DNA of 64,000 bases. It comes from an uncultured cyanobacterium (GTDB lineage Bacteria > Cyanobacteriota > Cyanobacteriia > PCC-6307 > Cyanobiaceae). Both the position numbers and the translations under genes were made by a program. The notes beneath the pieces were generated by a model, which saw only the letters and a program-made list of their open reading frames with translations, had not been told where the DNA came from and did no database searches. Below are positions 1 through 64,000 of the stretch, one piece after another (within the stretch, counting starts at the first letter, position 1; each line of letters opens with the position of its first letter). The stretch spans positions 737,546-801,545 of the forward strand of contig CAVXWZ010000011.1 of assembly GCA_963765575.1 (NCBI GenBank), in the 5' to 3' direction.

Positions 1-195
1 CTCGCGCAGCCCGAAACCCACCCCCAGCGACAGCAGGGTGACGAGGGCGAGGGCGGCGAAGCTGCCCAGGAACACCCAGCGTCGCTGGTGACGGGCCGCC
101 AGGATCAGCGCCATGAAGAAGGTCTTGTCCCCCAGCTCGGCCAGGGTGATGGCGCCGAAGCTGGAGCCGAAGGCCGTCAGGGCGGGATCGCTCAC
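1..195 (-). CDS. GDT1/TMEM165 (UPF0016) family Ca2+/Mn2+ transporter, 5' part only (runs off window)
   Basis: Manual translation from GTG at 195: VSDPALTAFGSSFGAITLAELGDKTFFMALILAARH; contains the E-x-G-D-K-T family motif. Confidence 0.85.
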   Translation of the reverse strand, partial: MSDPALTAFGSSFGAITLAELGDKTFFMALILAARHQRRWVFLGSFAALALVTLLSLGVGFGLRE

Positions 196-212
196 AGATA
201 CTCCCCGATTCC

Positions 213-659
213 CTAGCGCACTACCAGCACGGGGCAGCTGCTGCCGAGCAGCACCCGCTGGGTTTCGCTGCCGATCAGCAGGCCCTCCAGCCCTCGCCGG
301 CCGTGGGAGCCCATCACAATCAGGTCACAGCCCGTGGCGTTGGCCTCCTCAAGAATCGCCTTGTGGGGCAGGGGGTGCATCACCGCCGTGTGCTCGGCCC
401 GCACGCCGGCTTTGGCGGCCACGGCGGTGGCCTCCTGCAGGATCGTCTCGGCCCGCTTGCTCGCTGCCTCCACCAGGGCCTCGATGGTGCTGGCCTCCAC
501 CAGTTCACCCACCCCAACCAGGCTGATGGGGTAGTTGTTCTGCACGTGCAGGAAACGCACCTGGGCCCCGAGGGCGGCGGCCAGGTTCACGGCCTCCTGG
601 ACCGCTCGTCCGGAGATCTCCGAGCCATCGGTGGGAACGAGCAGATGGTGGTAGGGCAT
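213..659 (-). CDS. Universal stress protein (UspA domain)
   Basis: YHHLLVPTDGS N-terminus and DLIVMGSHGRRG...IGSETQRVL...CPVLVV motifs. Confidence 0.92.
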   Translation of the reverse strand: MPYHHLLVPTDGSEISGRAVQEAVNLAAALGAQVRFLHVQNNYPISLVGVGELVEASTIEALVEAASKRAETILQEATAVAAKAGVRAEHTAVMHPLPHKAILEEANATGCDLIVMGSHGRRGLEGLLIGSETQRVLLGSSCPVLVVR

Positions 660-738
660 GGGGGCACGATCGGCAGCTCCGGTTTAATCCACCCGGCGAC
701 TTCTGGCACCTGACACCCGGTTTCGCTGCCCAGCTGTT

Positions 739-2796
739 TCAGTGCAGCGGCTCGCTGATCACCAGGATCGGGCCGGCCAGCCGGCGTAGCAGTCGACTGG
801 TGCGATCGCTGGCGGGAATCGGCAGTCCCGCCACCAGCCGGCGCTGGGAGCGCAGGATCACCAGGTCGTGGCTGCGGCTGGCCGCCACGATGGCGCTCTC
901 CACGCCCTGGTGGCTCTGCAGCACCACCCGCAGTTGCACGGCGCTGGGTCGTGCTGGCCAGCGCTGCAGTTCCGCCTGCAGCTCCAGGCGCTCCTGCCGG
1001 CTCAGGCGCGGGTCATGCAGGTGGAGCAGGGTGATCGTGCCGCCCAGTGCCGTCGCCAGGCGGTGGGCCAGCTGGAACTGCTCGATCGCCCCGGCGGTGA
1101 GGTCCTTGATCGGCACCAGCAGGCTGCGCAGCTGGCTGGGCGGCCGGGGCAGGTGGGCCACCACCACCGGGCAGGGGGCCTGCCGGCAGGTGGCGTCCAC
1201 CAGGTCGCCGAACAGCCAGCGCCCCAGGGGGCTGGGGGCGGTCAGGCCCATCAGCACCAGGTCACTGGCCTGTTCCACTGCCACCAGGGCGATGCCGCCG
1301 GCCACGTCGGGATCCACCCGCAGCAAGCTGCGGCAGGGTGCCTGCCAGGGCTCGGTGATCGCCTCGGCGCGCTCCAGCAGGCCCCTGGCCTGGGCCAAGG
1401 CGCTGGCCAAAGCGGGCAAACTCTGACCTCCCACCTCCGCCTGTCGGGGGGAGACCACCGCCAGGGGCAACACCTCCCCTGGCCGGTCGGCCTCACCACC
1501 CATCAGCAGGTGGGCCAGTTCCAGCAGGGGGGCTTCGGTGTCGGGATTCGACACCGGCACCAGCACCCGCAGAGCGCGGCAGGCCAGGGCTGCCTGGCCG
1601 CTGTCCGCCCCGCTCGGCCCGGTGGCCTTGGCCCGCCCCAGGCGGGGCATGGCCACGGCGGTGAGGTAGGGGCCCAGGGTGGCGGTGATCACCATCATCG
1701 CCAGCACGCTGTTGAGCACCATCTCATCCAGCAGGCCGGCCTGGTAGGCCACGAAGGTGGCCGCCAAGGTGGCCGCCACCTGGGGAATCGACAGCGACCA
1801 GAGGGTGAGGATCTGGGGCCCGTTGTAGCCGGAGAGTCGGCCGGTGCCCCAGGCGGCCAGAAACTTGGCGGCCAGCAGCCCGATGATCAGCAGCAGGGCG
1901 AAGGGTGAGCCGATGAGGGTGCCGGCGAAGGTGGGCAGGTTGAGCAGCAGGCCCAGATCAATGAAGAAGATCGGGATGAACAGGGCGGCCCCCACGAAGA
2001 TCACCTGCTCCTTCACCCGGCCTTCCGGCAGCACCCCGTTCACCGCCAGGCCGGCCAGGAAGGCGCCGATGATCTTTTCCACCCCGGCCAGCTCCGCTCC
2101 CATGGCGGCCAGGAACAGGGCCATCAGCACCGCCACGAACAGCCGGCTGTCGTTGTTGACGCTGCGCAGCACCAGGGGCTTGCCCAGGCGACGGATCAGC
2201 ACCAGCACAAGCGCTCCGAACAGGCCCACGCGCAGGGGCAGAGCCACCAGCTCCGCCGCCGAGGACTGTCCCTGGTGCAGCCCCATGCACAGAGCCAGCA
2301 GCAGCAGCGCCGCCAGGTCGGTGAAGATCGTGCCGCCGATGGCGACCACCACCGACTCCTCGCGCATCTCCCCATAGCTGCGCACGATCGGGTAGCCCAG
2401 GGGGGTGTGGGAGGAGAGCACCGAGCCCAGCAGCACGCTGCTCAGCAGGGAGTAACCAAAGCCCAGCCCGAGCATCAACCCCACCAGCAGCGGCAGGGTG
2501 AAGGTGAGCAGCCCGAAGCGCAGGGAGCGCTGCCGGATGCGGGCGAATTCGGCCAGGTCGATCTCCAGACCGGCGATGAACAGCAGATACACCACGCCCA
2601 CATCGGAGAGCAGACGCACCACCTCGCTCTCGGCCGTGATCCAGCCAAGGGTGTGGGGACCGATCAGGACCCCCGCCGCCAGCAGGCCCACCAGATCCGG
2701 CAGCCCCAGGCGCTGGATCATGGGTGGTACCAGCACACTCAGCCCCAACAGCAGCGCAAACACCGCCAGCGGGTTCTCGGCGAGAAAGGTGGACAA
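739..2796 (-). CDS. Cation:proton antiporter (CPA2/Kef type) with C-terminal USP-like domains
   Basis: Hydrophobic N-terminal ~380 aa (LFIAGLEIDL, IFTD, GAFLAG, FFIDLG) followed by VLVPVSNP...DLVLMG...APCPVVV. Confidence 0.88.
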   Translation of the reverse strand: MSTFLAENPLAVFALLLGLSVLVPPMIQRLGLPDLVGLLAAGVLIGPHTLGWITAESEVVRLLSDVGVVYLLFIAGLEIDLAEFARIRQRSLRFGLLTFTLPLLVGLMLGLGFGYSLLSSVLLGSVLSSHTPLGYPIVRSYGEMREESVVVAIGGTIFTDLAALLLLALCMGLHQGQSSAAELVALPLRVGLFGALVLVLIRRLGKPLVLRSVNNDSRLFVAVLMALFLAAMGAELAGVEKIIGAFLAGLAVNGVLPEGRVKEQVIFVGAALFIPIFFIDLGLLLNLPTFAGTLIGSPFALLLIIGLLAAKFLAAWGTGRLSGYNGPQILTLWSLSIPQVAATLAATFVAYQAGLLDEMVLNSVLAMMVITATLGPYLTAVAMPRLGRAKATGPSGADSGQAALACRALRVLVPVSNPDTEAPLLELAHLLMGGEADRPGEVLPLAVVSPRQAEVGGQSLPALASALAQARGLLERAEAITEPWQAPCRSLLRVDPDVAGGIALVAVEQASDLVLMGLTAPSPLGRWLFGDLVDATCRQAPCPVVVAHLPRPPSQLRSLLVPIKDLTAGAIEQFQLAHRLATALGGTITLLHLHDPRLSRQERLELQAELQRWPARPSAVQLRVVLQSHQGVESAIVAASRSHDLVILRSQRRLVAGLPIPASDRTSRLLRRLAGPILVISEPLH

Positions 2797-2871
2797 GCGC
2801 TGGCCGTGAACGGAGAGAGCAAGCTTGGCGGAGAGGGCCCTTGGCGTCTGTCCGCTGCGGCGGCGATGGCG

Positions 2872-3528
2872 TCAGTGCCAGCCGGTCCAGCCGGCCAGGT
2901 GGGAGGCCGCGGTGGAGCGGGCCAGGGCCCGGGCCGAGGGAAGGGCCGGCTCCAGGCGGGCGGAGCTGAAGGGCGGCAGGGGCCGCCGACGCAGCCAGGA
3001 GCCCCAGCGAAATTCGTGGAAGGGGATCAACGGAGCCGGTTGCACCACCCCCTCCCGTTTGAGCTTCCACACCAGGCTGCGGTAGGGGTCGTCCTGGAGA
3101 CCGAGCAGATTGCGGGGCAGCGCCTGGGCCGGCAGGGGGCCCAGCCCGCGGCCGTCAAAGAGGTAGAGCCAGCCGCGTCGTTGCAGCTCGGCCAGCACGG
3201 CACTGCGGTCGTCGGTGTCGAGCTGCAGGGCGATGTAGCCGAAGGCGGTGGCCTCGGGCATCAGCTCCAGCAGCCCCCGCAGCCGGTGGTGGCGGTCCAC
3301 CATCCAGTGGGCACCATCGGCGCTGCGCACCAGGGGCACGGGTTTGTTGCCCAGGTAGGTGCGCCGCTCCCGGCTGTTCTCGATCCGGAAATCGGCCTGA
3401 CGGCTGCGCACTTCCGCCAGCCCCACGCACAACTGGGTGGGCTGGAGCTCGGCGATCGACACTTCCAGCAGGGGCTCCCCTTCGGGCGGCGGCGGCAGGG
3501 GCTGGAAGGGGGGAAGGCGTAGGGCCAT
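2872..3528 (-). CDS. ParB-like nuclease domain protein (ParBc_2 type)
   Basis: LQPTQLCVG, VDRHHRLRG, LQDDPYRSLVW and PFHEFRWGSWLR motifs. Confidence 0.8.
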   Translation of the reverse strand: MALRLPPFQPLPPPPEGEPLLEVSIAELQPTQLCVGLAEVRSRQADFRIENSRERRTYLGNKPVPLVRSADGAHWMVDRHHRLRGLLELMPEATAFGYIALQLDTDDRSAVLAELQRRGWLYLFDGRGLGPLPAQALPRNLLGLQDDPYRSLVWKLKREGVVQPAPLIPFHEFRWGSWLRRRPLPPFSSARLEPALPSARALARSTAASHLAGWTGWH

Positions 3529-4061
3529 GGATCCATCCTCGCTTGCCTGTCGTCCGGCCGCAGACGCCGTGGTGACAGGGCTGCAGCCCGCGGCCGCGGC
3601 TGCCGGTGGCTACGGCCAGACAGCACCTCATCATGTGCAGGACAACACCGCCTGGAGGCCGCGGCAGGGGTTGTCTGCCCATGGCGACTGGGGTCTCCCG
3701 GCCTGTCTCGCCGCGGCTGCGATGGGGCGGACAAGCCTTGGATCAGGTTTGCTGATGGTTGCTCGGTTTCCCCATGTCGGCGCGGTTTTCCCCGGTTCCA
3801 AGAATGGTTTTCCACAGCCTGGTTGCTGTCCCCTGCGCTGGCGCCGGTGTCTCTGGGGAAAGCCAGCGGCTGGCCGCCGCTGCCTTGACAGCCCCCCGCC
3901 CCGCCTTTGGGGCCCAGCTGCCGCCCGTGGCACTGCCGCCGCAGGCCAGTGACTGCAACCAGTCTCAGCGATGACAGCGATGATCCCGCCGGTGGCGGGC
4001 GGCTTTGACGCGGCCCCCGCCGCTGTGGCGTAGTGGGGCTGACCAGCCGTGCAGAGCGCCC

Positions 4062-4271
4062 ATGTCCAAGGATTCCAACGAGGGGGCCATCAGCCTCGAG
4101 GCCGAGGTGCCCGAGGTGCTGTTCGACGGCATGCGCCAGTTCATCGAGCACCATCCCCAGTGGGATCAATACCGGCTGATCACCTCGGCGTTGGCCGGAT
4201 TCCTGTTCCAGCACGGCTGCAAGGACGCCTGTGTTCAGCAGCACTACCTCAACGGGCTGTTCCTGCGTTGA
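4062..4271 (+). CDS. DUF2811 family cyanobacterial protein
   Basis: ISLEAEVPEVLFDGMRQFIEHHPQWDQYRLITSALAGFLFQHG; ATG at 4062 chosen. Confidence 0.8.
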   Translation: MSKDSNEGAISLEAEVPEVLFDGMRQFIEHHPQWDQYRLITSALAGFLFQHGCKDACVQQHYLNGLFLR

Positions 4272-4275
4272 AGGC

Positions 4276-4303
4276 AAAAAAAAGCGGGGGAGCCATCCCC
4301 CGC
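4276..4303 (-). terminator. Intrinsic terminator
   Basis: Minus strand GCGGGGGA-TGGC-TCCCCCGC followed by T8. Confidence 0.85.
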
Positions 4304-4403
4304 CCGTGTTCTCCCTTGCCCGACCCGGTTAAAGGTCGCCTCGCCATTGTGCGCAGCAGCCCAGGCAGGGTTTGTGGCCACCGACACCGGATCGGCCCGG
4401 GCG

Positions 4404-6134
4404 TCAGGGAGCGCTGACGACGCTGTTCTGCTCCAGCCGCTGCCCGTTGCCCCGCCGCAGCCGTTCGGCCGCCGCCGTGCAGGCCCGCCAGGTGATCGCC
4501 ATCGACGTGAGCGTGGGGCTCTGCCAGCCGGCACTGGGCCAGCAGGCCCCATCCACCACCAGCAGGTTGGGCGCCTGCCAGCACTGGTTCCAGGGGTTCA
4601 CCACCCCGTCTTCGGGGGCAGCGGCCATGGCGGCGCCGCCCAGCTCATGGATGTAGTAGCCGGGCGGTGGCGCCGTGGGGCTCACCGCATGGCTGGAGCG
4701 AATCCAGGGCTCCAGCAGCGGCAGCACGAACAGCTCCTCGATCGGCCGGATCGTCCCCCCCGCCGCGGCCACCACCGCCGCCATGCGCTGCTGCATGTGC
4801 AGCACCATGGCCCGTTCGTTGGCGCCCCAGGCCATGGCGATGTGGGGGCTGGGCAGGCCCCAGGCGTCGAGGCGGCCGTGATCCAGGCTGACGCGGTTGT
4901 CGGGGTGGGGCAGCACCTCGCCATGGCCGATCAGGAAGCCGCTGGCCTCGTGGGGGCGGCGCCGCAGCGGCCGCGGTGGGTCGAATCGCTGCACCGCCGC
5001 CCAGAGGCCGTAGCCGCGCTGGAACCCCTCGGCGCCGGGGCCATCGAGGTTGACGGTGTTGGGGATGAAGCAGCTACCCGCCCCCGAGAGCTCCGCCGCC
5101 TGGGCCGGCGCCTCCCCAGCGGGCATGGAGAAGAAGCGGCTGCTGGAGATGTGATCCATCAACTGCCGGCCCAGGCCACCGGAGGAATCCACCAGGCCGC
5201 CGCCGCGCTCAGCCTCGCTGGAGTGCAGCAGGATCCGCAGGCTCTCGATCGTGGAGGCGCAGAGCACCACCAGGGGGGCCTCGAGCAGCTCCCGCGCGCC
5301 ACTGGCGGCATCCACCGCCACCAGCCCGCGCACCCGGCGCTGGTCGGCGTGCAGCAGCACATGGCTCACCACCACCTGGCTGCGCAGTTCGGTGCGGCCC
5401 GTGGCCAGGGCCCGCGCCAGCGTGCTCCCGGGGCTGGCCGAACGGGGCCAGGCGGGAGGCCCGTGGCGGTGCCCGTGGGCGGATGGCCGTGGACCCACGC
5501 CGCGGGAGTGAATGAAGGGCAGGCCCAGGCCCTCGCGCACCGCCTGGCCCAGCTGCCGTTCCGCCGGCGTGAAGGGCAGGGGCGGGGCGTAGTGGCCATC
5601 GGGCAGCTGGGGCAGGCCATCGGCCTGGCCATGCACCCCCAGCAGCGGCTCCAGGCGGTCGTAGTAGGGCGCCAGATCGGCGCTGGCGATCGGCCAGGAG
5701 GGGCTGCGGCCATCGCGCTCGCCGGCCTTGAATTCGTAGTCGCTCAAGCGCAGGGTGATGCCACCCCAGGTGAGACTGCGGCCGCCCACCTGGCGGCCCC
5801 GGGTCCACAGGAAAGGTTGATCCGGCGGCGTGCTGTAGGGGTTGCGGCGCTCATCGACGAACAGGTCCGGGTTCTGCTTCCAGAAGCCAGGGTGATGGCC
5901 CTGCAGGCGCTGTTTGCCACTGGCCAGGTTGGTGAGCCGACGCAGGCTGTTCAGCGGTTCGCTGCCGAAGGCCCGGCCGGGTTGCATCTGCGGGCCGGCC
6001 TCCAGCACCAGCACCCGCAGACCCGCCTCCGCCAGCACCATGGCCGCCACTCCGCCGGTGGCGCCAGAGCCCACCACGATCGCGTCCGCTGCTGGGGCCA
6101 TGGGGTCAGGCGGTTCAGCCGCTGAGGCTGGCAT
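4404..6134 (-). CDS. GMC family oxidoreductase (start may be 6101)
   Basis: IVVGSGATGG FAD-binding motif, GRQVGGRSLTWGG, HELGGAAM, NLLVVDGACWP...SPTLT. Confidence 0.9.
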   Translation of the reverse strand: MPASAAEPPDPMAPAADAIVVGSGATGGVAAMVLAEAGLRVLVLEAGPQMQPGRAFGSEPLNSLRRLTNLASGKQRLQGHHPGFWKQNPDLFVDERRNPYSTPPDQPFLWTRGRQVGGRSLTWGGITLRLSDYEFKAGERDGRSPSWPIASADLAPYYDRLEPLLGVHGQADGLPQLPDGHYAPPLPFTPAERQLGQAVREGLGLPFIHSRGVGPRPSAHGHRHGPPAWPRSASPGSTLARALATGRTELRSQVVVSHVLLHADQRRVRGLVAVDAASGARELLEAPLVVLCASTIESLRILLHSSEAERGGGLVDSSGGLGRQLMDHISSSRFFSMPAGEAPAQAAELSGAGSCFIPNTVNLDGPGAEGFQRGYGLWAAVQRFDPPRPLRRRPHEASGFLIGHGEVLPHPDNRVSLDHGRLDAWGLPSPHIAMAWGANERAMVLHMQQRMAAVVAAAGGTIRPIEELFVLPLLEPWIRSSHAVSPTAPPPGYYIHELGGAAMAAAPEDGVVNPWNQCWQAPNLLVVDGACWPSAGWQSPTLTSMAITWRACTAAAERLRRGNGQRLEQNSVVSAP

Positions 6135-7374
6135 CCAGGCGGATCAGGCTGTGCAGCAGCACGTTCACCCCCTGTTCGCACTGTTGGGGTGAGGTGAACT
6201 CAGCGGCCGAGTGGGACACGCCATCGCGGCTGGGCACGAAGATCATGCCCATGGCGGTGAGGCGGCCGAGCTCCTGGGCGTCGTGGCTGGCGCGGCTGGG
6301 CAGGTGGGTGTAGCTGAGGCCGAGATCGGCGCAGGCCTCGCTGATCACGTCCTGCACCCTGGCGTCGGCGGGGCTGGGATCCACCACGAACTGGGGCGTG
6401 ATGGCTATGCGGGTGCGGCGGGCCACGGCGATGGTCTCGATGCGCCGCTCCAGCTGGGCCTTCATGTGGTCGATTACGTCGTGGGAGAGATCGCGCATGT
6501 CGAGGGTGAACTCCACCCGGCCGGGCACGATGTTGGCGGCGTTGGGCCACACCGTGAGCTTGCCCACCGTGGCCACCGGATCACCGGGGTAGTGCAGGGC
6601 CATGTCCTCGATGGCCAGGATGATCTGGGCGGCGGCGGCGAGGGCGTCGCGGCGCATCTCCATGGGGGTGGTGCCGGCATGGTTGGCCTGGCCGCTGACG
6701 CTGATGGTGTAGCGCTGCTGGCCCACCACCCCTTCCACCACCCCGATCTGCTTGCCCACCGCCTCCAGCACGCCACCCTGCTCCACGTGCAGTTCCAGGA
6801 AGGCGGCCATCCCCTGGCGGGTGCGGCGGGCGCTCTGGCGTTGGTTCCAATCGCCACCGATGCTGGCCAGTCCCTCCTGGATCGGCACCCCGAGGCTGGT
6901 GGAGTAGCTGCTGGGGTCGTCGGATCCATGGCCGACCATCGATTTGCAGCCCACCATCGTGCTCTCCTCATCGGCGAAGGCGATCACCTCGATGGGGTGC
7001 TGCAGGCGCAGCTCGTGCTCGGCCAGTACCCGCACCACCTCAATCCCCCCCAGCACCCCCAGGGCACCGTCGTAGAGGCCACCCTCCGGCACCGTGTCGA
7101 TGTGGGAGCCGGTGGCCAGCACCGGGGCCTCGGGCCTGAGGCCGTCGTAGCGGCCGATCAGGTTGCCCGCCGCATCGATGCGCACGGCCATGCCGGCCTC
7201 CTCCATCCAGCCCTGCACCAGGGCGCGCGCGGCCCGGTCCTCCTCGCTGAAGGCCAGTCGGCGCACGGCCCCGGACGGCAGCCGGCCGATCTGCCCCAGG
7301 TCCGAAAGGCTGCGCGCCAGGCGAGCGCCGTCGGCGGCCAGACCGGTGGGCGGGGCGGAGAGGAGCTGGCTCAT
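6115..7374 (-). CDS. Zn-dependent M20 amidohydrolase (N-carbamoyl-L-amino acid hydrolase / allantoate amidohydrolase family)
   Basis: GSHIDTVPEGGLYDGALG, DEES, ELHVEQG, NHAGTTPM, SHDA, GVSHS; ATG at 7374 preferred over the longer ORF start at 7503. Confidence 0.9.
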   Translation of the reverse strand: MSQLLSAPPTGLAADGARLARSLSDLGQIGRLPSGAVRRLAFSEEDRAARALVQGWMEEAGMAVRIDAAGNLIGRYDGLRPEAPVLATGSHIDTVPEGGLYDGALGVLGGIEVVRVLAEHELRLQHPIEVIAFADEESTMVGCKSMVGHGSDDPSSYSTSLGVPIQEGLASIGGDWNQRQSARRTRQGMAAFLELHVEQGGVLEAVGKQIGVVEGVVGQQRYTISVSGQANHAGTTPMEMRRDALAAAAQIILAIEDMALHYPGDPVATVGKLTVWPNAANIVPGRVEFTLDMRDLSHDVIDHMKAQLERRIETIAVARRTRIAITPQFVVDPSPADARVQDVISEACADLGLSYTHLPSRASHDAQELGRLTAMGMIFVPSRDGVSHSAAEFTSPQQCEQGVNVLLHSLIRLDASLSG

Positions 7375-7555
7375 GGGCGGTGGCGGTTCGGTGCTGAAGG
7401 ACTGGGCGTGGCCCTGGTGGGGGCGGTCGTCACCACTGGTGGTTTCCCGTCCCGTTGCGACAATGGTGTGCTCGGTGACAGCCGGGCGCCGCGTGGTGAA
7501 CAATCATCAGCCCCATTCACTTTGAACGGCGGATCGCCCCGCTGCGCACACCGCG

Positions 7556-8296
7556 ATGACCTTCTCGATCGTGGCCTGGGATGCGTCCACCGGCATGACC
7601 GGTGTCGGAGTGGCAACCAAGCATCTGGCGGTGGGCTCACTCGTGCCCCATGCCCGTGCCGGCGTGGGGGCCGTGGCCACCCAGGCCAACACCAATCCCT
7701 ACTTCGGTCCCTGGGCGCTGGATCGCCTTGAGCAACTGCAGCACCAGAGTCAGGGCGAGCAGGGGGCTGACGCGGTGCTCGAATCACTGCTGCGGGACGA
7801 TCCGGGCCGCGATGGCCGCCAGGTCATGCTCGTGGATGGTCAGGGCCGCAGCGCCGCCTGGACCGGCGAGGGCTGCGCCGGCATCGCCGCCCATCGCTGC
7901 TATCCCGGCTTCGCGGTGGCGGGAAACTTTCTGGGTTCCGACCTGGTGCTGCTGGCGATGGCCGAGGCCTACATGGCCGCCGAGCGCCAGGGGCTGAGCC
8001 TGGAAGAGCGCCTGTTGCTGGCCCTCGAGGCCGGTGAGGCCCACGGCGGCGACCACCGCGGCCGCCAGTCGGCAGCCCTGCTGGTGATGCACCAGGAGAG
8101 CTACCCCCACGGCGACTTCCGGGTGGACCATCACCCCGAGCCCCTGGTGGCCCTGCGCGAGATCCTCACCGAGACCGAGCGCGAGTACTACACCGGCTTC
8201 CGCGCCGGACTGCCCACCACCCTGGGCTTGGCTCAGCCCGCCACAGCTCACTCCCCCATGTCTCAGTCAACGGACGACATGCCGATCAGGGCGTAG
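7556..8296 (+). CDS. DUF1028 family (Ntn-hydrolase-like) protein
   Basis: MTFSIVAWD...GVGVAT...AVGSLVP...GAVATQA, AGN, GGDHRGRQSAAL, RVDHHPEP. Confidence 0.88.
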   Translation: MTFSIVAWDASTGMTGVGVATKHLAVGSLVPHARAGVGAVATQANTNPYFGPWALDRLEQLQHQSQGEQGADAVLESLLRDDPGRDGRQVMLVDGQGRSAAWTGEGCAGIAAHRCYPGFAVAGNFLGSDLVLLAMAEAYMAAERQGLSLEERLLLALEAGEAHGGDHRGRQSAALLVMHQESYPHGDFRVDHHPEPLVALREILTETEREYYTGFRAGLPTTLGLAQPATAHSPMSQSTDDMPIRA

Positions 8297-10332
8297 GCCG
8301 GCTTGGCCTGCTCCTCCCGGTGCAGGCGCCAGCCCAGGCGATCGGCCTGCTGCCGCGCCTGGGCCGGAAGATCGGCGGCGATGAACAGCTTGTGCATGAT
8401 CTGCACGCAGATCAGGTGGTTGATCACCGCATCGAGCTGCACCCGCTGTGCCGCGCTGGTGTCGGGATGGTCGTGGCGCTCGAACAGGGCCTGCACCCCA
8501 GCTGAATCGAGCAGGCCGGCCTGCTCGATCGCTTTGGGATTGAGGTAGCGGTCGGCCAGGGTCTGCATGGCTGCCCGCTTCTGGGCATCGGCGTGGGCCG
8601 GGGGAGCCATGAACGCGAATTTCTCGCGCCGGTAGAGCACCTCCGGCAGCAGGCCACGCATGGCTTCGCGCAGCACGTATTTCTCGGTCTTGCCCTTGAT
8701 GCGCAGCTCCGGCGGCACCTGCACCGCCACCGCCGCCAGGTGGTGGTCGAGAAAGGCGGGGCGGGCTTCCATGGCATGGGCCATGTCGACGCGGTCGCCG
8801 CCCCAGGTGAGGATCTGGCCCTCCAGCATCGTCTTGATCCACACGTACTGGGCGCGATCAAGGGCGTGGCGCCCCTCCAGCTGGGATCGATCCAGGGTGG
8901 CAGCGATGGCGGCACCGGGGTCGTAGCCGGCGCAGGCGGCGCGGTGCTCCGGCGCCAGCAGATCGGGCACCAGCGGCGCGCAGGCCAGCCAGGGCTGCAG
9001 ACAGCTGGGGGTGAAGCCCACCACCTGTTCCAGGGCGGGATCGTGCACCTGTTCCTCGGCCAGCATCGCCCCCTGCACCAGGGCATTGGCCTGTTGCAGC
9101 AACTGCTCCCACTCCTGCCGGTCGGCGGCGGGCAGGTCGCCCAGGCCGTGCAGGAACATGTCGCGGCGGAAGGCGGGGTAGCCGCCGAACAGCTCGTCGG
9201 AACCCTCCCCCGTCATCACCACCTTGTAGTGGGCACGGTTGACCTCCCGGCTCATCAGGAACTTGGCCACCGCCAGGGTGTTGTAGATGCTGCGCTCGGC
9301 ATGCCAGATGGTGTCTTCCAGGTGGCCGTAGAGCTCATGGCCCGACAGCCGCATCACCAGCTGCTGGGCACCCGTGGCCTCGGCCATCTCGGTGGCGATC
9401 GGCGTCTCGTCGTAGCGGGCGTCATCGAAGCCGATCGTGAACGCCTTCACCGGGTTCTGGCTGACCGCCGCCGCCAGCCCCAGGATCGAGCAGGAGTCGA
9501 TGCCGCCGGACAGGTAGCAGCCCACCGGCACGTCGGCGACCATGCGCACCTCCACCGCCTCCAGCAGGGCGGCGCGCACGGCCTCGATGTGGTGGGTTTC
9601 GCTGAGGCCGCCATCGCGCTCCCCCTGGCGGGGGAAGTCCACGTCCCAGTAGGTGCGGTCACTGATCTCGAAGTCGCCATCGCGCCGGCAGACCGTGAGC
9701 ACGTGGCCAGGCATCAGCTGGTGCACCCCCTCGAAGGCCGTGCTGCCGGGTACCACCGTCTGCATCAGCTGGTGGAACAGACCTTGGGAGCTGAAGCGCC
9801 GCTGCACGCCCGGGTGGGCAAACAGCACCTTGAGTTCGGAGCCGAACACCAGGCCCTCGTCGGTGAGGGCCCAGTACTGGGGTTTGACGCCGAAGCGGTC
9901 GCGCACCAGCACCAGGGAATCGCTGCGGCGATCGAACAGGGCGAAGGCGAATTCACCGCGCAGCAGGGGCAGGGTGGCCTCCAGGCCGCGCTCCTGATAG
10001 AGCCGCAGCAGGATCTCCGAATCGCTCTTGCTGCTGAAGCGCACGCCGCGGGCGCTGAGGTCGGCGCGGATGCGCTGGAAGTCGTAGAACTCGCCGTTGT
10101 GGGCCATCAGCAGCTCGCCGTCCTCGGACACGAACGGTTGGCGGGCCCGGTTGGCGTCCAGGTCGATGATCGACAAGCGGGCATGGCAGAAGCCCACCCC
10201 TTGGCCACTGAGGCTGCGCACCCCGAAGCCGTCCGGGCCGCGGTGCACCTGGATCGCCGCCATGTTCACCAGCAGCTGCTCGTCGATCGGCTGCTCGCTC
10301 TGACGCTGGAAGATTCCGCCGATGCCGCACAT
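8263..10332 (-). CDS. asnB: Asparagine synthetase B-like glutamine-dependent amidotransferase
   Basis: MCGI N-terminal nucleophile, HRGPD, HNGEFYD, RDRFGVKP, LSGGIDS, TGEGSDELFGGY, EARPAFLD. Confidence 0.9.
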   Translation of the reverse strand: MCGIGGIFQRQSEQPIDEQLLVNMAAIQVHRGPDGFGVRSLSGQGVGFCHARLSIIDLDANRARQPFVSEDGELLMAHNGEFYDFQRIRADLSARGVRFSSKSDSEILLRLYQERGLEATLPLLRGEFAFALFDRRSDSLVLVRDRFGVKPQYWALTDEGLVFGSELKVLFAHPGVQRRFSSQGLFHQLMQTVVPGSTAFEGVHQLMPGHVLTVCRRDGDFEISDRTYWDVDFPRQGERDGGLSETHHIEAVRAALLEAVEVRMVADVPVGCYLSGGIDSCSILGLAAAVSQNPVKAFTIGFDDARYDETPIATEMAEATGAQQLVMRLSGHELYGHLEDTIWHAERSIYNTLAVAKFLMSREVNRAHYKVVMTGEGSDELFGGYPAFRRDMFLHGLGDLPAADRQEWEQLLQQANALVQGAMLAEEQVHDPALEQVVGFTPSCLQPWLACAPLVPDLLAPEHRAACAGYDPGAAIAATLDRSQLEGRHALDRAQYVWIKTMLEGQILTWGGDRVDMAHAMEARPAFLDHHLAAVAVQVPPELRIKGKTEKYVLREAMRGLLPEVLYRREKFAFMAPPAHADAQKRAAMQTLADRYLNPKAIEQAGLLDSAGVQALFERHDHPDTSAAQRVQLDAVINHLICVQIMHKLFIAADLPAQARQQADRLGWRLHREEQAKPAYALIGMSSVD

Positions 10333-10387
10333 AGGCCTGGTTTTCTGGGGGGTCTGCTGGGTTCGGGTGGGCCGCTGGCTCGGCCGC

Positions 10388-11491
10388 TCAGATGATGTCC
10401 ATCACCTGATCCATGCGCTCCACCATGCAGGTGAGCAGGGCCATGCGGATGAACACCGCGCCGCGGGCCTGGGAGAAATACCAGTTGTGGGCGGTCTCAT
10501 CCAGGCAGGTGCCCAGTTCGGGGCCGCGGGCCAGGGGGTGCAGCACGATGGCGTCCTGCCGGTAGGGCAGGTCGGCCGTGAGCTGGAAGCTGCGGCCGTG
10601 CACTTCATAGCTGTCACCCACCCAGGCGATGGCATTGATGTAGATCACATCCAAGTCGGGCACGGCGCCGTGCAGGTCGTCGCTGGTGCTCACCTTCAGT
10701 CCGGCCGCCTGCAGTTCCTCCAGCTGGCCCGGATCGAAGTAGCCGTCGAGGGGGGCGCTGCCGGGATCGTGGAACAGCACCAGTTCCTCCACCATCGCCG
10801 GGAACTGGGCCAGGATGCGCAGCAGCGAGCGCACCGTGCGCATGCGGCTGGGGATGCCCACCACGCCGATGCGGATGCGCTGGGCGGCGGGCAGCTCCCG
10901 CTCCACCAGCTGGGGCCGCCACTTGAAGATCGTGTAGAGATCCGCCATCGCCTGGGTGGGATGCTCATCGATGCCGTTGCCGGCATTGATGATCGGGATC
11001 CGCAGTGACTGGGTCATCTCGTAGATGGCCTCGGCGTGGGTGTCACGCAGCACCACACAGTCGCCGTAGTTGTTGAACATCTCGGCCACGTCGCGCAGGG
11101 TCTCCCCCTTGGCGATGCCGGTGGTGCTGCGGTCGGTGATCGTGATCGTGTCACCCCCCAGTCGGTGCCAGGCGCTGTCGAACGAGAGGCGCGTGCGGGT
11201 GCTGGGCTCGTAGAAGGCGTTGATCAGGATCTTGCCCCGCAGGGGGCTGTTGTGGCGCATGTAGCGCTCCGGATTGCTCTCGAACTTCGCCGCCAGGCGA
11301 AACAGCTGCAGCAGCGTCACCGCGCTGTATTGGCTGGTGGAGAGCACGTGTTGCTCGGTGAGCTCACGCAGGGCGTCGCTGTCTTCCCGGATGGCGCGCA
11401 GCAGGGCTTGGGGGTGGGCATTGCCGTAGACATCCGGACCCAGGCGGGTGAAGCGGATGCGGGGCTGGGAGGGCTGCGGGCTGGATGGCAT
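10388..11491 (-). CDS. Aspartate carbamoyltransferase-like (pseudo-ATCase) transcarbamylase; start may extend to 11596
   Basis: FYEPSTRTRLSF, KGET, INAGNG, HPTQ and HPLAR present; YINAIAW replaces the ATCase TRxQxER motif. Confidence 0.88.
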   Translation of the reverse strand: MPSSPQPSQPRIRFTRLGPDVYGNAHPQALLRAIREDSDALRELTEQHVLSTSQYSAVTLLQLFRLAAKFESNPERYMRHNSPLRGKILINAFYEPSTRTRLSFDSAWHRLGGDTITITDRSTTGIAKGETLRDVAEMFNNYGDCVVLRDTHAEAIYEMTQSLRIPIINAGNGIDEHPTQAMADLYTIFKWRPQLVERELPAAQRIRIGVVGIPSRMRTVRSLLRILAQFPAMVEELVLFHDPGSAPLDGYFDPGQLEELQAAGLKVSTSDDLHGAVPDLDVIYINAIAWVGDSYEVHGRSFQLTADLPYRQDAIVLHPLARGPELGTCLDETAHNWYFSQARGAVFIRMALLTCMVERMDQVMDII

Positions 11492-11658
11492 GGGCAGGCG
11501 GTGGCCTCGGGGGCTGCTCACGGCGTCAACGCCGACGCCACAACCATCTGTAGGTGGCAGCACCTCAGCTGCCGGCAAGAACTTGCTTTTGTTCACCTAG
11601 TGACCCCTTGACGTGGGGTCATTCGGTAGCCGATCACACTGATGCGCTGGCGTGGCCG

Positions 11659-11826
11659 TCACCACACCTGGCCTTCGCGCCACTCCTTCAGCCAGATCAG
11701 CACAATCACCAGGGTGGCCAGCGCCAGGCCGATGATGCTGCCCACCACCAGCAGCCGGAACAGGGAGGCGGGCAGCAGCCACTCGGTGGCGGCTGGCGTG
11801 GCGGACGCTGTGCTGAGCAGGGGCAT
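11659..11826 (-). CDS. 55-aa single-pass membrane microprotein (not in ORF track)
   Basis: Manual translation MPLLSTASATPAATEWLLPASLFRLLVVGSIIGLALATLVIVLIWLKEWREGQVW*; GC-ending codons; co-oriented between symporter and pseudo-ATCase. Confidence 0.65.
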   Translation of the reverse strand: MPLLSTASATPAATEWLLPASLFRLLVVGSIIGLALATLVIVLIWLKEWREGQVW

Positions 11827-11887
11827 GGCGGGCTGGCGCAGGGGGCTGGGGGCAAAGAAGACGGGGGGAGTGGTTGGCGGCCGGGGG

Positions 11888-13309
11888 TCAGCGGCCTGCG
11901 AGCAGGCGCCACTCGAACCGTTCCGGGTTCCAGTGGCTGCCCAGTCCCATCACCGCCGCCGACACCGCCGCCGACACCAGGGCGGCGCAGTAGGGGGCCA
12001 CCAGCACATAGGCGAGCAGACCGGTGGTCGAGCCCAGCACCATGGCGGCGGTGGCCGCCTGGCGGTTGGCCTGGGGCCAGTAGAGCCCCATGGCGATCGG
12101 CCAGATGGTGGAGGCCACCAGGGCGCCGGTGAACAGCAGCAGCTGGTACATCGAGGTGAGGTACTGCCAGGAGAGCACCATCGTCAGCAGCCCCAGGCCC
12201 ACCACCACCAGCCGTGCCGCCTGGCGGATCTGCCGGTCACTGATGCCGGGCATCAGCCAGTGGGCCACCACGTCTTCGGCGATCAGATCGGCGCTGGCGG
12301 CCAGCAGGGAATCGAGGGTGGAGGTGAGCGAGGCGAAGATGATGATGAACACCACGATCGCGCCGCCACTGCCCAGCAGCTGGGCGGTGATCAGCGGAAA
12401 GACCATGTTCACCTGGGGCACCTCCAGGTTCTGGGCCAGGGCCATCAGGGCGATGGCGCCGGTGACGACCGGCACGGCCGTCCAGGCCAGGCCGCCGAGC
12501 ACGAAGGAGCGGAACACCACCGTGGGCCGGCTGGCGAACACCCGACTCCACCAGATGTTGTTGTGGAACACCTCACCCATGCTGAACAGGCCGGTGTTCC
12601 AGGCGAACAGCAGGCCGGTCGGAAGCAGCATGTTCAGCCGTGACGGGTGCTCGGCCGCCAGGGCGTCGTACACCTGATCCACGCTCATCTGGCTGTAGCC
12701 CAGCACCGCCACCAGCACCAGCAAGGCCATGATCAGCAACGACTGAATGAAGTCGGTGCCCACCACCCCGCGCATGCCGCCGAAGAGGGTGTAGATGGTC
12801 GACACCCCGATCACGCAGACCATGCCGAGGCGGTAGTCGAAACCGGAGAGGGCCTGCAGCAGCAGGCCGGCCCCCATCCCCTGGGTGATCAGGAAGCCGA
12901 GGGTGTAGGCCATGGTGATCAGCAGGAACACCGCCCAGCACAGCCGGCCGTAGCGCAGGCGCACGAAGTCGCCGCTGGTGCGGGCCGTGGGCATCAGCCG
13001 CTTGATGCGGACCGCCAGCGGGGCGAACAGGAACAGCCCCAGCCCCGCCAGGGCGTAGCCGAGCATGCCCCACAGGCCCAGGGTGTAGCCCACCTCCGGA
13101 GCGGCGAGGGTGGTGTTGCCGGTGACCCAGCTGGCCATCAAGGTGGCCGTGCTCAGGGCCAGGCCGATGTTGCGGCCGGCGAGCAGGTAGTCGTCGGCAT
13201 CGCCCTTGCCGCGCCTGCCCCACCACACCCCCAGGGCGATCCAGAGCACTGAAAAGGCCACCAGCAGAAACCAGGCGATGCCGGCGTCGAGCAGCGGGGC
13301 GTCAGTCAT
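11888..13309 (-). CDS. Sodium:solute symporter (SSS; DUR3/PutP-like)
   Basis: DYLLAGRNIG, ASWVTGNT, SGDFVRLRYG, YTLFGGMRGVVGTDFIQ, ASLTSTLDSLL; many TM helices; ATG at 13309. Confidence 0.9.
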   Translation of the reverse strand: MTDAPLLDAGIAWFLLVAFSVLWIALGVWWGRRGKGDADDYLLAGRNIGLALSTATLMASWVTGNTTLAAPEVGYTLGLWGMLGYALAGLGLFLFAPLAVRIKRLMPTARTSGDFVRLRYGRLCWAVFLLITMAYTLGFLITQGMGAGLLLQALSGFDYRLGMVCVIGVSTIYTLFGGMRGVVGTDFIQSLLIMALLVLVAVLGYSQMSVDQVYDALAAEHPSRLNMLLPTGLLFAWNTGLFSMGEVFHNNIWWSRVFASRPTVVFRSFVLGGLAWTAVPVVTGAIALMALAQNLEVPQVNMVFPLITAQLLGSGGAIVVFIIIFASLTSTLDSLLAASADLIAEDVVAHWLMPGISDRQIRQAARLVVVGLGLLTMVLSWQYLTSMYQLLLFTGALVASTIWPIAMGLYWPQANRQAATAAMVLGSTTGLLAYVLVAPYCAALVSAAVSAAVMGLGSHWNPERFEWRLLAGR

Positions 13310-13448
13310 GGCGGGGCGTGCCGATGGGGTCGTCGTAGGGATCGCGGCCGTGCCAGCGGGCATGGCCGCGGGCGATCATGATCACGGTGGCCAGGGTGAC
13401 CACGGCGCCGATCGCGAAGATCAGCAGGGCCCGTTGCAGCTCGCTCAT
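13302..13448 (-). CDS. 48-aa single-pass membrane microprotein upstream of the symporter (not in ORF track)
   Basis: Manual translation MSELQRALLIFAIGAVVTLATVIMIARGHARWHGRDPYDDPIGTPRHD*; its stop overlaps the symporter start (ATGACTGA). Confidence 0.7.
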   Translation of the reverse strand: MSELQRALLIFAIGAVVTLATVIMIARGHARWHGRDPYDDPIGTPRHD

Positions 13449-13575
13449 GCACGACCACTAGCAGGGGGAGGGCGCCTGGGAGCCGTTCTGAAGCGGCCCG
13501 CAAGAAACCGGCGCCAATGGCAACCTCAATTCAGGCGGTCGCAAGCCGCCATGAATGCGTCATGAACAGGAGCAC

Positions 13576-13612
13576 AAAAAAACCCCGGCAGCAGCGCTGT
13601 CGGGGTTTTTTT
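13576..13612 (-). terminator. Intrinsic, probably bidirectional terminator downstream of tRNA-fMet
   Basis: A7-CCCCGGCAGC-a-GCTGTCGGGG-type stem-T7 immediately after the tRNA 3' end. Confidence 0.85.
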
Positions 13613-13615
13613 CAT

Positions 13616-13692
<77 letters not shown>

Positions 13693-13750
13693 CTGGTGAA
13701 TGGATCATACCAGCGCGGTGTCCCCCGCTACCGATCGTCCCCGGCCGGCC

Positions 13751-14722
13751 TCAGTCGAAGCGCAGCTCCCCGAGCACCTCCAGCTTCAGGTGGGGGGCCG
13801 GGCTCAGGAAGCGCTGGCGCAGCTCCTCGATGGTCATGGGGGTGAGCCAGTCGAGCTGCTCCAGCAGGTGCAGAGCCACCGCGTGCTTGGCCCGGGCGGA
13901 GCCGTCCTCCACCTTGATCGCCACCCCCATCCCCTCACCCACACGGCTGAGGCACTGGATGCCCTCGGCGCCCCCCTTGCTGAGCACCTGGCCGTGGCCC
14001 CGGCGCATCAGCTCGGTGTCGAAGTGACCCTCGCCGGCCACCAGGTGGGGGTGGGCCAGCATTGCCCGGCTGAGGCGCTCCAGGTCGGGCTGCTCGCCGG
14101 CACCCAGGTGGGCGAACAGCAGGGCCATCTGGGCCAGGCGCAGGCGCAGGGTGGGCACGCCGCAGTCATCGCGGGCGGTGACCAGCTCGGCCGCCGGCAG
14201 GGCCAGGTATTCGCCCACCCGCTTCAGCAACTCCTGCTGCAGGGGGTGATCCCCCTGCATGTAGCTCTCGGTGCTCCAGCCCAGGCGGCGGCAGGTGGCC
14301 AGGAAGGCCGCGTGTTTGCCGGAGCAGTTGTGCTCCAGGGGGCTGGTCCGCCCCGCCGGCACCGGACATTGCAGCTGGTCAGCCTCGAGTTCGGCGCTCC
14401 AGAGCAGCTTGAAGGCCTCACGGGCGTGCTCCGGCGTGCCGGCATGGGAGGCACAGGCGATGGCCAGGCCGCGGTCGCCCACCTTGCCCTGGTCGGCGCT
14501 GCCACTGGCCACGAACACGGCCGCCTGGAACGGCTTCAGGGCCGAGCGCATGAAGCTCAGCTGCTGGGGGTCGCCGGCCCGCATCAGCACCCGGCCACGG
14601 GCGTCACTGACGGCCGCGTGCACCCGGTGGCGCGACTCGGTGATGCCCTCGCGCAGCAGGCGCACCTCCAGGGGCGGAATGTCGGTGCGGGTGGCGGCAC
14701 CGAAGCTGGAGGAGAGGCTCAT
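13751..14722 (-). CDS. L-asparaginase II family (Rhizobium AnsA type)
   Basis: ESRH, RSALKPFQA, CASHAG, HNCSGKHA, DDCG, SKGGAEG, KVEDG motifs. Confidence 0.88.
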   Translation of the reverse strand: MSLSSSFGAATRTDIPPLEVRLLREGITESRHRVHAAVSDARGRVLMRAGDPQQLSFMRSALKPFQAAVFVASGSADQGKVGDRGLAIACASHAGTPEHAREAFKLLWSAELEADQLQCPVPAGRTSPLEHNCSGKHAAFLATCRRLGWSTESYMQGDHPLQQELLKRVGEYLALPAAELVTARDDCGVPTLRLRLAQMALLFAHLGAGEQPDLERLSRAMLAHPHLVAGEGHFDTELMRRGHGQVLSKGGAEGIQCLSRVGEGMGVAIKVEDGSARAKHAVALHLLEQLDWLTPMTIEELRQRFLSPAPHLKLEVLGELRFD

Positions 14723-14744
14723 GGGCAAGGGCTGGGGCTGACGT

Positions 14745-15293
14745 TCACTGAGCCTGCCAGAGCCTGGCTGTGAGCAGTCCGCAGCTGCCCAGCAGCATCA
14801 GCAGGGTGGCGACCGTGATCGCCTGCCGCAGCCGCTTGAGCACCGGTCGCACCTGATGGCGGGCCACCAGCAGATCCTGCTGGCGCCAGCTCAGGGGCTT
14901 TTCCCACACCTGGCCGTCGTACCACCCGGATTCCTCGTATTCCACCCGCTCGCTCACCAGCCGCTGGTGGATGCTGCGCCAGCCCAGCCACTGGCGCAGC
15001 AGCATCAGGGTGGGCAGGAGGATGGCGGTAACCGCACCAGCCAGCAGCCACTGCAGGGGGTGGTGGCGCAGTGCCCAGCTGCCACTGCTCACCAGCACAG
15101 TGAGGGGCAGGATCAGCAGCCAGCTCAAGGCCAGGGGCCGCAGCAGGTCGTTGAGGCTGTGGCGGGGCCAGGCGAAAAACCACGAGTCGCGCAGCTCCTG
15201 GTATTGCTGCAGGGGGCGCTGGGGGGGCGGAACGGGGCAGGGCCCGGCCGGGGCGCCGGGGAAATCGCCGGTGGCGCCGAGGGCGTCGCCCAT
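14745..15293 (-). CDS. CGLD27/Ycf36 (DUF1230) family protein
   Basis: CPVPPPQRP..Y.EL..SWFFAWP and YEESGWYDGQVWEKP motifs. Confidence 0.9.
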   Translation of the reverse strand: MGDALGATGDFPGAPAGPCPVPPPQRPLQQYQELRDSWFFAWPRHSLNDLLRPLALSWLLILPLTVLVSSGSWALRHHPLQWLLAGAVTAILLPTLMLLRQWLGWRSIHQRLVSERVEYEESGWYDGQVWEKPLSWRQQDLLVARHQVRPVLKRLRQAITVATLLMLLGSCGLLTARLWQAQ

Positions 15294-15296
15294 GGC

Positions 15297-15698
15297 TCAG
15301 CTGCTGGTGGCCTGGGCGGAGCCTAGGTAGCGCACCTGCTGGCCGTGGCCCCAGAACGCCTCCAGGTCGTAGTACTGGCGCTCCTTGGGCTGGAGCACGT
15401 GCACGATCAGCTCGCCGTAGTCGAGCAGCAGCCAGCGCCCTTCCGCCTGGCCCTCGCGGCGCAGGGGCAGGCGGCCCTCGGCCTCCTCCAGACGGTCCTC
15501 CACCGAGCGGGCGATGGCGCGAACCTGGACGTCGGAGAGGCCGCTGCAGATCACGAACCAGTCGGCCAGGGTGGTCACCTCGTCCACCCGGATCAGGCGG
15601 ATGTCCACGGCCTTGCGGTCATCGCAGGCCTCGGCCGCCAGGTGGGCCAGGGCTTCGCTGGCGGGATCGGGGGGGCCGGCGGCAAGAGCATCAGCCAT
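15297..15698 (-). CDS. rsfS: Ribosome silencing factor RsfS (Iojap)
   Basis: DDRKAVDI, ADWFVICSG, WLLLDYGELIVHV...RQYYDLEAFW. Confidence 0.93.
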   Translation of the reverse strand: MADALAAGPPDPASEALAHLAAEACDDRKAVDIRLIRVDEVTTLADWFVICSGLSDVQVRAIARSVEDRLEEAEGRLPLRREGQAEGRWLLLDYGELIVHVLQPKERQYYDLEAFWGHGQQVRYLGSAQATSS

Positions 15699-16326
15699 AG
15701 ACGTTCTCACTGGTGACGGATTCCCGCGATCCCTGCTGTTGGGCCATTTCGGCCCGGGCCCGGCTGGCGCTCTTGCGCAGTGACTCGAGGCGGTCGTCGT
15801 AGTAGGTGCGTTTCTTTTTCTTGCGGGTCTGCTCGGCCAGTTCCTTGAGGGCGCCGCCGAGGCTCTTGTAGGCGTTGGGCAGGGTGTAACCGAAACGGCA
15901 GGCCAGATCGATCGCTCGCTCGTCGGCGGCGATGGCCTCGGCCAGCCGCTTCTCGGAATTGTTCTTGAGGTAGAGGCGGTAGCCGGCGAAGCCCGACAGC
16001 CCCAGGGCCATCAGCAGCAACAGACCGTCCTGCACCCAGAGCTCGCCGATGGCGCCACCGAGGCCGATGGCCAGGGCCGCCATCTCCCAGCCGTCGCGGG
16101 GGACGGCGTCGTTCTGGATGCGGCCCACCTCATGCCAGAAGAGCAGGTTGCGGTGGTCCAGCGCCAGGGCATCCCATGTCTCGAGATCGACCTGGATCTC
16201 AATCTCGTCTCGCCCGATCTCCTCGATCGTCACCAGTGGTGGATCGATTGAGGCCGCGGCTTCCACGAACACCCAGCTCTGCATTTCCGGCGGCAGCAGC
16301 CCCTTGAGGCGCTGGAGTTCGCTCAT
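15691..16326 (-). CDS. DUF3318 family cyanobacterial protein
   Basis: ELQRLKGLLPPEMQSWV, RNLLFWHEVGRIQND, IAADERAI; ATG at 16326. Confidence 0.8.
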   Translation of the reverse strand: MSELQRLKGLLPPEMQSWVFVEAAASIDPPLVTIEEIGRDEIEIQVDLETWDALALDHRNLLFWHEVGRIQNDAVPRDGWEMAALAIGLGGAIGELWVQDGLLLLMALGLSGFAGYRLYLKNNSEKRLAEAIAADERAIDLACRFGYTLPNAYKSLGGALKELAEQTRKKKKRTYYDDRLESLRKSASRARAEMAQQQGSRESVTSENVYG

Positions 16327-16445
16327 GGATGCGTGGGATACAAGCCAACCCAGGTTAGCGACACGGATCGGTTCTCCTGAGTCGTCCGCCACCGACCATC
16401 GGGGGGGATCGTGTCAGGCTGCCTCGGTTTGGCCCGTTTGAGCCC

Positions 16446-19769
<3,324 letters not shown>

Positions 19770-19795
19770 GGTTTGGTCCCCGCGTCCGTCCTGCC

Positions 19796-20566
19796 TTGAC
19801 CGCCAGCACTCCCACTGCCGTCACCTCCACAGCTGCCACTCCCGCGGCCATCACGCCAACCGCCACTGGAGCCGCCGCCCCGGCCAGCCAGGCGGCCCCG
19901 ACGCCTGGTGGCAGCGACTGCCGGCAGTCCTTCCGCGCCGCCTACGAGAACCGCTACACCTGGGATCCCGGCTTCGCTGGCTACCGCGGCCGCTGCCAGT
20001 GGGAGCAGCCCGAAGGCCCCGGCCAGCCCGCCCGTCAGCTGGAGGGTCGTTTCCAGGTGGGGGCCGACCTCAAGGCCCAGGTGGAGGGGATCGAGGATGG
20101 CGAGGTGCACAAGGCCGTGGCCTCCCAGCTCTGGGAGGTGGCCATCCACCGGGTGCGGCGCAGCTTTGAGCAGACCCATGGTGACAACACCTTCACCGCT
20201 GGTGACAGCGATGAGGTGGGGATGGAGGTGATCGTGGGTGGCAAGAACGACGGCGATCGCTATCGCATCAAGGACGACGTGGTGACGATGGTGTATCGCC
20301 ATATCCACGGCACCCTGGTGACGATCTTCACCGAGAGCGTCATCCACACTGGCGCCGGTTACCTCAGCCATTGCTACACCAGCCGCTACACCGATCCGGC
20401 CAGCGGCGCCCCCCGTGGCGGGCTGAGCCGCTTCACCGACACCTTTGAGCCCTTGCTGGAGGGTGGCCCCTGGGTGCTGACGGAGCGCCTGGTGGACACC
20501 GAAGCCTGCGGCGACACCCCCGCCGGCCGCCAGGTGTTCAGATTTCTGGATCTTCAGGCGGGCTGA
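19796..20566 (+). CDS. DUF3386 family protein
   Basis: FRAAYENRYTWDPGFAGY, SQLWEVAIHRVRRSFEQTHG. Confidence 0.8.
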   Translation: MTASTPTAVTSTAATPAAITPTATGAAAPASQAAPTPGGSDCRQSFRAAYENRYTWDPGFAGYRGRCQWEQPEGPGQPARQLEGRFQVGADLKAQVEGIEDGEVHKAVASQLWEVAIHRVRRSFEQTHGDNTFTAGDSDEVGMEVIVGGKNDGDRYRIKDDVVTMVYRHIHGTLVTIFTESVIHTGAGYLSHCYTSRYTDPASGAPRGGLSRFTDTFEPLLEGGPWVLTERLVDTEACGDTPAGRQVFRFLDLQAG

Positions 20567-20618
20567 TCACTGCGGCGTTGCCCGGGGGCTTCGCCTGTGA
20601 CACCATCCACGCACCGCC

Positions 20619-22022
20619 GTGCGTGCAGCCTTGCGTATTCCCTCAGCCCCTGTTGGCGCCTCCCTGCCACTGGGGCAGTTTTCCACCGGCCTGGAAGACA
20701 CGATCAAGGCCATCAACGCCCCGATCAACAGTTTCGCCTGGGGCTGGCCCACGGTGACCCTGATTGCCCTCACCGGCATCGTGATGATGGTGGGATTGGG
20801 GTTCATGCCGCTGCGGCGGCTCCCCTATGGGGTGCGCATGATGCTCGGCCATGGCGGCTCCGTCAAGGACGGTGAGATCTCTCCCTTCCAGGCCCTGATG
20901 ACATCCCTTTCGGCCACGATCGGCACCGGCAACATCGCCGGTGTCGCCGGTGCCATCGCCGTGGGGGGGCCCGGGGCCGTGTTCTGGATGTGGCTGATTG
21001 CCATCTTCGGCATCGCCACCAAATACGCCGAGGCGGTGCTGGCGGTGCACTTCCGTGAGCTCGATCCCCTCGGGAACCATGTGGGCGGCCCGATGTATTA
21101 CATCCGCAACGGGCTTGGCCCAGGCTGGGCCTGGCTGGGTGGCCTGTTTGCCCTGTTCGGCATGCTCGCCGGCTTCGGGATCGGCAACGGCGTGCAGTGC
21201 TTTGAGGTCTCGAGTGCCCTGGAGACGGTTGGCATCCCACGACTGGCGACCGGAGTGGTGCTGGGTGTGCTGGTTTTTGGAGTGATCATCGGCGGCATCA
21301 GCAGGATTGCCCGGGCCGCATCCGCCATTGTTCCGGCGATGTCCATCCTCTATGTCTTGGCCTGCCTGCTGATCATCCTCGGCAATTTTGCCGAGATCCC
21401 CGGCGCCTTCGCCACGATTTTCGGCAACGCCTTCACCGGCAAGGCTGCGGCAAGCGGCACCCTGGCCCAGGTGATCCTGATGGGCTTCAAGCGGGGCATC
21501 TTTTCCAATGAGGCTGGGCTCGGTAGCGCTCCCATCGCCCACGCCGCTGCCAGTACCCGCGATCCGGTGCGTCAGGGCACGGTGGCCATGCTCGGCACCT
21601 TCATTGACACGATCATCATCTGCAGCATGACGGCGCTCGTGATCATCATCACCGGTGCCTATGAAACTGGTGAATCCGGCTCCAATCTCTCGATCACGGC
21701 CTTCAACATGGGCATGCCCGGCAGCGGCTGGATGGTCACGCTGGGCCTTGTGGTGTTCGCCTTCACCACGGTGCTGGGTTGGAGTTTCTACGGCGAACGA
21801 TGCACCGAGTACCTCTTCGGTGTGAAGGCGATCCTGCCCTTTCGGCTGGTGTGGGTGGCGGTGGTGGTGATCGGCTCGGTGGCTGGCGATCGGGGGGTTG
21901 TCTGGGCCGTTGCCGACACCCTCAACGGCCTGATGGCGATCCCCAACCTGATTGGCCTGCTGCTGCTCTCAGGAACGGTGTTCCGCCTCACCCGCGCCTA
22001 TCGCTTCAAGGCATCGGACTGA
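20619..22022 (+). CDS. agcS: Alanine/glycine:cation symporter (AGCS family); exact start uncertain
   Basis: ISPFQAL, IGTGNIAGVA, GGPGAVFWMW, GGPMYYI, RGIFSNEAGLGSAPIAHA. Confidence 0.92.
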   Translation: MRAALRIPSAPVGASLPLGQFSTGLEDTIKAINAPINSFAWGWPTVTLIALTGIVMMVGLGFMPLRRLPYGVRMMLGHGGSVKDGEISPFQALMTSLSATIGTGNIAGVAGAIAVGGPGAVFWMWLIAIFGIATKYAEAVLAVHFRELDPLGNHVGGPMYYIRNGLGPGWAWLGGLFALFGMLAGFGIGNGVQCFEVSSALETVGIPRLATGVVLGVLVFGVIIGGISRIARAASAIVPAMSILYVLACLLIILGNFAEIPGAFATIFGNAFTGKAAASGTLAQVILMGFKRGIFSNEAGLGSAPIAHAAASTRDPVRQGTVAMLGTFIDTIIICSMTALVIIITGAYETGESGSNLSITAFNMGMPGSGWMVTLGLVVFAFTTVLGWSFYGERCTEYLFGVKAILPFRLVWVAVVVIGSVAGDRGVVWAVADTLNGLMAIPNLIGLLLLSGTVFRLTRAYRFKASD

Positions 22023-22049
22023 GGCCGGTCGCCGAACCGGGGCTGGCGC

Positions 22050-22316
22050 TCAGGGCAGGGGAGCGATCTGCTTGAGCATCTCGTTGAGCTGCATGGCCAG
22101 CGACTGCCGGCCCACCGCCAGCACCTTGAGGGTGTCCTCATGCATGCGCAGCTGGGCATCGGCCACCTGCATGCCGCGCACCAGCTCCTTGGCCTCGTCG
22201 GGCAGGGAGTTGAGGTCGAAGCGCTTGCCCTCGAAGGTGAGCACGGGCGGCTGCTGGGAGTTGGCGTCCAAGAGGGGATTCGACAGGGCCCGCTCAGGAT
22301 ACGGAGCCCTGTTCAC
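22050..22316 (-). CDS. Small conserved protein (DUF6447-like)
   Basis: PVLTFEGKRFDLNSLPDEAKELVRGMQVADAQL. Confidence 0.7.
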   Translation of the reverse strand: MNRAPYPERALSNPLLDANSQQPPVLTFEGKRFDLNSLPDEAKELVRGMQVADAQLRMHEDTLKVLAVGRQSLAMQLNEMLKQIAPLP

Positions 22317-22641
22317 GCTCCCCCTCCGGCGCCGGGCCGGGCGGCAGCTGGGGCAGGTCGAGGGCGGGCCGCTTGAACACGAACATCAGCAACCTGCCCA
22401 CCTGGGGGGCCTCCACCAGCTCCCAGTTCTCCCGCCCGAGGGCGTTGAGAAAGAACTGCAGCTGCTCGGCCGGGTGCCGCGGCCGGGCGTCGGCGCCGCG
22501 GTATTGCTGGGGAAATTCCCGCTCCAGGAACTCCGCACTGAGGGCTCCGCCCAAACGCCGACTGTCGGCCTGGGGCGAGGGCGGCTCCGGTGGCGAGCTG
22601 TTGCTGACATCGATGTGGATCACCCGGTAGTCCCAGGCCAT
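22294..22641 (-). CDS. Conserved hypothetical protein (DUF4177-like)
   Basis: WDYRVIHI ... LNALGRENWELV...FVFKRP pattern. Confidence 0.65.
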   Translation of the reverse strand: MAWDYRVIHIDVSNSSPPEPPSPQADSRRLGGALSAEFLEREFPQQYRGADARPRHPAEQLQFFLNALGRENWELVEAPQVGRLLMFVFKRPALDLPQLPPGPAPEGEREQGSVS

Positions 22642-22665
22642 GGCTGTGGTGCACCCCTAGCGGGA

Positions 22666-24429
22666 TCAGGACTCGATCTGAATGAACTGGCGCCGGCAGA
22701 GGTCGCGGTAACGGCCGCCGCTGGCCATCAGCTGATTGTGGCTGCCCTGCTCGACGATGCGGCCGCCATCGAGCACAACGATGCGGTCGGCCTGCTGCAC
22801 CGTGGCCAGGCGGTGGGCGATCACCAGCACGGTGCGTCCGGCCATGGCCTGGCTGAGGCCCTGTTGCACCGCATCCTCGGCCTCGGCATCGAGGGCGCTG
22901 GTGGCCTCATCGAGCAGCAGCAGGGCCGGATCACCCAGCACCGCCCGGGCGATCGCCAGCCGCTGCAGCTGACCGCCGGAGAAGTTGCGACCCCGCTCCT
23001 CCACCCGGCTGGCATAGGCGAGGGGCAGGGCCTCGATGAAGCCATCGGCGTTGGCCAGGCGGGCCGCGCGGTGAATCTGCTCGGTCTCGGCGGGCCGGCC
23101 GAAGGCGATCGCCTCGGCCACCGTGCCGGAGAACACCTGGCTCTGCTGGGGCACCAAGGCAATGGCGCGGCGCAGGTCGGCGACGCGCAGGTCGGCGAGG
23201 TCGCGGCCGTCGAGCAGCACCCGGCCGCGCTGGGCCACGTTGAAGCGCAGCAGCAGCGAAAACAGGGTGCTCTTGCCGGCTCCCGACGGCCCCACAAGGG
23301 CCACCACCTGACCGGGCTGAACGCGCAGATCAAGCTGGTTCAGCACCGGCTGGGCGGGGTTGTAGCCAAACTGGATCCGCTCCAGCCGCAGTTCGCCGCG
23401 CACCGGCCCCAGGCTGCCGGCACCGGCTCTGTCGGGGGGCTCCACCGGCTCCCGCTCGATCGCCCGCAGGCGCTGCAGCGACGCCTGGCCCTGCTGGAGC
23501 TCGTTGAAGTTGGTGGTGAGATGGGAGATGGGATCGATCAGCATCAGCAGCGCCGCCACATAGCTGCTGAAGCCCTGGGCATCGAGCTGGCCGCTCTGGA
23601 TGCGCCAGGCCCCGATCAGCAGCACCGTGAGAATGCCGCCGGCCTCCAGGAAGCCCACCACCGGATGTTGCAGGGCCAGCAGCCGCAGGGTGCGGTAACG
23701 GGCCTGGCGGTGCTGGTCCACCTCGGCGTCGAAGCGCCGCTGCAGCCAGGCCTCGGCGGCGTAGGCCCGCACCAGGGGCAGGCCGGCGATGGCCTCGGCG
23801 AGCAGGCCGGCCAGCTCGCTCACCTGGTGCTGGCTGCGCTCGGCAGCCGCCATCACCCGGGCCCCAAAGCCACTCACCAGCAGGACCACCAGCGGCGCCA
23901 GCAGCAGGGTGGCCAGGGCCAGGGGCCAGTCGAGCCAGAGCATGTAGCCCAGCACCGCCAGCAGCTGCAGGGTGCTGGGGGTGGTGTCCTGGATCGTCTT
24001 GTAGATCACCTCCCCCACCCGGTCGGCGTCCTCGGTGAGGCGGTAGGTGAGGTCGCCGGCCGAGAGTTTGTCGAGGGAGGAGAACTCGAGCCGCTGCAGG
24101 CGGGCGAAGAGCTGCTGGCGCAGGGTTTTGCTCACGCTCAGCGCCGGCCCTGCCAGCAGCGTGTCCTGGCCGAACTGGGCCGCCTTCTGCACCAGGAACA
24201 CCAGCAGGGCCAGCACCACGGCCCGCAGGGTGGCGTCGAGATCGCCGGCGCCGATCGCCGGGATCAGCTGGCCAGCCAGGGCCGCCAGCAGGGGCCAGCA
24301 GAGCACGTAGATGACGATGCACACGCCACCGGCGGCGAGCCGGCGCCGGTGGGGCCGCATCAGGGGCCACAGCCTGCGCACGCCGTCCCGCAGGCTGGCG
24401 CGGGCAGCAGCCGGTGGAGATGCGAGCAT
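22666..24429 (-). CDS. ABC exporter, fused permease/ATPase (MsbA-like)
   Basis: TM domain followed by GPSGAGKS, FSGGQLQR, LLLDEATSALD, IAHRL. Confidence 0.92.
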   Translation of the reverse strand: MLASPPAAARASLRDGVRRLWPLMRPHRRRLAAGGVCIVIYVLCWPLLAALAGQLIPAIGAGDLDATLRAVVLALLVFLVQKAAQFGQDTLLAGPALSVSKTLRQQLFARLQRLEFSSLDKLSAGDLTYRLTEDADRVGEVIYKTIQDTTPSTLQLLAVLGYMLWLDWPLALATLLLAPLVVLLVSGFGARVMAAAERSQHQVSELAGLLAEAIAGLPLVRAYAAEAWLQRRFDAEVDQHRQARYRTLRLLALQHPVVGFLEAGGILTVLLIGAWRIQSGQLDAQGFSSYVAALLMLIDPISHLTTNFNELQQGQASLQRLRAIEREPVEPPDRAGAGSLGPVRGELRLERIQFGYNPAQPVLNQLDLRVQPGQVVALVGPSGAGKSTLFSLLLRFNVAQRGRVLLDGRDLADLRVADLRRAIALVPQQSQVFSGTVAEAIAFGRPAETEQIHRAARLANADGFIEALPLAYASRVEERGRNFSGGQLQRLAIARAVLGDPALLLLDEATSALDAEAEDAVQQGLSQAMAGRTVLVIAHRLATVQQADRIVVLDGGRIVEQGSHNQLMASGGRYRDLCRRQFIQIES

Positions 24430-24464
24430 CGCGGCACGCTAGAGGCCGTCGGGTTCAGCACCCT

Positions 24465-24683
24465 GTGAAGCTCGATCAGTTCCTGAAGTTCCACGGCCTC
24501 GTGGCCACCGGCGGCGAGGCCAAGCTGCGCATCCAGCGGGGCGATGTGCGGGTGAACGGATCGATCGAGCTGCGCCGTGGCCGCCAACTGGCCCCGGGCG
24601 ACGCGGTGAGCCTGGACGGCCACGAGCTGCTGGTGCCGCCGCCGGGCGAGGGGAGCCGACCCGCCGGGCCCTGGCGCGGGTAA
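24465..24683 (+). CDS. S4 RNA-binding domain protein (YaaA/YbcJ-like)
   Basis: KLDQFLKFHGLVATGGEAKLRIQRGDVRVNG..E.RRGRQL..GD; GTG at 24465. Confidence 0.88.
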   Translation: MKLDQFLKFHGLVATGGEAKLRIQRGDVRVNGSIELRRGRQLAPGDAVSLDGHELLVPPPGEGSRPAGPWRG

Positions 24684-24747
24684 CCGGAAGCCGCCCAGCA
24701 GCTGCGCCGGCAGGCGCGCTGGCGCGGGTGCCTTCCCGTGCCCTCCC

Positions 24748-26022
24748 TTGCCGCCCCTTGCCCTGCCCCGCCAGTATCGGCAGGACGCCGGCCCGCCGAT
24801 CGTTTCCCCATCCCGCACCGCTGAAGTCTCAGGCGCCACTGGGGATGTCCAGCCAGGGCGCCCGAAGGGCTGGCCGCGGCCGTTCAGACCCCTGCTGGCC
24901 ACCGCCATCGCCACCGCCGCTGCCATCGCCGGCGTGGGCCTTGGTCTCTGGCTCAACCGGCCCAGCGATCGGCCCCTGAAGCTCAGCGGCCGGATCGAGG
25001 GCTACGAAACCGACATCGGCGCCCGGGTGGGCGGCCGGGTGCAGGAGGCGACGGTGCGGGAGGGCAACCGGGTGAGCCGCGGCCAGCTGCTGGTGCGCAT
25101 CGATGACGAGGAGGTGCAGGCACAGCTGCGCGGTGCCCAGGCGCGGCTGGCCGCCGCCCGCCAGCAGGAGCAGGGGGCGCGCAGCCAGATCGACGTGGTG
25201 GAGAGCCAGATCCGCGAATCGGAGCTCAACGTGGCCCAGTCCCGGCAGGACAACGAGGGCCGCATCTACCAGGCCCAGGCCAATGTGGCCACGGCCCAGG
25301 CCCAGCTGGTGCAGGCCCAGGCCCAGTTGAGGCTGGCCAGGGTCACGGCGGAACGGAGCGAACAGCTCACCCGGGAGGGGGCGACCTCTCTGCAGACCCT
25401 CGACCAGGACCGCGCCGCCTACGCATCCGCCCAGGCCACCGTGGCCGCGCTGCGCAAGCAGGTGGAAGCGACCCGGGGTGCTCTGGCGCTGGCTCGCTCC
25501 ACCAGCTTGAACCCCTCCATCCGCCAGGCCCAGCTGGCGGCCCTCGAGCAGCAGCGTCAGCAGGCCCGGGCCGCCCTGCTGGCCGCCCGGGCGGAGGTGG
25601 GCAATGCCCTGGCGGCCGAGCAGCAGATCCAGGCCCAGATCGCCTGGCTCACGATCCGCTCCCCTCTCGATGGCGTGGTGATCGCCCGCAGCGTCGAGCC
25701 TGGAGCCGTTGTCGCCAGCGGCCGCACCCTGCTCACCCTGCTCGATCCGGCCACGGTGTACATGCGGGGCTTCGTGCCGGAGGGGTCCATCGGCCGGGTG
25801 AAGGTGGGGCAGCAGGCCCGGGTGTTTCTCGATTCCGACCCGAAACGGCCCCTGGCGGCAACGGTGGCGGAGATCGATGCGCAGGCCTCCTTCACACCCG
25901 AGAACATCTATTTCCGCGAAGATCGGGTGCGGCAGGTGTTCGGGGTGAAGCTCTCGATCCTGCAGCCGGCTGGCTTCGCCAAGCCCGGGATGCCAGCTGA
26001 TGCCGAGATTCTCACCCCCTGA
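24748..26022 (+). CDS. HlyD-family membrane fusion protein (YbhG-like)
   Basis: TM anchor, SGRIEG, coiled coil, IRSPLDGVV, ASFTPENI...RVRQVF, KPGMPAD. Confidence 0.9.
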   Translation: MPPLALPRQYRQDAGPPIVSPSRTAEVSGATGDVQPGRPKGWPRPFRPLLATAIATAAAIAGVGLGLWLNRPSDRPLKLSGRIEGYETDIGARVGGRVQEATVREGNRVSRGQLLVRIDDEEVQAQLRGAQARLAAARQQEQGARSQIDVVESQIRESELNVAQSRQDNEGRIYQAQANVATAQAQLVQAQAQLRLARVTAERSEQLTREGATSLQTLDQDRAAYASAQATVAALRKQVEATRGALALARSTSLNPSIRQAQLAALEQQRQQARAALLAARAEVGNALAAEQQIQAQIAWLTIRSPLDGVVIARSVEPGAVVASGRTLLTLLDPATVYMRGFVPEGSIGRVKVGQQARVFLDSDPKRPLAATVAEIDAQASFTPENIYFREDRVRQVFGVKLSILQPAGFAKPGMPADAEILTP

Positions 26023-27928
26023 AGCCGGCTCCGAGCCCGTGCTGCGGGTGGAGGGGCTGGAGGTGCACTACGGACAGCTCCGGGCGGTGGAGCGGATCGA
26101 CTTCACGGTGGCGGCCGGGGAGGTGTTCGGCCTGATTGGCCCCGATGGCGCCGGCAAGACCAGCAGCTTCCATGTGCTCGCTGGGGTGATGGAGGCCAGT
26201 GCCGGCCTGGTCCGGGTGCTGGGGCGCCCCCCCCGCCAGGCCCGCTCGCGCATCGGCTACCTCACCCAGCAGTTTTCCCTCTATCCCGACCTGAGCGTGG
26301 CCGAAAATCTGCGCTACGTGGCCGGCCTGCGCCGGGTGCCTCAGGCTGCTTTCCAGCAGCGCCGCGACACCCTGCTGCGGCGCCTGGATCTGGCCCCCTT
26401 CGCCACGCGCCTGGCCGGAAGGCTCTCGGGAGGGATGAAGCAGAAGCTGGCCCTCTGCTGCGCCCTGATCGATACCCCCGAGCTGCTGCTGCTGGATGAA
26501 CCCACCACCGGGGTGGATCCGGTGTCGCGCCGGGAGTTCTGGGATGTGCTCGCCTCCCTGGCCGCCGAAGGGGTGACGATCGTGGTGGCCACCCCCTACC
26601 TGGATGAGGCGGAACGCTGCGGCCGCATCGCCATGCTCCAGCAGGGCCGGATCCGGCGCAGAGGGACACCCGCTGAGCTGAAGCGTGGGCTGGGCCTGGT
26701 GCGCCTGGAGCTGCGCTGCACCCGCCTGGCGGAGGCCGAACGGCTGCTGGAGCAGTCGATGGCCGGAGCCGATGTGCAGACCTTCGGCGATCGGCTCGAC
26801 GTGCTGGTCGCCGATGCGCAGGCCGGCAGGGCCGCGGTGGAGACACTGTTCCGGGAGCACGACCTCCCCCTCGAGGGGCTGGGGGTCGGCCCCCCCACCC
26901 TGGAGAACGTGTTCGTGAGTCACCTCCGCCAGGAGGTCACCCAGCCCCCCGCGCTGCCCTATCCGCAAGCCTCCCGGCGCCGGCGGCAGGTGGGGGAGGC
27001 GATCACGGCCCGGCGGCTCAGTCGTCGCTTCGGCACGTTTGAGGCCGTGCGCAATCTCGATCTGCGGGTGGGCTATGGCGAGATCTTCGGGCTGCTGGGT
27101 GCCAACGGGGCCGGCAAGACCACCACGATCAAGATGCTCTGCGGGCTGCTTCCCCCCAGCTCCGGGGAGGTGATGCTGGCGGGGGAGCGGGGCGATCTGC
27201 GCCGTGGTGAGCTGCTGCAGCGCATCGGCTACATGAGCCAGAAATTCACCCTCTACGACGATCTTTCGATCCTCCAGAACCTGGAGTTCTACGCCGGGGT
27301 GTATGAGGTTCCGCCGGCCCTGCGCGCTGAGCGCATCGCCTGGGTGCTGGCCACCTGCGGACTGGAAGGCCAGGGGCATCTGCTGACGGGCCAGCTGCCG
27401 GGTGGCTGGAAGCAGCGGCTGGCCTTCGGAGCCTCGGTGCTGCACGATCCCCATGTGCTGTTTCTCGATGAGCCCACCTCCGGGGTCGATCCGCTGGCGC
27501 GGCGTCAGTTCTGGCGGCTGATCAACGCCTTCGCCCGCCGCGGCACGGCGATCCTGGTCACCACCCATTACCTGGAGGAGGCGGAGCAGTGCCAGCGCCT
27601 CTGCTTCCTGGTGGCCGGAGAGAACGTGATCGAGGGATCCCCCGGCCAGATCAAGGCAGCCCAGCCCGGCCAGTTGCTGGAGCTGCAGCTGGCGGCAGGT
27701 GTCCAGCAGGACGCCACCGAGCTGCTGCGCCAGCACTTCGAGCCCTGGCGGGTGAGCCGCTTCGCCGATCGCCTCCATCTGGTGCTGGAGCACGAAGATC
27801 CCGGCACAGTGCGGCGGCTGCTGGAATCGGCCGGGATTGCGGTGCAGGGTCTGCGGGCCATTCCCTTCAGCCTCGAAGACGCCTTCATCGGCACCGTGGA
27901 GAGGGCCCGGGCAGGGGTCAGCCCATGA
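26000..27928 (+). CDS. ABC transporter ATP-binding protein with two NBDs (YbhF-like)
   Basis: GPDGAGKT / LSGGMKQK / DEPTTGVDP and GANGAGKT / LPGGWKQR / DEPTSGVDP. Confidence 0.92.
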   Translation: MPRFSPPEAGSEPVLRVEGLEVHYGQLRAVERIDFTVAAGEVFGLIGPDGAGKTSSFHVLAGVMEASAGLVRVLGRPPRQARSRIGYLTQQFSLYPDLSVAENLRYVAGLRRVPQAAFQQRRDTLLRRLDLAPFATRLAGRLSGGMKQKLALCCALIDTPELLLLDEPTTGVDPVSRREFWDVLASLAAEGVTIVVATPYLDEAERCGRIAMLQQGRIRRRGTPAELKRGLGLVRLELRCTRLAEAERLLEQSMAGADVQTFGDRLDVLVADAQAGRAAVETLFREHDLPLEGLGVGPPTLENVFVSHLRQEVTQPPALPYPQASRRRRQVGEAITARRLSRRFGTFEAVRNLDLRVGYGEIFGLLGANGAGKTTTIKMLCGLLPPSSGEVMLAGERGDLRRGELLQRIGYMSQKFTLYDDLSILQNLEFYAGVYEVPPALRAERIAWVLATCGLEGQGHLLTGQLPGGWKQRLAFGASVLHDPHVLFLDEPTSGVDPLARRQFWRLINAFARRGTAILVTTHYLEEAEQCQRLCFLVAGENVIEGSPGQIKAAQPGQLLELQLAAGVQQDATELLRQHFEPWRVSRFADRLHLVLEHEDPGTVRRLLESAGIAVQGLRAIPFSLEDAFIGTVERARAGVSP

Positions 27929-29033
27929 GGCGGATCCTCAGCCAATGCCGCAAGGAACTCCTGCAGTTCAGCCGTGACCGGCTCACCCTGGGGCTGGCCT
28001 TCCTGCTGCCGCTGCTCACCTTGCTGATCTTCGGTTTCGCCATCCGGCTGGAAACCAAGTTCATCCCGATCGTGGTGCAGGATCTCGATCGCAGCCCCCT
28101 CAGCCGCGCCTACACCGACCGCCTGTTCGCCACCAACCAGTTCCATCCGGCCCGCTGGCCGGGGGGGATCCGGTGCGAATGGCCCTGGACCCGGGGCTGG
28201 CCAAGGCGGTGGTGGTGATCCCGCCGGAGTTCAGCCGCCGGATCAAGGCCGCAAACCCCGCCAGCGTGCAGGTGCTGGTGGATGGCACCGATGCCAACAA
28301 CGCCCGGGTGATTCGCAACAGCATCCAGGCCACCACCCGCTTCTTTCTGCGCGATGAGGGCCTGATCGACGACGACCAGCCCGTGCGGGCCCTCACCCGG
28401 CTGTGGTTCAACCCCGGCCGCAAGGAATCGCTCTACATCGTGCCGGGTGTGTACGCGGTGGTGCTGTGGATCTTCCCTTCCCTGCTGGCGGCGATCGCGA
28501 TGGTGCGCGAGAAGGAGATGGGCACGATTGTGCAGGTCTACGCCTCGGGGCTGAACGGGGCCGAGTGGCTGCTGGGCAAGGCCCTGGCCTATCTGCTGGT
28601 GGGACTGAGCGTGGCGGTGGTGGTGATGGGGGCCGGCAGCCTGATCTTTAGGCTCGGCTTCGCCGGCGACCCCTCGCCCCTGCTGGTGGGCACCACCGTG
28701 TATCTGGCCGCGGCGGTACTTTTCGGGCTGCTGTTGGGGGTGCGCAGCGGCAGTCAGCAGGCGGCGGTGCAGGGGGTGTCGCTGGTGGGGTTCCTCACGG
28801 CCCTGCTGCTTTCGGGCTTCATCTACCCCCTGAGCAACATCCCTTTCCCCCTGTCGATGGTGTCGGCCCTGGTGCCGGCCCGCTATTTCATCGTGGTGAG
28901 CCGTGATGCCTTCGTGCGGGGCAGCGGCTGGAGCGGAGTGGGCTTCGATGTGCTGATGATCCTGCTGATCGGAGCGGTGCTCTATCTGCTGGCCCAGCGT
29001 TCCCTGGGCGCCATGCAGCTGCGCAGGCCATGA
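27925..29033 (+). pseudogene. ABC-2 permease (YbhS-like) split by a frameshift at a G7 run (real or sequencing error)
   Basis: ATG 27925 gives MRRILSQCRKELLQFSRD...FHPARWPGG; the permease continues in the frame of ORF 28173..29033; adding one G at 28161-28167 joins the two parts. Confidence 0.85.
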
Positions 29034-30211
29034 GGATCCCGGATCGCTGGCGTCTGCTGATGGCGCTTGGGCTGCGCCCGTTGCGGCAATGGCTGCGCAC
29101 TTTCGCCGCCAGCCGGCTGGCGGCCCTGGTCAGCAAGGAGATCCGGCAGATACTGGGCGACCGGCAGCTGATCCGCCTGCTGATCATCCCGCCCATCCTG
29201 CAGCTGCTGGTGTATGGCTTCGCCCTCAATCCCGATGTACAGAACATCCGCCTCGGGGTGATGGACTACGCCCAGGTGGCGGCCAGCCGGGAGCTGGTGT
29301 CGGCCCTCACCGCCAACCGGGTGTTCCTGGAGGCCGCCAGGCCCACCAGCGAGCGTGAGCTGGTGGGCCTGGTGGAGCGGGGCGAGCTGGCGGTGGGGAT
29401 GGTGATCCCGCCGGACTTCCGCCGGCAGCTGGCCACCGGCGCCACGGCCGAGGTGCAGGTGTTCCTCGATGGGGTGGATGCCAACAGCGCCGGCATCGCC
29501 GATGGCTATCTGCGCCAGATCCTCGGTAACTTCCGGCCCGGCGGGGCCTCCACCCGGGCGCCCCCCTTGCCGGTGCGCACGGAGGTCACGTTTCTGTACA
29601 ACCCGGGCTTGCGCAGCAGCTGGTTCTTTGTGCCGGGGGTGATGGGGTTGGTGCTCACCCTGATCGGTTCGCTGGTGTCGGCCGTGATCGTGGTGCGCGA
29701 GAAGGACACGGGCACCCTCGAGCAGCTGCTGATGACACCGGCGAGCCCGTGGGAGATCCTGCTGGCCAAGATCCTGCCGCTGTTCCTGCTGCTGATGGGG
29801 GATCTGCTGCTGGCCCTGAGCCTGGGCCGGCTGGTGTTCGCGCTGCCGTTCCGCGGCAACCTGCCGCTGTTCCTGCTGCTTTCGGCGCTGTACATCTTCG
29901 TGGGCATCAGCATCGGCATCGTGCTGGCCACCGTGTCCCGCACCCAGTCCCAGGTGATGCTGAGCTCCTTCTTCATCAACCTGCCGATGGTGCAGACCTC
30001 CGGCGCCATCGCCCCGATCGACAGCATGCCGCCGTTCTTTCAGGTGCTCTCCATCGCCAATCCCCTGCGGCATTACATCGCCATTGTGCGGGGGATGATG
30101 CTCAAGGGCTTGGGGCTTGAGGCACTCTGGCCCCATGTGCTGGCCCTGCTGCTGATCGGGCCCATCCTGTTCACCCTCAGCGTGCGGCGGTTCCGCTCCC
30201 AGCTGAGCTGA
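29030..30211 (+). CDS. ABC-2 permease (YbhR-like)
   Basis: KEIRQILGD, LYNPGLRSSWFFVPG, VREKDTGTLEQLLMTP, NPLRHY. Confidence 0.92.
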   Translation: MRIPDRWRLLMALGLRPLRQWLRTFAASRLAALVSKEIRQILGDRQLIRLLIIPPILQLLVYGFALNPDVQNIRLGVMDYAQVAASRELVSALTANRVFLEAARPTSERELVGLVERGELAVGMVIPPDFRRQLATGATAEVQVFLDGVDANSAGIADGYLRQILGNFRPGGASTRAPPLPVRTEVTFLYNPGLRSSWFFVPGVMGLVLTLIGSLVSAVIVVREKDTGTLEQLLMTPASPWEILLAKILPLFLLLMGDLLLALSLGRLVFALPFRGNLPLFLLLSALYIFVGISIGIVLATVSRTQSQVMLSSFFINLPMVQTSGAIAPIDSMPPFFQVLSIANPLRHYIAIVRGMMLKGLGLEALWPHVLALLLIGPILFTLSVRRFRSQLS

Positions 30212-30216
30212 TCAAG

Positions 30217-30261
30217 AGCGGTGGGCTGAGAAGCGGTGGACGCAGGAGCGGTGGACGCAGG
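30217..30261. repeat. 15-bp tandem repeat (AGCGGTGGACGCAGG x2 plus one degenerate copy)
   Basis: Copies at 30217 (degenerate), 30232 and 30247. Confidence 0.8.
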
Positions 30262-30418
30262 AGCCAATGGGAGCAGCGATCCCCGCCCCACCCTGATCAG
30301 CAGCGTCCCAGCAGCAGGGCGGCCCGGGCCAGAGGCTGCCGGGAGGCGAGCATCGCGGCACGCGGAGGGCCGTCCGGCGCCCCGTTAGCGTTTGAGGCTG
30401 ATGAGCAGCAGCAAGGCA

Positions 30419-31162
30419 ATGGTGCGTAGAGCCGTCATCGCGGGCAACTGGAAGATGCACATGACCTGCGCCGAGACGCGGGAGTTTGCCGCTGCCTTCC
30501 GGCCCCTGATCGCCGAGCTGCCCAGCGATCGCCAGGTGGTGTTGGCGCCGCCGTTCACCTCCATCCCCACCCTCAACCGCCACCTGGCGGGCACGGGTGT
30601 GGCCATCGCCGCCCAGAACGTGCACTGGGAAGAGCAGGGCGCCTACACCGGCATGATCTCGGCGCAGATGCTGGCGGAGCACGGCGTCAGCCACACGATC
30701 GTGGGCCACAGCGAGCCGCGCAAGTATTTCTGCGAGAGCGACGAGCAGATCAACCTGCGGGCGCGCACGGCCCAGCGCCACGACCTGGTGCCGATCCTGT
30801 GTGTGGGCGAAAGCCTGGACCAGCGCGAGGCTGGCGAAACCGAGCGGGTCATCCACCGCCAGATCGAGCAGGGGCTGGAGGATGTGGACCCCACCCGGCT
30901 GATCGTGGCCTACGAGCCGATCTGGGCCATCGGCACCGGCAAGTCCTGTGCTGCCCAGGAGGCCAACCGCGTCTGTGGCCTGATCCGGGGCTGGGTGGGC
31001 GACCCGGATGTGATCGTGCAGTACGGCGGTTCGGTGAACCCGGCCACCATCGACGACCTGATGGCCCAGAGCGACATCGACGGCGTGCTGGTGGGCGGTG
31101 CCTCGTTGCAGGCCGAGAGCTTCGCCCGTATCGCCAACTACCAGGTGCCGGCGCGGGTGTGA
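30419..31162 (+). CDS. tpiA: Triosephosphate isomerase
   Basis: [40 protein letters not shown]. Confidence 0.97.
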
Positions 31163-32091
31163 ACGGGCCCCTGCGGGGCGATCCCGGCTTCCGCTGGGGT
31201 CAGCGCCCGCTGCTGATGGGGGTGATCAACCTCACCCCCGACTCCTTCAGCGATGGGGGCCGCCTGACCAGCGTCGAGCAGGCCGTGCGTGCGGCAACCC
31301 GGATGGTGGCCCAGGGAGCGGACGTGCTGGATCTGGGCGGCCAGAGCACCCGTCCCGGGGCCGAGGCGGTGGGGCCCCGCCGCGAGCTGCAGCGGCTGCT
31401 GCCGGCCCTGGAGGCGATCCGGGCCTCCCTGCCGGCGATCACCCTCTCGGTGGACACGTTTGATGCCCAGGTGGGGGAGGCGGCCCTGGCCGCCGGCGCC
31501 GACTGGATCAACGACGTGCGCGGCGCCAATGCCACCCAGCCGGCCCCAAACGGGGTGGCGGGTGGCGGCCGGGGGCGCGATCCGGCGATGCTGCCCCTGG
31601 TGGCCCGCAGCGGCTGCCCCTATGTGCTGATGCACAGCCGCGGTGACAGCCGCTCGATGGAGCGCCTGGCCAGCTACCGGGATGTGGTGGCCGAGGTGCG
31701 CCGGGAGCTGGAGCTGGCCACCGCCGAGGCCCTGGCGGCGGGGGTGCGTCGGGAGCAGATTCTCTGGGATCCGGGTCTGGGCTTCGCCAAGACCACCGAG
31801 CAGAACCTGGAGCTGCTGCGGCGACTGCCGGAACTGAGCGGTTCAGCACCGGGCCATGCCCCCCTGCCCCCTCCGCTGCTGGTGGGTCCCTCGCGCAAGC
31901 GCTTCATCGGCGCCGTGCTGGCGGAACCCCGGCCGCTGGCGCGGCTCTGGGGCACCGCCGCGGTGTGTGCCCTGGCGGTGGCCCGCGGGGCAGCGGTGCT
32001 GCGGGTGCACGATGTGGCGCCGATCTCCCAGGTGGTGCGCATGGCGGCCGCGCTCGGGGGAGAGCCCCCGCTCAGTGGGCCTGGTTGCTGA
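31159..32091 (+). CDS. folP: Dihydropteroate synthase
   Basis: [48 protein letters not shown] at 31159 overlaps the tpiA stop. Confidence 0.96.
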
Positions 32092-32662
32092 GGCGTGCCC
32101 GCGCCGATGCCCGCGCCTCGGGGTCGACCCCCACGAAGGTGGGCGGCAGCCAGACGCGTACCACCAGCAGCAGGGCGGCGGTGGCCAGGAACAGGCACAC
32201 CGCCAGAATCTGGCGCCAGTCGGTTTCGAGCACACCGCTCACGATCACCTCGCGCAGCACCGACACGATCGAAACCTCCACCGAGACCCCGATCGAGACC
32301 CGCTGTTCCTGCAGGTAGATGATCATCAGGCGAAACAGTTCCACCAGGATGAGGATGAACAGGATGTCTGAGGTGATGGCGTGGAACTGCGGCTTCGTGG
32401 TGAGCAGTGAAGCGAAGATCGAACGGATTTGCAGCACCATCACGCAGAACAGGCCCACGCACAGGCAGACGGCGATGAGGTCCTGAACCGCCTCCAGCGA
32501 GCGCACGATCTGAACCCGCCGGAACAGCTGATACCAGGCCACGGGGACGTCCGGCCTGGGGCCATCCATCGGGGCTGGGTCAGCGTCTTGCGGTGGCGGG
32601 GACGGTGGACGCACCGAGGCCGTCAAGGCGGCGTCGGTGGCATCCAGGGGTGAGACGGTCAT
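32072..32662 (-). CDS. Phosphate-starvation-inducible PsiE family membrane protein
   Basis: SDILFILILVELFR...YL...VEVSIVSVLREVI pattern. Confidence 0.8.
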   Translation of the reverse strand: MTVSPLDATDAALTASVRPPSPPPQDADPAPMDGPRPDVPVAWYQLFRRVQIVRSLEAVQDLIAVCLCVGLFCVMVLQIRSIFASLLTTKPQFHAITSDILFILILVELFRLMIIYLQEQRVSIGVSVEVSIVSVLREVIVSGVLETDWRQILAVCLFLATAALLLVVRVWLPPTFVGVDPEARASARARLSNQAH

Positions 32663-32762
32663 GGCGGGATCGGCGATACCGCAACCGTACGGAAGCGCTG
32701 CTTATGAGTCAACCAGCAATTAATAGGCTTGGCTTATCCCACTGATGACGCCCCGGCGGGCC

Positions 32763-35700
32763 TCAGCCGGCGTTGACCCCCTCGATCTTGTCCTCGATCT
32801 CCTGGTAGATCTCCTGCAGCTGGGCGATGTTCTCGTCGGATGTCTCCCAGTAGCCGCGGCCATTCACCTCCAGCAGGGTGCCGACGATGCGGCGGAAGCT
32901 GTGGGGGTTGAGATCCATCAGCCGTTGGCGCATCTCCGGGTCGTTGATGAAGGTGTCGTTGGCGTCTTCATAGACGAAGTTGTCCACGGCGCCGCTGGTG
33001 GCACTCCAGCCCAGGGTGAAGTTGAGCCGTTTGGCCACCTCACGCACACCCTCATAGCCGGAATTGAGCATGCCCTCATACCACTTGGGGTTGAGCAGCT
33101 TGGTGCGCGAATCGAGGCGGATGGTTTCGCTCAAGGAGCGCACCTGGGCGTTGGCGGTGGTGGTGTCGGCGATGTAGCTGGTGGGCGTCTTGCCGTCATC
33201 GCGCAACCCGGCGATCAGCTTGGTGGGATCGGAATCGAAATAGTGGCTCACATCGGTGAGTGAGATCTCAGCCGAATCCAGGTTCTGGAAGGTGACATCG
33301 GCGGTTTTCATCGCCGCCTCGAACACCTCGCGATTCTGGTTCATTTCGCCGGGGTTGTCGGCGTTGAAGGCGAAGGTCTTGCGGGAGAGGTACATGTCCT
33401 GCAGCTCGCCCTCCTCCTCCCAGGTGCTGTTCTCAACAGCCAGGTTGACGTTGGAGCTGTAGCTGCCACTGGCATTCGAGAACACCCGGGTGGCGGCATC
33501 GCGCAGGGAGATGCCCTCCTGCTCGGCCTGCTCCTGGGCGTGCCTGCGCACGAAGTTCAGTTCCAGGGGCTCGTCGGCTTCGGCGGCCATCTTCACGCCC
33601 TGATCGATCAGGCCCATCTGGTTGATGAACAGGTCGCGGAACACGCCGCTGCAGTTCACCACCACATCGATGCGGGGCCGCCCCAGCTCTTCGAGCGAGA
33701 TCAGCTCCAGCTTGTTGACGCGGCCGAGGGAGTCGGGCACGGGACGCACGCCGATGAACCAGAGGATCTGGGCCAGGGATTCGCCGTAGGTCTTGATGTT
33801 GTCGGTGCCCCAGAGCACGCAGGCGATCGTTTCCGGCCAGGTGCCCTGCTCGGCCTTCTGGCGCTCGATCAGCTTGTCCACCACGCCCTTGGCCGCGGCG
33901 ATGGCGGCGCGCGTGGGGATCGCCTGGGGGTCGAGGGCGTGGATGTTCTTGCCGCTGGGCAGCACGCCGGGGTTGCGGATCGGGTCACCGCCCGGGCCGG
34001 GCAGCACGTACTCGCCGTCGAGGGCCCGCAGCAGGCTCTCCATCTCCATGTCGGCGCAGATCTGCTCGAGGCAGAACTGCAGGTAGCCGAACAGTCGGTC
34101 GAGCTCGCCGGAATCCACGCTCACGAAGCCGGCGGCGCAGCAGGCCCGCAGCCAGGGGCTGGGCAGCTTGAAGCCGAAGCGGCCCAGCAGGTCGTAGAGC
34201 CAGCCGAAGCTGCGCCGCAGGGTCACCCGGCCGTCGCTGCCCGTGACGCTGCGCACCATCGCCCCCACCGCGGCGCGGGAGGCTTCGGTGAGGCGCCGGT
34301 TGAGCTCCACATCGGCCAGCACCCCGGCATCGTTGCCGCGGTAGACGTCCTCGATCGAGCGCCCCAGGCTCTCGGCCAGCAGGGCTGGCAGCGAGCGGAA
34401 GCCATCCTCCTCGCGCTCCAGGGCGGCGATGCTCACCAGGGTGGCGATGGCCTCCTCGGCGGTGGGGGGCTTGCCGATGGTGTGCAGACCGCAGGGCAGC
34501 AGCCGGCTTTCGATCTCCATCAACTGGCGGTAGACCGCGCCGATCACCGCGTCACGCTCGGCCAGGTCGAGGCCGGCGCTGTCCTGCTCGGGCAGGGCCA
34601 CGTCCTTGTCGAGGTTGCACTGGCGCGCCGTTTCCACCACCGCATTGACGATCTGCACGCCGCGGCTGCCTTCCCGCAGCTGCTGGTAGCTGCCCACCAG
34701 CTCGCCCAGTTCCTTGAGGCCCTTGTAGAGGCCTGCATTTTCGGCTGGCGGGGTGAGATAACTGATCGTTTCGGCATAGCCCCGCCGCTTGGCGATCGTG
34801 GCCTCGCTGGGGTTGTTGGCGGCGTAGTAATAGAGATTCGGCAGGGCGCCGATCAGCGAATCCGGATAGCAGGTGTCGCTCATGCCCATCTGCTTGCCGG
34901 GCATGAACTCCAGCGAGCCGTGGGTGCCGAAGTGCAGCACGGCGTCGGCGCCCCACACCTTCTCCAGGTAGGTGTAGTAGGCGGCAAAACCGTGGTGGGG
35001 GCTGGCGCTGCGGGAATAGAGCAGCCGCATCGGATCGCCCTCGTAGCCGAAGGTGGGCTGCACCCCCACGAACACATTGCCGAAGTGGCGGCCGTAGATC
35101 AGCAGGTTGGTGCCGTCGGAATTGAGGTTGCCGGGGGGCTTGCCCCAGTTCTCCTCCAGCCGCTCGGAGTAGGGGGTGAGCTGCTCGTACTCCGCCACGC
35201 TCATGCGGTGGGCGATGGCCAGTTCCGGTGAGCCCTCCATGGCCTCGGGATCCTTGAGCACGGCCTCCATCAGGGCCTTGGGGGTCTTGGGCAGGTCGCT
35301 CACGTCGTAGCCCTTGGCCCGCATCTCCTCCAGCACCCGGTGGATCGAGCCGAACACGTCGAGGTAGGCGGCGGTGCCCACGTTGCCCTTGTCGGGCGGG
35401 AAGCTGAACACGGTGATCGCCAGCTTCTTGGTGGCGCGGGGCTTGATGCGCAGCGAGGCCCAGCGGATCGAGCGCTCGGCGATCGCCTCGACGCGGTCTT
35501 GCAGGGTGTGGGCTTTGCCGGTGGCGTCATCGCGGCCGGAGAGCACGATCGGCTCGATGGCGCCATCGAGTTCGGGGATGGCGATCTGCAGGGCCACCTG
35601 CACCGGGTGCAGGCCCAGGTCGCTTTCTTCCCACTCCTGGGTGGTCTGGAACACCAGCGGCAGCGCCACCATGTAGGGACGGTTGAGGCTCTTGAGCACC

Positions 35701-36779
35701 TCGATCGCCCTGGGGTGGTCCTGGCGGGCCGGGCCGCCCACCAGGGCGAAGCCGGTGAGGCTCACCACCCCATCCACCAGGGGCGTCTCGGGGTTGATGG
35801 GGTCGTAGAAGAAGGCGTTGACGGGGCGGGTGAAATCCAGCCCGCCGCAGAACACCGGGATCACGGTGGCGCCGCGGTATTCCAGTTCCTGGATCACGGC
35901 CACGTAGTGGGCCTCATCGCCGGTGACGATGTGGCTGCGCTGCAGCACCAGGCCGATCACCGGGCCACTGCGGGCCTTCTCGCTCAGATCAGTGCGGCTG
36001 GCGCTCCAGTTGAGGTATTCCTTGAGGTCTTCGAACATCCCCGGTGCCAGGGGGTGCCAGATGCCCAGGTCGGGGAACACCACCGGCTCGGCCACCGCCA
36101 TCGCCGGCCGGTCGGCCGCCTCGCCGGATCCGCCGCGGGGGAACACGTACTTGTCCGCCAGCATCAACAGGAAGTTGCGCAGGTTGTCCGGCGTGCCGCC
36201 CAGCCAGTACTGGAAGCTGAGCATGAAGGAGCGGGCGTCCTGGGCCTTCTCCACCGGCAGGTATTTGAGAACCGTGGGCAGGGTGTTGAGCAGCTTGAGC
36301 ATGGCGTCCTGGAAGCCGGCGCCATTGGCCTCCTTCCGCTTCTTCATGAAGCTGGCGATGGCGCTCTTGCTCTGGCCCAGCTGGGCCATCGAGAAGGTGC
36401 CGAGTTTGTTGAGGCGCATCACCTCCGGCATGGAGGGGAACACCACGGCGGCCTTGAGCCGATCGCGGTGGGGCGCCACCGCCTCCACCACTTTCTGAGC
36501 CAGATCTTCGATGAAGATCAGCGAGGCGATGAACACATCGGCCGCCGCCACGTCGGCGCAGAACTGGGCGTAGTTCTCCGGATCGCGCAGCTCCTCGATC
36601 AGATAGCCGCTGAGCTCGATCGCCAGGGGGCCGTTCTGGTCGTTGAGGGAGGTGGCCGCCAGGGTGAGGGCGTTCTGGTACTGGGGCTCCAGCACCACGT
36701 AGACGGCCTTCATCACGGCGCCGCTGTGGTCGCCAGCTGGGCAGACCCGGCGGTTGGCGGAGCGGACCTGCGTGAACAT
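32763..36779 (-). CDS. chlH: Magnesium chelatase subunit H
   Basis: [57 protein letters not shown]; 1338 aa. Confidence 0.98.
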
Positions 36780-36871
36780 GCGCGCGAGCGGATGGATGGT
36801 GCCCGAGCTTACGAAGCTTGAAGCCCGGCGGGAGCGGGCTGCATAGGCTCTGCAGCAATGCTCCGCCTGCC

Positions 36872-37732
36872 ATGACCAGTTCCACCCCGACTGCGGCCCC
36901 CCCGATCGCCGTGGTGGTGGCCGGCGCCCTGGGGCGCATGGGTGCGGAGGTGGTGAAGGCCGTGACTGCCGCGCCCGATTGCCGGCTGCTGGGGGCGATC
37001 GACACCACTCCCGACAAGGAGGGGGTTGATGTGGGCCTGGAGCTGGGCCTGGGCGAACTGGAGGTGGCGGTCACGGCCGATTTCGAGGGCTGCCTGTGCC
37101 AGGCCAGCCAGGCGGTGCGCACCGCCGGTCCCGGCCAGGGCGCCGTGCTGGTGGATTTCACCCACCCCTCGGTGGTCTACGAGCACACCCGCAGCGCCAT
37201 CGCCTACGGCGTGCATCCGGTGATCGGCACCACCGGCCTCGGCCCACCCCAACTGCAGGATCTGGCCACCTTCGCCGCCAAGGCTGGGGTGGGCGGCGCC
37301 GTGATCCCCAATTTCTCCGTGGGCATGGTGCTGCTGCAGCAGGCCGCCGCCGCCGCCGCCCGCTTCTACGACTTCGCCGAGCTCACCGAGCTGCACCACA
37401 ACCGCAAGGCCGATGCCCCCAGCGGCACCTGCATCAAGACGGCCGAACTGATGGAGGAGCTGGGCAAGGCCTTCAATCCGCCCCAGGTGGAGGAGCAGGA
37501 AACCCTGGCCGGCTGCCGCGGCGGCCAGCGCGAGAGCGGCCTGCGGCTGCATTCGCTGCGCCTGCCGGGCCTGGTGGCCCACCAGGAGGTGATGTTCGGC
37601 GCGCCGGGCGAAACCTATACGTTGCGGCACGACACGATCGACCGTTCCGCCTACATGCCGGGTGTGCTGCTGACGGTGCGCCGGGTGCGCCCGTTGCCGG
37701 GCCTGGTGTACGGCCTGGAGCGGCTGCTGTGA
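36872..37732 (+). CDS. dapB: 4-hydroxy-tetrahydrodipicolinate reductase
   Basis: [37 protein letters not shown]. Confidence 0.96.
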
Positions 37733-37745
37733 TGGGGCCGCGCTG

Positions 37746-38393
37746 ATGCTCATTCCCCTGCGCCCCGGAGAGTTGTTCCGCCTGATCCCGGCGGTGGCCA
37801 CCGGACCCCAGTTCAACGCCTCCAGTGGTCCACCCGGCCTGCTGTTGCAGCGGCTGCTGATCGCCGCCATCGGTGGGGTGATCTCCTTCCTGATCAGCCA
37901 GACCATCGCCTTCAGCAGCCGCTGGGGGGCGGTGTGGCTGGTGATCGGGGTGGTGTTCGTCCTCTATGTGCTGTGGGGGCCGATCCTGGAGGCCGGACGT
38001 CGCAACGCCACCCTGCGCCGCTACCCGGCCGCCGCGATCTTCGAGGGGCGGGTGGCGGATCTGTTCACCCGCGAGGTGGTGGAGGACACGCGCGAGCAGG
38101 CCGACCGCAGCGGCCGCCTGCAGATGGTGGAGAACCGCCGCACCTGGCTCACCCTGGAACTGGAAGACGAAGACGGCTACCTCGGCCGGCTGCGCTTCCC
38201 GATGGAGAAAAAACACCAGCAGATCCGCCGCGGCATGGTGCTGCGCACCCTGGTGTTGAGTGATCGCAAGGACTTTTCGCGCGTCGCCGCCCTCACCGAC
38301 GCCTGGCTGCCGCAGCTGAAGCTGTGGGTGGGCGAGTACCCCTTCCTGTTGCGGCCGGCCTTTGAGGAGCTCTGCCTGCGCCGCCTGCGCTGA
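37746..38393 (+). CDS. Conserved cyanobacterial membrane protein of unknown function
   Basis: MLIPL....LIPAVATGPQF, two TM helices, LWGPI...RN..LRRY; host-like codon use. Confidence 0.75.
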   Translation: MLIPLRPGELFRLIPAVATGPQFNASSGPPGLLLQRLLIAAIGGVISFLISQTIAFSSRWGAVWLVIGVVFVLYVLWGPILEAGRRNATLRRYPAAAIFEGRVADLFTREVVEDTREQADRSGRLQMVENRRTWLTLELEDEDGYLGRLRFPMEKKHQQIRRGMVLRTLVLSDRKDFSRVAALTDAWLPQLKLWVGEYPFLLRPAFEELCLRRLR

Positions 38394-38437
38394 CGCCCGC
38401 AGGGGGGCGTCAGCGCCCTGCCCATGCTTCAGGGGTT

Positions 38438-38465
38438 GTCACAGTCCGCAACAATGCGTTACATT
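38438..38465 (+). promoter_or_regulatory. HLR1-like (RpaB) direct repeats upstream of hli
   Basis: GTCACAGT-cc-GCAACAAT-gc-GTTACATT with 10-bp period, resembling (G/T)TTACA(T/A)(T/A)-N2 repeats. Confidence 0.6.
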
Positions 38466-38488
38466 GCTTGCAGATCGCACGAGACCCC

Positions 38489-38734
38489 ATGACTCAAGCC
38501 AACCCCGCCATCATCCGCGGCGCCACCGTCACCACCGAAGACGGCGGCCGCCTCAACGCCTTCGCCTCCGAGCCCCGCATGGAAGTGGTGAGCCCCGAGC
38601 GTGGCTGGGGTTTCCATGAGCGTGCCGAGAAGCTCAACGGCCGCATGGCCATGCTCGGCTTCATCGCCCTGCTGGCCACCGAGATCGCCATGGGCGGTGA
38701 GGCCTTCACCCGCGGCCTGCTGGGCATCGGCTGA
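38489..38734 (+). CDS. hli: High-light-inducible protein
   Basis: AEKLNGRMAMLGF chlorophyll-binding helix with N-terminal TTEDGGRLNAFASEP. Confidence 0.93.
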   Translation: MTQANPAIIRGATVTTEDGGRLNAFASEPRMEVVSPERGWGFHERAEKLNGRMAMLGFIALLATEIAMGGEAFTRGLLGIG

Positions 38735-38773
38735 CGCCGGCGCGCGGACATCCGCCCCACCCGTGCACCCTCG

Positions 38774-40090
38774 GTGCACCACCCGGCCGCAGCAGAATTG
38801 CTGCGGCTTTCGTGTAGCAAGCTGACCGCCGCCCCTCCCCTCACCGCGCTCCAGGCCCGCCCCTGCCCAACCGCCAGCGGCCTGCGCTCGGAGGTGTACG
38901 GCGCCGGCCCCACCGGAGCCCTCAGCGCCCTGGCGCTGGCTGATGCGGGCTGGAGCGTGCGCCTGCACGACCCCCTCAGCGCGGCCCAGCTGGGTGGGCG
39001 CAGCCGTGCTTACGCCTTCAACCACTCCAGCCGTCAGCTGCTGGAGCGCCTGGGGGTGTGGAGTGAGCTGGCGGCGGTGATGGTGCCCTTCCGCCGCCTG
39101 GAGCTCTGCGACCTGGCCATCGATGGGGCCGTGCCCTTCGGCATTGCCGACCTGCCCGGCCGCTGCCGCCGCTCCGGCTCTGGCTCCGGCGGCGAGGCCA
39201 TCGGCTGGATCGCCCTGCATGGTCCGCTGATGGCGGTGCTGCTGCGCCACCTGCAGGCCCACCCCGCCATCAGCCTCAACCTGGGCTCTGGACTGGTGGC
39301 TGGAGCTTCCGGCAGGGCGACAGTGTCCGATGCAGCAACCGCAGAAGCGCTCGCCGCGGCGGCCGGAAGCGAGCCGGACCTGGTGGTGGCCGCCGACGGT
39401 GCCCACTCCGGCCGCCGCGAGGCCATGGGCATCGGCCTCTGGCAGCTTGCCTACCGCCAGAGCTGCCTCACCGCCCAGGTGGAGCTGCGCGGCAGCGACG
39501 ACGACCAGGCCTGGGAGCTGTTCCGTCCGGAGGGCCCGTTTGCGGTGCTGCCCCTCGGCGCAGGGCGCTTCCAGCTGGTGTGGAGCGCCCCGGCCTCCCG
39601 CTGCCGCCAGCTGGAGAGCCTCCCCGCCGGCGCCTTCCTCGATCGCCTGGCCGGGGCCTTGCCCGAGCGTTTCCAGCCCGACGCCCTGCTCGATGATCCC
39701 AGGGCCTTCCCGCTGGCCCTGCAGCTGGCCCGCCGGCTGAGCCGGGGCCACACGGTGCTGGTGGGTGAAAGCGCCCACCGCTGCCATCCCGTGGGCGGCC
39801 AGGGCCTCAACCTCTGCTGGCGCGACGTGGCCGAGCTGCACCGCCAGGCCAGGCGGGTGGCGGCGGGCCGGCTGCCGGCTGAGCGGCTGCCGGCCGCCTA
39901 TGGCTGGCGCCGCTGGCCCGACCTGCTGCTCACCCTGCTGGCCACCGACTTGCTGATGCGGCTGTTCTCCAACCGCGCTCTGCCGCTGCTGCCGCTGCGG
40001 CGCCTGGGCCTGGCCCTGCTGGCCGCCCTGCCGCCCCTGCGGCGCCTCAGCCTCGGGGCCATGACCCTGGGCCCCTGCCGCCCCCTTTAG
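38774..40090 (+). CDS. FAD-dependent hydroxylase, UbiH/VisC family; start uncertain
   Basis: GAGPTG, LVVAADG, AWELFRPEGPFAVLPL, VGESAHRCHPVGGQGLNLCWRDV. Confidence 0.9.
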   Translation: MHHPAAAELLRLSCSKLTAAPPLTALQARPCPTASGLRSEVYGAGPTGALSALALADAGWSVRLHDPLSAAQLGGRSRAYAFNHSSRQLLERLGVWSELAAVMVPFRRLELCDLAIDGAVPFGIADLPGRCRRSGSGSGGEAIGWIALHGPLMAVLLRHLQAHPAISLNLGSGLVAGASGRATVSDAATAEALAAAAGSEPDLVVAADGAHSGRREAMGIGLWQLAYRQSCLTAQVELRGSDDDQAWELFRPEGPFAVLPLGAGRFQLVWSAPASRCRQLESLPAGAFLDRLAGALPERFQPDALLDDPRAFPLALQLARRLSRGHTVLVGESAHRCHPVGGQGLNLCWRDVAELHRQARRVAAGRLPAERLPAAYGWRRWPDLLLTLLATDLLMRLFSNRALPLLPLRRLGLALLAALPPLRRLSLGAMTLGPCRPL

Positions 40091-40098
40091 GCCTGGCC

Positions 40099-40311
40099 AT
40101 GGTGCACAGTTCGAGTCCAGCTCCCCCTCCGCCCCAGGCCCTGCTGCGCTTCCTGCGCCAGGAGATCGGCCTGAGCGAGAACGCCCTGGACCTGGGCTTG
40201 CGCCAGGCGGGTCAGGAACGGGCACCGCTGCCGGTGGTGCTCTGGCGCTACGGCCTGCTCAGCCTGGAGCAGCTCGAGCAGGTGCTCCAGTGGCTGGACA
40301 CCAACGGCTGA
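40099..40311 (+). CDS. DUF2949 family protein
   Basis: LLRFLRQEIGL...LPVVLWRYGLLSLEQLEQVLQWL. Confidence 0.85.
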   Translation: MVHSSSPAPPPPQALLRFLRQEIGLSENALDLGLRQAGQERAPLPVVLWRYGLLSLEQLEQVLQWLDTNG

Positions 40312-40329
40312 GGGCTTCGGGCGCCCAGC

Positions 40330-40887
40330 TCAGCTGTAGATGATCAGCGATTCCACGGGCTGTCCAGGGGGCAACCGCTGACGCCCCTCCAGGGCCGCCA
40401 GCTCGGCCACGAACCCGAAACCGCAGAGGCTGCCGCCGGCGGCTTCCACGAGCTGGGCGCAGGCGGCGGCGGTGCCGCCGGTGGCCAGCAGGTCGTCCAC
40501 CACCAGCACCCGCTGGCCCTCGGCCAGGGCCTCGCTGGGGATCTCCAGCCGGTCGGTGCCGTATTCGAGCGCGTAGTCCACGCCGGTGACCGCCCCGGGC
40601 AGCTTGCCGGGCTTGCGCACCGGCACGAACCCCAGCTGCACGGTGGTGGCCAGGGCGGTGCCGACGATGAAACCGCGCGATTCAATGCCCACGATCAGCT
40701 CGGGCTGGAGCTGCTCGCACAGGCCGGCCAGGCGGCGCACCACCTCCTGCCAGCCGGCCGGATCGCGCATCAGCGGCGTGAGGTCGCGGAAGAGGATGCC
40801 GGGCTTGGGAAAATCGGGCACATCGCGCACCAGCCCGCGCAGGTCCACCGTGCTGGCCGTGGCCCGCTGATCCGGAGACTGGGGCAT
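40330..40887 (-). CDS. apt: Adenine phosphoribosyltransferase
   Basis: [42 protein letters not shown]. Confidence 0.97.
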
Positions 40888-40928
40888 GAAGGTGACGGTG
40901 GGAGGCGCAGGCTGGCATCATCGCAGCC

Positions 40929-41468
40929 ATGCCCGAAGCTTCCGCTGCTGCGCCCGCCCCACCGCTCTCGCGGCGCGGGCTGGAGCGCCTCGACCTGCTG
41001 CTGCTCAGCGCCGAGGCCCTCGACCTCAACGGTGGCGAAGCGATGGTGTGGATGAGCGAGCAGATGGGCTTCACCGGTCTGTTCGCCAACCGCGTGGAGC
41101 TTTGGAAGCGGCGCTGCCACAACCCCCTGCGCCGGGCCACCCGCCGGGGTGATCTCAATCCCGCCGAAACCGACGCCCTGATCCGCATCCTCTGCGCCCT
41201 CGCCGACCGCCTCTACCCGCTGCTGCGGGCCCTGCTCTCGGGCGCCGAGCCGGAGGCGGTGCGCCAGCAGCGCTGGCAGCTGTTCGAGGGGCGGCTGGAC
41301 GCGCTGGTGCGCGAACGCATGAACCCCCGCCGGGTGGGGGTTCAGACCCTGCTCGATCCCCAGCGGGGCGCCCGTCAGCGCCGCCAGTTGATCCAGTCCC
41401 TGGCCTTCGGCGCCGGCACCGGAGGCTATGAGCGCCTTTGGGCCAGCCTGCATGACCCCGTCGTTTGA
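40929..41468 (+). CDS. DUF3038 family protein
   Basis: LDLLLLSAEALDLNGGEAM, NRVELWKRRCHNPLRR, RLWASL. Confidence 0.85.
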   Translation: MPEASAAAPAPPLSRRGLERLDLLLLSAEALDLNGGEAMVWMSEQMGFTGLFANRVELWKRRCHNPLRRATRRGDLNPAETDALIRILCALADRLYPLLRALLSGAEPEAVRQQRWQLFEGRLDALVRERMNPRRVGVQTLLDPQRGARQRRQLIQSLAFGAGTGGYERLWASLHDPVV

Positions 41469-41473
41469 GCCCG

Positions 41474-42118
41474 ATGAAACAGACGCTGCGCTACGACCAG
41501 GTGAGTTGCCGACTGCAGGTGGAGGGCCTGCCGGATGTGTCCATCGGCCAGGGGGGCGACGCCCTGGGCATCATCACCGGCTGGAATCTGCGCTGGTCCG
41601 GGCGCCCGGAGCTGGAAGGCCGCAAGGACCATCTCCTGGCCCTGATGGCCGTGGTGCTGCCCTACTCGCGCCATTTGATCAGCGGCGTGGCCCGGCCCTT
41701 CGGCGGTGGTGAGACGCCGGTTCATATCGCCCCCTCTGAGCCGGTTGGCCACCGTCTGGAACTGCGCAGCAGCCAGCCGGACACCGCTCCACTGAGCCTG
41801 GAACTCGATGACGCCGAGCTGGCCGATCTGGTGCGGGTGCTCGACCAGTTGCGTCTCGATCCCCGCCTGCAGGTGCAGCTGGATGTGCCGGCACCCCAGC
41901 CCCTGCATCCGCGTGAGGTGCTGGAGCGGGTGCCGCTGCGGCAGCGGCTGGCGGCGCCGCTGGGCGGTGCCCTGGCCTTGGGAATGGCGGCGGGGTTGAG
42001 CCTGCTGCTGCCGGAGCCGCGCCCCCAGCAGCAGACCAGCCCGGCTCCAGCCGCCAGCTCCCCCTCCGGCGCCGATTCCGCCAACTCCGGGGAGCCCGTC
42101 ACTCCCGGCGATCCCTGA
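41474..42118 (+). CDS. DUF4335 family protein
   Basis: RYDQVSCRLQVEGLPD, LEGRKDHL..LM.VVLPYSRHLISG, LDDAELADLVRVLDQ. Confidence 0.82.
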   Translation: MKQTLRYDQVSCRLQVEGLPDVSIGQGGDALGIITGWNLRWSGRPELEGRKDHLLALMAVVLPYSRHLISGVARPFGGGETPVHIAPSEPVGHRLELRSSQPDTAPLSLELDDAELADLVRVLDQLRLDPRLQVQLDVPAPQPLHPREVLERVPLRQRLAAPLGGALALGMAAGLSLLLPEPRPQQQTSPAPAASSPSGADSANSGEPVTPGDP

Positions 42119-42160
42119 CCCCGGCTTGACGCCCGCCCCGGGCGACACAGACTGACAGCC

Positions 42161-42409
42161 ATGACCCTGATGACCTGGTCTGAACTGCGCATCCGCGTGG
42201 CGCGCCTCGGTGCTTCCCTGGACGTGGTGGTGCGCAGTGATCCTGAGGTCTGCGGACTCAGCGGCGACGACTTCCACCTCACCCTCCACCACGGCGGCCA
42301 GGGCGACTGCACCGTGGGCAGCCTCAGCCTTATCCACTGCCCCAATGAACTGGTGCTGATGGAATTCGAGCGCTGGATGCGTGGCCAGGGCCATGCGCTG
42401 GAGGCATGA
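42161..42409 (+). CDS. Hypothetical protein
   Basis: 82-aa ORF with host-like codon use filling the space between neighbours. Confidence 0.6.
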   Translation: MTLMTWSELRIRVARLGASLDVVVRSDPEVCGLSGDDFHLTLHHGGQGDCTVGSLSLIHCPNELVLMEFERWMRGQGHALEA

Positions 42410-42777
42410 CCAGCCCCCGGCGCCAATCGCTGCAGCTTCCCCACACCGGATCGGCTGATCGGCAGGCTGGCCGGCGGCGCCGGCGAATCACCCGCATGCG
42501 CCTGTTCTGGACCGGCGTTCTCTACCTGCTGGTGGGTTCGGCGATGCTGGTGGGGCTGATGCAGTTGCCGGATCGGCTGGACGCTTTTCTGCTTCTCAGC
42601 ACATCCATTGCCAAATTGATTGGCGGTCTGCAGGGTGTGGTGGTCGGACTGCTGCAACTGCTGGCCGTTGCGCTGGTGGTTCTGGTGGCATTGCTGGCCC
42701 TGGTGCTGCTCGTGGGCGGCATCGTGCGGCTGGTGCGCTGCCTGCTCCCGCGCCCACGACGCCCCCGGGTGTCCTGA
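42406..42777 (+). CDS. Hypothetical membrane protein
   Basis: ATGA overlap with upstream gene; 2-3 hydrophobic helices. Confidence 0.6.
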   Translation: MTSPRRQSLQLPHTGSADRQAGRRRRRITRMRLFWTGVLYLLVGSAMLVGLMQLPDRLDAFLLLSTSIAKLIGGLQGVVVGLLQLLAVALVVLVALLALVLLVGGIVRLVRCLLPRPRRPRVS

Positions 42778-42800
42778 TCACCCCTACCCGTGTCCATGCC

Positions 42801-43877
42801 ATGAGCAAAGGCGACACCAAGTCCAAGCACGAGAACAAGACCAAGGACTTCAGCAAGAAGGACTCCAGCAAGAAGAACCCCAGCAGCGAGGACCAGGCGC
42901 TCGTCTCGGCCAAGGCGAACGGCAAAGGCAAGAAACAGTCCGGCAAGGGTAAGCAGCAGACCAAGGACCAGGCGCTGGTGCGGGTGGTGCCTCGCTATGG
43001 CCCCCTCAGCGATCGCTATTACCCCTCCGCCCTGCTTGATGACATGAAAGGCGACAACGGCAGCAGCGATGGCTATCCGGCGGGCGACGCCAATCCCAGC
43101 AAACTGGATCGCAAGTTCTACGAGAAGGAACTCATCCGGCTGCAGGTGGAGCTGGTGAAGATGCAGTACTGGATCAAGGCCACTGGCTTCCGCCTGATCG
43201 TGCTGTTCGAGGGCCGGGACGCCGCCGGCAAGGGGGGCACGATCAAGCGGGTCACGGAGCCCCTCAACCCCCGCGGCTGCCGGGTGGTGGCCCTGGGCAC
43301 CCCCAGTGACCAGCAGAAAACCCAGTGGTATTTCCAGCGCTACGTGGAGCATTTCCCCAGTGCCGGGGAGATGGTGATCTTTGATCGCAGCTGGTACAAC
43401 CGCGCCGGCGTGGAGCGGGTGATGGGCTTCTGCACCCCGGAGCAGGTGGAGGAGTTCATGCAGAGCTGCCCGCAGTTTGAGCGCATGCTTGTGCGTTCCG
43501 GAAGCATGCTGCTGAAGTATTGGTTCTCGGTGAGTGATTCAGAGCAGGAGGCCCGCTTCCAGTCGCGCACCGAAGATCCCACCCGGCGCTGGAAACTCAG
43601 CCCCATGGACCTGCAGGCCCGGGAGAAGTGGGCGGAGTTCTCCAAGGCCAAGGACGACATGTTCGCCCACACCAACATCCCCGAGGCCCCCTGGTTCACG
43701 GTGGAGGCTGACGACAAGCGGCGGGCCCGGCTCAACTGCATCTCCCACCTGCTCAGCAAGGTGCCCTACACGGACATGACCCCACCGGCGATCGAGCTAC
43801 CGGCGCGCCCGAAGCATCCCAATCTGGAGCGGCCGCCCCGCTGGGAGCAGTTCTTCGTGCCCAACCGCTACCCCTGA
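42801..43877 (+). CDS. ppk2: Polyphosphate kinase 2 with Lys-rich N-terminal extension
   Basis: FEGRDAAGKGG Walker A, FDRSWYNRAGVERVMGF, RRWKLSPMD, DDKRRARLN. Confidence 0.95.
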   Translation: MSKGDTKSKHENKTKDFSKKDSSKKNPSSEDQALVSAKANGKGKKQSGKGKQQTKDQALVRVVPRYGPLSDRYYPSALLDDMKGDNGSSDGYPAGDANPSKLDRKFYEKELIRLQVELVKMQYWIKATGFRLIVLFEGRDAAGKGGTIKRVTEPLNPRGCRVVALGTPSDQQKTQWYFQRYVEHFPSAGEMVIFDRSWYNRAGVERVMGFCTPEQVEEFMQSCPQFERMLVRSGSMLLKYWFSVSDSEQEARFQSRTEDPTRRWKLSPMDLQAREKWAEFSKAKDDMFAHTNIPEAPWFTVEADDKRRARLNCISHLLSKVPYTDMTPPAIELPARPKHPNLERPPRWEQFFVPNRYP

Positions 43878-43887
43878 GCCGCCGGCC

Positions 43888-44001
43888 TCAGCCCCCCAGG
43901 CGCTGGAACCAGAGGCCGGTCAGCTGCCAGCTGCTCCACAGGAAGATGGCCAGGAACAGCCAGTTCAGCCAGGGGGGGCGCTGGGGACCTTCGGGGGCCA
44001 T
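43888..44001 (-). CDS. 37-aa Trp-rich membrane microprotein (not in ORF track)
   Basis: Manual translation MAPEGPQRPPWLNWLFLAIFLWSSWQLTGLWFQRLGG*; GC-ending codons throughout. Confidence 0.6.
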   Translation of the reverse strand: MAPEGPQRPPWLNWLFLAIFLWSSWQLTGLWFQRLGG

Positions 44002-44128
44002 GGTTTCGAGCGCTGCTGATGTGGTGATGGATACCAGGCTGCCCTATCGCCTGCGGCCCAGGTCTGGGCGCGCTTGACATTCCTTGACACGGGCAGGGGA
44101 TCTCCGCGGTTGCCCTTAGCCTCCGCCC

Positions 44129-44506
44129 ATGGGCAACCCGATCGGTCAGGAGGAATTCCTACGGCGGGCGCGCGAGCGCTTTGGTGAGAAGTACGACTAC
44201 TCCGCCATCGTCTACAAGAGCTACAAGACGCCGATCAAGATTCGCTGCCGGTTGCACCCCGTGAAGGAGATTTCGATCACCCCCGAAAAGCATCTGCAGA
44301 CCACCGGCGGTTGCAAGTTCTGCCTGCGGGAAATGCGGGTGCGCATGCTTGAGCGCGAGTTGAACCGGGGCAGTGCCGAGCGCCCCGCCCTTGAGCCCCC
44401 CCCTCGCGAGTGCCCAGTCCTCGGGGGCCCAGTCCTCGGGGGCCCTGTCCAGGCGGAGGTTCGTCCGAACGGCACCACCGCTCCCCCTGCGGACGGACGG
44501 GTCTGA
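44129..44506 (+). CDS. Stand-alone zinc-ribbon protein (DUF723-like)
   Basis: FLRRARERFGEKYDYS..Y......IKIRCRLH......P.KHL...GGCKFC; TAGCCT a few nt before the ATG. Confidence 0.65.
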   Translation: MGNPIGQEEFLRRARERFGEKYDYSAIVYKSYKTPIKIRCRLHPVKEISITPEKHLQTTGGCKFCLREMRVRMLERELNRGSAERPALEPPPRECPVLGGPVLGGPVQAEVRPNGTTAPPADGRV

Positions 44507-44538
44507 ACGACGCTGATGGGTTGGCCATCGTCGGCCCC

Positions 44539-45192
44539 ATGCCCTCCTCCAGCCCCCTGTTCTCGGCCACCGGGCTGCGCTGCAGCCTGGGTGAGCGGCT
44601 GTTGTGGCGCAACCTCAATCTCACCCTGCAGGCCGGCGATCGCATCGGCCTGGTGGGCCCTTCCGGTCAGGGCAAAACGCTGCTGCTGCGCCGCCTGGCG
44701 CTGCTCGATCCGCTGCAGTGCGGCGTCCTCAAGCTCCACGGCCGCTCGCCGGCGAGCTGGGGGCTGCCGGCCTGGCGGGCTCGGGTCACCTACCTGAGCC
44801 AGCGGCCGGTGGCCCATGCCGGCACGGTGGAGCAGAACCTGCGCAGCGTCTGGGGGTTTGTCAGCCAGCGCCAGCGCGGCGGCTGGCAGCTCCAGCGCAT
44901 CGGCCACTGGCTGGAGCGTCTGGGGCGGCAGCAGGCGTTTCTGGGCTACCGGGCTGAGCGGCTCTCCGGCGGTGAACTGCAGTTGCTGGCGCTGCTGCGG
45001 GCGCTGCAGCTCGATCCGCCCGTGTTGCTGCTCGACGAGCCCTGTGCCTCGCTGGATGTCGCCACCGCCCTGGCGGTGGAGGCCCTGCTGGGCGACTGGC
45101 TGGCGGCCCCGGGGCGGGCCTGTGTGTTCACCAGCCATGACCCGGGGCAGATCGCACGCTTCACCAGCGCCTGCCTGGAGCTGCAGCCATGA
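44539..45192 (+). CDS. ABC ATP-binding protein (FetA/YbbL-like)
   Basis: GPSGQGKT, LSGGE, LLLDEP, FTSHDP. Confidence 0.85.
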   Translation: MPSSSPLFSATGLRCSLGERLLWRNLNLTLQAGDRIGLVGPSGQGKTLLLRRLALLDPLQCGVLKLHGRSPASWGLPAWRARVTYLSQRPVAHAGTVEQNLRSVWGFVSQRQRGGWQLQRIGHWLERLGRQQAFLGYRAERLSGGELQLLALLRALQLDPPVLLLDEPCASLDVATALAVEALLGDWLAAPGRACVFTSHDPGQIARFTSACLELQP

Positions 45193-45983
45193 CCGTTGCC
45201 CTGCCGATCAGCAATGGCCGCCTGGCCCTTGCCGCCCTGCTGATCCTGGTGAATGTGGCGCTGTCGCTGGGGTTGCGGCTCGGTCTGGCGCGCACCCTGC
45301 TGGTGGCGGCGCTGCGCATGGTGGTGCAGCTGCTGCTGGTGGGGTTTGTTCTGGAGTGGCTGTTTGTCCAGAGCGCGGCGCCGTTGATCCTGGCCCTGGG
45401 GGCGGCGATGGCGGCCATCGCCGGGGTTGCGGCTGTCAACCGCACCCGCCGCCGTTTCGCCGGGATCTACGCCGACAGCCTGCTGTCGGTGATGAGCTCC
45501 TCGGCCCTGGTCACGGGCCTGGCGCTCACCGGCATCATCCGCAGCGATCCCTGGTATGCGCCGCAGTACCTGATTCCGCTGCTGGGCATGGTGCTCGGCA
45601 ACACCCTCAACGGCATCTCCCTGGGGCTGGATCGCCTGATGGAAGGGCTGGAGGGCCGGCGGGAGCTGGTGGACACCGCCCTGGCCCTGGGCGCCAACCG
45701 CTGGGAGGCCTGCCGGGATGTGATCCGTGAGGCGATCCGGGTGGCCATGATCCCCACCATCAACTCGATGATGGTGATGGGGGTGGTGAGCCTGCCGGGG
45801 ATGATGACGGGCCAGATCCTGGCTGGCGCTGCGCCAACGGCTGCCGTGCGCTATCAGATCGTGATTGTGTTCATGATCGCCTCGGGCACCGCCCTGGGGG
45901 TGTTCGGGGTGGTGCTGCTGGGCTGGCTGCGGCTCACCAGCCGTGACCACCAGCTGCGCCTCGATCGGCTGCGCGGCGGATAG
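45189..45983 (+). CDS. fetB: UPF0014 ABC permease (FetB/YbbM-like)
   Basis: RMVVQLLLVG, YLIPLLGMVLGN, GVVSLPGMMTGQILAG, AVRYQI. Confidence 0.88.
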   Translation: MTVALPISNGRLALAALLILVNVALSLGLRLGLARTLLVAALRMVVQLLLVGFVLEWLFVQSAAPLILALGAAMAAIAGVAAVNRTRRRFAGIYADSLLSVMSSSALVTGLALTGIIRSDPWYAPQYLIPLLGMVLGNTLNGISLGLDRLMEGLEGRRELVDTALALGANRWEACRDVIREAIRVAMIPTINSMMVMGVVSLPGMMTGQILAGAAPTAAVRYQIVIVFMIASGTALGVFGVVLLGWLRLTSRDHQLRLDRLRGG

Positions 45984-45986
45984 GGC

Positions 45987-46499
45987 TCAGGCCACGGCGG
46001 TGCCGCTCTGGTTGCCGCCCAGGAAGCGACGCAGGTTGACGCCGGCCTCCATGGCCGCGGCCAGCAGTTCGGCGCGTTGGGTTTCGTTGAGGCCGTCCCA
46101 GAAGGCATTGAAGAGATCCAGGGAGGCCTTGCCGGCACCCACCATGCCCAGGATCGAGAGCGGCAGGCCCATCCAGGGGAACACCAGCAACACCACCCCC
46201 AGCAGCAGGCTGACGGCGGCGCCCTGCTTGGTGGACTCCCACACGGTGGAACTCACCATGCGCAGCTGCACCTCACGGGTGATGGCGCCGCGCTTGCGCA
46301 GGGCCTCGGTGCGCAGCCCCGTGAGCAGGGCCTGATAGATCGCATAGACCATCACGCCGCCGAGGGCGGACTCGGCCACGAACTCACCGGAGCCGAGGCT
46401 GCCCCCGTTGAGGTTCACATCCAGGCTGGCCAGTCCGGCCAGGGGCGCCGCCTCCACGCCGGCCTGGGGGATGCGAAAGGGATCACGTTCGCGGGTCAT
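45987..46499 (-). CDS. Hypothetical membrane protein
   Basis: 170-aa ORF with host-like codon use and hydrophobic segments. Confidence 0.65.
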   Translation of the reverse strand: MTRERDPFRIPQAGVEAAPLAGLASLDVNLNGGSLGSGEFVAESALGGVMVYAIYQALLTGLRTEALRKRGAITREVQLRMVSSTVWESTKQGAAVSLLLGVVLLVFPWMGLPLSILGMVGAGKASLDLFNAFWDGLNETQRAELLAAAMEAGVNLRRFLGGNQSGTAVA

Positions 46500-46677
46500 G
46501 GCCAGCCTGTGGAGATGTCTTGATGGATGCGAAATCCATTAAAGCTGCAGATCTCGACCCGTGGAGCCCAGCCTGCGGCAGGTGGAGGGGCGCACGCTGC
46601 CGTCCTTCTTGGCTTGGTGCTGATGTAGCCGCATGCGCGCCCCGGTTTGGACGTGACGGCATCGCCGAGTTTCTTGG

Positions 46678-47351
46678 TCAACCGGCTGATCCAGAACCGT
46701 CGCTGGCGGCCTGGCGCAGCAACTCGGCAAGGGGGTCGGGGTGAGCCACCGCATCCAGGCCGGGGGCGGTGCCACCCAGCAGCTGGGGATGGCGAGAGAG
46801 TCCGGCAAGCAGTTGGCTGAGGAAGGCGCGGCCAGCACGGATCGCTGACAGGTGGCCGCTGCGGCCACCGATGCACCAGTGCAGCGGGCCGCTGCTCTCG
46901 CCGATCAGCACGGCGGGGCGCTGTGGCAGGGCGTCATGGATGCGCACGGGATCTGTTGTTTGGAAGCACCATTGCGCCTCCTGGGGGGTGGCTCGAATCA
47001 GGGCTGCGGCCTCGATCAGCGTGTGCAATCGCCGCAGCACCTCCGCCGTGGGGGGGACTCGGGAGGCAGGCTCCAGTGCCGGGGCTGCCAGTTGAGATCG
47101 AGGGCCAGCGCCACGCCCTGGGAGGGAGCCCGCTCCAGCAGCATGCGCAGGCTGAGGATCGTGTCCTGGTTGGCCATGACGCTGCTGTCCGCCAGCAGCC
47201 AGGAAGCCCCAGCGAGGTCCGGCACAAGGGTTTCTGTGGCCCCCGCAGGTGTGTGCTCGCCAAGCTCAGCGGCCAGGGCCGCGGTGAGGTCGAGAACAAC
47301 GCCGGCCTGATGTCCGGCGCTGGGGGTGGGGGTTGTGCAGGTCATGGTCAT
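46678..47351 (-). pseudogene. Degenerate PfkB/fructokinase-like protein split by a frameshift at a C7 run
   Basis: ALDLNWQPRHW in ORF 47016..47351 continues as ALIRATPQEAQW...AGRAFLSQLL in ORF 46678..47040; one extra C at 47050-47056 joins them. Confidence 0.7.
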
Positions 47352-47411
47352 GCAGGCGTGGGCTGGCGGGTGGATCGGGTGCGAGTGATCGCGCCTGGTG
47401 CGGCGTCTGCC

Positions 47412-47759
47412 TCAGGTGTTGCTCTCCACCAGGGCATGGAAGCGATCGGCCAGGTTCTGGAAGGCCGCGTCGGTCTGCTGGAGCAGGTTGTCCCAGTTGG
47501 TCTGGGTGGCCTCCTGCAGCTGCTTCAGCTGGGCGATGCCCTGATCCCGGGCCTGCACCAGCTGATCCAGGCGCTTCTGGCCCTCCTGTCGGGCCTCATC
47601 GGTGAGCTGATCGAGGCTGCTGCGGACCTGTTCGATCTGGTTGTTCCAGGCGTCGATTTCAGCCTGTCGCTTGTCGAGGATCGCCTGACGCAGGCGGTCG
47701 TCCACGGCGGAGCGGTCCTCCTGGGTCACGGCATTCATTGTTTGATTGGTGGTGGTCAT
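47412..47759 (-). CDS. Small coiled-coil stress-type protein (sll1863-like)
   Basis: QAEIDAWNNQIEQV...LKQLQEATQTNWDNL; ATG at 47759. Confidence 0.6.
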   Translation of the reverse strand: MTTTNQTMNAVTQEDRSAVDDRLRQAILDKRQAEIDAWNNQIEQVRSSLDQLTDEARQEGQKRLDQLVQARDQGIAQLKQLQEATQTNWDNLLQQTDAAFQNLADRFHALVESNT

Positions 47760-48307
47760 GGTGATTGTTCTGGGTATCAACAACGGACATCGGGCCGAAG
47801 AAGGCAGCGCATCCCGGTGAGAGCACCTGGATGCCAGCAACCGATGCACGACGGGCCAGCTTCAACACGCCTTCAAGGACGCGCAATGGCCTGATCGAAC
47901 ATGGCTGAGGTTGGAGCACTGCGGTGCAGGATTTGCACGTCCAGCGCTGGATGAGGGAGATCCGGCGTTACGTCAAGCGTTACGTCAGAAGTGGGATGTC
48001 CCGCATCGGTTGTCCGTTATTTCGACCATACATCAAAGTTCCACTGACGCAAGCGCAAATCCCCGCAGTCGGCCTGCATCCGTAGTTGATAGTCACGTCA
48101 GATCGATTGTCTCGGACGGGATTCCGGCGGATCGACAAAAACTCATAAGCAAAGTCAATCAGCATCGGCTCCAGCGCTGTGGCCGCCCTCGCCAGCCAAC
48201 CGCCCGGCCCGCCGGGTTGGCCCGCCGGGTTCCCCGCCACGGCGGGCCCTCTCCGCCAAAATGTCGAAGGCTGATTCGGCCAAGTCCCTCTCTCTCCGCC
48301 CCAGGCC

Positions 48308-49058
48308 ATGGTCCTGCTCCATGTCCCCGTCTTTGTGCTGGCCCCCGCTGCGCAACTGCCCCTCGAACCCGCCGGTTTTGAGGTCCTGCTGGACCTGCAG
48401 GGCCAGCACGTCGGCGCTGCCGATCGCGTGCGCCTGTTTGCGCTGCCGGGGGGCTGGCAGGGTTCGCTCGATGCCTTGATCGGCGACAGTGCCGCTGGCC
48501 TGCGGCCGTTCTGCGATGCCCTGGTGCCGGCCCTGGCGATCGATTCCCTCAGCCTCGGCGTCTACGAGTTGATCGGCAGCGCTTCGGGCACGGGCCCGGG
48601 CCCTGGCGCCAGCCGGTGGCGCCGACGCCAGCGAGCCCAGCGCTTCCCTGCAGGTGGAGGGAGTGCGCTGCCTCGATCAGGTGCCCCTGCGGGAGGTGCA
48701 GAACGAAGCCTGCTGGTTTTATCCCACTGACGACGGGCTCTACCTCAGTTCCAGCAACCGGCGCGCGGTGCGTTTTCGCCCGGGCTTCCTGCCGGATCGT
48801 CCGCCCACCGCCGATCCCCTCGACTACCAGCGCAGCCGGCTGCGGCTGCTGTGGTCGCTGATGGCCGACGATGCCGCGATGACCTGCGTGGGGCTCACCT
48901 ACAACCACCGGCGCATCGACTGGCCGCTGCAGAGCGATGAGCCCAGCCCCAGCTCCGACTGGGCCCGGTTCAGGGTGGATGGCACCGCTGAGCGTCCCTA
49001 TCAGGAAATCGAGAGCCGCCGGGTGGGCAGCGCCAGCGAGGGCACCTCGGCGGCTTGA
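48308..49058 (+). pseudogene. Hypothetical gene apparently split by a frameshift between 48573 and ~48650
   Basis: Protein-like 5' half (to ...SLGVYELIG) turns into R/G-rich junk while protein-like sequence (EGVRCLDQVPL...WFYPTDDG) runs in the +1 frame. Confidence 0.55.
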
Positions 49059-49065
49059 CGCGAGC

Positions 49066-50028
49066 TCACCAGAGCTGCACTGTGGGCGGTTGGCGATCCA
49101 GCCGCCAGAGCTGGCGGTGGTGCCGCAGCAGCTCCTGGCCTGCGATCGCCTCCACGCCCACGGCCGCAAAGATGGGATTGCTGGTCACGATGGCCTCCAC
49201 CGTTGGCGAAGGGGTCGGGGGGCCGAGGCTGATGCCCGCAAGCCTGAGCCGCTGTGCCGCCTGCAGGCCACAGAATCCGGTGATCTGCACGGGCGCCGGT
49301 GGTGGCAGCGGCCCGGCCAGGGCGGCCAGCCGCCTGGACAGGCTGGAGGTGATGAACAGCCCCTCGGCACCCGTGTCGACCAGGGCGGCCACGCTGCCGG
49401 CGGCGGTTTGCATGGGCACCACGGGCACGCCAGCTCGCCAGCGCATGGCCAGCAGTGCCGGCGCCGTGGCGGCGACGCCGGCGTGGTGCCGGGCCGCCGC
49501 CAGAGCCTGGCCGCCGAGGGCCAGTTGGTTGGCGCCTGGATCCACCCACAGCGGCAGTTGGCGCAGCAGCGGCGCCCCGAGCACCCCGTCCACCCCCGCT
49601 GGCAGGCCGCCGGTCTCCAGCACCAGCGCTTCGCCACCACGGATCTCCACCTCTCCGACGGCCCCGGCAAGCCGTAGCTGCGGCATCAGGGCCCGCCTGG
49701 GCCGCAGCTCAGCACAGCCCTGTCCAGCCCCCGCCAGGCCGAACTGGGCTGGCGGGATCGGCGCACTGGCCAGGGCCAGGCGCTGCAACAGGGCCGGGGA
49801 CACCAGCGTGGAGGAGGCGCCGGTGTCAACCAGAAACCGCACCGTTTCGCCGGCTCCGCCAGCTCCGGCGGTTTGGAAGCTGAGGATGGGCGTGTCGCCG
49901 CCGGCGGCCCGCTCCAGGGGCACCAGCGCCGAGCCCTGCAGCAGGCCCGCCCGCAGGGGCACGCCGTCCACCTGGATCAGGGCACCCAGGGTGGCCGCCA
50001 GGACGAGGCTCATCGTGGGGCGCTGCAT
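49066..50028 (-). CDS. Secreted retropepsin-like aspartyl protease with two domains
   Basis: FLVDTGAS and ALVDTGAE; DGVLG and AIAGQELL motifs; N-terminal signal-like segment. Confidence 0.8.
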   Translation of the reverse strand: MQRPTMSLVLAATLGALIQVDGVPLRAGLLQGSALVPLERAAGGDTPILSFQTAGAGGAGETVRFLVDTGASSTLVSPALLQRLALASAPIPPAQFGLAGAGQGCAELRPRRALMPQLRLAGAVGEVEIRGGEALVLETGGLPAGVDGVLGAPLLRQLPLWVDPGANQLALGGQALAAARHHAGVAATAPALLAMRWRAGVPVVPMQTAAGSVAALVDTGAEGLFITSSLSRRLAALAGPLPPPAPVQITGFCGLQAAQRLRLAGISLGPPTPSPTVEAIVTSNPIFAAVGVEAIAGQELLRHHRQLWRLDRQPPTVQLW

Positions 50029-50133
50029 TCAGCCCAGTTTGGCGCTCGGCACTCGACTTGCCGCGGCTGCACGGGTGGCACGGTGGGGGCGGATTCCGCG
50101 CCTAGGGTGAATTCAGAGGCTGGGGAAAGAGAG

Positions 50134-50859
50134 ATGATCGAGGTGATTGAGGGCCTGCCTGAGGGAACCCTGGGTTTTGTTCTCACCGGTGTGGTTGCCG
50201 GCGAGGACTACGAAACAGTGCTCGTGCCGGCCCTGGAGAGGGCGATTGAGGAGCATGAGCGGGTGAAGCTGCTGATGCTCTTCGCCGAGTCCTTTGAGGG
50301 CTACAGCCCTGCCGCAGCCTGGGAGGACACCCTTGCGGGACTGCGCCATTGGCGGGGCTTCGAGCGCATCGCCGTGGTCAGCGGCGTGGCCTGGCTGCGG
50401 AGCGCTGTGGCCGCCCTCGCGCCGCTGATGCCCTGCCCGGTGAGCCAGTTCGGCGTTGGGCAGGAACAGGAGGCTCGCCGCTGGCTGGCGGAGTCGCTGG
50501 GCACGATTCACCTCACACAGGAGGAGGAGGGGGTGATCCGGGTGCGACTGATCGGCCGCCTCGAGCCCAGCGCCTACGACCACATCAACGATGAACTGGC
50601 CGTCCTTTTCAGCGGTGTGCAGCCGGTTCGTCTGTTGATCGATCTGCGAGAGTTCGATGGCTGGACGGGGCTGGCCGCCCTGCAGGATCACCTCACCCTG
50701 TTCACCGAGCACCGGCGCACCCCCGAGCGGGTGGCGGTGCTCGGCGATGCCGGCTGGCAGAAGCTGGCGGAGAAGCTGGCGTCGCGGTTTCTCCCGGCTG
50801 ACAGCCGCTACTTCGACGCCGCCCATGCCGAGCAGGCCCAGTTGTGGCTCTCCAGCTGA
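50134..50859 (+). CDS. Tandem SpoIIAA-like (STAS/SEC14) domain protein
   Basis: Two repeats: AAWED...H...FERIAVV....W...ARRWL and ALQDH....H....ERVAVLGD..W...AQLWL. Confidence 0.8.
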   Translation: MIEVIEGLPEGTLGFVLTGVVAGEDYETVLVPALERAIEEHERVKLLMLFAESFEGYSPAAAWEDTLAGLRHWRGFERIAVVSGVAWLRSAVAALAPLMPCPVSQFGVGQEQEARRWLAESLGTIHLTQEEEGVIRVRLIGRLEPSAYDHINDELAVLFSGVQPVRLLIDLREFDGWTGLAALQDHLTLFTEHRRTPERVAVLGDAGWQKLAEKLASRFLPADSRYFDAAHAEQAQLWLSS

Positions 50860-50860
50860 C

Positions 50861-52978
50861 CTATGCCGCTGCGCGATCCGTGGAGGGCAGCTCTGCGCCC
50901 ACCCCCTGCGCCTGGATGGCGGTGATCACGATGGTGCTGACGATGTCCTCGACGCTGCAGCCGCGGCTGAGGTCGTTCACCGGCTTGTTCAGCCCCTGCA
51001 GAATCGGGCCGATGGCGATCGCTCCGGTTTCGCGCTGCACCGCTTTGTAGGTGTTGTTGCCGGTGTTGAGATCGGGGAACACCAGCACCGTGGCCCGGCC
51101 TCCCACGGCCGAGCCCGGCAGTTTCTGCAGCGCCACCTCCGGGCTCACGGCGGCGTCGTACTGGATCGGCCCCTCGATCGGCAGCTCGGGCCAGCGCTGC
51201 CGCGTCAGTGCGGTGGCCTGCCGCACCTTCTCCACCTCGGCGCCCTTGCCGGAATCCCCGGAGGAATAGGAGAGCATCGCCACCCGCGGCTCGAGCCCCA
51301 GGGCCCGGGCGGTTTCCGCGCAGCTGATGGCGATCTGGGCCAGTTCGCCGGCCTCGGGGCGGGGATTGACGGCACAGTCGCCGTAGATCACCACCCGATC
51401 CGCGAGCAGCATCACGAACACCGAGGAGATCAGCGCCACCTCGGGCCGCGAACGAATCAGCTGCAGGGCGGGACGGATCGTGTGCTGGGTGGTGTGGGTG
51501 GCCCCCGACACCATGCCGTCGGCATCGCCGCTCAGCACCATCATCGTGGCGAAGGTGGTGGCGTCGAGCAGGTTGTCGCGGGCGATGTCGGCCGTGGCGC
51601 CCTTGTGCTGCCGCCGCTCCACAAACGTCTCGATGTAGCGCTCCAGGTGGGGACTGCTGCGGGGGCACACCAGGCTGAGCGCGTCGAGATCGAGCTGGAT
51701 CCCGTTCTGCCGCAGCACCCGCTCGATCGCGGCCCGCTCGCCGAGCAGGATCAGCGAGGCCAGCCGCTGGGCCTGCACCTGGGCCGCGGCCCGCAGGATG
51801 CGTGGTTCGAGCGCCTCCGGCAGCACGATGCGCTGGGGCCGGCGGCTGGCCCGCAGGTTGAGGTTGTGGTTGAACATCCGCGGCGTGGGCTCCGGCGGTG
51901 GCGCCAGGTTCACCGTGCGCAGCAGCCGCTCCACCTCTCCATGGCGTTCGAAGGCCTCGATGCTGAGGGCGATCTTCTCGCGGTCGTCGCTCTTGAGGCT
52001 GGTGTGAATCTCGCGCAGGCGTGAGACGGTGCTGAAGGTGTCGCCCGGCACCGCCAGGATCGGCAGGGGTTCGGGTAAACCCTGGATCAGCCGGTTGATC
52101 GCCGGCTCCGGCGCCATGCCGGTGAGCAGCATTCCCGAGAGGTTGGGGTAGTTGTGCGACTGGTGGGCCTGGAGCATGCCCATGATCACGTCGCCCCGGT
52201 CGCCGGGGGTGATCACCAGGCTGCCCTCCCTCAGCCAGCCCAGGGCGTGCTGCATCTGCATCGCCGCCACGATCTGATGCAGGGCCAGCCGCTCCAGCCC
52301 GCCCTTGCCGTAGAGCACCTCGGCGCCGAGATGGCGGGCGATGTCGAGCAGGCGCGGGCTGCTCAGGCGTGGGTCGAAGGGAATCACGCTCAGCACCCAG
52401 CCGCGGCCGCCGAAATCCCGTTCCAGGGCTTCACGCAGGCCATCGGCCCGGGCTGGATCGGCCTTGTTGAGCACGATGGCGACGATGCGGCAGCCGTGGC
52501 GCCGGTAGGTCTCCACCGCCAGCCGCACCGGCCGCAGGGCGTCGTCGTTGTCGCGCTCATGGGCATTGCCCAGGATCAGGATCGGACAGCCGAGGTTGCG
52601 GGCGATCTCCTGGTTGAGGTTGAACTCGAAGGCGGACCCCTCGCCGAGGTAATCCGAGCTCTCGCAGAGGATGAAGCCATCGCCCGCCTCCAGCTCCTGG
52701 TAGCGGCCGATGATGCGCTCCAGGCCTTCGTTGATGCGGTTGGCGGCGATCAGGTCATTCATCTCCCCCGTCGTGAGGCCGAACGAGGCCTCGACGCTCT
52801 GGGGCAGATCGAAGTTGCGCCGGATCAGGTCGATGTCCTCGTCCGGCGTGCTCTGGATCACGGGGCGAAAGAAGCGCACCGTGGCCGTGCGGCGCAGCAA
52901 TTGATGCAGCAGTCCCAGGGCCACCAGGGCCTTGCCGCTGCCCGCTTCGGTGGTGCTGATGTACAGCGCGTGGCTCAT
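50861..52978 (-). CDS. pta: Phosphate acetyltransferase (long form with BioD-like and DRTGG domains)
   Basis: GSGKALV, ITPGDRGD, RIVLPE, GDCAVNP, GPIQYDAA, FPDLNTGNNTYKAVQR, PVNDLSRG. Confidence 0.96.
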   Translation of the reverse strand: MSHALYISTTEAGSGKALVALGLLHQLLRRTATVRFFRPVIQSTPDEDIDLIRRNFDLPQSVEASFGLTTGEMNDLIAANRINEGLERIIGRYQELEAGDGFILCESSDYLGEGSAFEFNLNQEIARNLGCPILILGNAHERDNDDALRPVRLAVETYRRHGCRIVAIVLNKADPARADGLREALERDFGGRGWVLSVIPFDPRLSSPRLLDIARHLGAEVLYGKGGLERLALHQIVAAMQMQHALGWLREGSLVITPGDRGDVIMGMLQAHQSHNYPNLSGMLLTGMAPEPAINRLIQGLPEPLPILAVPGDTFSTVSRLREIHTSLKSDDREKIALSIEAFERHGEVERLLRTVNLAPPPEPTPRMFNHNLNLRASRRPQRIVLPEALEPRILRAAAQVQAQRLASLILLGERAAIERVLRQNGIQLDLDALSLVCPRSSPHLERYIETFVERRQHKGATADIARDNLLDATTFATMMVLSGDADGMVSGATHTTQHTIRPALQLIRSRPEVALISSVFVMLLADRVVIYGDCAVNPRPEAGELAQIAISCAETARALGLEPRVAMLSYSSGDSGKGAEVEKVRQATALTRQRWPELPIEGPIQYDAAVSPEVALQKLPGSAVGGRATVLVFPDLNTGNNTYKAVQRETGAIAIGPILQGLNKPVNDLSRGCSVEDIVSTIVITAIQAQGVGAELPSTDRAAA

Positions 52979-53084
52979 TGCTGCGGAGGTTTCTCGCCCC
53001 AGCATCGGCGCGCTGCCCCGAGCGCTGTGGTTCGCCGGTAGCGGCCGGCAGGATGGGAGTGACGAGGGAAGGGTTTGCGGCCAC

Positions 53085-53119
53085 AAAAAGAGGCCGCCAG
53101 GTGCACTCCTGGCGGCCTC
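53085..53119 (-). terminator. Intrinsic terminator of the DUF4278 transcript
   Basis: GAGGCCGCCAGG / CCTGGCGGCCTC 12-bp stem followed by T5 on the minus strand. Confidence 0.85.
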
Positions 53120-53177
53120 CTGCTCACGGCGCTACAGACACCAGCTCAGCGGCATCTGCACTGGGCCGAGGAGCGTT

Positions 53178-53357
53178 TCAGTGGTCGTAGCTCTGACCCC
53201 GGTAGGTCAGGTGCTTGGGTTGGTCGTTCTGGGCCGGCTCGTCGTGGTGGGCATCCACGTAGGGAACGCCGCGGTAGGACTTGGCCATCAGGAACTGGGC
53301 CTCATCGAGGCGCTTGTCCTTGAGCATCTTGCTTCGGATCAGATTGAGAACGTTCAT
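53178..53357 (-). CDS. DUF4278-type small protein (YRG-x-x-Y repeats, related to the N-terminus of the GS inactivating factor IF17)
   Basis: MNVLNLIRSKMLKDKRLDEAQFLMAKSYRGVPY...LTYRGQSYDH; ATG at 53357. Confidence 0.8.
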   Translation of the reverse strand: MNVLNLIRSKMLKDKRLDEAQFLMAKSYRGVPYVDAHHDEPAQNDQPKHLTYRGQSYDH

Positions 53358-53374
53358 CAGGGTCTCCACAGTGT

Positions 53375-53449
53375 CCGCGTCCCCGTTGCCTGGCGCGGCT
53401 CTGACTGCGTCCCCCTGCCCGCAGAAGCTGCACGGCAGGGGGATCAACG
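53375..53449 (-). ncRNA. Glutamine-II (Downstream-peptide) riboswitch
   Basis: Minus strand CGUUG-A-[UCCCCCUGCC...GGCAGGGGGA 10-bp stem]-CGCAGUCAGAG-CCGCG-CCAGG-CAACG-GGGA-CGCGG: P1 CGUUG/CAACG, pseudoknot CCGCG/CGCGG, directly upstream of a DUF4278 gene. Confidence 0.82.
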
Positions 53450-53456
53450 TGCTTCA

Positions 53457-53484
53457 AATCTAGCGGTTTGGTAGCGGTTGCTAC
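53457..53484 (-). promoter_or_regulatory. NtcA box (GTA-N8-TAC) in repressor position plus -10 box
   Basis: GTAGCGGTTGCTAC at 53471-53484; TAGATT (-10, minus strand) at 53462-53457, 8 nt downstream. Confidence 0.85.
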
Positions 53485-53625
53485 GGCGTGCTCCGCAAAG
53501 TGCGGAATGTCTTTTGATCGTTTGTGCTGTGCTGCCTGCGTCAGCCCCGGGACGCCCAGTCATCGATGGCTTGCATCGGGCTCCTGCAGCCGCGACCATC
53601 GGCCCAGCCCTCAACGCTTGCCCCC

Positions 53626-53829
53626 ATGGCTGCCTCAGCGGATCTCAAGGCGGCCCTGGCGGTGCTGGGACTGGGAGCCTTTCCCCGTAGCCGCCAGGAT
53701 CTGGCCCGCCGGGTCGCACGCCACCATCCCGCCTCCCACCCCTGGAGTGCCCTGCACACCGCCGCCTACCGCAAGCTCTGGGAATCGCTCGAGCCCGCCG
53801 CCGACCTCGACCAGCGCGAGGCCGCCTGA
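53626..53829 (+). CDS. 67-aa hypothetical protein, degenerate J-domain-like
   Basis: ALAVLGL....SRQDLARRVARHHPA.......AAYRKL. Confidence 0.55.
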   Translation: MAASADLKAALAVLGLGAFPRSRQDLARRVARHHPASHPWSALHTAAYRKLWESLEPAADLDQREAA

Positions 53830-53872
53830 GCTCGCGTGCTTCGGCCAGGCTTGGCGTTTATCAGGAGACCCC

Positions 53873-54979
53873 ATGATCCGCAGAGGCCGCGCCCGAGGCC
53901 TGGTGCTGGTGCTGGCCGCAGTGCTGCTGGCCCCGGTCGCTCGACCTGTCCCGTCCCTGGCCCGCGAGTTGCGGGTGGGCGTGAGCGGATCGCCTCCGTT
54001 TGTGATGGGCGGGCTCGGCGGGCAGCCCGGTGGCCACGAGGGCATCAGCGTGGATGTGTGGGAGGAGATCGCCGCCGCCAACGACCTCGACTTTGAGCTG
54101 GTGCCGATGCCCAGCACCGAGGCCAATGTGCGGGCCGTGGGCGCGGGCGAACTCGATCTGGCGATCGGCCCCATCAGCATCACGGCCGAACGGCTGCGGC
54201 CCGGCCGCATCGCCTTCACCCACCCCTATTTCTACGGCCAGGTGGGGGTGCTCCTGCCCGCCCAGCCGCCCAGCCTCTGGCAGCGCATCCGTCCCTTTTT
54301 CGGACTGGCGGCCCTGTCTTCGGTGGGTGTGCTGCTGCTCTCGCTGTTCCTGGTGGGCAATCTGATCTGGTTGGCCGAGCGGCGACGCAACGCTGATCAG
54401 TTTCCCCGCTCCTATGGGAGGGGTCTGGGCAATGGCATGTGGTTTGCCCTGGTCACGCTCACCACCGTCGGCTACGGCGACAAGGCGCCGCTCAGCAAAG
54501 CCGGGCGGATGATCACGGGTGTCTGGATGCTGGTGACCCTGCTGGCGGTGTCATCGATCACGGCCGGCCTGGCCTCGGCCTTCACGGTCTCCCTGGCCCA
54601 GGTGGGGGGGGGCAGCATCCGCGAACCGGAGCAGCTGCGCGGTGCCCGGCTGGCGGTGGTGGCCGGCACCACCAGCCGCCGCTGGGGGGAGGCGGCCGGC
54701 GCGCGTGTGCGGGTCAGCGACTCCCTCCCGGATGGCGTGGCGCTGGTCAGGCGGGGTGAGGTGGATGGGTTGGTGTTTGATCGGCCGGCGCTGCATTACT
54801 ACCTGCGCCAGCATCCCCAGGCCGACCTGCGCCTGGCGCCCTTCAGCCTCGCCACTGAGACCTACGGACTGGTGCTGCCGGTGCAGAGCGACCTTCGCCT
54901 GCCCCTCAACGTGACCCTGCTGGACCTGCATCGCAGCGGCCGCATCGACGAGATCGCCAGCCGCTGGCTGGGAACGTGA
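53873..54979 (+). CDS. GluR0-like ligand-gated K+ channel (solute-binding domain plus K+ pore)
   Basis: Signal peptide, SPPF / GISVDVW / ISITAER binding-domain motifs, WFALVTLTTVGYGD selectivity filter; ATG at 53873. Confidence 0.9.
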   Translation: MIRRGRARGLVLVLAAVLLAPVARPVPSLARELRVGVSGSPPFVMGGLGGQPGGHEGISVDVWEEIAAANDLDFELVPMPSTEANVRAVGAGELDLAIGPISITAERLRPGRIAFTHPYFYGQVGVLLPAQPPSLWQRIRPFFGLAALSSVGVLLLSLFLVGNLIWLAERRRNADQFPRSYGRGLGNGMWFALVTLTTVGYGDKAPLSKAGRMITGVWMLVTLLAVSSITAGLASAFTVSLAQVGGGSIREPEQLRGARLAVVAGTTSRRWGEAAGARVRVSDSLPDGVALVRRGEVDGLVFDRPALHYYLRQHPQADLRLAPFSLATETYGLVLPVQSDLRLPLNVTLLDLHRSGRIDEIASRWLGT

Positions 54980-55016
54980 GCGTCGTGCCGCCAGCTTCGC
55001 CAGGGTAGAAACCCCC

Positions 55017-56717
55017 ATGGCCATCGACATCACGGTGATGGCAGCGGCGGTGCTGCTGCTGCTGGGGATTGCCTCGAGCAAGTTCGCCGCCCGTGTGGGC
55101 ATGCCGGTGCTCGTGCTCTTCCTCGGGGTGGGCATGCTGGCGGGATCGGAGGGGCTCGGCCGCATTCCCTTTGAGAATTACCCCCTGGCCAACAGCCTGG
55201 GCAGCGTGGCGCTGGCGCTGATCCTGTTTGACGGCGGGCTGCGCACCCCCCTCGACGCTTTGGCGCTGGCCTGGCGACCTGCCTTGGCGCTCTCCACCGT
55301 GGGGGTGTTGCTGACCTCGGCGCTCACGGGCCTGGCGGCGGCCTGGGTGCTGGACCTGCCGCTGCCGCAGGGCCTGTTGCTCGGCAGCATCGTGGGCTCC
55401 ACGGACGCTGCGGCCGTGTTCTCGGTGCTGCGCAGCAGCGGCCTGAAGCTGCCCGATCGCCTCGCGGCCACCCTGGAGGTGGAGAGCGGATCGAACGATC
55501 CGATGGCGATCTTCCTCACCATCGCCCTGGTGAACCTGATCGTGGGGGAAGCCGGCTCCCTGGCGGATCTGGCGCTGCTGTTTCTGGTGCAGTTCGGGGT
55601 GGGCGCTCTGGTGGGCGTGGCGGTGGGCCGGCTGGCGGCCCGGACCATCAACCGCATCAACCTCAACGACCCGGGGCTCTATCCGCTGCTGGCGCTCTCG
55701 TTCGCGCTGCTGGCCTTCGGGCTGGCGACGGCGTTCCAGGGCAGCGGCTTCCTGGCGGTCTATCTGGCCGGGATCGTGCTCGGCAACAGCTCGATCGTGT
55801 TCCGGGCCGGCATCTTCCTGTTCCACGACGCCGCCGCCTGGCTGAGCCAGATCGTGCTGTTCGTGATGCTGGGCCTGCTCAGCTTCCCCAGCCGCCTGCT
55901 GGCGGTGGCCTGGGAGGGACTGCTGATTGCCCTGGTCCTGATCGTTGTGGCGCGCCCCGTTGCGGTGGCGGTGGCGGCGCTGCCCTTCCACTTCCGGCCG
56001 CGGGAACTCACCTTCCTCTCCTGGGTGGGGCTGAAGGGGGCCGTGCCGATCACCCTGGCCACTTTCCCGCTGATGGCGGGGGTGCCCCAGAGCCCGGTGA
56101 TCTTCAACGCCGTGTTCTTCGTGGTGCTGATCTCGGCGGTCACCCAGGGCTGGTCGCTGCCGGTGGTGGCGCGCTGGCTCCGGCTGGGGCGGCCGGCCGA
56201 TCCCACGCCGGCGCTGACGGTGGAGATCAACGCCCTGCGCCAGGTGGACGGCGAGATCGTGGACTACACCGTGCGGCCGCAGGCACGGGCCGCGGGGCAG
56301 CAGCTGCGCGATCTGCCCTTCCCGGACGGGGTGCTGGTGACGCTGATCCTGCGCGGCAAAACGCTGGTGATGCCCCGGGGGCCCACGCTGCTGCAGAGCG
56401 GCGACCATGTGTTCGTGGTGCTGCACGCCCGCATGCAGCCGCTGATCGATCGCCTCTTCGAACCGGCGCGCAGCATCCCGACACCGCTGCCGGCCGGGCT
56501 GGTGGTGTCCTTCCACGCCAGCAGCACCGCTGGCCAGCTGCAGCGGTTCTTCGCCATTGCGCTGCCGGTGCCCGAGCAGCTCAGCCTCGCCGCGCTGCTC
56601 CAGGGCGCTGATGGGGCCCATCCCCTGGAGCTGGGTGGCTATGGCCTGGCCGCCGCGGAGGAGCAGGAGCGGGTGACGCTCAGCTGTCTGGCCAAGGGCA
56701 GCGCCGCCAGCGGCTGA
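55017..56717 (+). CDS. cvrA: K+/H+ antiporter (CvrA/NhaP2) with TrkA-C domain
   Basis: GMLAGSEG, ILFDGGL, STDAAAVFS, LEVESGSNDPMA, WVGLKGAVPI. Confidence 0.9.
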   Translation: MAIDITVMAAAVLLLLGIASSKFAARVGMPVLVLFLGVGMLAGSEGLGRIPFENYPLANSLGSVALALILFDGGLRTPLDALALAWRPALALSTVGVLLTSALTGLAAAWVLDLPLPQGLLLGSIVGSTDAAAVFSVLRSSGLKLPDRLAATLEVESGSNDPMAIFLTIALVNLIVGEAGSLADLALLFLVQFGVGALVGVAVGRLAARTINRINLNDPGLYPLLALSFALLAFGLATAFQGSGFLAVYLAGIVLGNSSIVFRAGIFLFHDAAAWLSQIVLFVMLGLLSFPSRLLAVAWEGLLIALVLIVVARPVAVAVAALPFHFRPRELTFLSWVGLKGAVPITLATFPLMAGVPQSPVIFNAVFFVVLISAVTQGWSLPVVARWLRLGRPADPTPALTVEINALRQVDGEIVDYTVRPQARAAGQQLRDLPFPDGVLVTLILRGKTLVMPRGPTLLQSGDHVFVVLHARMQPLIDRLFEPARSIPTPLPAGLVVSFHASSTAGQLQRFFAIALPVPEQLSLAALLQGADGAHPLELGGYGLAAAEEQERVTLSCLAKGSAASG

Positions 56718-56778
56718 CGCACCCGGGGCCAAGACCAACAGCGCAGACGTTTCCGGGGCCGGCTACCCACAGGGTCCC

Positions 56779-56796
56779 GTTACAGACTGTTACACT
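56779..56796 (+). promoter_or_regulatory. HLR1 (RpaB) direct repeat
   Basis: GTTACAGA-CT-GTTACACT 23 nt upstream of the hli ATG. Confidence 0.75.
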
Positions 56797-56819
56797 CATC
56801 GCAACACCACTTCACACTC

Positions 56820-56963
56820 ATGTCCGACACCACCTCCCGCTTCGGTTTCAGCGCCTTCGCCGAAACCTGGAATGGCCGCCTGGCCATGCTCGGTTTCGTG
56901 ATCGGCCTCGGCACCGAGCTGCTCACCGGCCAGGGCATCCTCTCCCAGATCGGCCTGGGTTGA
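56820..56963 (+). CDS. hli: High-light-inducible protein, 47 aa (not in ORF track)
   Basis: MSDTTSRFGFSAFAETWNGRLAMLGFVIGLGTELLTGQGILSQIGLG*. Confidence 0.93.
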   Translation: MSDTTSRFGFSAFAETWNGRLAMLGFVIGLGTELLTGQGILSQIGLG

Positions 56964-56968
56964 TCGCC

Positions 56969-57088
56969 ATGGGTACCGACTACTCCGCAGCGATCGCCGG
57001 CGTCACCGGCCTGGTCATCATCCTCACGGCGATGGTGGCTTTTGTTCTCAGTCGCCCCAGCGACCTCGCCCCGCACAACAGCCGATGA
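56969..57088 (+). CDS. 39-aa single-pass membrane microprotein (not in ORF track)
   Basis: MGTDYSAAIAGVTGLVIILTAMVAFVLSRPSDLAPHNSR*; starts 5 nt after the hli stop and ends with an ATGA overlap on the next hli. Confidence 0.7.
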   Translation: MGTDYSAAIAGVTGLVIILTAMVAFVLSRPSDLAPHNSR

Positions 57089-57321
57089 CCAACACCCCCA
57101 GCAGCAACCAGTGGCTCGAAGAGCGCGCCACCCAGGACGCGCACATGGAGCAGCTCAAGCGAGCTGAACGCTTCAACGGCCGCGCGGCGATGCTGGGCAT
57201 CGTCATCGGCGTGGTGGTGGAAGGGCTCACGGGCTTCGGCATTGCCCACCAGATCGGCCTCGGCCCGCTGGTGGATGGCTACGCCGCCTGCCGCACCCAG
57301 TTCCTGCCCTTCTGCTTCTGA
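57085..57321 (+). CDS. hli: High-light-inducible protein with C-terminal Cys-containing extension
   Basis: AERFNGRAAMLG...EGLTG...QIGLG followed by YAACRTQFLPFCF. Confidence 0.88.
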   Translation: MTNTPSSNQWLEERATQDAHMEQLKRAERFNGRAAMLGIVIGVVVEGLTGFGIAHQIGLGPLVDGYAACRTQFLPFCF

Positions 57322-57349
57322 GGCTCACGCCAAGACGAGAGTCCCTTCA

Positions 57350-57375
57350 TCCCCCGGGCCTGGCCTGGGGGTTTT
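57350..57375 (+). terminator. Probable intrinsic terminator of the hli operon
   Basis: CCCCCGGGCC-T-GGCCTGGGGG followed by TTTT. Confidence 0.65.
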
Positions 57376-57712
57376 GTGTTGGCGCCTCAGCCAGGACCGA
57401 TGAACCCTGGGGCCCATCCATTGAGGCCGGCGGGTCGTACTCTCCGGTGGTCTGCTGCCGAGCCGTTTATGTATGCATCCATCGCCCACTCACCAATCGT
57501 CATCTATTCCGAACCCGCCAAAGTTGTCCAGGCTTACCGAGGTGATTCACCCACCCTCAAGGAGCCAAGGCTGGCAGGGCTGAAGGGGATGGTTTTGCGC
57601 CACGGCTAGCGAGAGGATGGACATCGCTGTTCAAGATCGCAACGTTCAGGATGGAGGTCTGCGTCCATCTCATCGCTTGCCTTGGATGCACGGCCTTGGG
57701 GCCGGTGCACAT

Positions 57713-57895
57713 TCAGCCCTTGCATTCACAGCCGCAGCCGGCGTGGCAGGGCTCGCCGTTGGGGTGGCCCGTGGCGCAGGCGTCGCTACAGAACAGCAAG
57801 GCGCCGCTGCGGAAGGGTGTCTCCGGTTGAACCATGCAGTGGCACCCAGGGCAGGCGCATTTCAACGTGGCGGGTGCCTCCAGGGTCGTGGTCAT
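57713..57895 (-). CDS. smtA: Bacterial metallothionein (SmtA-like), 60 aa
   Basis: KCACPGCHC.V.........FCSDACATGH....CHAGCGCECKG; ATG at 57895. Confidence 0.88.
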   Translation of the reverse strand: MTTTLEAPATLKCACPGCHCMVQPETPFRSGALLFCSDACATGHPNGEPCHAGCGCECKG

Positions 57896-58470
57896 GGCCT
57901 CTCCTTGCTCGCGGAAGTGAGCCCATTCTGGAGCAACCGGCGCTGCACTGGCTGGGCTTGTTGTGCTCAGACGCACGGTTGGCGAAGTGCTTTGTGAATC
58001 AGAGGCCGCCACCAGCGCTGCTCGAGCCGAGACCCCGCTAGGCGCCGAAGGGCTGCCGACGCGGGGAGCTTTTTTCATCGCCAGCGACGGTGTCCGGGAC
58101 ACCCTGGCGGGCAATCTCGCGATGGGGTTGCCCCGCGATGAGGCCCCGCATGGACGTGATCCAAGCCGTCGCCTTGAGACATCACGACGGGACCGAGAGC
58201 TGATCGAGAGGCCTGCGCCTGAACTCCCAGCGAGGCGGACGATTGACGTGCGGCTCGATGACGCCAGTGAGGTCAGGCTCGACAACCTGGGCCAGGTCCT
58301 CGGCCTCAGCCAGCCCAGCAGCCGAGGCCGTAACCATCCTGATTACGGCCTCTGTTGACTGCCGCCCAGTTCGCCCTTGATCGCCTGCCGGTTGAGACCG
58401 ATGCAGTGCTTCCGCACTGCACGGCCATGACTCCAGAGTGGGGCACACACGAGGCTCCTTTGCTGCAATC

Positions 58471-58971
58471 TCAGGAGGTCACGAGGGTTTCGCCAGCGGC
58501 TTTCCACCCGGTGAGGCTGGGTGGAAAGCCGCTGGCCCGGTGGCGACCCTCCAAGTGCAGAGCCATGACGCCCATCGCCGAGCGGTAGCCGCTGGAGCAG
58601 TACAAAACCACAGGCTGGTCGACTGCAATGTCGGCTACGTGCTGGCCAAGCACGGTCAGGGGGATGTTCACGGCTCCGGGGATGTGGCCTGTGTTGTATT
58701 CAGCGGTTGAGCGCACATCGATCAACAACGAATCAGCAGATCTGAGAAAGTGCTTCAAGGCTGGAACCGATCGGATGGTGTGATAGTCATCCGGCATGGA
58801 GGAAAGGTACTGCTCGACGGCGGCATCAACGGCGGCTGAGCCAATACCTGCCGGCGAAGGGGTGTCAGAAGCCGCAGCTCTTGCCATCGACGGATAGGCC
58901 AGGAGGCAGAGGCAAAGCAGGAGCCCAAGAACAATCTGGTGGAGACGGGACAGACTGGCAATCACTGACAT
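58471..58971 (-). CDS. Exported rhodanese-like domain protein
   Basis: Signal peptide; LIDVRS..EY..GHIPGAVNIP; active-site loop YCSSGYRS. Confidence 0.88.
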   Translation of the reverse strand: MSVIASLSRLHQIVLGLLLCLCLLAYPSMARAAASDTPSPAGIGSAAVDAAVEQYLSSMPDDYHTIRSVPALKHFLRSADSLLIDVRSTAEYNTGHIPGAVNIPLTVLGQHVADIAVDQPVVLYCSSGYRSAMGVMALHLEGRHRASGFPPSLTGWKAAGETLVTS

Positions 58972-59043
58972 CAGGAGTTTGGGAATCAAGCGTTGTTCAT
59001 GGCGCGTAGATCTGTGTTCAGTTCATCAATCCTGGGTCCCGCT

Positions 59044-60045
59044 CTATTCGGCGTTGACTTTGCCGCGGAAGGCGATGTAGTTGTAGATGTTGTAGAAGAG
59101 CATGATCGGAATCAGGACGCCGATAAACGTGAGCATAAACACCATGGAGCTCACCGATGACGACGCCTGAAAGATTGTGACGGAGGGCGGAATCACTGTG
59201 GGGAACACCATGACCCCGAGGCCGAGGAAGCTGAGAATGAACAGAAGCACCGTGTACACGAATGGCCAAACCTCCTGCCCCATGGCAAGGCTGCGGTAGA
59301 GCTGGGCAATCAGGACCACACCGAGCAATGGCAGGATCACGAAGAACGGCAGAAATGCCGGATCAAACAGGCGTTGCCGCAGGCTGACCGACGCAAACGG
59401 GGCGGTGACGGTGATCAGCAAGGCCCCGGCCAAAGTGGTGGCGGCGGCCAGCTGAGCGGTGCGCACATGCAGCCGCTGCAGCTCTCCACTGGTTTTCAGG
59501 ATCAGATAGGTGGAGCCGATCAACACATACCCCTGGATCAGTGTCAACGCCACCAGCAGGCTGCTGGGGTTCACCCAGATCCAGGGCGAACCGGTGAAGT
59601 GGCCGGCGGCGTCGGTGGGGATGCCGGAGAGCACCGTGCCCAGGCAGATGCCCTGGGACGCGGCGGCCACCACGCTGCCGATGCCGAACATCAGATTCCA
59701 GGGACGTTTGTTGGTGGCGTTTTCGCGGAACTCAAAGGCAACGGCCCGCATGATCAGCCCCAGAATCATCAGGTAGATCGGCCCATAGAGGGCCTTGAGG
59801 ATGGTTCCGTAGGCAAGCGGAAAGGCGCCGAAGAGGGCGCCACCCATCAGCACCAGCCAGGTTTCGTTGGCATCCCAGACATTGCCAAGGCTGGTCATCA
59901 GGATTGTGCGCTGGGATTCGCCCGGGGATGTGAGCGAAAGAATGCCAACCCCCAGATCGAAGCCATCGAGGATCACATAGAGAAGCAGAAACAGGGCCAG
60001 GATCACAAACCACACCGTGGGCATGAACCATTCGAGGAAGTCCAT
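59044..60045 (-). CDS. cydB: Cytochrome bd ubiquinol oxidase subunit II
   Basis: YVILDGFDLGVG, WDANETWLVL.GG.LFGAFP, RAVAFEFR, AFRGKV. Confidence 0.96.
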   Translation of the reverse strand: MDFLEWFMPTVWFVILALFLLLYVILDGFDLGVGILSLTSPGESQRTILMTSLGNVWDANETWLVLMGGALFGAFPLAYGTILKALYGPIYLMILGLIMRAVAFEFRENATNKRPWNLMFGIGSVVAAASQGICLGTVLSGIPTDAAGHFTGSPWIWVNPSSLLVALTLIQGYVLIGSTYLILKTSGELQRLHVRTAQLAAATTLAGALLITVTAPFASVSLRQRLFDPAFLPFFVILPLLGVVLIAQLYRSLAMGQEVWPFVYTVLLFILSFLGLGVMVFPTVIPPSVTIFQASSSVSSMVFMLTFIGVLIPIMLFYNIYNYIAFRGKVNAE

Positions 60046-60047
60046 AC

Positions 60048-61460
60048 TCAGGTGCCCGCCGATGGATCAGACAGCACGGCCCCGCCGGGAGTGCCGGCTG
60101 GCGGCTCCAGCGTGAGGTCGGGCCCTCTGGCAATGATGCGGGAGCCGAAATACAGCGCGAAGACCAGCAGCAGCGAGTAGATCACCGCGAACACGCTCAA
60201 GCTGGTGAGCACCTCGGCTGCGGGCAGCACCGAGGCAGCGTCGGCCGTGCGCAGCTCGCCGTAGACCGTCCAGGGCTGGCGGCCCACGCAGCGCACCACC
60301 CAGCCGGCTTCGATGGCCAGGTAACCGCCCGGTGCCGAGAGGATCCAGGCCCAGCTGAACCAGGGCCACTGGACGAAGCTGGCGGCGCTGAGGCCGCCGC
60401 GCCACCACAGCAGCAGGCTGAGCGCCATCAGCGCCGCTGCGGCCAGACCCACCGCCACCATCACCCGGAAGGCATAGAACAGCAGGCCCACCATGTGGGG
60501 CCGTTGATCGGCCGGCCAACTGTTGAGCCCCCGCAGGGGCTGGCTGAGCCGCGGCCGGGTTTCCAGAATCCAGCTGAAGGCGCCAGGCACGGCCAGGCTC
60601 CAGCGGTTGCTTCCACTGGTGTCATCAGGAGCTGCCAGCACGGCCCAAGCGGGTGAGCTGCCGGCGGGCTGATCGTCCCAGAGGGCTTCGATCGCCGCCA
60701 GCTTGGTGGGTTGGCGCTCGGCCACCTGCACGGCACTTTCATGGCCGGCCAGAATCTGCAGCGGCGCCACGGCCAGCAGGATCACCAACGCCAGCTTGAA
60801 CGAAAACAGAAAGAACTCCGGGGCCTTGTGGCGCATCAGCGACCAGGCGCTGATCGCCGCGACGACGAGCATGGATGTTTCCACCGTGGCCAGGGCCATG
60901 TGAATCACGCTCCTCACCATGAAGGGGTTGTTGATGGCAGCGAAATAGTTCTGAACGTGAAAATGGCCGTCGGAGAAGGTGCCTCCTGATGGGCTTTGCA
61001 GCCAGGAGTTAGCGCTGAGAATCCAGAACACGGAGAGGTTTGCCCCGAAGGCCACCATCACCGTGGACAGAAAATGAATGGCCGGCGGTACTTTCTGCCA
61101 GCCAAACAGCATGATCCCCAGGAAACCCGCTTCGAGCATGAACGCCATGGCCCCTTCAAAGCCCAGCACCGAGCCAAAGAAGTCGCCGGCAAACTCGGAC
61201 AGAGGGGCCCAGTTGGTGCCGAATTGGAACTCCATCGGCAACCCCGAGGCCACGCCGATGCCGAAGTTCAGCACATAGAGCTTGGCCCAGAAGCGAGCCT
61301 GGCGGTAATACGTGGGATTGCGGGTGCGCAGCCAGATGGCTTCGAGCACCACCAGATAAATCGCCAAACCTGTGGAGAGCACAGGCCAGAGCATGTGAAA
61401 GATCGCCGTCAGCGCGAACTGAAGCCGCGAGAGGGTGACGACATCAAGGCTGGCGAGCAT
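60048..61460 (-). CDS. cydA: Cytochrome bd ubiquinol oxidase subunit I (short Q-loop type)
   Basis: LSRLQFALTAIFH, MEFQFGTNW, ANSWLQ, QPTKLAAIE, FRVMV, GWVVRCVGRQPW. Confidence 0.96.
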   Translation of the reverse strand: MLASLDVVTLSRLQFALTAIFHMLWPVLSTGLAIYLVVLEAIWLRTRNPTYYRQARFWAKLYVLNFGIGVASGLPMEFQFGTNWAPLSEFAGDFFGSVLGFEGAMAFMLEAGFLGIMLFGWQKVPPAIHFLSTVMVAFGANLSVFWILSANSWLQSPSGGTFSDGHFHVQNYFAAINNPFMVRSVIHMALATVETSMLVVAAISAWSLMRHKAPEFFLFSFKLALVILLAVAPLQILAGHESAVQVAERQPTKLAAIEALWDDQPAGSSPAWAVLAAPDDTSGSNRWSLAVPGAFSWILETRPRLSQPLRGLNSWPADQRPHMVGLLFYAFRVMVAVGLAAAALMALSLLLWWRGGLSAASFVQWPWFSWAWILSAPGGYLAIEAGWVVRCVGRQPWTVYGELRTADAASVLPAAEVLTSLSVFAVIYSLLLVFALYFGSRIIARGPDLTLEPPAGTPGGAVLSDPSAGT

Positions 61461-61673
61461 CAGCGTTGAGGGCGTGAGGATTGAGGGCTGGACGGTTGGG
61501 TGCCGGAGATCCTGGGCTGGCCAGAGATCGCGATCATGGATGGCCAGGATCGCCCTGATGGAGCGCTTGCTTGGTCGGAGTCTTGGTGGGAGGCTTGGAT
61601 GGAGTATGGCCCAGTATTGCCACGCTCATTTATGAGCTTAAGACCAACGAACATGGACCCGTCGAATTGTTTC

Positions 61674-62112
61674 ATGCATTTACGGCAATGTTGTCGTCGT
61701 GGCCTGAGTGATTTAGTTGCAATGACTTTGGCCATGCTCGTGCTGGTGGCTCCTGCCGCTGGCCGATGACACCTGGCCGATGACACCTGGGCGCTGCAGG
61801 ATGAGGGCGGCCATCGCTTCCGCGCCTCCCTGTTTGATCAGCCCTTTCCGGAGGATCCCGCTGGATGGCGATGGCGATTCAATGCCCTGGGTAGCGGCAT
61901 CGAACTCGATCACAGCGATGCCGTACAGCTGAGCGACACCATGGGTCAACGCTGGACCCATCCCCGCCGGATCCGCCCAGTTTGACCTAGGCGCCCTCAG
62001 CCCCCGGCCCAGCGTTCCTTTGCCGCTGCGTCTCGTGCTCACCAGCAGTGAGGGACCGCTAAGCATTGATCTCAACCTGCAGCAGACCCAGGCGCTGCAC
62101 GATCTGGCCTGA
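61674..62112 (+). pseudogene. DUF3122-like exported protein, disrupted
   Basis: Signal peptide ends at in-frame TGA 61767-69 inside a 14-bp tandem duplication; the frame resumes (LADDTWALQDEGG...LSDTMGQRWT), then shifts near 61960 to SAQFDLGAL...LRLVL. Confidence 0.6.
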
Positions 62113-62336
62113 CGCCACGCACCCGAACGCTGGCATGGCCCTGTGATTCCGCGGCCGCAGCCGAGCTGGAGTGTGAGCAGCGGGCTTTGTTCTTGCATGG
62201 CTGGAGCGACCCTCCCGGCCTCGGCGATACTCGATATAATGGTAGTGGCATGCAGGGGTTTGGGTGATGGCTGTGCGGCGCCATCCCGTGGCCCTGCCAG
62301 CTGTCTCCCTCCCGCGACCTTCCTGCCGGCCCTCTT

Positions 62337-62879
62337 ATGTCACCCCTCAGCGCGCCTGAAATCCAGGCCCTCCACGACGCCCTCGATGACGAGTACTGCG
62401 CCTGGTCCACCTATTCCCAGGTGCTGGAGGATTTCGGGCCGGTGCGACCCTTCCTGAACATCCGCGACTCCGAGCAGCGCCACATCCAGGCCCTGCAGCG
62501 CCTGTTTCAGCGTCACAACGTATCCATTCCCGCCAACCCCTGGGGAACGGCAACTGTGCCGCGCTTCTCGAGTCTGCAACAGGCCTGCCAAGCAGGCGTG
62601 CAGGCCGAAATCGACAACGTGGAGCTCTACCGGCGCATCCTGGGGGCCACCCGGAGCCACGACCTCCTGCAGGTGTTCCAGCGGCTGCAGGGCGCATCCC
62701 AGGAACGCCATCTGCCGGCCTTTCAGCGGGCTGCTTCACGGTTGGGTGGCGTTACGGCTGGCCCTGCGGCCTGTGCTGACGACTGGGGCAGGGGTGCTGG
62801 CCGGCGCCGGCGGCACGATCCGGGTGCACCAGAACGGCAGGACCACCACCAAGCGAGATGCTCCTGGCACCAGCCTTGA
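62337..62879 (+). CDS. Ferritin-like DUF2202 family protein
   Basis: ALDDEY, PFLNIRDSEQRH, GVQAEIDNVELY, ASQERHLPAF; TATAAT at 62235-62240 upstream. Confidence 0.82.
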   Translation: MSPLSAPEIQALHDALDDEYCAWSTYSQVLEDFGPVRPFLNIRDSEQRHIQALQRLFQRHNVSIPANPWGTATVPRFSSLQQACQAGVQAEIDNVELYRRILGATRSHDLLQVFQRLQGASQERHLPAFQRAASRLGGVTAGPAACADDWGRGAGRRRRHDPGAPERQDHHQARCSWHQP

Positions 62880-62959
62880 ACTTGCCCCAGCAATCGGTTT
62901 CTCCAGCACCTGATCCTTCTCGGTGGGACCCCCGGACAGGGCCGCCACCAGCTCAGGAA

Positions 62960-63322
62960 TCAGAACGACCGCGGCAGGACCACAAGGTTCAGGACCACGA
63001 ATTCGTGCAGGGAGTAGGTGGCAGCCTGGCCGATCCGTTTCGGCTCCTTGCCGAACATGCGTCGGTAGCGGTTGGCAATGCTGGCTGGTGGATGGGGGCT
63101 CGACAGCCCCCGACGGCGCCACTCGCTGAGGTCAAGACGCTGGAAGATCGGTTCTGTGGCGACAGCCTGCGAGACCACGACCCTCCCGAGGACATCCACG
63201 GGCAGAGCGGCAGCCCGATCCGCCGGACGCCCGGGCTGCGCGGCGGGCGCAGAGAAGATCCGCTCCAGTGCAGGGCGTTGCTCGTTCACCGGACCAGGGA
63301 TCGGCAGGATCCTGCTGAGCAT
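62960..63322 (-). CDS. Hypothetical protein
   Basis: 120-aa ORF with protein-like composition; no family recognised. Confidence 0.45.
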   Translation of the reverse strand: MLSRILPIPGPVNEQRPALERIFSAPAAQPGRPADRAAALPVDVLGRVVVSQAVATEPIFQRLDLSEWRRRGLSSPHPPASIANRYRRMFGKEPKRIGQAATYSLHEFVVLNLVVLPRSF

Positions 63323-63440
63323 GGCCTAACAACCAGGGCAGGCCAATGCACAGCTTCATCCTTTGAGGTTCGGTTTCTAGCAGGGGATTGTCAGCCGTGT
63401 AGGGCTGGGTGTGCACCACTCCTTGAATTGCTGGCCAACC

Positions 63441-63974
63441 ATGAGCAAGAGCCTCCAGCACACCCTGCTCACCCACCTCTACGAGCTCGCCCGGCCCCGC
63501 CACAGCACGTGGGACCCGCTGGGACTGATGAGCGTGCGCGCCACCATCCACGAGCAGCTCGCCGCCCTGGGAGAAGTGGAGCAGCACGCCTTCACCGAAG
63601 GCATTGAGGCCGGCACCAACCTGATCCTCAAGCTCCCCGGCCAGAATCCAGGCCTTGATCCGCTGCTGGTGGCCTTTGACCAGGAGGAGTGGGGGATGCT
63701 GGGCAGCAAGGCCCTCACCCTGCCCCAACTGGCGCGGCCGCTGGCAAAGCACCTGAAAACCAAGGTGCTGCCGGTGCCCAACGGCGGCCGCGCCATCCCC
63801 GATGTGCGCCTCTGCGATCACAGCCCCTTTTGGGATGAGGGCTACGACGCCGTGATGGTCACCGACACCTCCTTCCTGCGCAATCCCCACTACCACCAGA
63901 TGAGCGACACCCTCGATCTGCCGTTTCTGGCGGCCGTCACCGAGGGATTGGATGCGGCGCTGAGCAGGCTGTGA
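63441..63974 (+). pseudogene. M28 family peptidase with in-frame internal deletions
   Basis: GTNLIL, AFDQEEWGMLGS, DHSPFWD.GY, DTSFLRNPHYH present; the GAHYD and GADDNASG metal-ligand segments and the SLEM region are absent. Confidence 0.75.
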
Positions 63975-64000
63975 GCAACGCCCTGCCCGGGGCTTTCCGG

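What the first reader, a model, noticed from the sequence alone, without database searches (positions are those of the whole stretch)
6115..13448. Uncharacterised N-carbamoyl-amino-acid(-amide) pathway: symporter + pseudo-ATCase + AsnB amidotransferase + DUF1028 + N-carbamoylase
Seen: one minus-strand run (microORF, SSS symporter, microORF, ATCase-like, asnB-like) converges on a divergent pair (DUF1028 Ntn-hydrolase, M20 N-carbamoylase), all directly behind tRNA-fMet. Established: AsnB paralogues amidate non-aspartate carboxylates (AsnO in synthesis of the osmolyte N-acetylglutaminylglutamine amide); M20 carbamoylases remove N-carbamoyl groups; N-alpha-carbamoyl-L-glutamine 1-amide is an osmolyte of Ectothiorhodospira whose biosynthetic genes I do not know to be assigned. 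Inference: the transcarbamylase carbamoylates Gln/Asn (or Glu) and AsnB amidates the remaining carboxyl, giving an N-rich neutral solute or nitrogen store. The symporter imports it, and DUF1028 plus the carbamoylase de-amidate and de-carbamoylate it, so synthesis, uptake and recycling sit in one cassette. From memory, similar asnB/pyrB-like/carbamoylase clusters have been noted in picocyanobacteria, but I know of no demonstrated substrate.
Basis: partly seen in the sequence, partly recalled or inferred. Interest (0 to 1): 0.85.

Follow-up and report, generated by a model that had tools for sequence, protein, structure and literature searches.

The report
Candidate carbamoyl-glutamine-amide osmolyte gene cassette
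Seven neighbouring genes in a salt-tolerant picocyanobacterium most likely make, import and break down a small nitrogen-rich salt-protection molecule, probably N-carbamoyl-glutamine amide, a compound known since 1991 for which no genes were found assigned; the product has not been measured.

Summary
Observation confirmed: seven genes behind tRNA-fMet, gained or lost as one block. The cluster is in print (marine 'pseudo-ATCase', Barba 2013; asnB-pyrB2-pydC, Dore 2023) but I found no assay. This scan also noted it on at least eight other genomes.

The transcarbamylase keeps its carbamoyl-phosphate site but lacks the aspartate side-chain Arg in 273 of 273 homologues. Evidence for an osmolyte: (1) it tracks the unlinked salt marker ggpS (12 of 13 ggpS+ versus 0 of 12 ggpS- genus members) and habitat (1/67 freshwater, 10/17 brackish, 32/48 marine strains); (2) Ectothiorhodospira mobilis, the known producer of N-carbamoyl-glutamine amide, has the orthologous operon; (3) in published counts pyrB2 and the transporter rise with salt, while the two hydrolases jump 20-27-fold only with the nitrogen-starvation genes.

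Against: asnB is flat with salt at 28 C; only three independent tree contrasts; DUF1028 is a cyanobacterial substitute; the solute is reported from one organism. The downstream micro-protein is a predicted symporter subunit. Substrate inferred, not shown.

The parts
13616..13692 (-). tRNA-fMet (CAT); flanking landmark, present with and without the cassette
   Evidence: C1:C72 mismatch and three G-C anticodon-stem pairs
13580..13609 (-). G+C hairpin plus T run after the tRNA, a likely terminator; the cassette probably has its own promoter
   Evidence: seen in the sequence and conserved in 11 aligned genus sequences; not reported by the pattern scan
13302..13448 (-). micro-ORF1, 48 aa, one hydrophobic helix; overlaps the symporter start by 8 bases; role unknown, perhaps a symporter accessory
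   Evidence: 68-96% identical in 10 of 10 genus loci; no Pfam family; positional counterpart in RS9907 rises 3.7-5.1-fold from 18 to 50 PSU
11888..13309 (-). Sodium:solute symporter family transporter; nearest solved relatives are DUR3 urea-proton symporters; inferred importer of the ureido solute
   Evidence: PF00474 79.1 bits; DUR3 E 7e-34 against 6e-10 for the next family
11659..11826 (-). micro-ORF2, single helix ending in Trp; predicted small subunit of the symporter (true start may be about 15 codons later)
   Evidence: a like ORF in 127 of 127 loci with the symporter directly before pyrB2 (alignment); complex model score 0.83, best control 0.00
11622..11635 (-). NtcA-like box (GTG-N8-TAC) upstream of pyrB2; weak evidence
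   Evidence: relaxed pattern in 16 of 23 cyanobacterial loci against 3.6 expected; strict pattern 5 of 23 against 1.0; consensus recalled; loci are related
10388..11491 (-). PyrB2, marine pseudo-ATCase: carbamoyltransferase for an acceptor other than aspartate, inferred L-glutamine
   Evidence: below ATCase cut-offs; STRT, HPTQ and the alpha-carboxylate Arg kept, RxQ replaced by AIA, HPLA; ATCase fold; the genome has a separate pyrB and argF
8263..10332 (-). AsnB-type glutamine-dependent amidotransferase; inferred to amidate the alpha-carboxyl of the carbamoylated amino acid
   Evidence: TIGR01536 416.3 over 267.1; TIGR03104 (AsnO) 314.7 under 570.1; Cys2, SGG motif and segment LEGQILTWGGDR invariant in 139 of 139
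7556..8296 (+). DUF1028 protein with Ntn-hydrolase fold; inferred amidase that frees the alpha-carboxyl
   Evidence: PF06267 221 bits; model matches 2imh Z 31.1 (rmsd 2.0, 209 aligned) and taspase Z 16.9 (rmsd 3.5, 199 aligned); Thr2 invariant in 10 of 10
6115..7374 (-). M20 hydantoinase/carbamoylase-family amidase; inferred to remove the N-carbamoyl group
   Evidence: TIGR01879 422.8 over 204; best solved match L-N-carbamoylase 3n5f E 3e-96; metal ligands and R294 invariant in 95 of 95

Best explanation
[quoted passage not shown] Step 1 (inferred): PyrB2 moves a carbamoyl group from carbamoyl phosphate to the alpha-amino group of L-glutamine; the kept alpha-carboxylate Arg implies this comes before amidation. 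Step 2 (inferred): AsnB activates the alpha-carboxyl with ATP and amidates it with glutamine-derived ammonia. Step 3 (inferred): the DUR3-like symporter, with micro-ORF2 as a small subunit, imports or retrieves the ureido solute. Step 4 (inferred): when nitrogen runs short, DUF1028 removes the amide and the M20 enzyme removes the carbamoyl group, returning glutamine, ammonia and CO2. Shown here: gene content, co-inheritance, active-site changes, salt-linked distribution, presence in the producer species, and split regulation in one published data set. Not shown: any activity, substrate or product.
For: Symporter-pyrB2-asnB adjacent in 80 of 80 loci. M20-isochorismatase-symporter-pyrB2-asnB in 20 of 20 loci from an evenly drawn class sample. 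RxQ Arg replaced by A/S/T in 273 of 273 with the carbamoyl-phosphate site intact. Genus: pyrB2 in 12 of 13 ggpS+ and 0 of 12 ggpS- genomes, at unlinked loci, with one double-positive genome nested among double negatives and one the reverse. Family: 56 of 60 pyrB2+ genomes have ggpS; four mixed genera give 12/13 vs 0/11, 7/8 vs 0/14, 1/1 vs 0/1 and 2/2 vs 0/2. Published table: 1/67 freshwater, 10/17 brackish, 32/48 marine; the one freshwater strain is one of two with ggpS (PMC9361551). Three proteins named E. mobilis are PyrB2 orthologues, 61-62% identical; loci L239 and L241 encode two of them in an M20-isochorismatase-pyrB2-asnB operon; NCBI resolves E. marismortui to E. mobilis. RS9907 counts (PMC12834511 Table S1, normalised by me): pyrB2 rho 0.70 with salinity, micro-ORF1 0.84, symporter 0.49; M20 27-fold and DUF1028 20-fold up in the two replicates where ntcA and urtA rise 10-fold, while pyrB2 changes 1.3-fold. 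LTW-R at low salt: pyrB2 log2 -0.66, the two genes before it -2.19 and -2.67 (PMC7771541 data set). Nearest solved transporter is DUR3.
Against: No product has been measured. The solute was described as found in one organism only, and as minor (PMC3857566), yet the genes are in at least 391 species and 49 of 55 genomes of one family, so presence in E. mobilis is necessary but not discriminating. In RS9907 asnB does not follow salinity (rho 0.12; 1.0-fold at 28 C) and pyrB2 rises only 1.6-fold at 28 C against 5.8-fold for ggpS. In LTW-R asnB and M20 are not among the changed genes found, and the two strongly changed genes are unlabelled and lie beside the betaine genes, so read-through is possible. 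The tree gives only 3 independent pairs (p 0.25). 30 of 86 ggpS+ genomes lack pyrB2. Five heterotroph genomes with the core have neither amidase. No NtcA-like box is enriched before M20 or DUF1028 (4 of 23 and 1 of 23 against 2.7 and 2.4), whereas one is before pyrB2, which does not match the transcript pattern. A metatranscriptome labelled freshwater holds about 90%-identical relatives of the cassette (salinity unknown).
Confidence: 0.65

Rival explanations
1. The cassette makes and recycles a carbamoylated, amidated metabolite, but a different one (for example from Asn, Glu or another acceptor), or one that serves mainly as a nitrogen store rather than an osmolyte.
For: The substrate pocket could only be read from sequence. 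The hydrolases respond to nitrogen starvation. An NtcA-like box precedes pyrB2. The cluster is tied to warm N- and P-poor waters and missing from several marine clades (PMC10119275), and sits beside urease in some marine genomes. asnB is flat with salt at 28 C.
Against: Near-absence from freshwater strains, co-inheritance with ggpS, presence in the known producer, and neighbours such as sucrose synthase and MscS or betaine and glucosylglycerate genes favour an osmotic role. The two roles are not exclusive.
Confidence: 0.22
2. It is a scavenging pathway: the symporter imports an environmental ureide, and the transcarbamylase runs backwards (phosphorolysis), like the ureidoglycine carbamoyltransferase of Rubrobacter.
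For: The only assayed pseudo-ATCase is catabolic (PMC4016543). The transporter is DUR3-like. The M20 enzyme passes an allantoate-amidohydrolase subfamily cut-off.
Against: No carbamate kinase in the genome (best 25 bits, cut-off 358). No allantoinase or kinase gene in the cassette. The motifs are those of the marine group, not the purine group. An ATP-consuming amidotransferase is the fixed partner. pyrB2 and asnB are not induced with urtA and ntcA.
Confidence: 0.08
3. It is an alternative pyrimidine/asparagine route, as suggested by Dore et al. 2023: AsnB makes Asn, PyrB2 is a second ATCase, and the M20 enzyme is a beta-ureidopropionase.
For: Database names; ATCase is the closest fold; AsnB passes TIGR01536; the genome has no other AsnB-type enzyme.
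Against: The aspartate side-chain motif RxQ is lost in all 273 homologues. A canonical pyrB is present and is in 132 of 132 strains of the published table. No dihydroorotase gene is in the cassette. Most freshwater relatives live without the cassette.
Confidence: 0.05

Closest known systems
Marine 'pseudo-ATCase' subgroup and its synteny block (Barba et al. 2013, PMC4016543; passages read)
   Same: [quoted passage not shown]
   Different: Nothing in membership. That paper assayed only the Rubrobacter purine-context enzyme and gave no substrate for the marine group in the passages read. Its Table 1 lists these motifs under 'pseudo-ATCase 1' while its text calls the marine group Subgroup 3.
[quoted passage not shown] 2023, PMC10119275; passages and three supplement rows read)
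   Same: Same three genes, patchy among picocyanobacteria.
   Different: They suggest alternative pyrimidine synthesis; the lost aspartate ligands argue against that. Here M20 and DUF1028 are a divergent pair at tRNA-fMet, whereas most marine copies fetched are co-directional at other sites.
NAGGN (N-acetylglutaminylglutamine amide) osmolyte system, asnO-ngg
   Same: Works alike: cap the amino end and amidate the carboxyl end of a glutamine compound with an AsnB paralogue, with a linked hydrolase (mechanism recalled; family name).
   Different: AsnB is under the AsnO cut-off (314.7 of 570.1). There is no acetyltransferase/ligase gene. The cap would be carbamoyl, on a single amino acid, with a dedicated symporter.
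Aspartate carbamoyltransferase PyrB (EC 2.1.3.2)
   Same: Fold, carbamoyl-phosphate site and alpha-carboxylate Arg.
   Different: RxQ replaced by AIA, HPLP by HPLA, Gly before the Arg by Met; under all ATCase cut-offs; forms its own clade.
[quoted passage not shown]
   Same: Its two modifications match the two synthetic enzymes, and the species carries the orthologous operon.
   Different: No genes are assigned in the passages read. The E. mobilis operon uses an isochorismatase-family hydrolase instead of DUF1028 and has the symporter elsewhere.

Membership tests
ATCase PyrB (EC 2.1.3.2) | Carbamoyl-phosphate site (STRT, HPTQ, conserved Arg and Lys) | tested here: met
   S97 T98 R99 T100, K128, R149, H177-Q180 conserved in 272-273 of 273
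ATCase PyrB (EC 2.1.3.2) | Aspartate side-chain motif RxQ | tested here: not met
   A287-I-A289; Arg replaced by A/S/T in 273 of 273, while 7 canonical controls and the genome's own PyrB have R and Q
ATCase PyrB (EC 2.1.3.2) | NCBIfam cut-off | tested here: not met
   TIGR00670 188.2 under 236.95; PRK00856 183.4 under 263
Marine pseudo-ATCase subgroup (Barba 2013) | Motifs STRT, HPTQ, HPLA and AIA/AIS/SIA | tested here: met
Marine pseudo-ATCase subgroup (Barba 2013) | Symporter on one side, Asn-type enzyme on the other, carbamoylase nearby | tested here: met
Marine pseudo-ATCase subgroup (Barba 2013) | One clade with the named members | tested here: met
   17 PyrB2 rows including N. oceani form one clade, FastTree support 98; quick method, no bootstrap
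Ureidoglycine carbamoyltransferase (Rubrobacter type) | Carbamate kinase and allantoinase context | tested here: not met
   no carbamate kinase over cut-off in the genome; neither gene in the cassette
Ureidoglycine carbamoyltransferase (Rubrobacter type) | Phosphorolysis of allantoate | not testable with these tools
   needs an assay
Asparagine synthase B family (TIGR01536) | Cut-off, N-terminal Cys, ATP-binding SGG motif | tested here: met
   416.3 over 267.1; C2 and S275-G-G invariant in 139 of 139
Asparagine synthase B family (TIGR01536) | Aspartate as acceptor | not testable with these tools
   needs an assay; nearest solved relative is a hydroxyamidotransferase (7ylz, E 2e-43), then E. 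coli AsnB
NAGGN system (AsnO, TIGR03104) | AsnO cut-off and an ngg acetyltransferase/ligase partner | tested here: not met
   314.7 under 570.1; no such gene among the seven
M20 hydantoinase/carbamoylase amidases (TIGR01879) | Cut-off and metal ligands | tested here: met
   422.8 over 204; H91, D102, E136, E137, H196, H388 invariant in 95 of 95
ErtE N-carbamyl-glutamate amidohydrolase / AllC allantoate deiminase | Equivalog cut-offs | tested here: not met
   ErtE 413.7 under 520; AllC 277.6 under 597.75
DUF1028 / Ntn-hydrolases | Pfam cut-off, Ntn fold, N-terminal Thr | tested here: met
DUF1028 / Ntn-hydrolases | Amidase activity | not testable with these tools
   no functional paper surfaced (one unrelated listing)
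Sodium:solute symporter family | Family cut-offs | tested here: inconclusive
   PF00474 79.1 over 22.8 but TIGR00813 134.5 under 184; nearest solved relatives are DUR3
Biosynthetic locus of N-carbamoyl-glutamine amide | Present in the producer species | tested here: met
Biosynthetic locus of N-carbamoyl-glutamine amide | Absent from named non-producers | not tested
   no list of named non-producers could be searched; 8 of 9 unnamed pufM-bearing genomes lack pyrB2
Biosynthetic locus of N-carbamoyl-glutamine amide | Makes the compound | not testable with these tools
   needs expression and LC-MS/NMR

The most novel reading that the evidence does not exclude
[quoted passage not shown] The solute, reported from one purple sulfur bacterium, is then made by most warm-water marine Synechococcus and hundreds of marine bacteria, traded through a two-subunit DUR3-like symporter, and drawn down as a four-nitrogen reserve under nitrogen starvation.
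Probability: 0.5. Interest if true: 0.88.

Novelty: new variant of a known kind. Interest (0 to 1): 0.72.

Why it matters
It gives a short, directly testable answer to an open question: the genes for an osmolyte known since 1991, which none of my literature searches found assigned. If right, it adds a new transcarbamylase activity, a function for DUF1028, and an overlooked nitrogen-rich solute in abundant marine picocyanobacteria and heterotrophs, which would bear on marine dissolved organic nitrogen and on what separates marine from freshwater picocyanobacteria. It would also correct the 'second ATCase / asparagine synthase' names in hundreds of genomes. The cluster itself is already described, so the novelty lies in the function.

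Tried and rejected
Plasmid search with PyrB2: no match at E 1e-50. Rfam at gathering score: no riboswitch in the cassette. Sigma-70/terminator scan: nothing above chance. Protein atlas: only generic ATCase-named clusters. Neighbouring asparaginase II and carB as members: rejected, since they stand in cassette-negative genomes too. Recent foreign insertion: GC3 0.85-0.95, like the flanks; the cyanobacterial PyrB2s do nest among marine proteobacterial ones in a quick tree, so an old transfer is possible but untested. NtcA-like hits before micro-ORF1 and the symporter in this genus lie upstream of the tRNA and were discarded. The product of per-genus Fisher p-values is not a valid test because kin are not independent; not used. 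HK05 supplement gave annotation only, no expression values. Papers searched by recalled WH8102 locus tags gave one unrelated listing. A degenerate sister family showed no cassette genes on four short contigs. One search used a wrong family accession and shows nothing. One RNA run with a 0.05 word share was laid; contigs cannot show transcription. Searches of earlier notes by words and by genome were empty.
Full report
OBSERVATION. The seven genes are present as described behind an initiator tRNA-Met. The host is a picocyanobacterium, inferred from its nearest named homologues. It has its own canonical pyrB and argF and no other AsnB-type enzyme. All seven genes stand at this tRNA in 10 of 10 same-genus loci fetched (10 of 14 positives). 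In 13 negative genus genomes, 6 join the tRNA to the GMC gene within 124-201 bases, 4 hold other cargo and 3 are uninformative. The stretch 6115-13448 is thus one heritable unit.

THE TRANSCARBAMYLASE. PyrB2 has the ATCase fold but is under every ATCase cut-off. In 273 homologues the carbamoyl-phosphate site and R218 (the alpha-carboxylate Arg, E. coli R167; numbering and role recalled) are conserved. The RxQ motif that holds aspartate's side chain is A/S/T-I-A: Arg is lost in 273 of 273. Family-specific invariants are M217, N286, I288, W290 and HPLA. No basic residue replaces the Arg, so a neutral, perhaps longer, side chain such as glutamine's fits; this is inference from sequence only. The 17 family rows form one clade apart from canonical ATCases (FastTree 98).

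THE PARTNERS. AsnB passes the general family cut-off but not that of AsnO, keeps Cys2 and the ATP motif, and has a segment LEGQILTWGGDR invariant in 139 of 139. The M20 protein is nearest to an L-N-carbamoylase, with metal ligands and R294 invariant in 95 of 95. That Arg binds the substrate carboxylate in carbamoylases (recalled), so the amide would have to come off first. DUF1028 models as an Ntn-hydrolase (2imh Z 31.1; taspase Z 16.9) with invariant Thr2. The symporter's nearest solved relatives are DUR3 urea transporters. A hydrophobic micro-ORF ending in Trp lies between symporter and pyrB2 in 127 of 127 loci; my filter selected for those traits, but the alignment shows a shared pattern. 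The complex model supports its binding to the symporter: score 0.83, best of 3 controls 0.00, a mark reached by 116 of 157 solved complexes and 2 of 215 mismatched pairs; runs agree in at least 95% of contacts and partner pLDDT is 85. This supports binding and does not show it.

CO-OCCURRENCE. A scan of species genomes found 391 relatives and kept the best 80, a set biased by my query (37 Idiomarinaceae). Symporter-pyrB2-asnB were adjacent in 80 of 80, M20 within 10 kb in 33, DUF1028 in 0. In an even draw of Gammaproteobacteria 24 of 400 scored genomes had pyrB2. I fetched 20 of the 24, leaving out four from sets already seen, and 20 of 20 read M20, isochorismatase-family hydrolase, symporter, pyrB2, asnB; three have frameshifts. 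DUF1028 therefore fills the place of a cysteine amidase in picocyanobacteria, which suggests a shared amidase job. Against generality, five heterotroph genomes have the M20 gene but neither amidase was found.

SALT LINK. Among 25 genus genomes at least 90% complete, pyrB2 is in 12 of 13 with ggpS and 0 of 12 without, and the loci are unlinked. A carB tree needs 3 changes, with G013 (both genes) nested among negatives and G028 (neither) beside positives. This gives only 3 independent pairs, on average 2.6 concordant and none opposite, p 0.25; carB is also close to the cassette. Among 251 family genomes 60 have pyrB2, 86 ggpS and 56 both. The four exceptions are G487, G521, G613 and G675. Mixed genera give 12/13 vs 0/11, 7/8 vs 0/14, 1/1 vs 0/1, 2/2 vs 0/2, and a fifth 0/1 vs 0/2. 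ggpS is in all marine, 16/17 brackish and 2/67 freshwater strains (PMC9361551, passage). That paper's Table S7 shows pyrB2 in 1/67 freshwater, 10/17 brackish and 32/48 marine strains, and the one freshwater carrier is one of the two with ggpS. It is absent from a third of marine strains, so it is not required for sea water.

THE KNOWN PRODUCER. [quoted passage not shown] Proteins named from E. mobilis, E. magna, E. lacustris, E. shaposhnikovii, E. marina and Thiorhodospira sibirica are PyrB2 orthologues. Loci L239 and L241 encode proteins identical to two E. mobilis-named ones, in the order M20, isochorismatase-family, pyrB2, asnB, with AsnB 65-66% identical to the window's; the symporter orthologue lies elsewhere in 5 of 5 genomes tested. 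[quoted passage not shown] But 49 of 55 genomes of that family have pyrB2, and the solute was called minor and known from one organism only (PMC3857566, passages). The test is necessary, not sufficient.

EXPRESSION, FROM PUBLISHED TABLES. RS9907 raw counts (PMC12834511 Table S1 rows) were scaled by me to the median of eight housekeeping genes; this is post hoc and not a full-matrix normalisation. From 18 to 50 PSU at 28 C and 20 C: ggpS 5.8 and 7.7-fold, micro-ORF1 3.7 and 5.1, symporter 2.3 and 1.7, micro-ORF2 3.1 and 1.3, pyrB2 1.6 and 3.2, asnB 1.0 and 1.7, M20 0.6 and 1.0, canonical pyrB 1.3 and 1.1. Micro-ORFs and DUF1028 were assigned by position. In two replicates where ntcA and urtA rose 10-fold, M20 rose 27-fold and DUF1028 20-fold while pyrB2 and asnB changed 1.3 and 1.6-fold; these two were left out of the salinity correlations. 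In LTW-R at 10 versus 33 ppt, pyrB2 fell (log2 -0.66), the two unlabelled genes before it fell (-2.19, -2.67), DUF1028 rose (+0.53), and asnB and M20 were not in the rows found; read-through from adjacent betaine genes is possible (PMC7771541). An NtcA-like box is enriched before pyrB2 (16 of 23 relaxed, 3.6 expected; 5 of 23 strict, 1.0 expected) but not before the hydrolases. This mismatch is unexplained.

MECHANISM. Best reading (0.65): Gln plus carbamoyl phosphate gives N-carbamoyl-Gln (PyrB2); ATP-dependent amidation gives the 1-amide (AsnB); the symporter with its small subunit imports it; DUF1028 and then M20 recycle it when nitrogen is short. All four steps are inferred. Rivals: another carbamoyl amide or mainly a nitrogen store (0.22); ureide scavenging (0.08; no carbamate kinase); alternative pyrimidine/asparagine synthesis (0.05).

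WHAT IS KNOWN. Barba 2013 (passages) defined the marine pseudo-ATCase group and its synteny and assayed only the Rubrobacter enzyme. Dore 2023 (passages and supplement rows) listed asnB-pyrB2-pydC as a possible alternative pyrimidine route. Xia 2023 (PMC9948718; passage and annotation rows) added nothing on function. Galinski and Oren 1991 and Severin 1992 were not seen. Searches found no paper linking these genes to the solute, but the library lacks most subscription journals and theses. Supplement files 13-21 of PMC9361551 and all bioRxiv supplements were not searched and could bear on this. Earlier notes of this scan reached the same idea on at least eight other genomes; they are not evidence, though one gave me the Barba paper.

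VERDICT. A real, described but untested cluster; a member of the marine pseudo-ATCase group; works like the NAGGN system without being a member. New variant of a known kind, interest 0.72.

Noticed in passing
window 53374-53452 (-): Glutamine-II riboswitch aptamer over the Rfam gathering score (48.6 bits); downstream gene not examined.
   Followed up: no
P0130, P0132, P0134, P0135, P0140, P0142; loci L294-L297: A sister family of about 355 aa, 37-41% identical to PyrB2, has lost STRT, the conserved Lys and HPTQ, and may be an inactive pseudo-enzyme. Four short metagenome contigs showed no cassette genes beside it.
   Followed up: partly
L143, L146, L149, L151 (G005, G023, G015, G004), between tRNA-Met and the GMC gene: Cassette-negative relatives carry other 2-4 kb cargo at the same site; one gene resembles a periplasmic binding protein. 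The site looks like a variable slot.
   Followed up: partly
L189:4513-13105 (G186): The M20-isochorismatase-pyrB2-asnB operon lies between sucrose synthase and an MscS channel gene, an osmotic context.
   Followed up: partly
L236 (G742): pyrB2 stands alone; the asnB and symporter orthologues are elsewhere in the genome.
   Followed up: yes
L192 (G675) and G521: A 1.7-Mb genome has pyrB2-asnB-M20-DUF1028 with no symporter in the locus. G521 (3.7 Mb, complete) has the cassette but no ggpS.
   Followed up: partly
window 7467-7510: A conserved element between M20 and DUF1028 (TGGTG...CA...AATCAT) holds the only sigma-70-like match of the scan and may be overlapping divergent promoters.
   Followed up: partly
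window 13751-19769: Asparaginase II and carB (carbamoyl-phosphate synthase) lie within 3 kb of the cassette but are core neighbours, present without it.
   Followed up: yes
L017-L096, directly upstream of the symporter: Proteobacterial loci have a 140-190 aa ORF with no Pfam family where micro-ORF1 sits here (one cluster in 60 of 80); homology to micro-ORF1 not detected.
   Followed up: partly
L191, L249, L275, L292, L293; G598: Several copies have frameshifts in pyrB2, asnB or the symporter (decay or assembly error not told apart); G598 has two pyrB2 copies.
   Followed up: no
run X1 laid on window 4400-14800: A metatranscriptome labelled freshwater holds contigs about 90% identical across the cassette genes; salinity unknown and transcription not shown.
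   Followed up: partly
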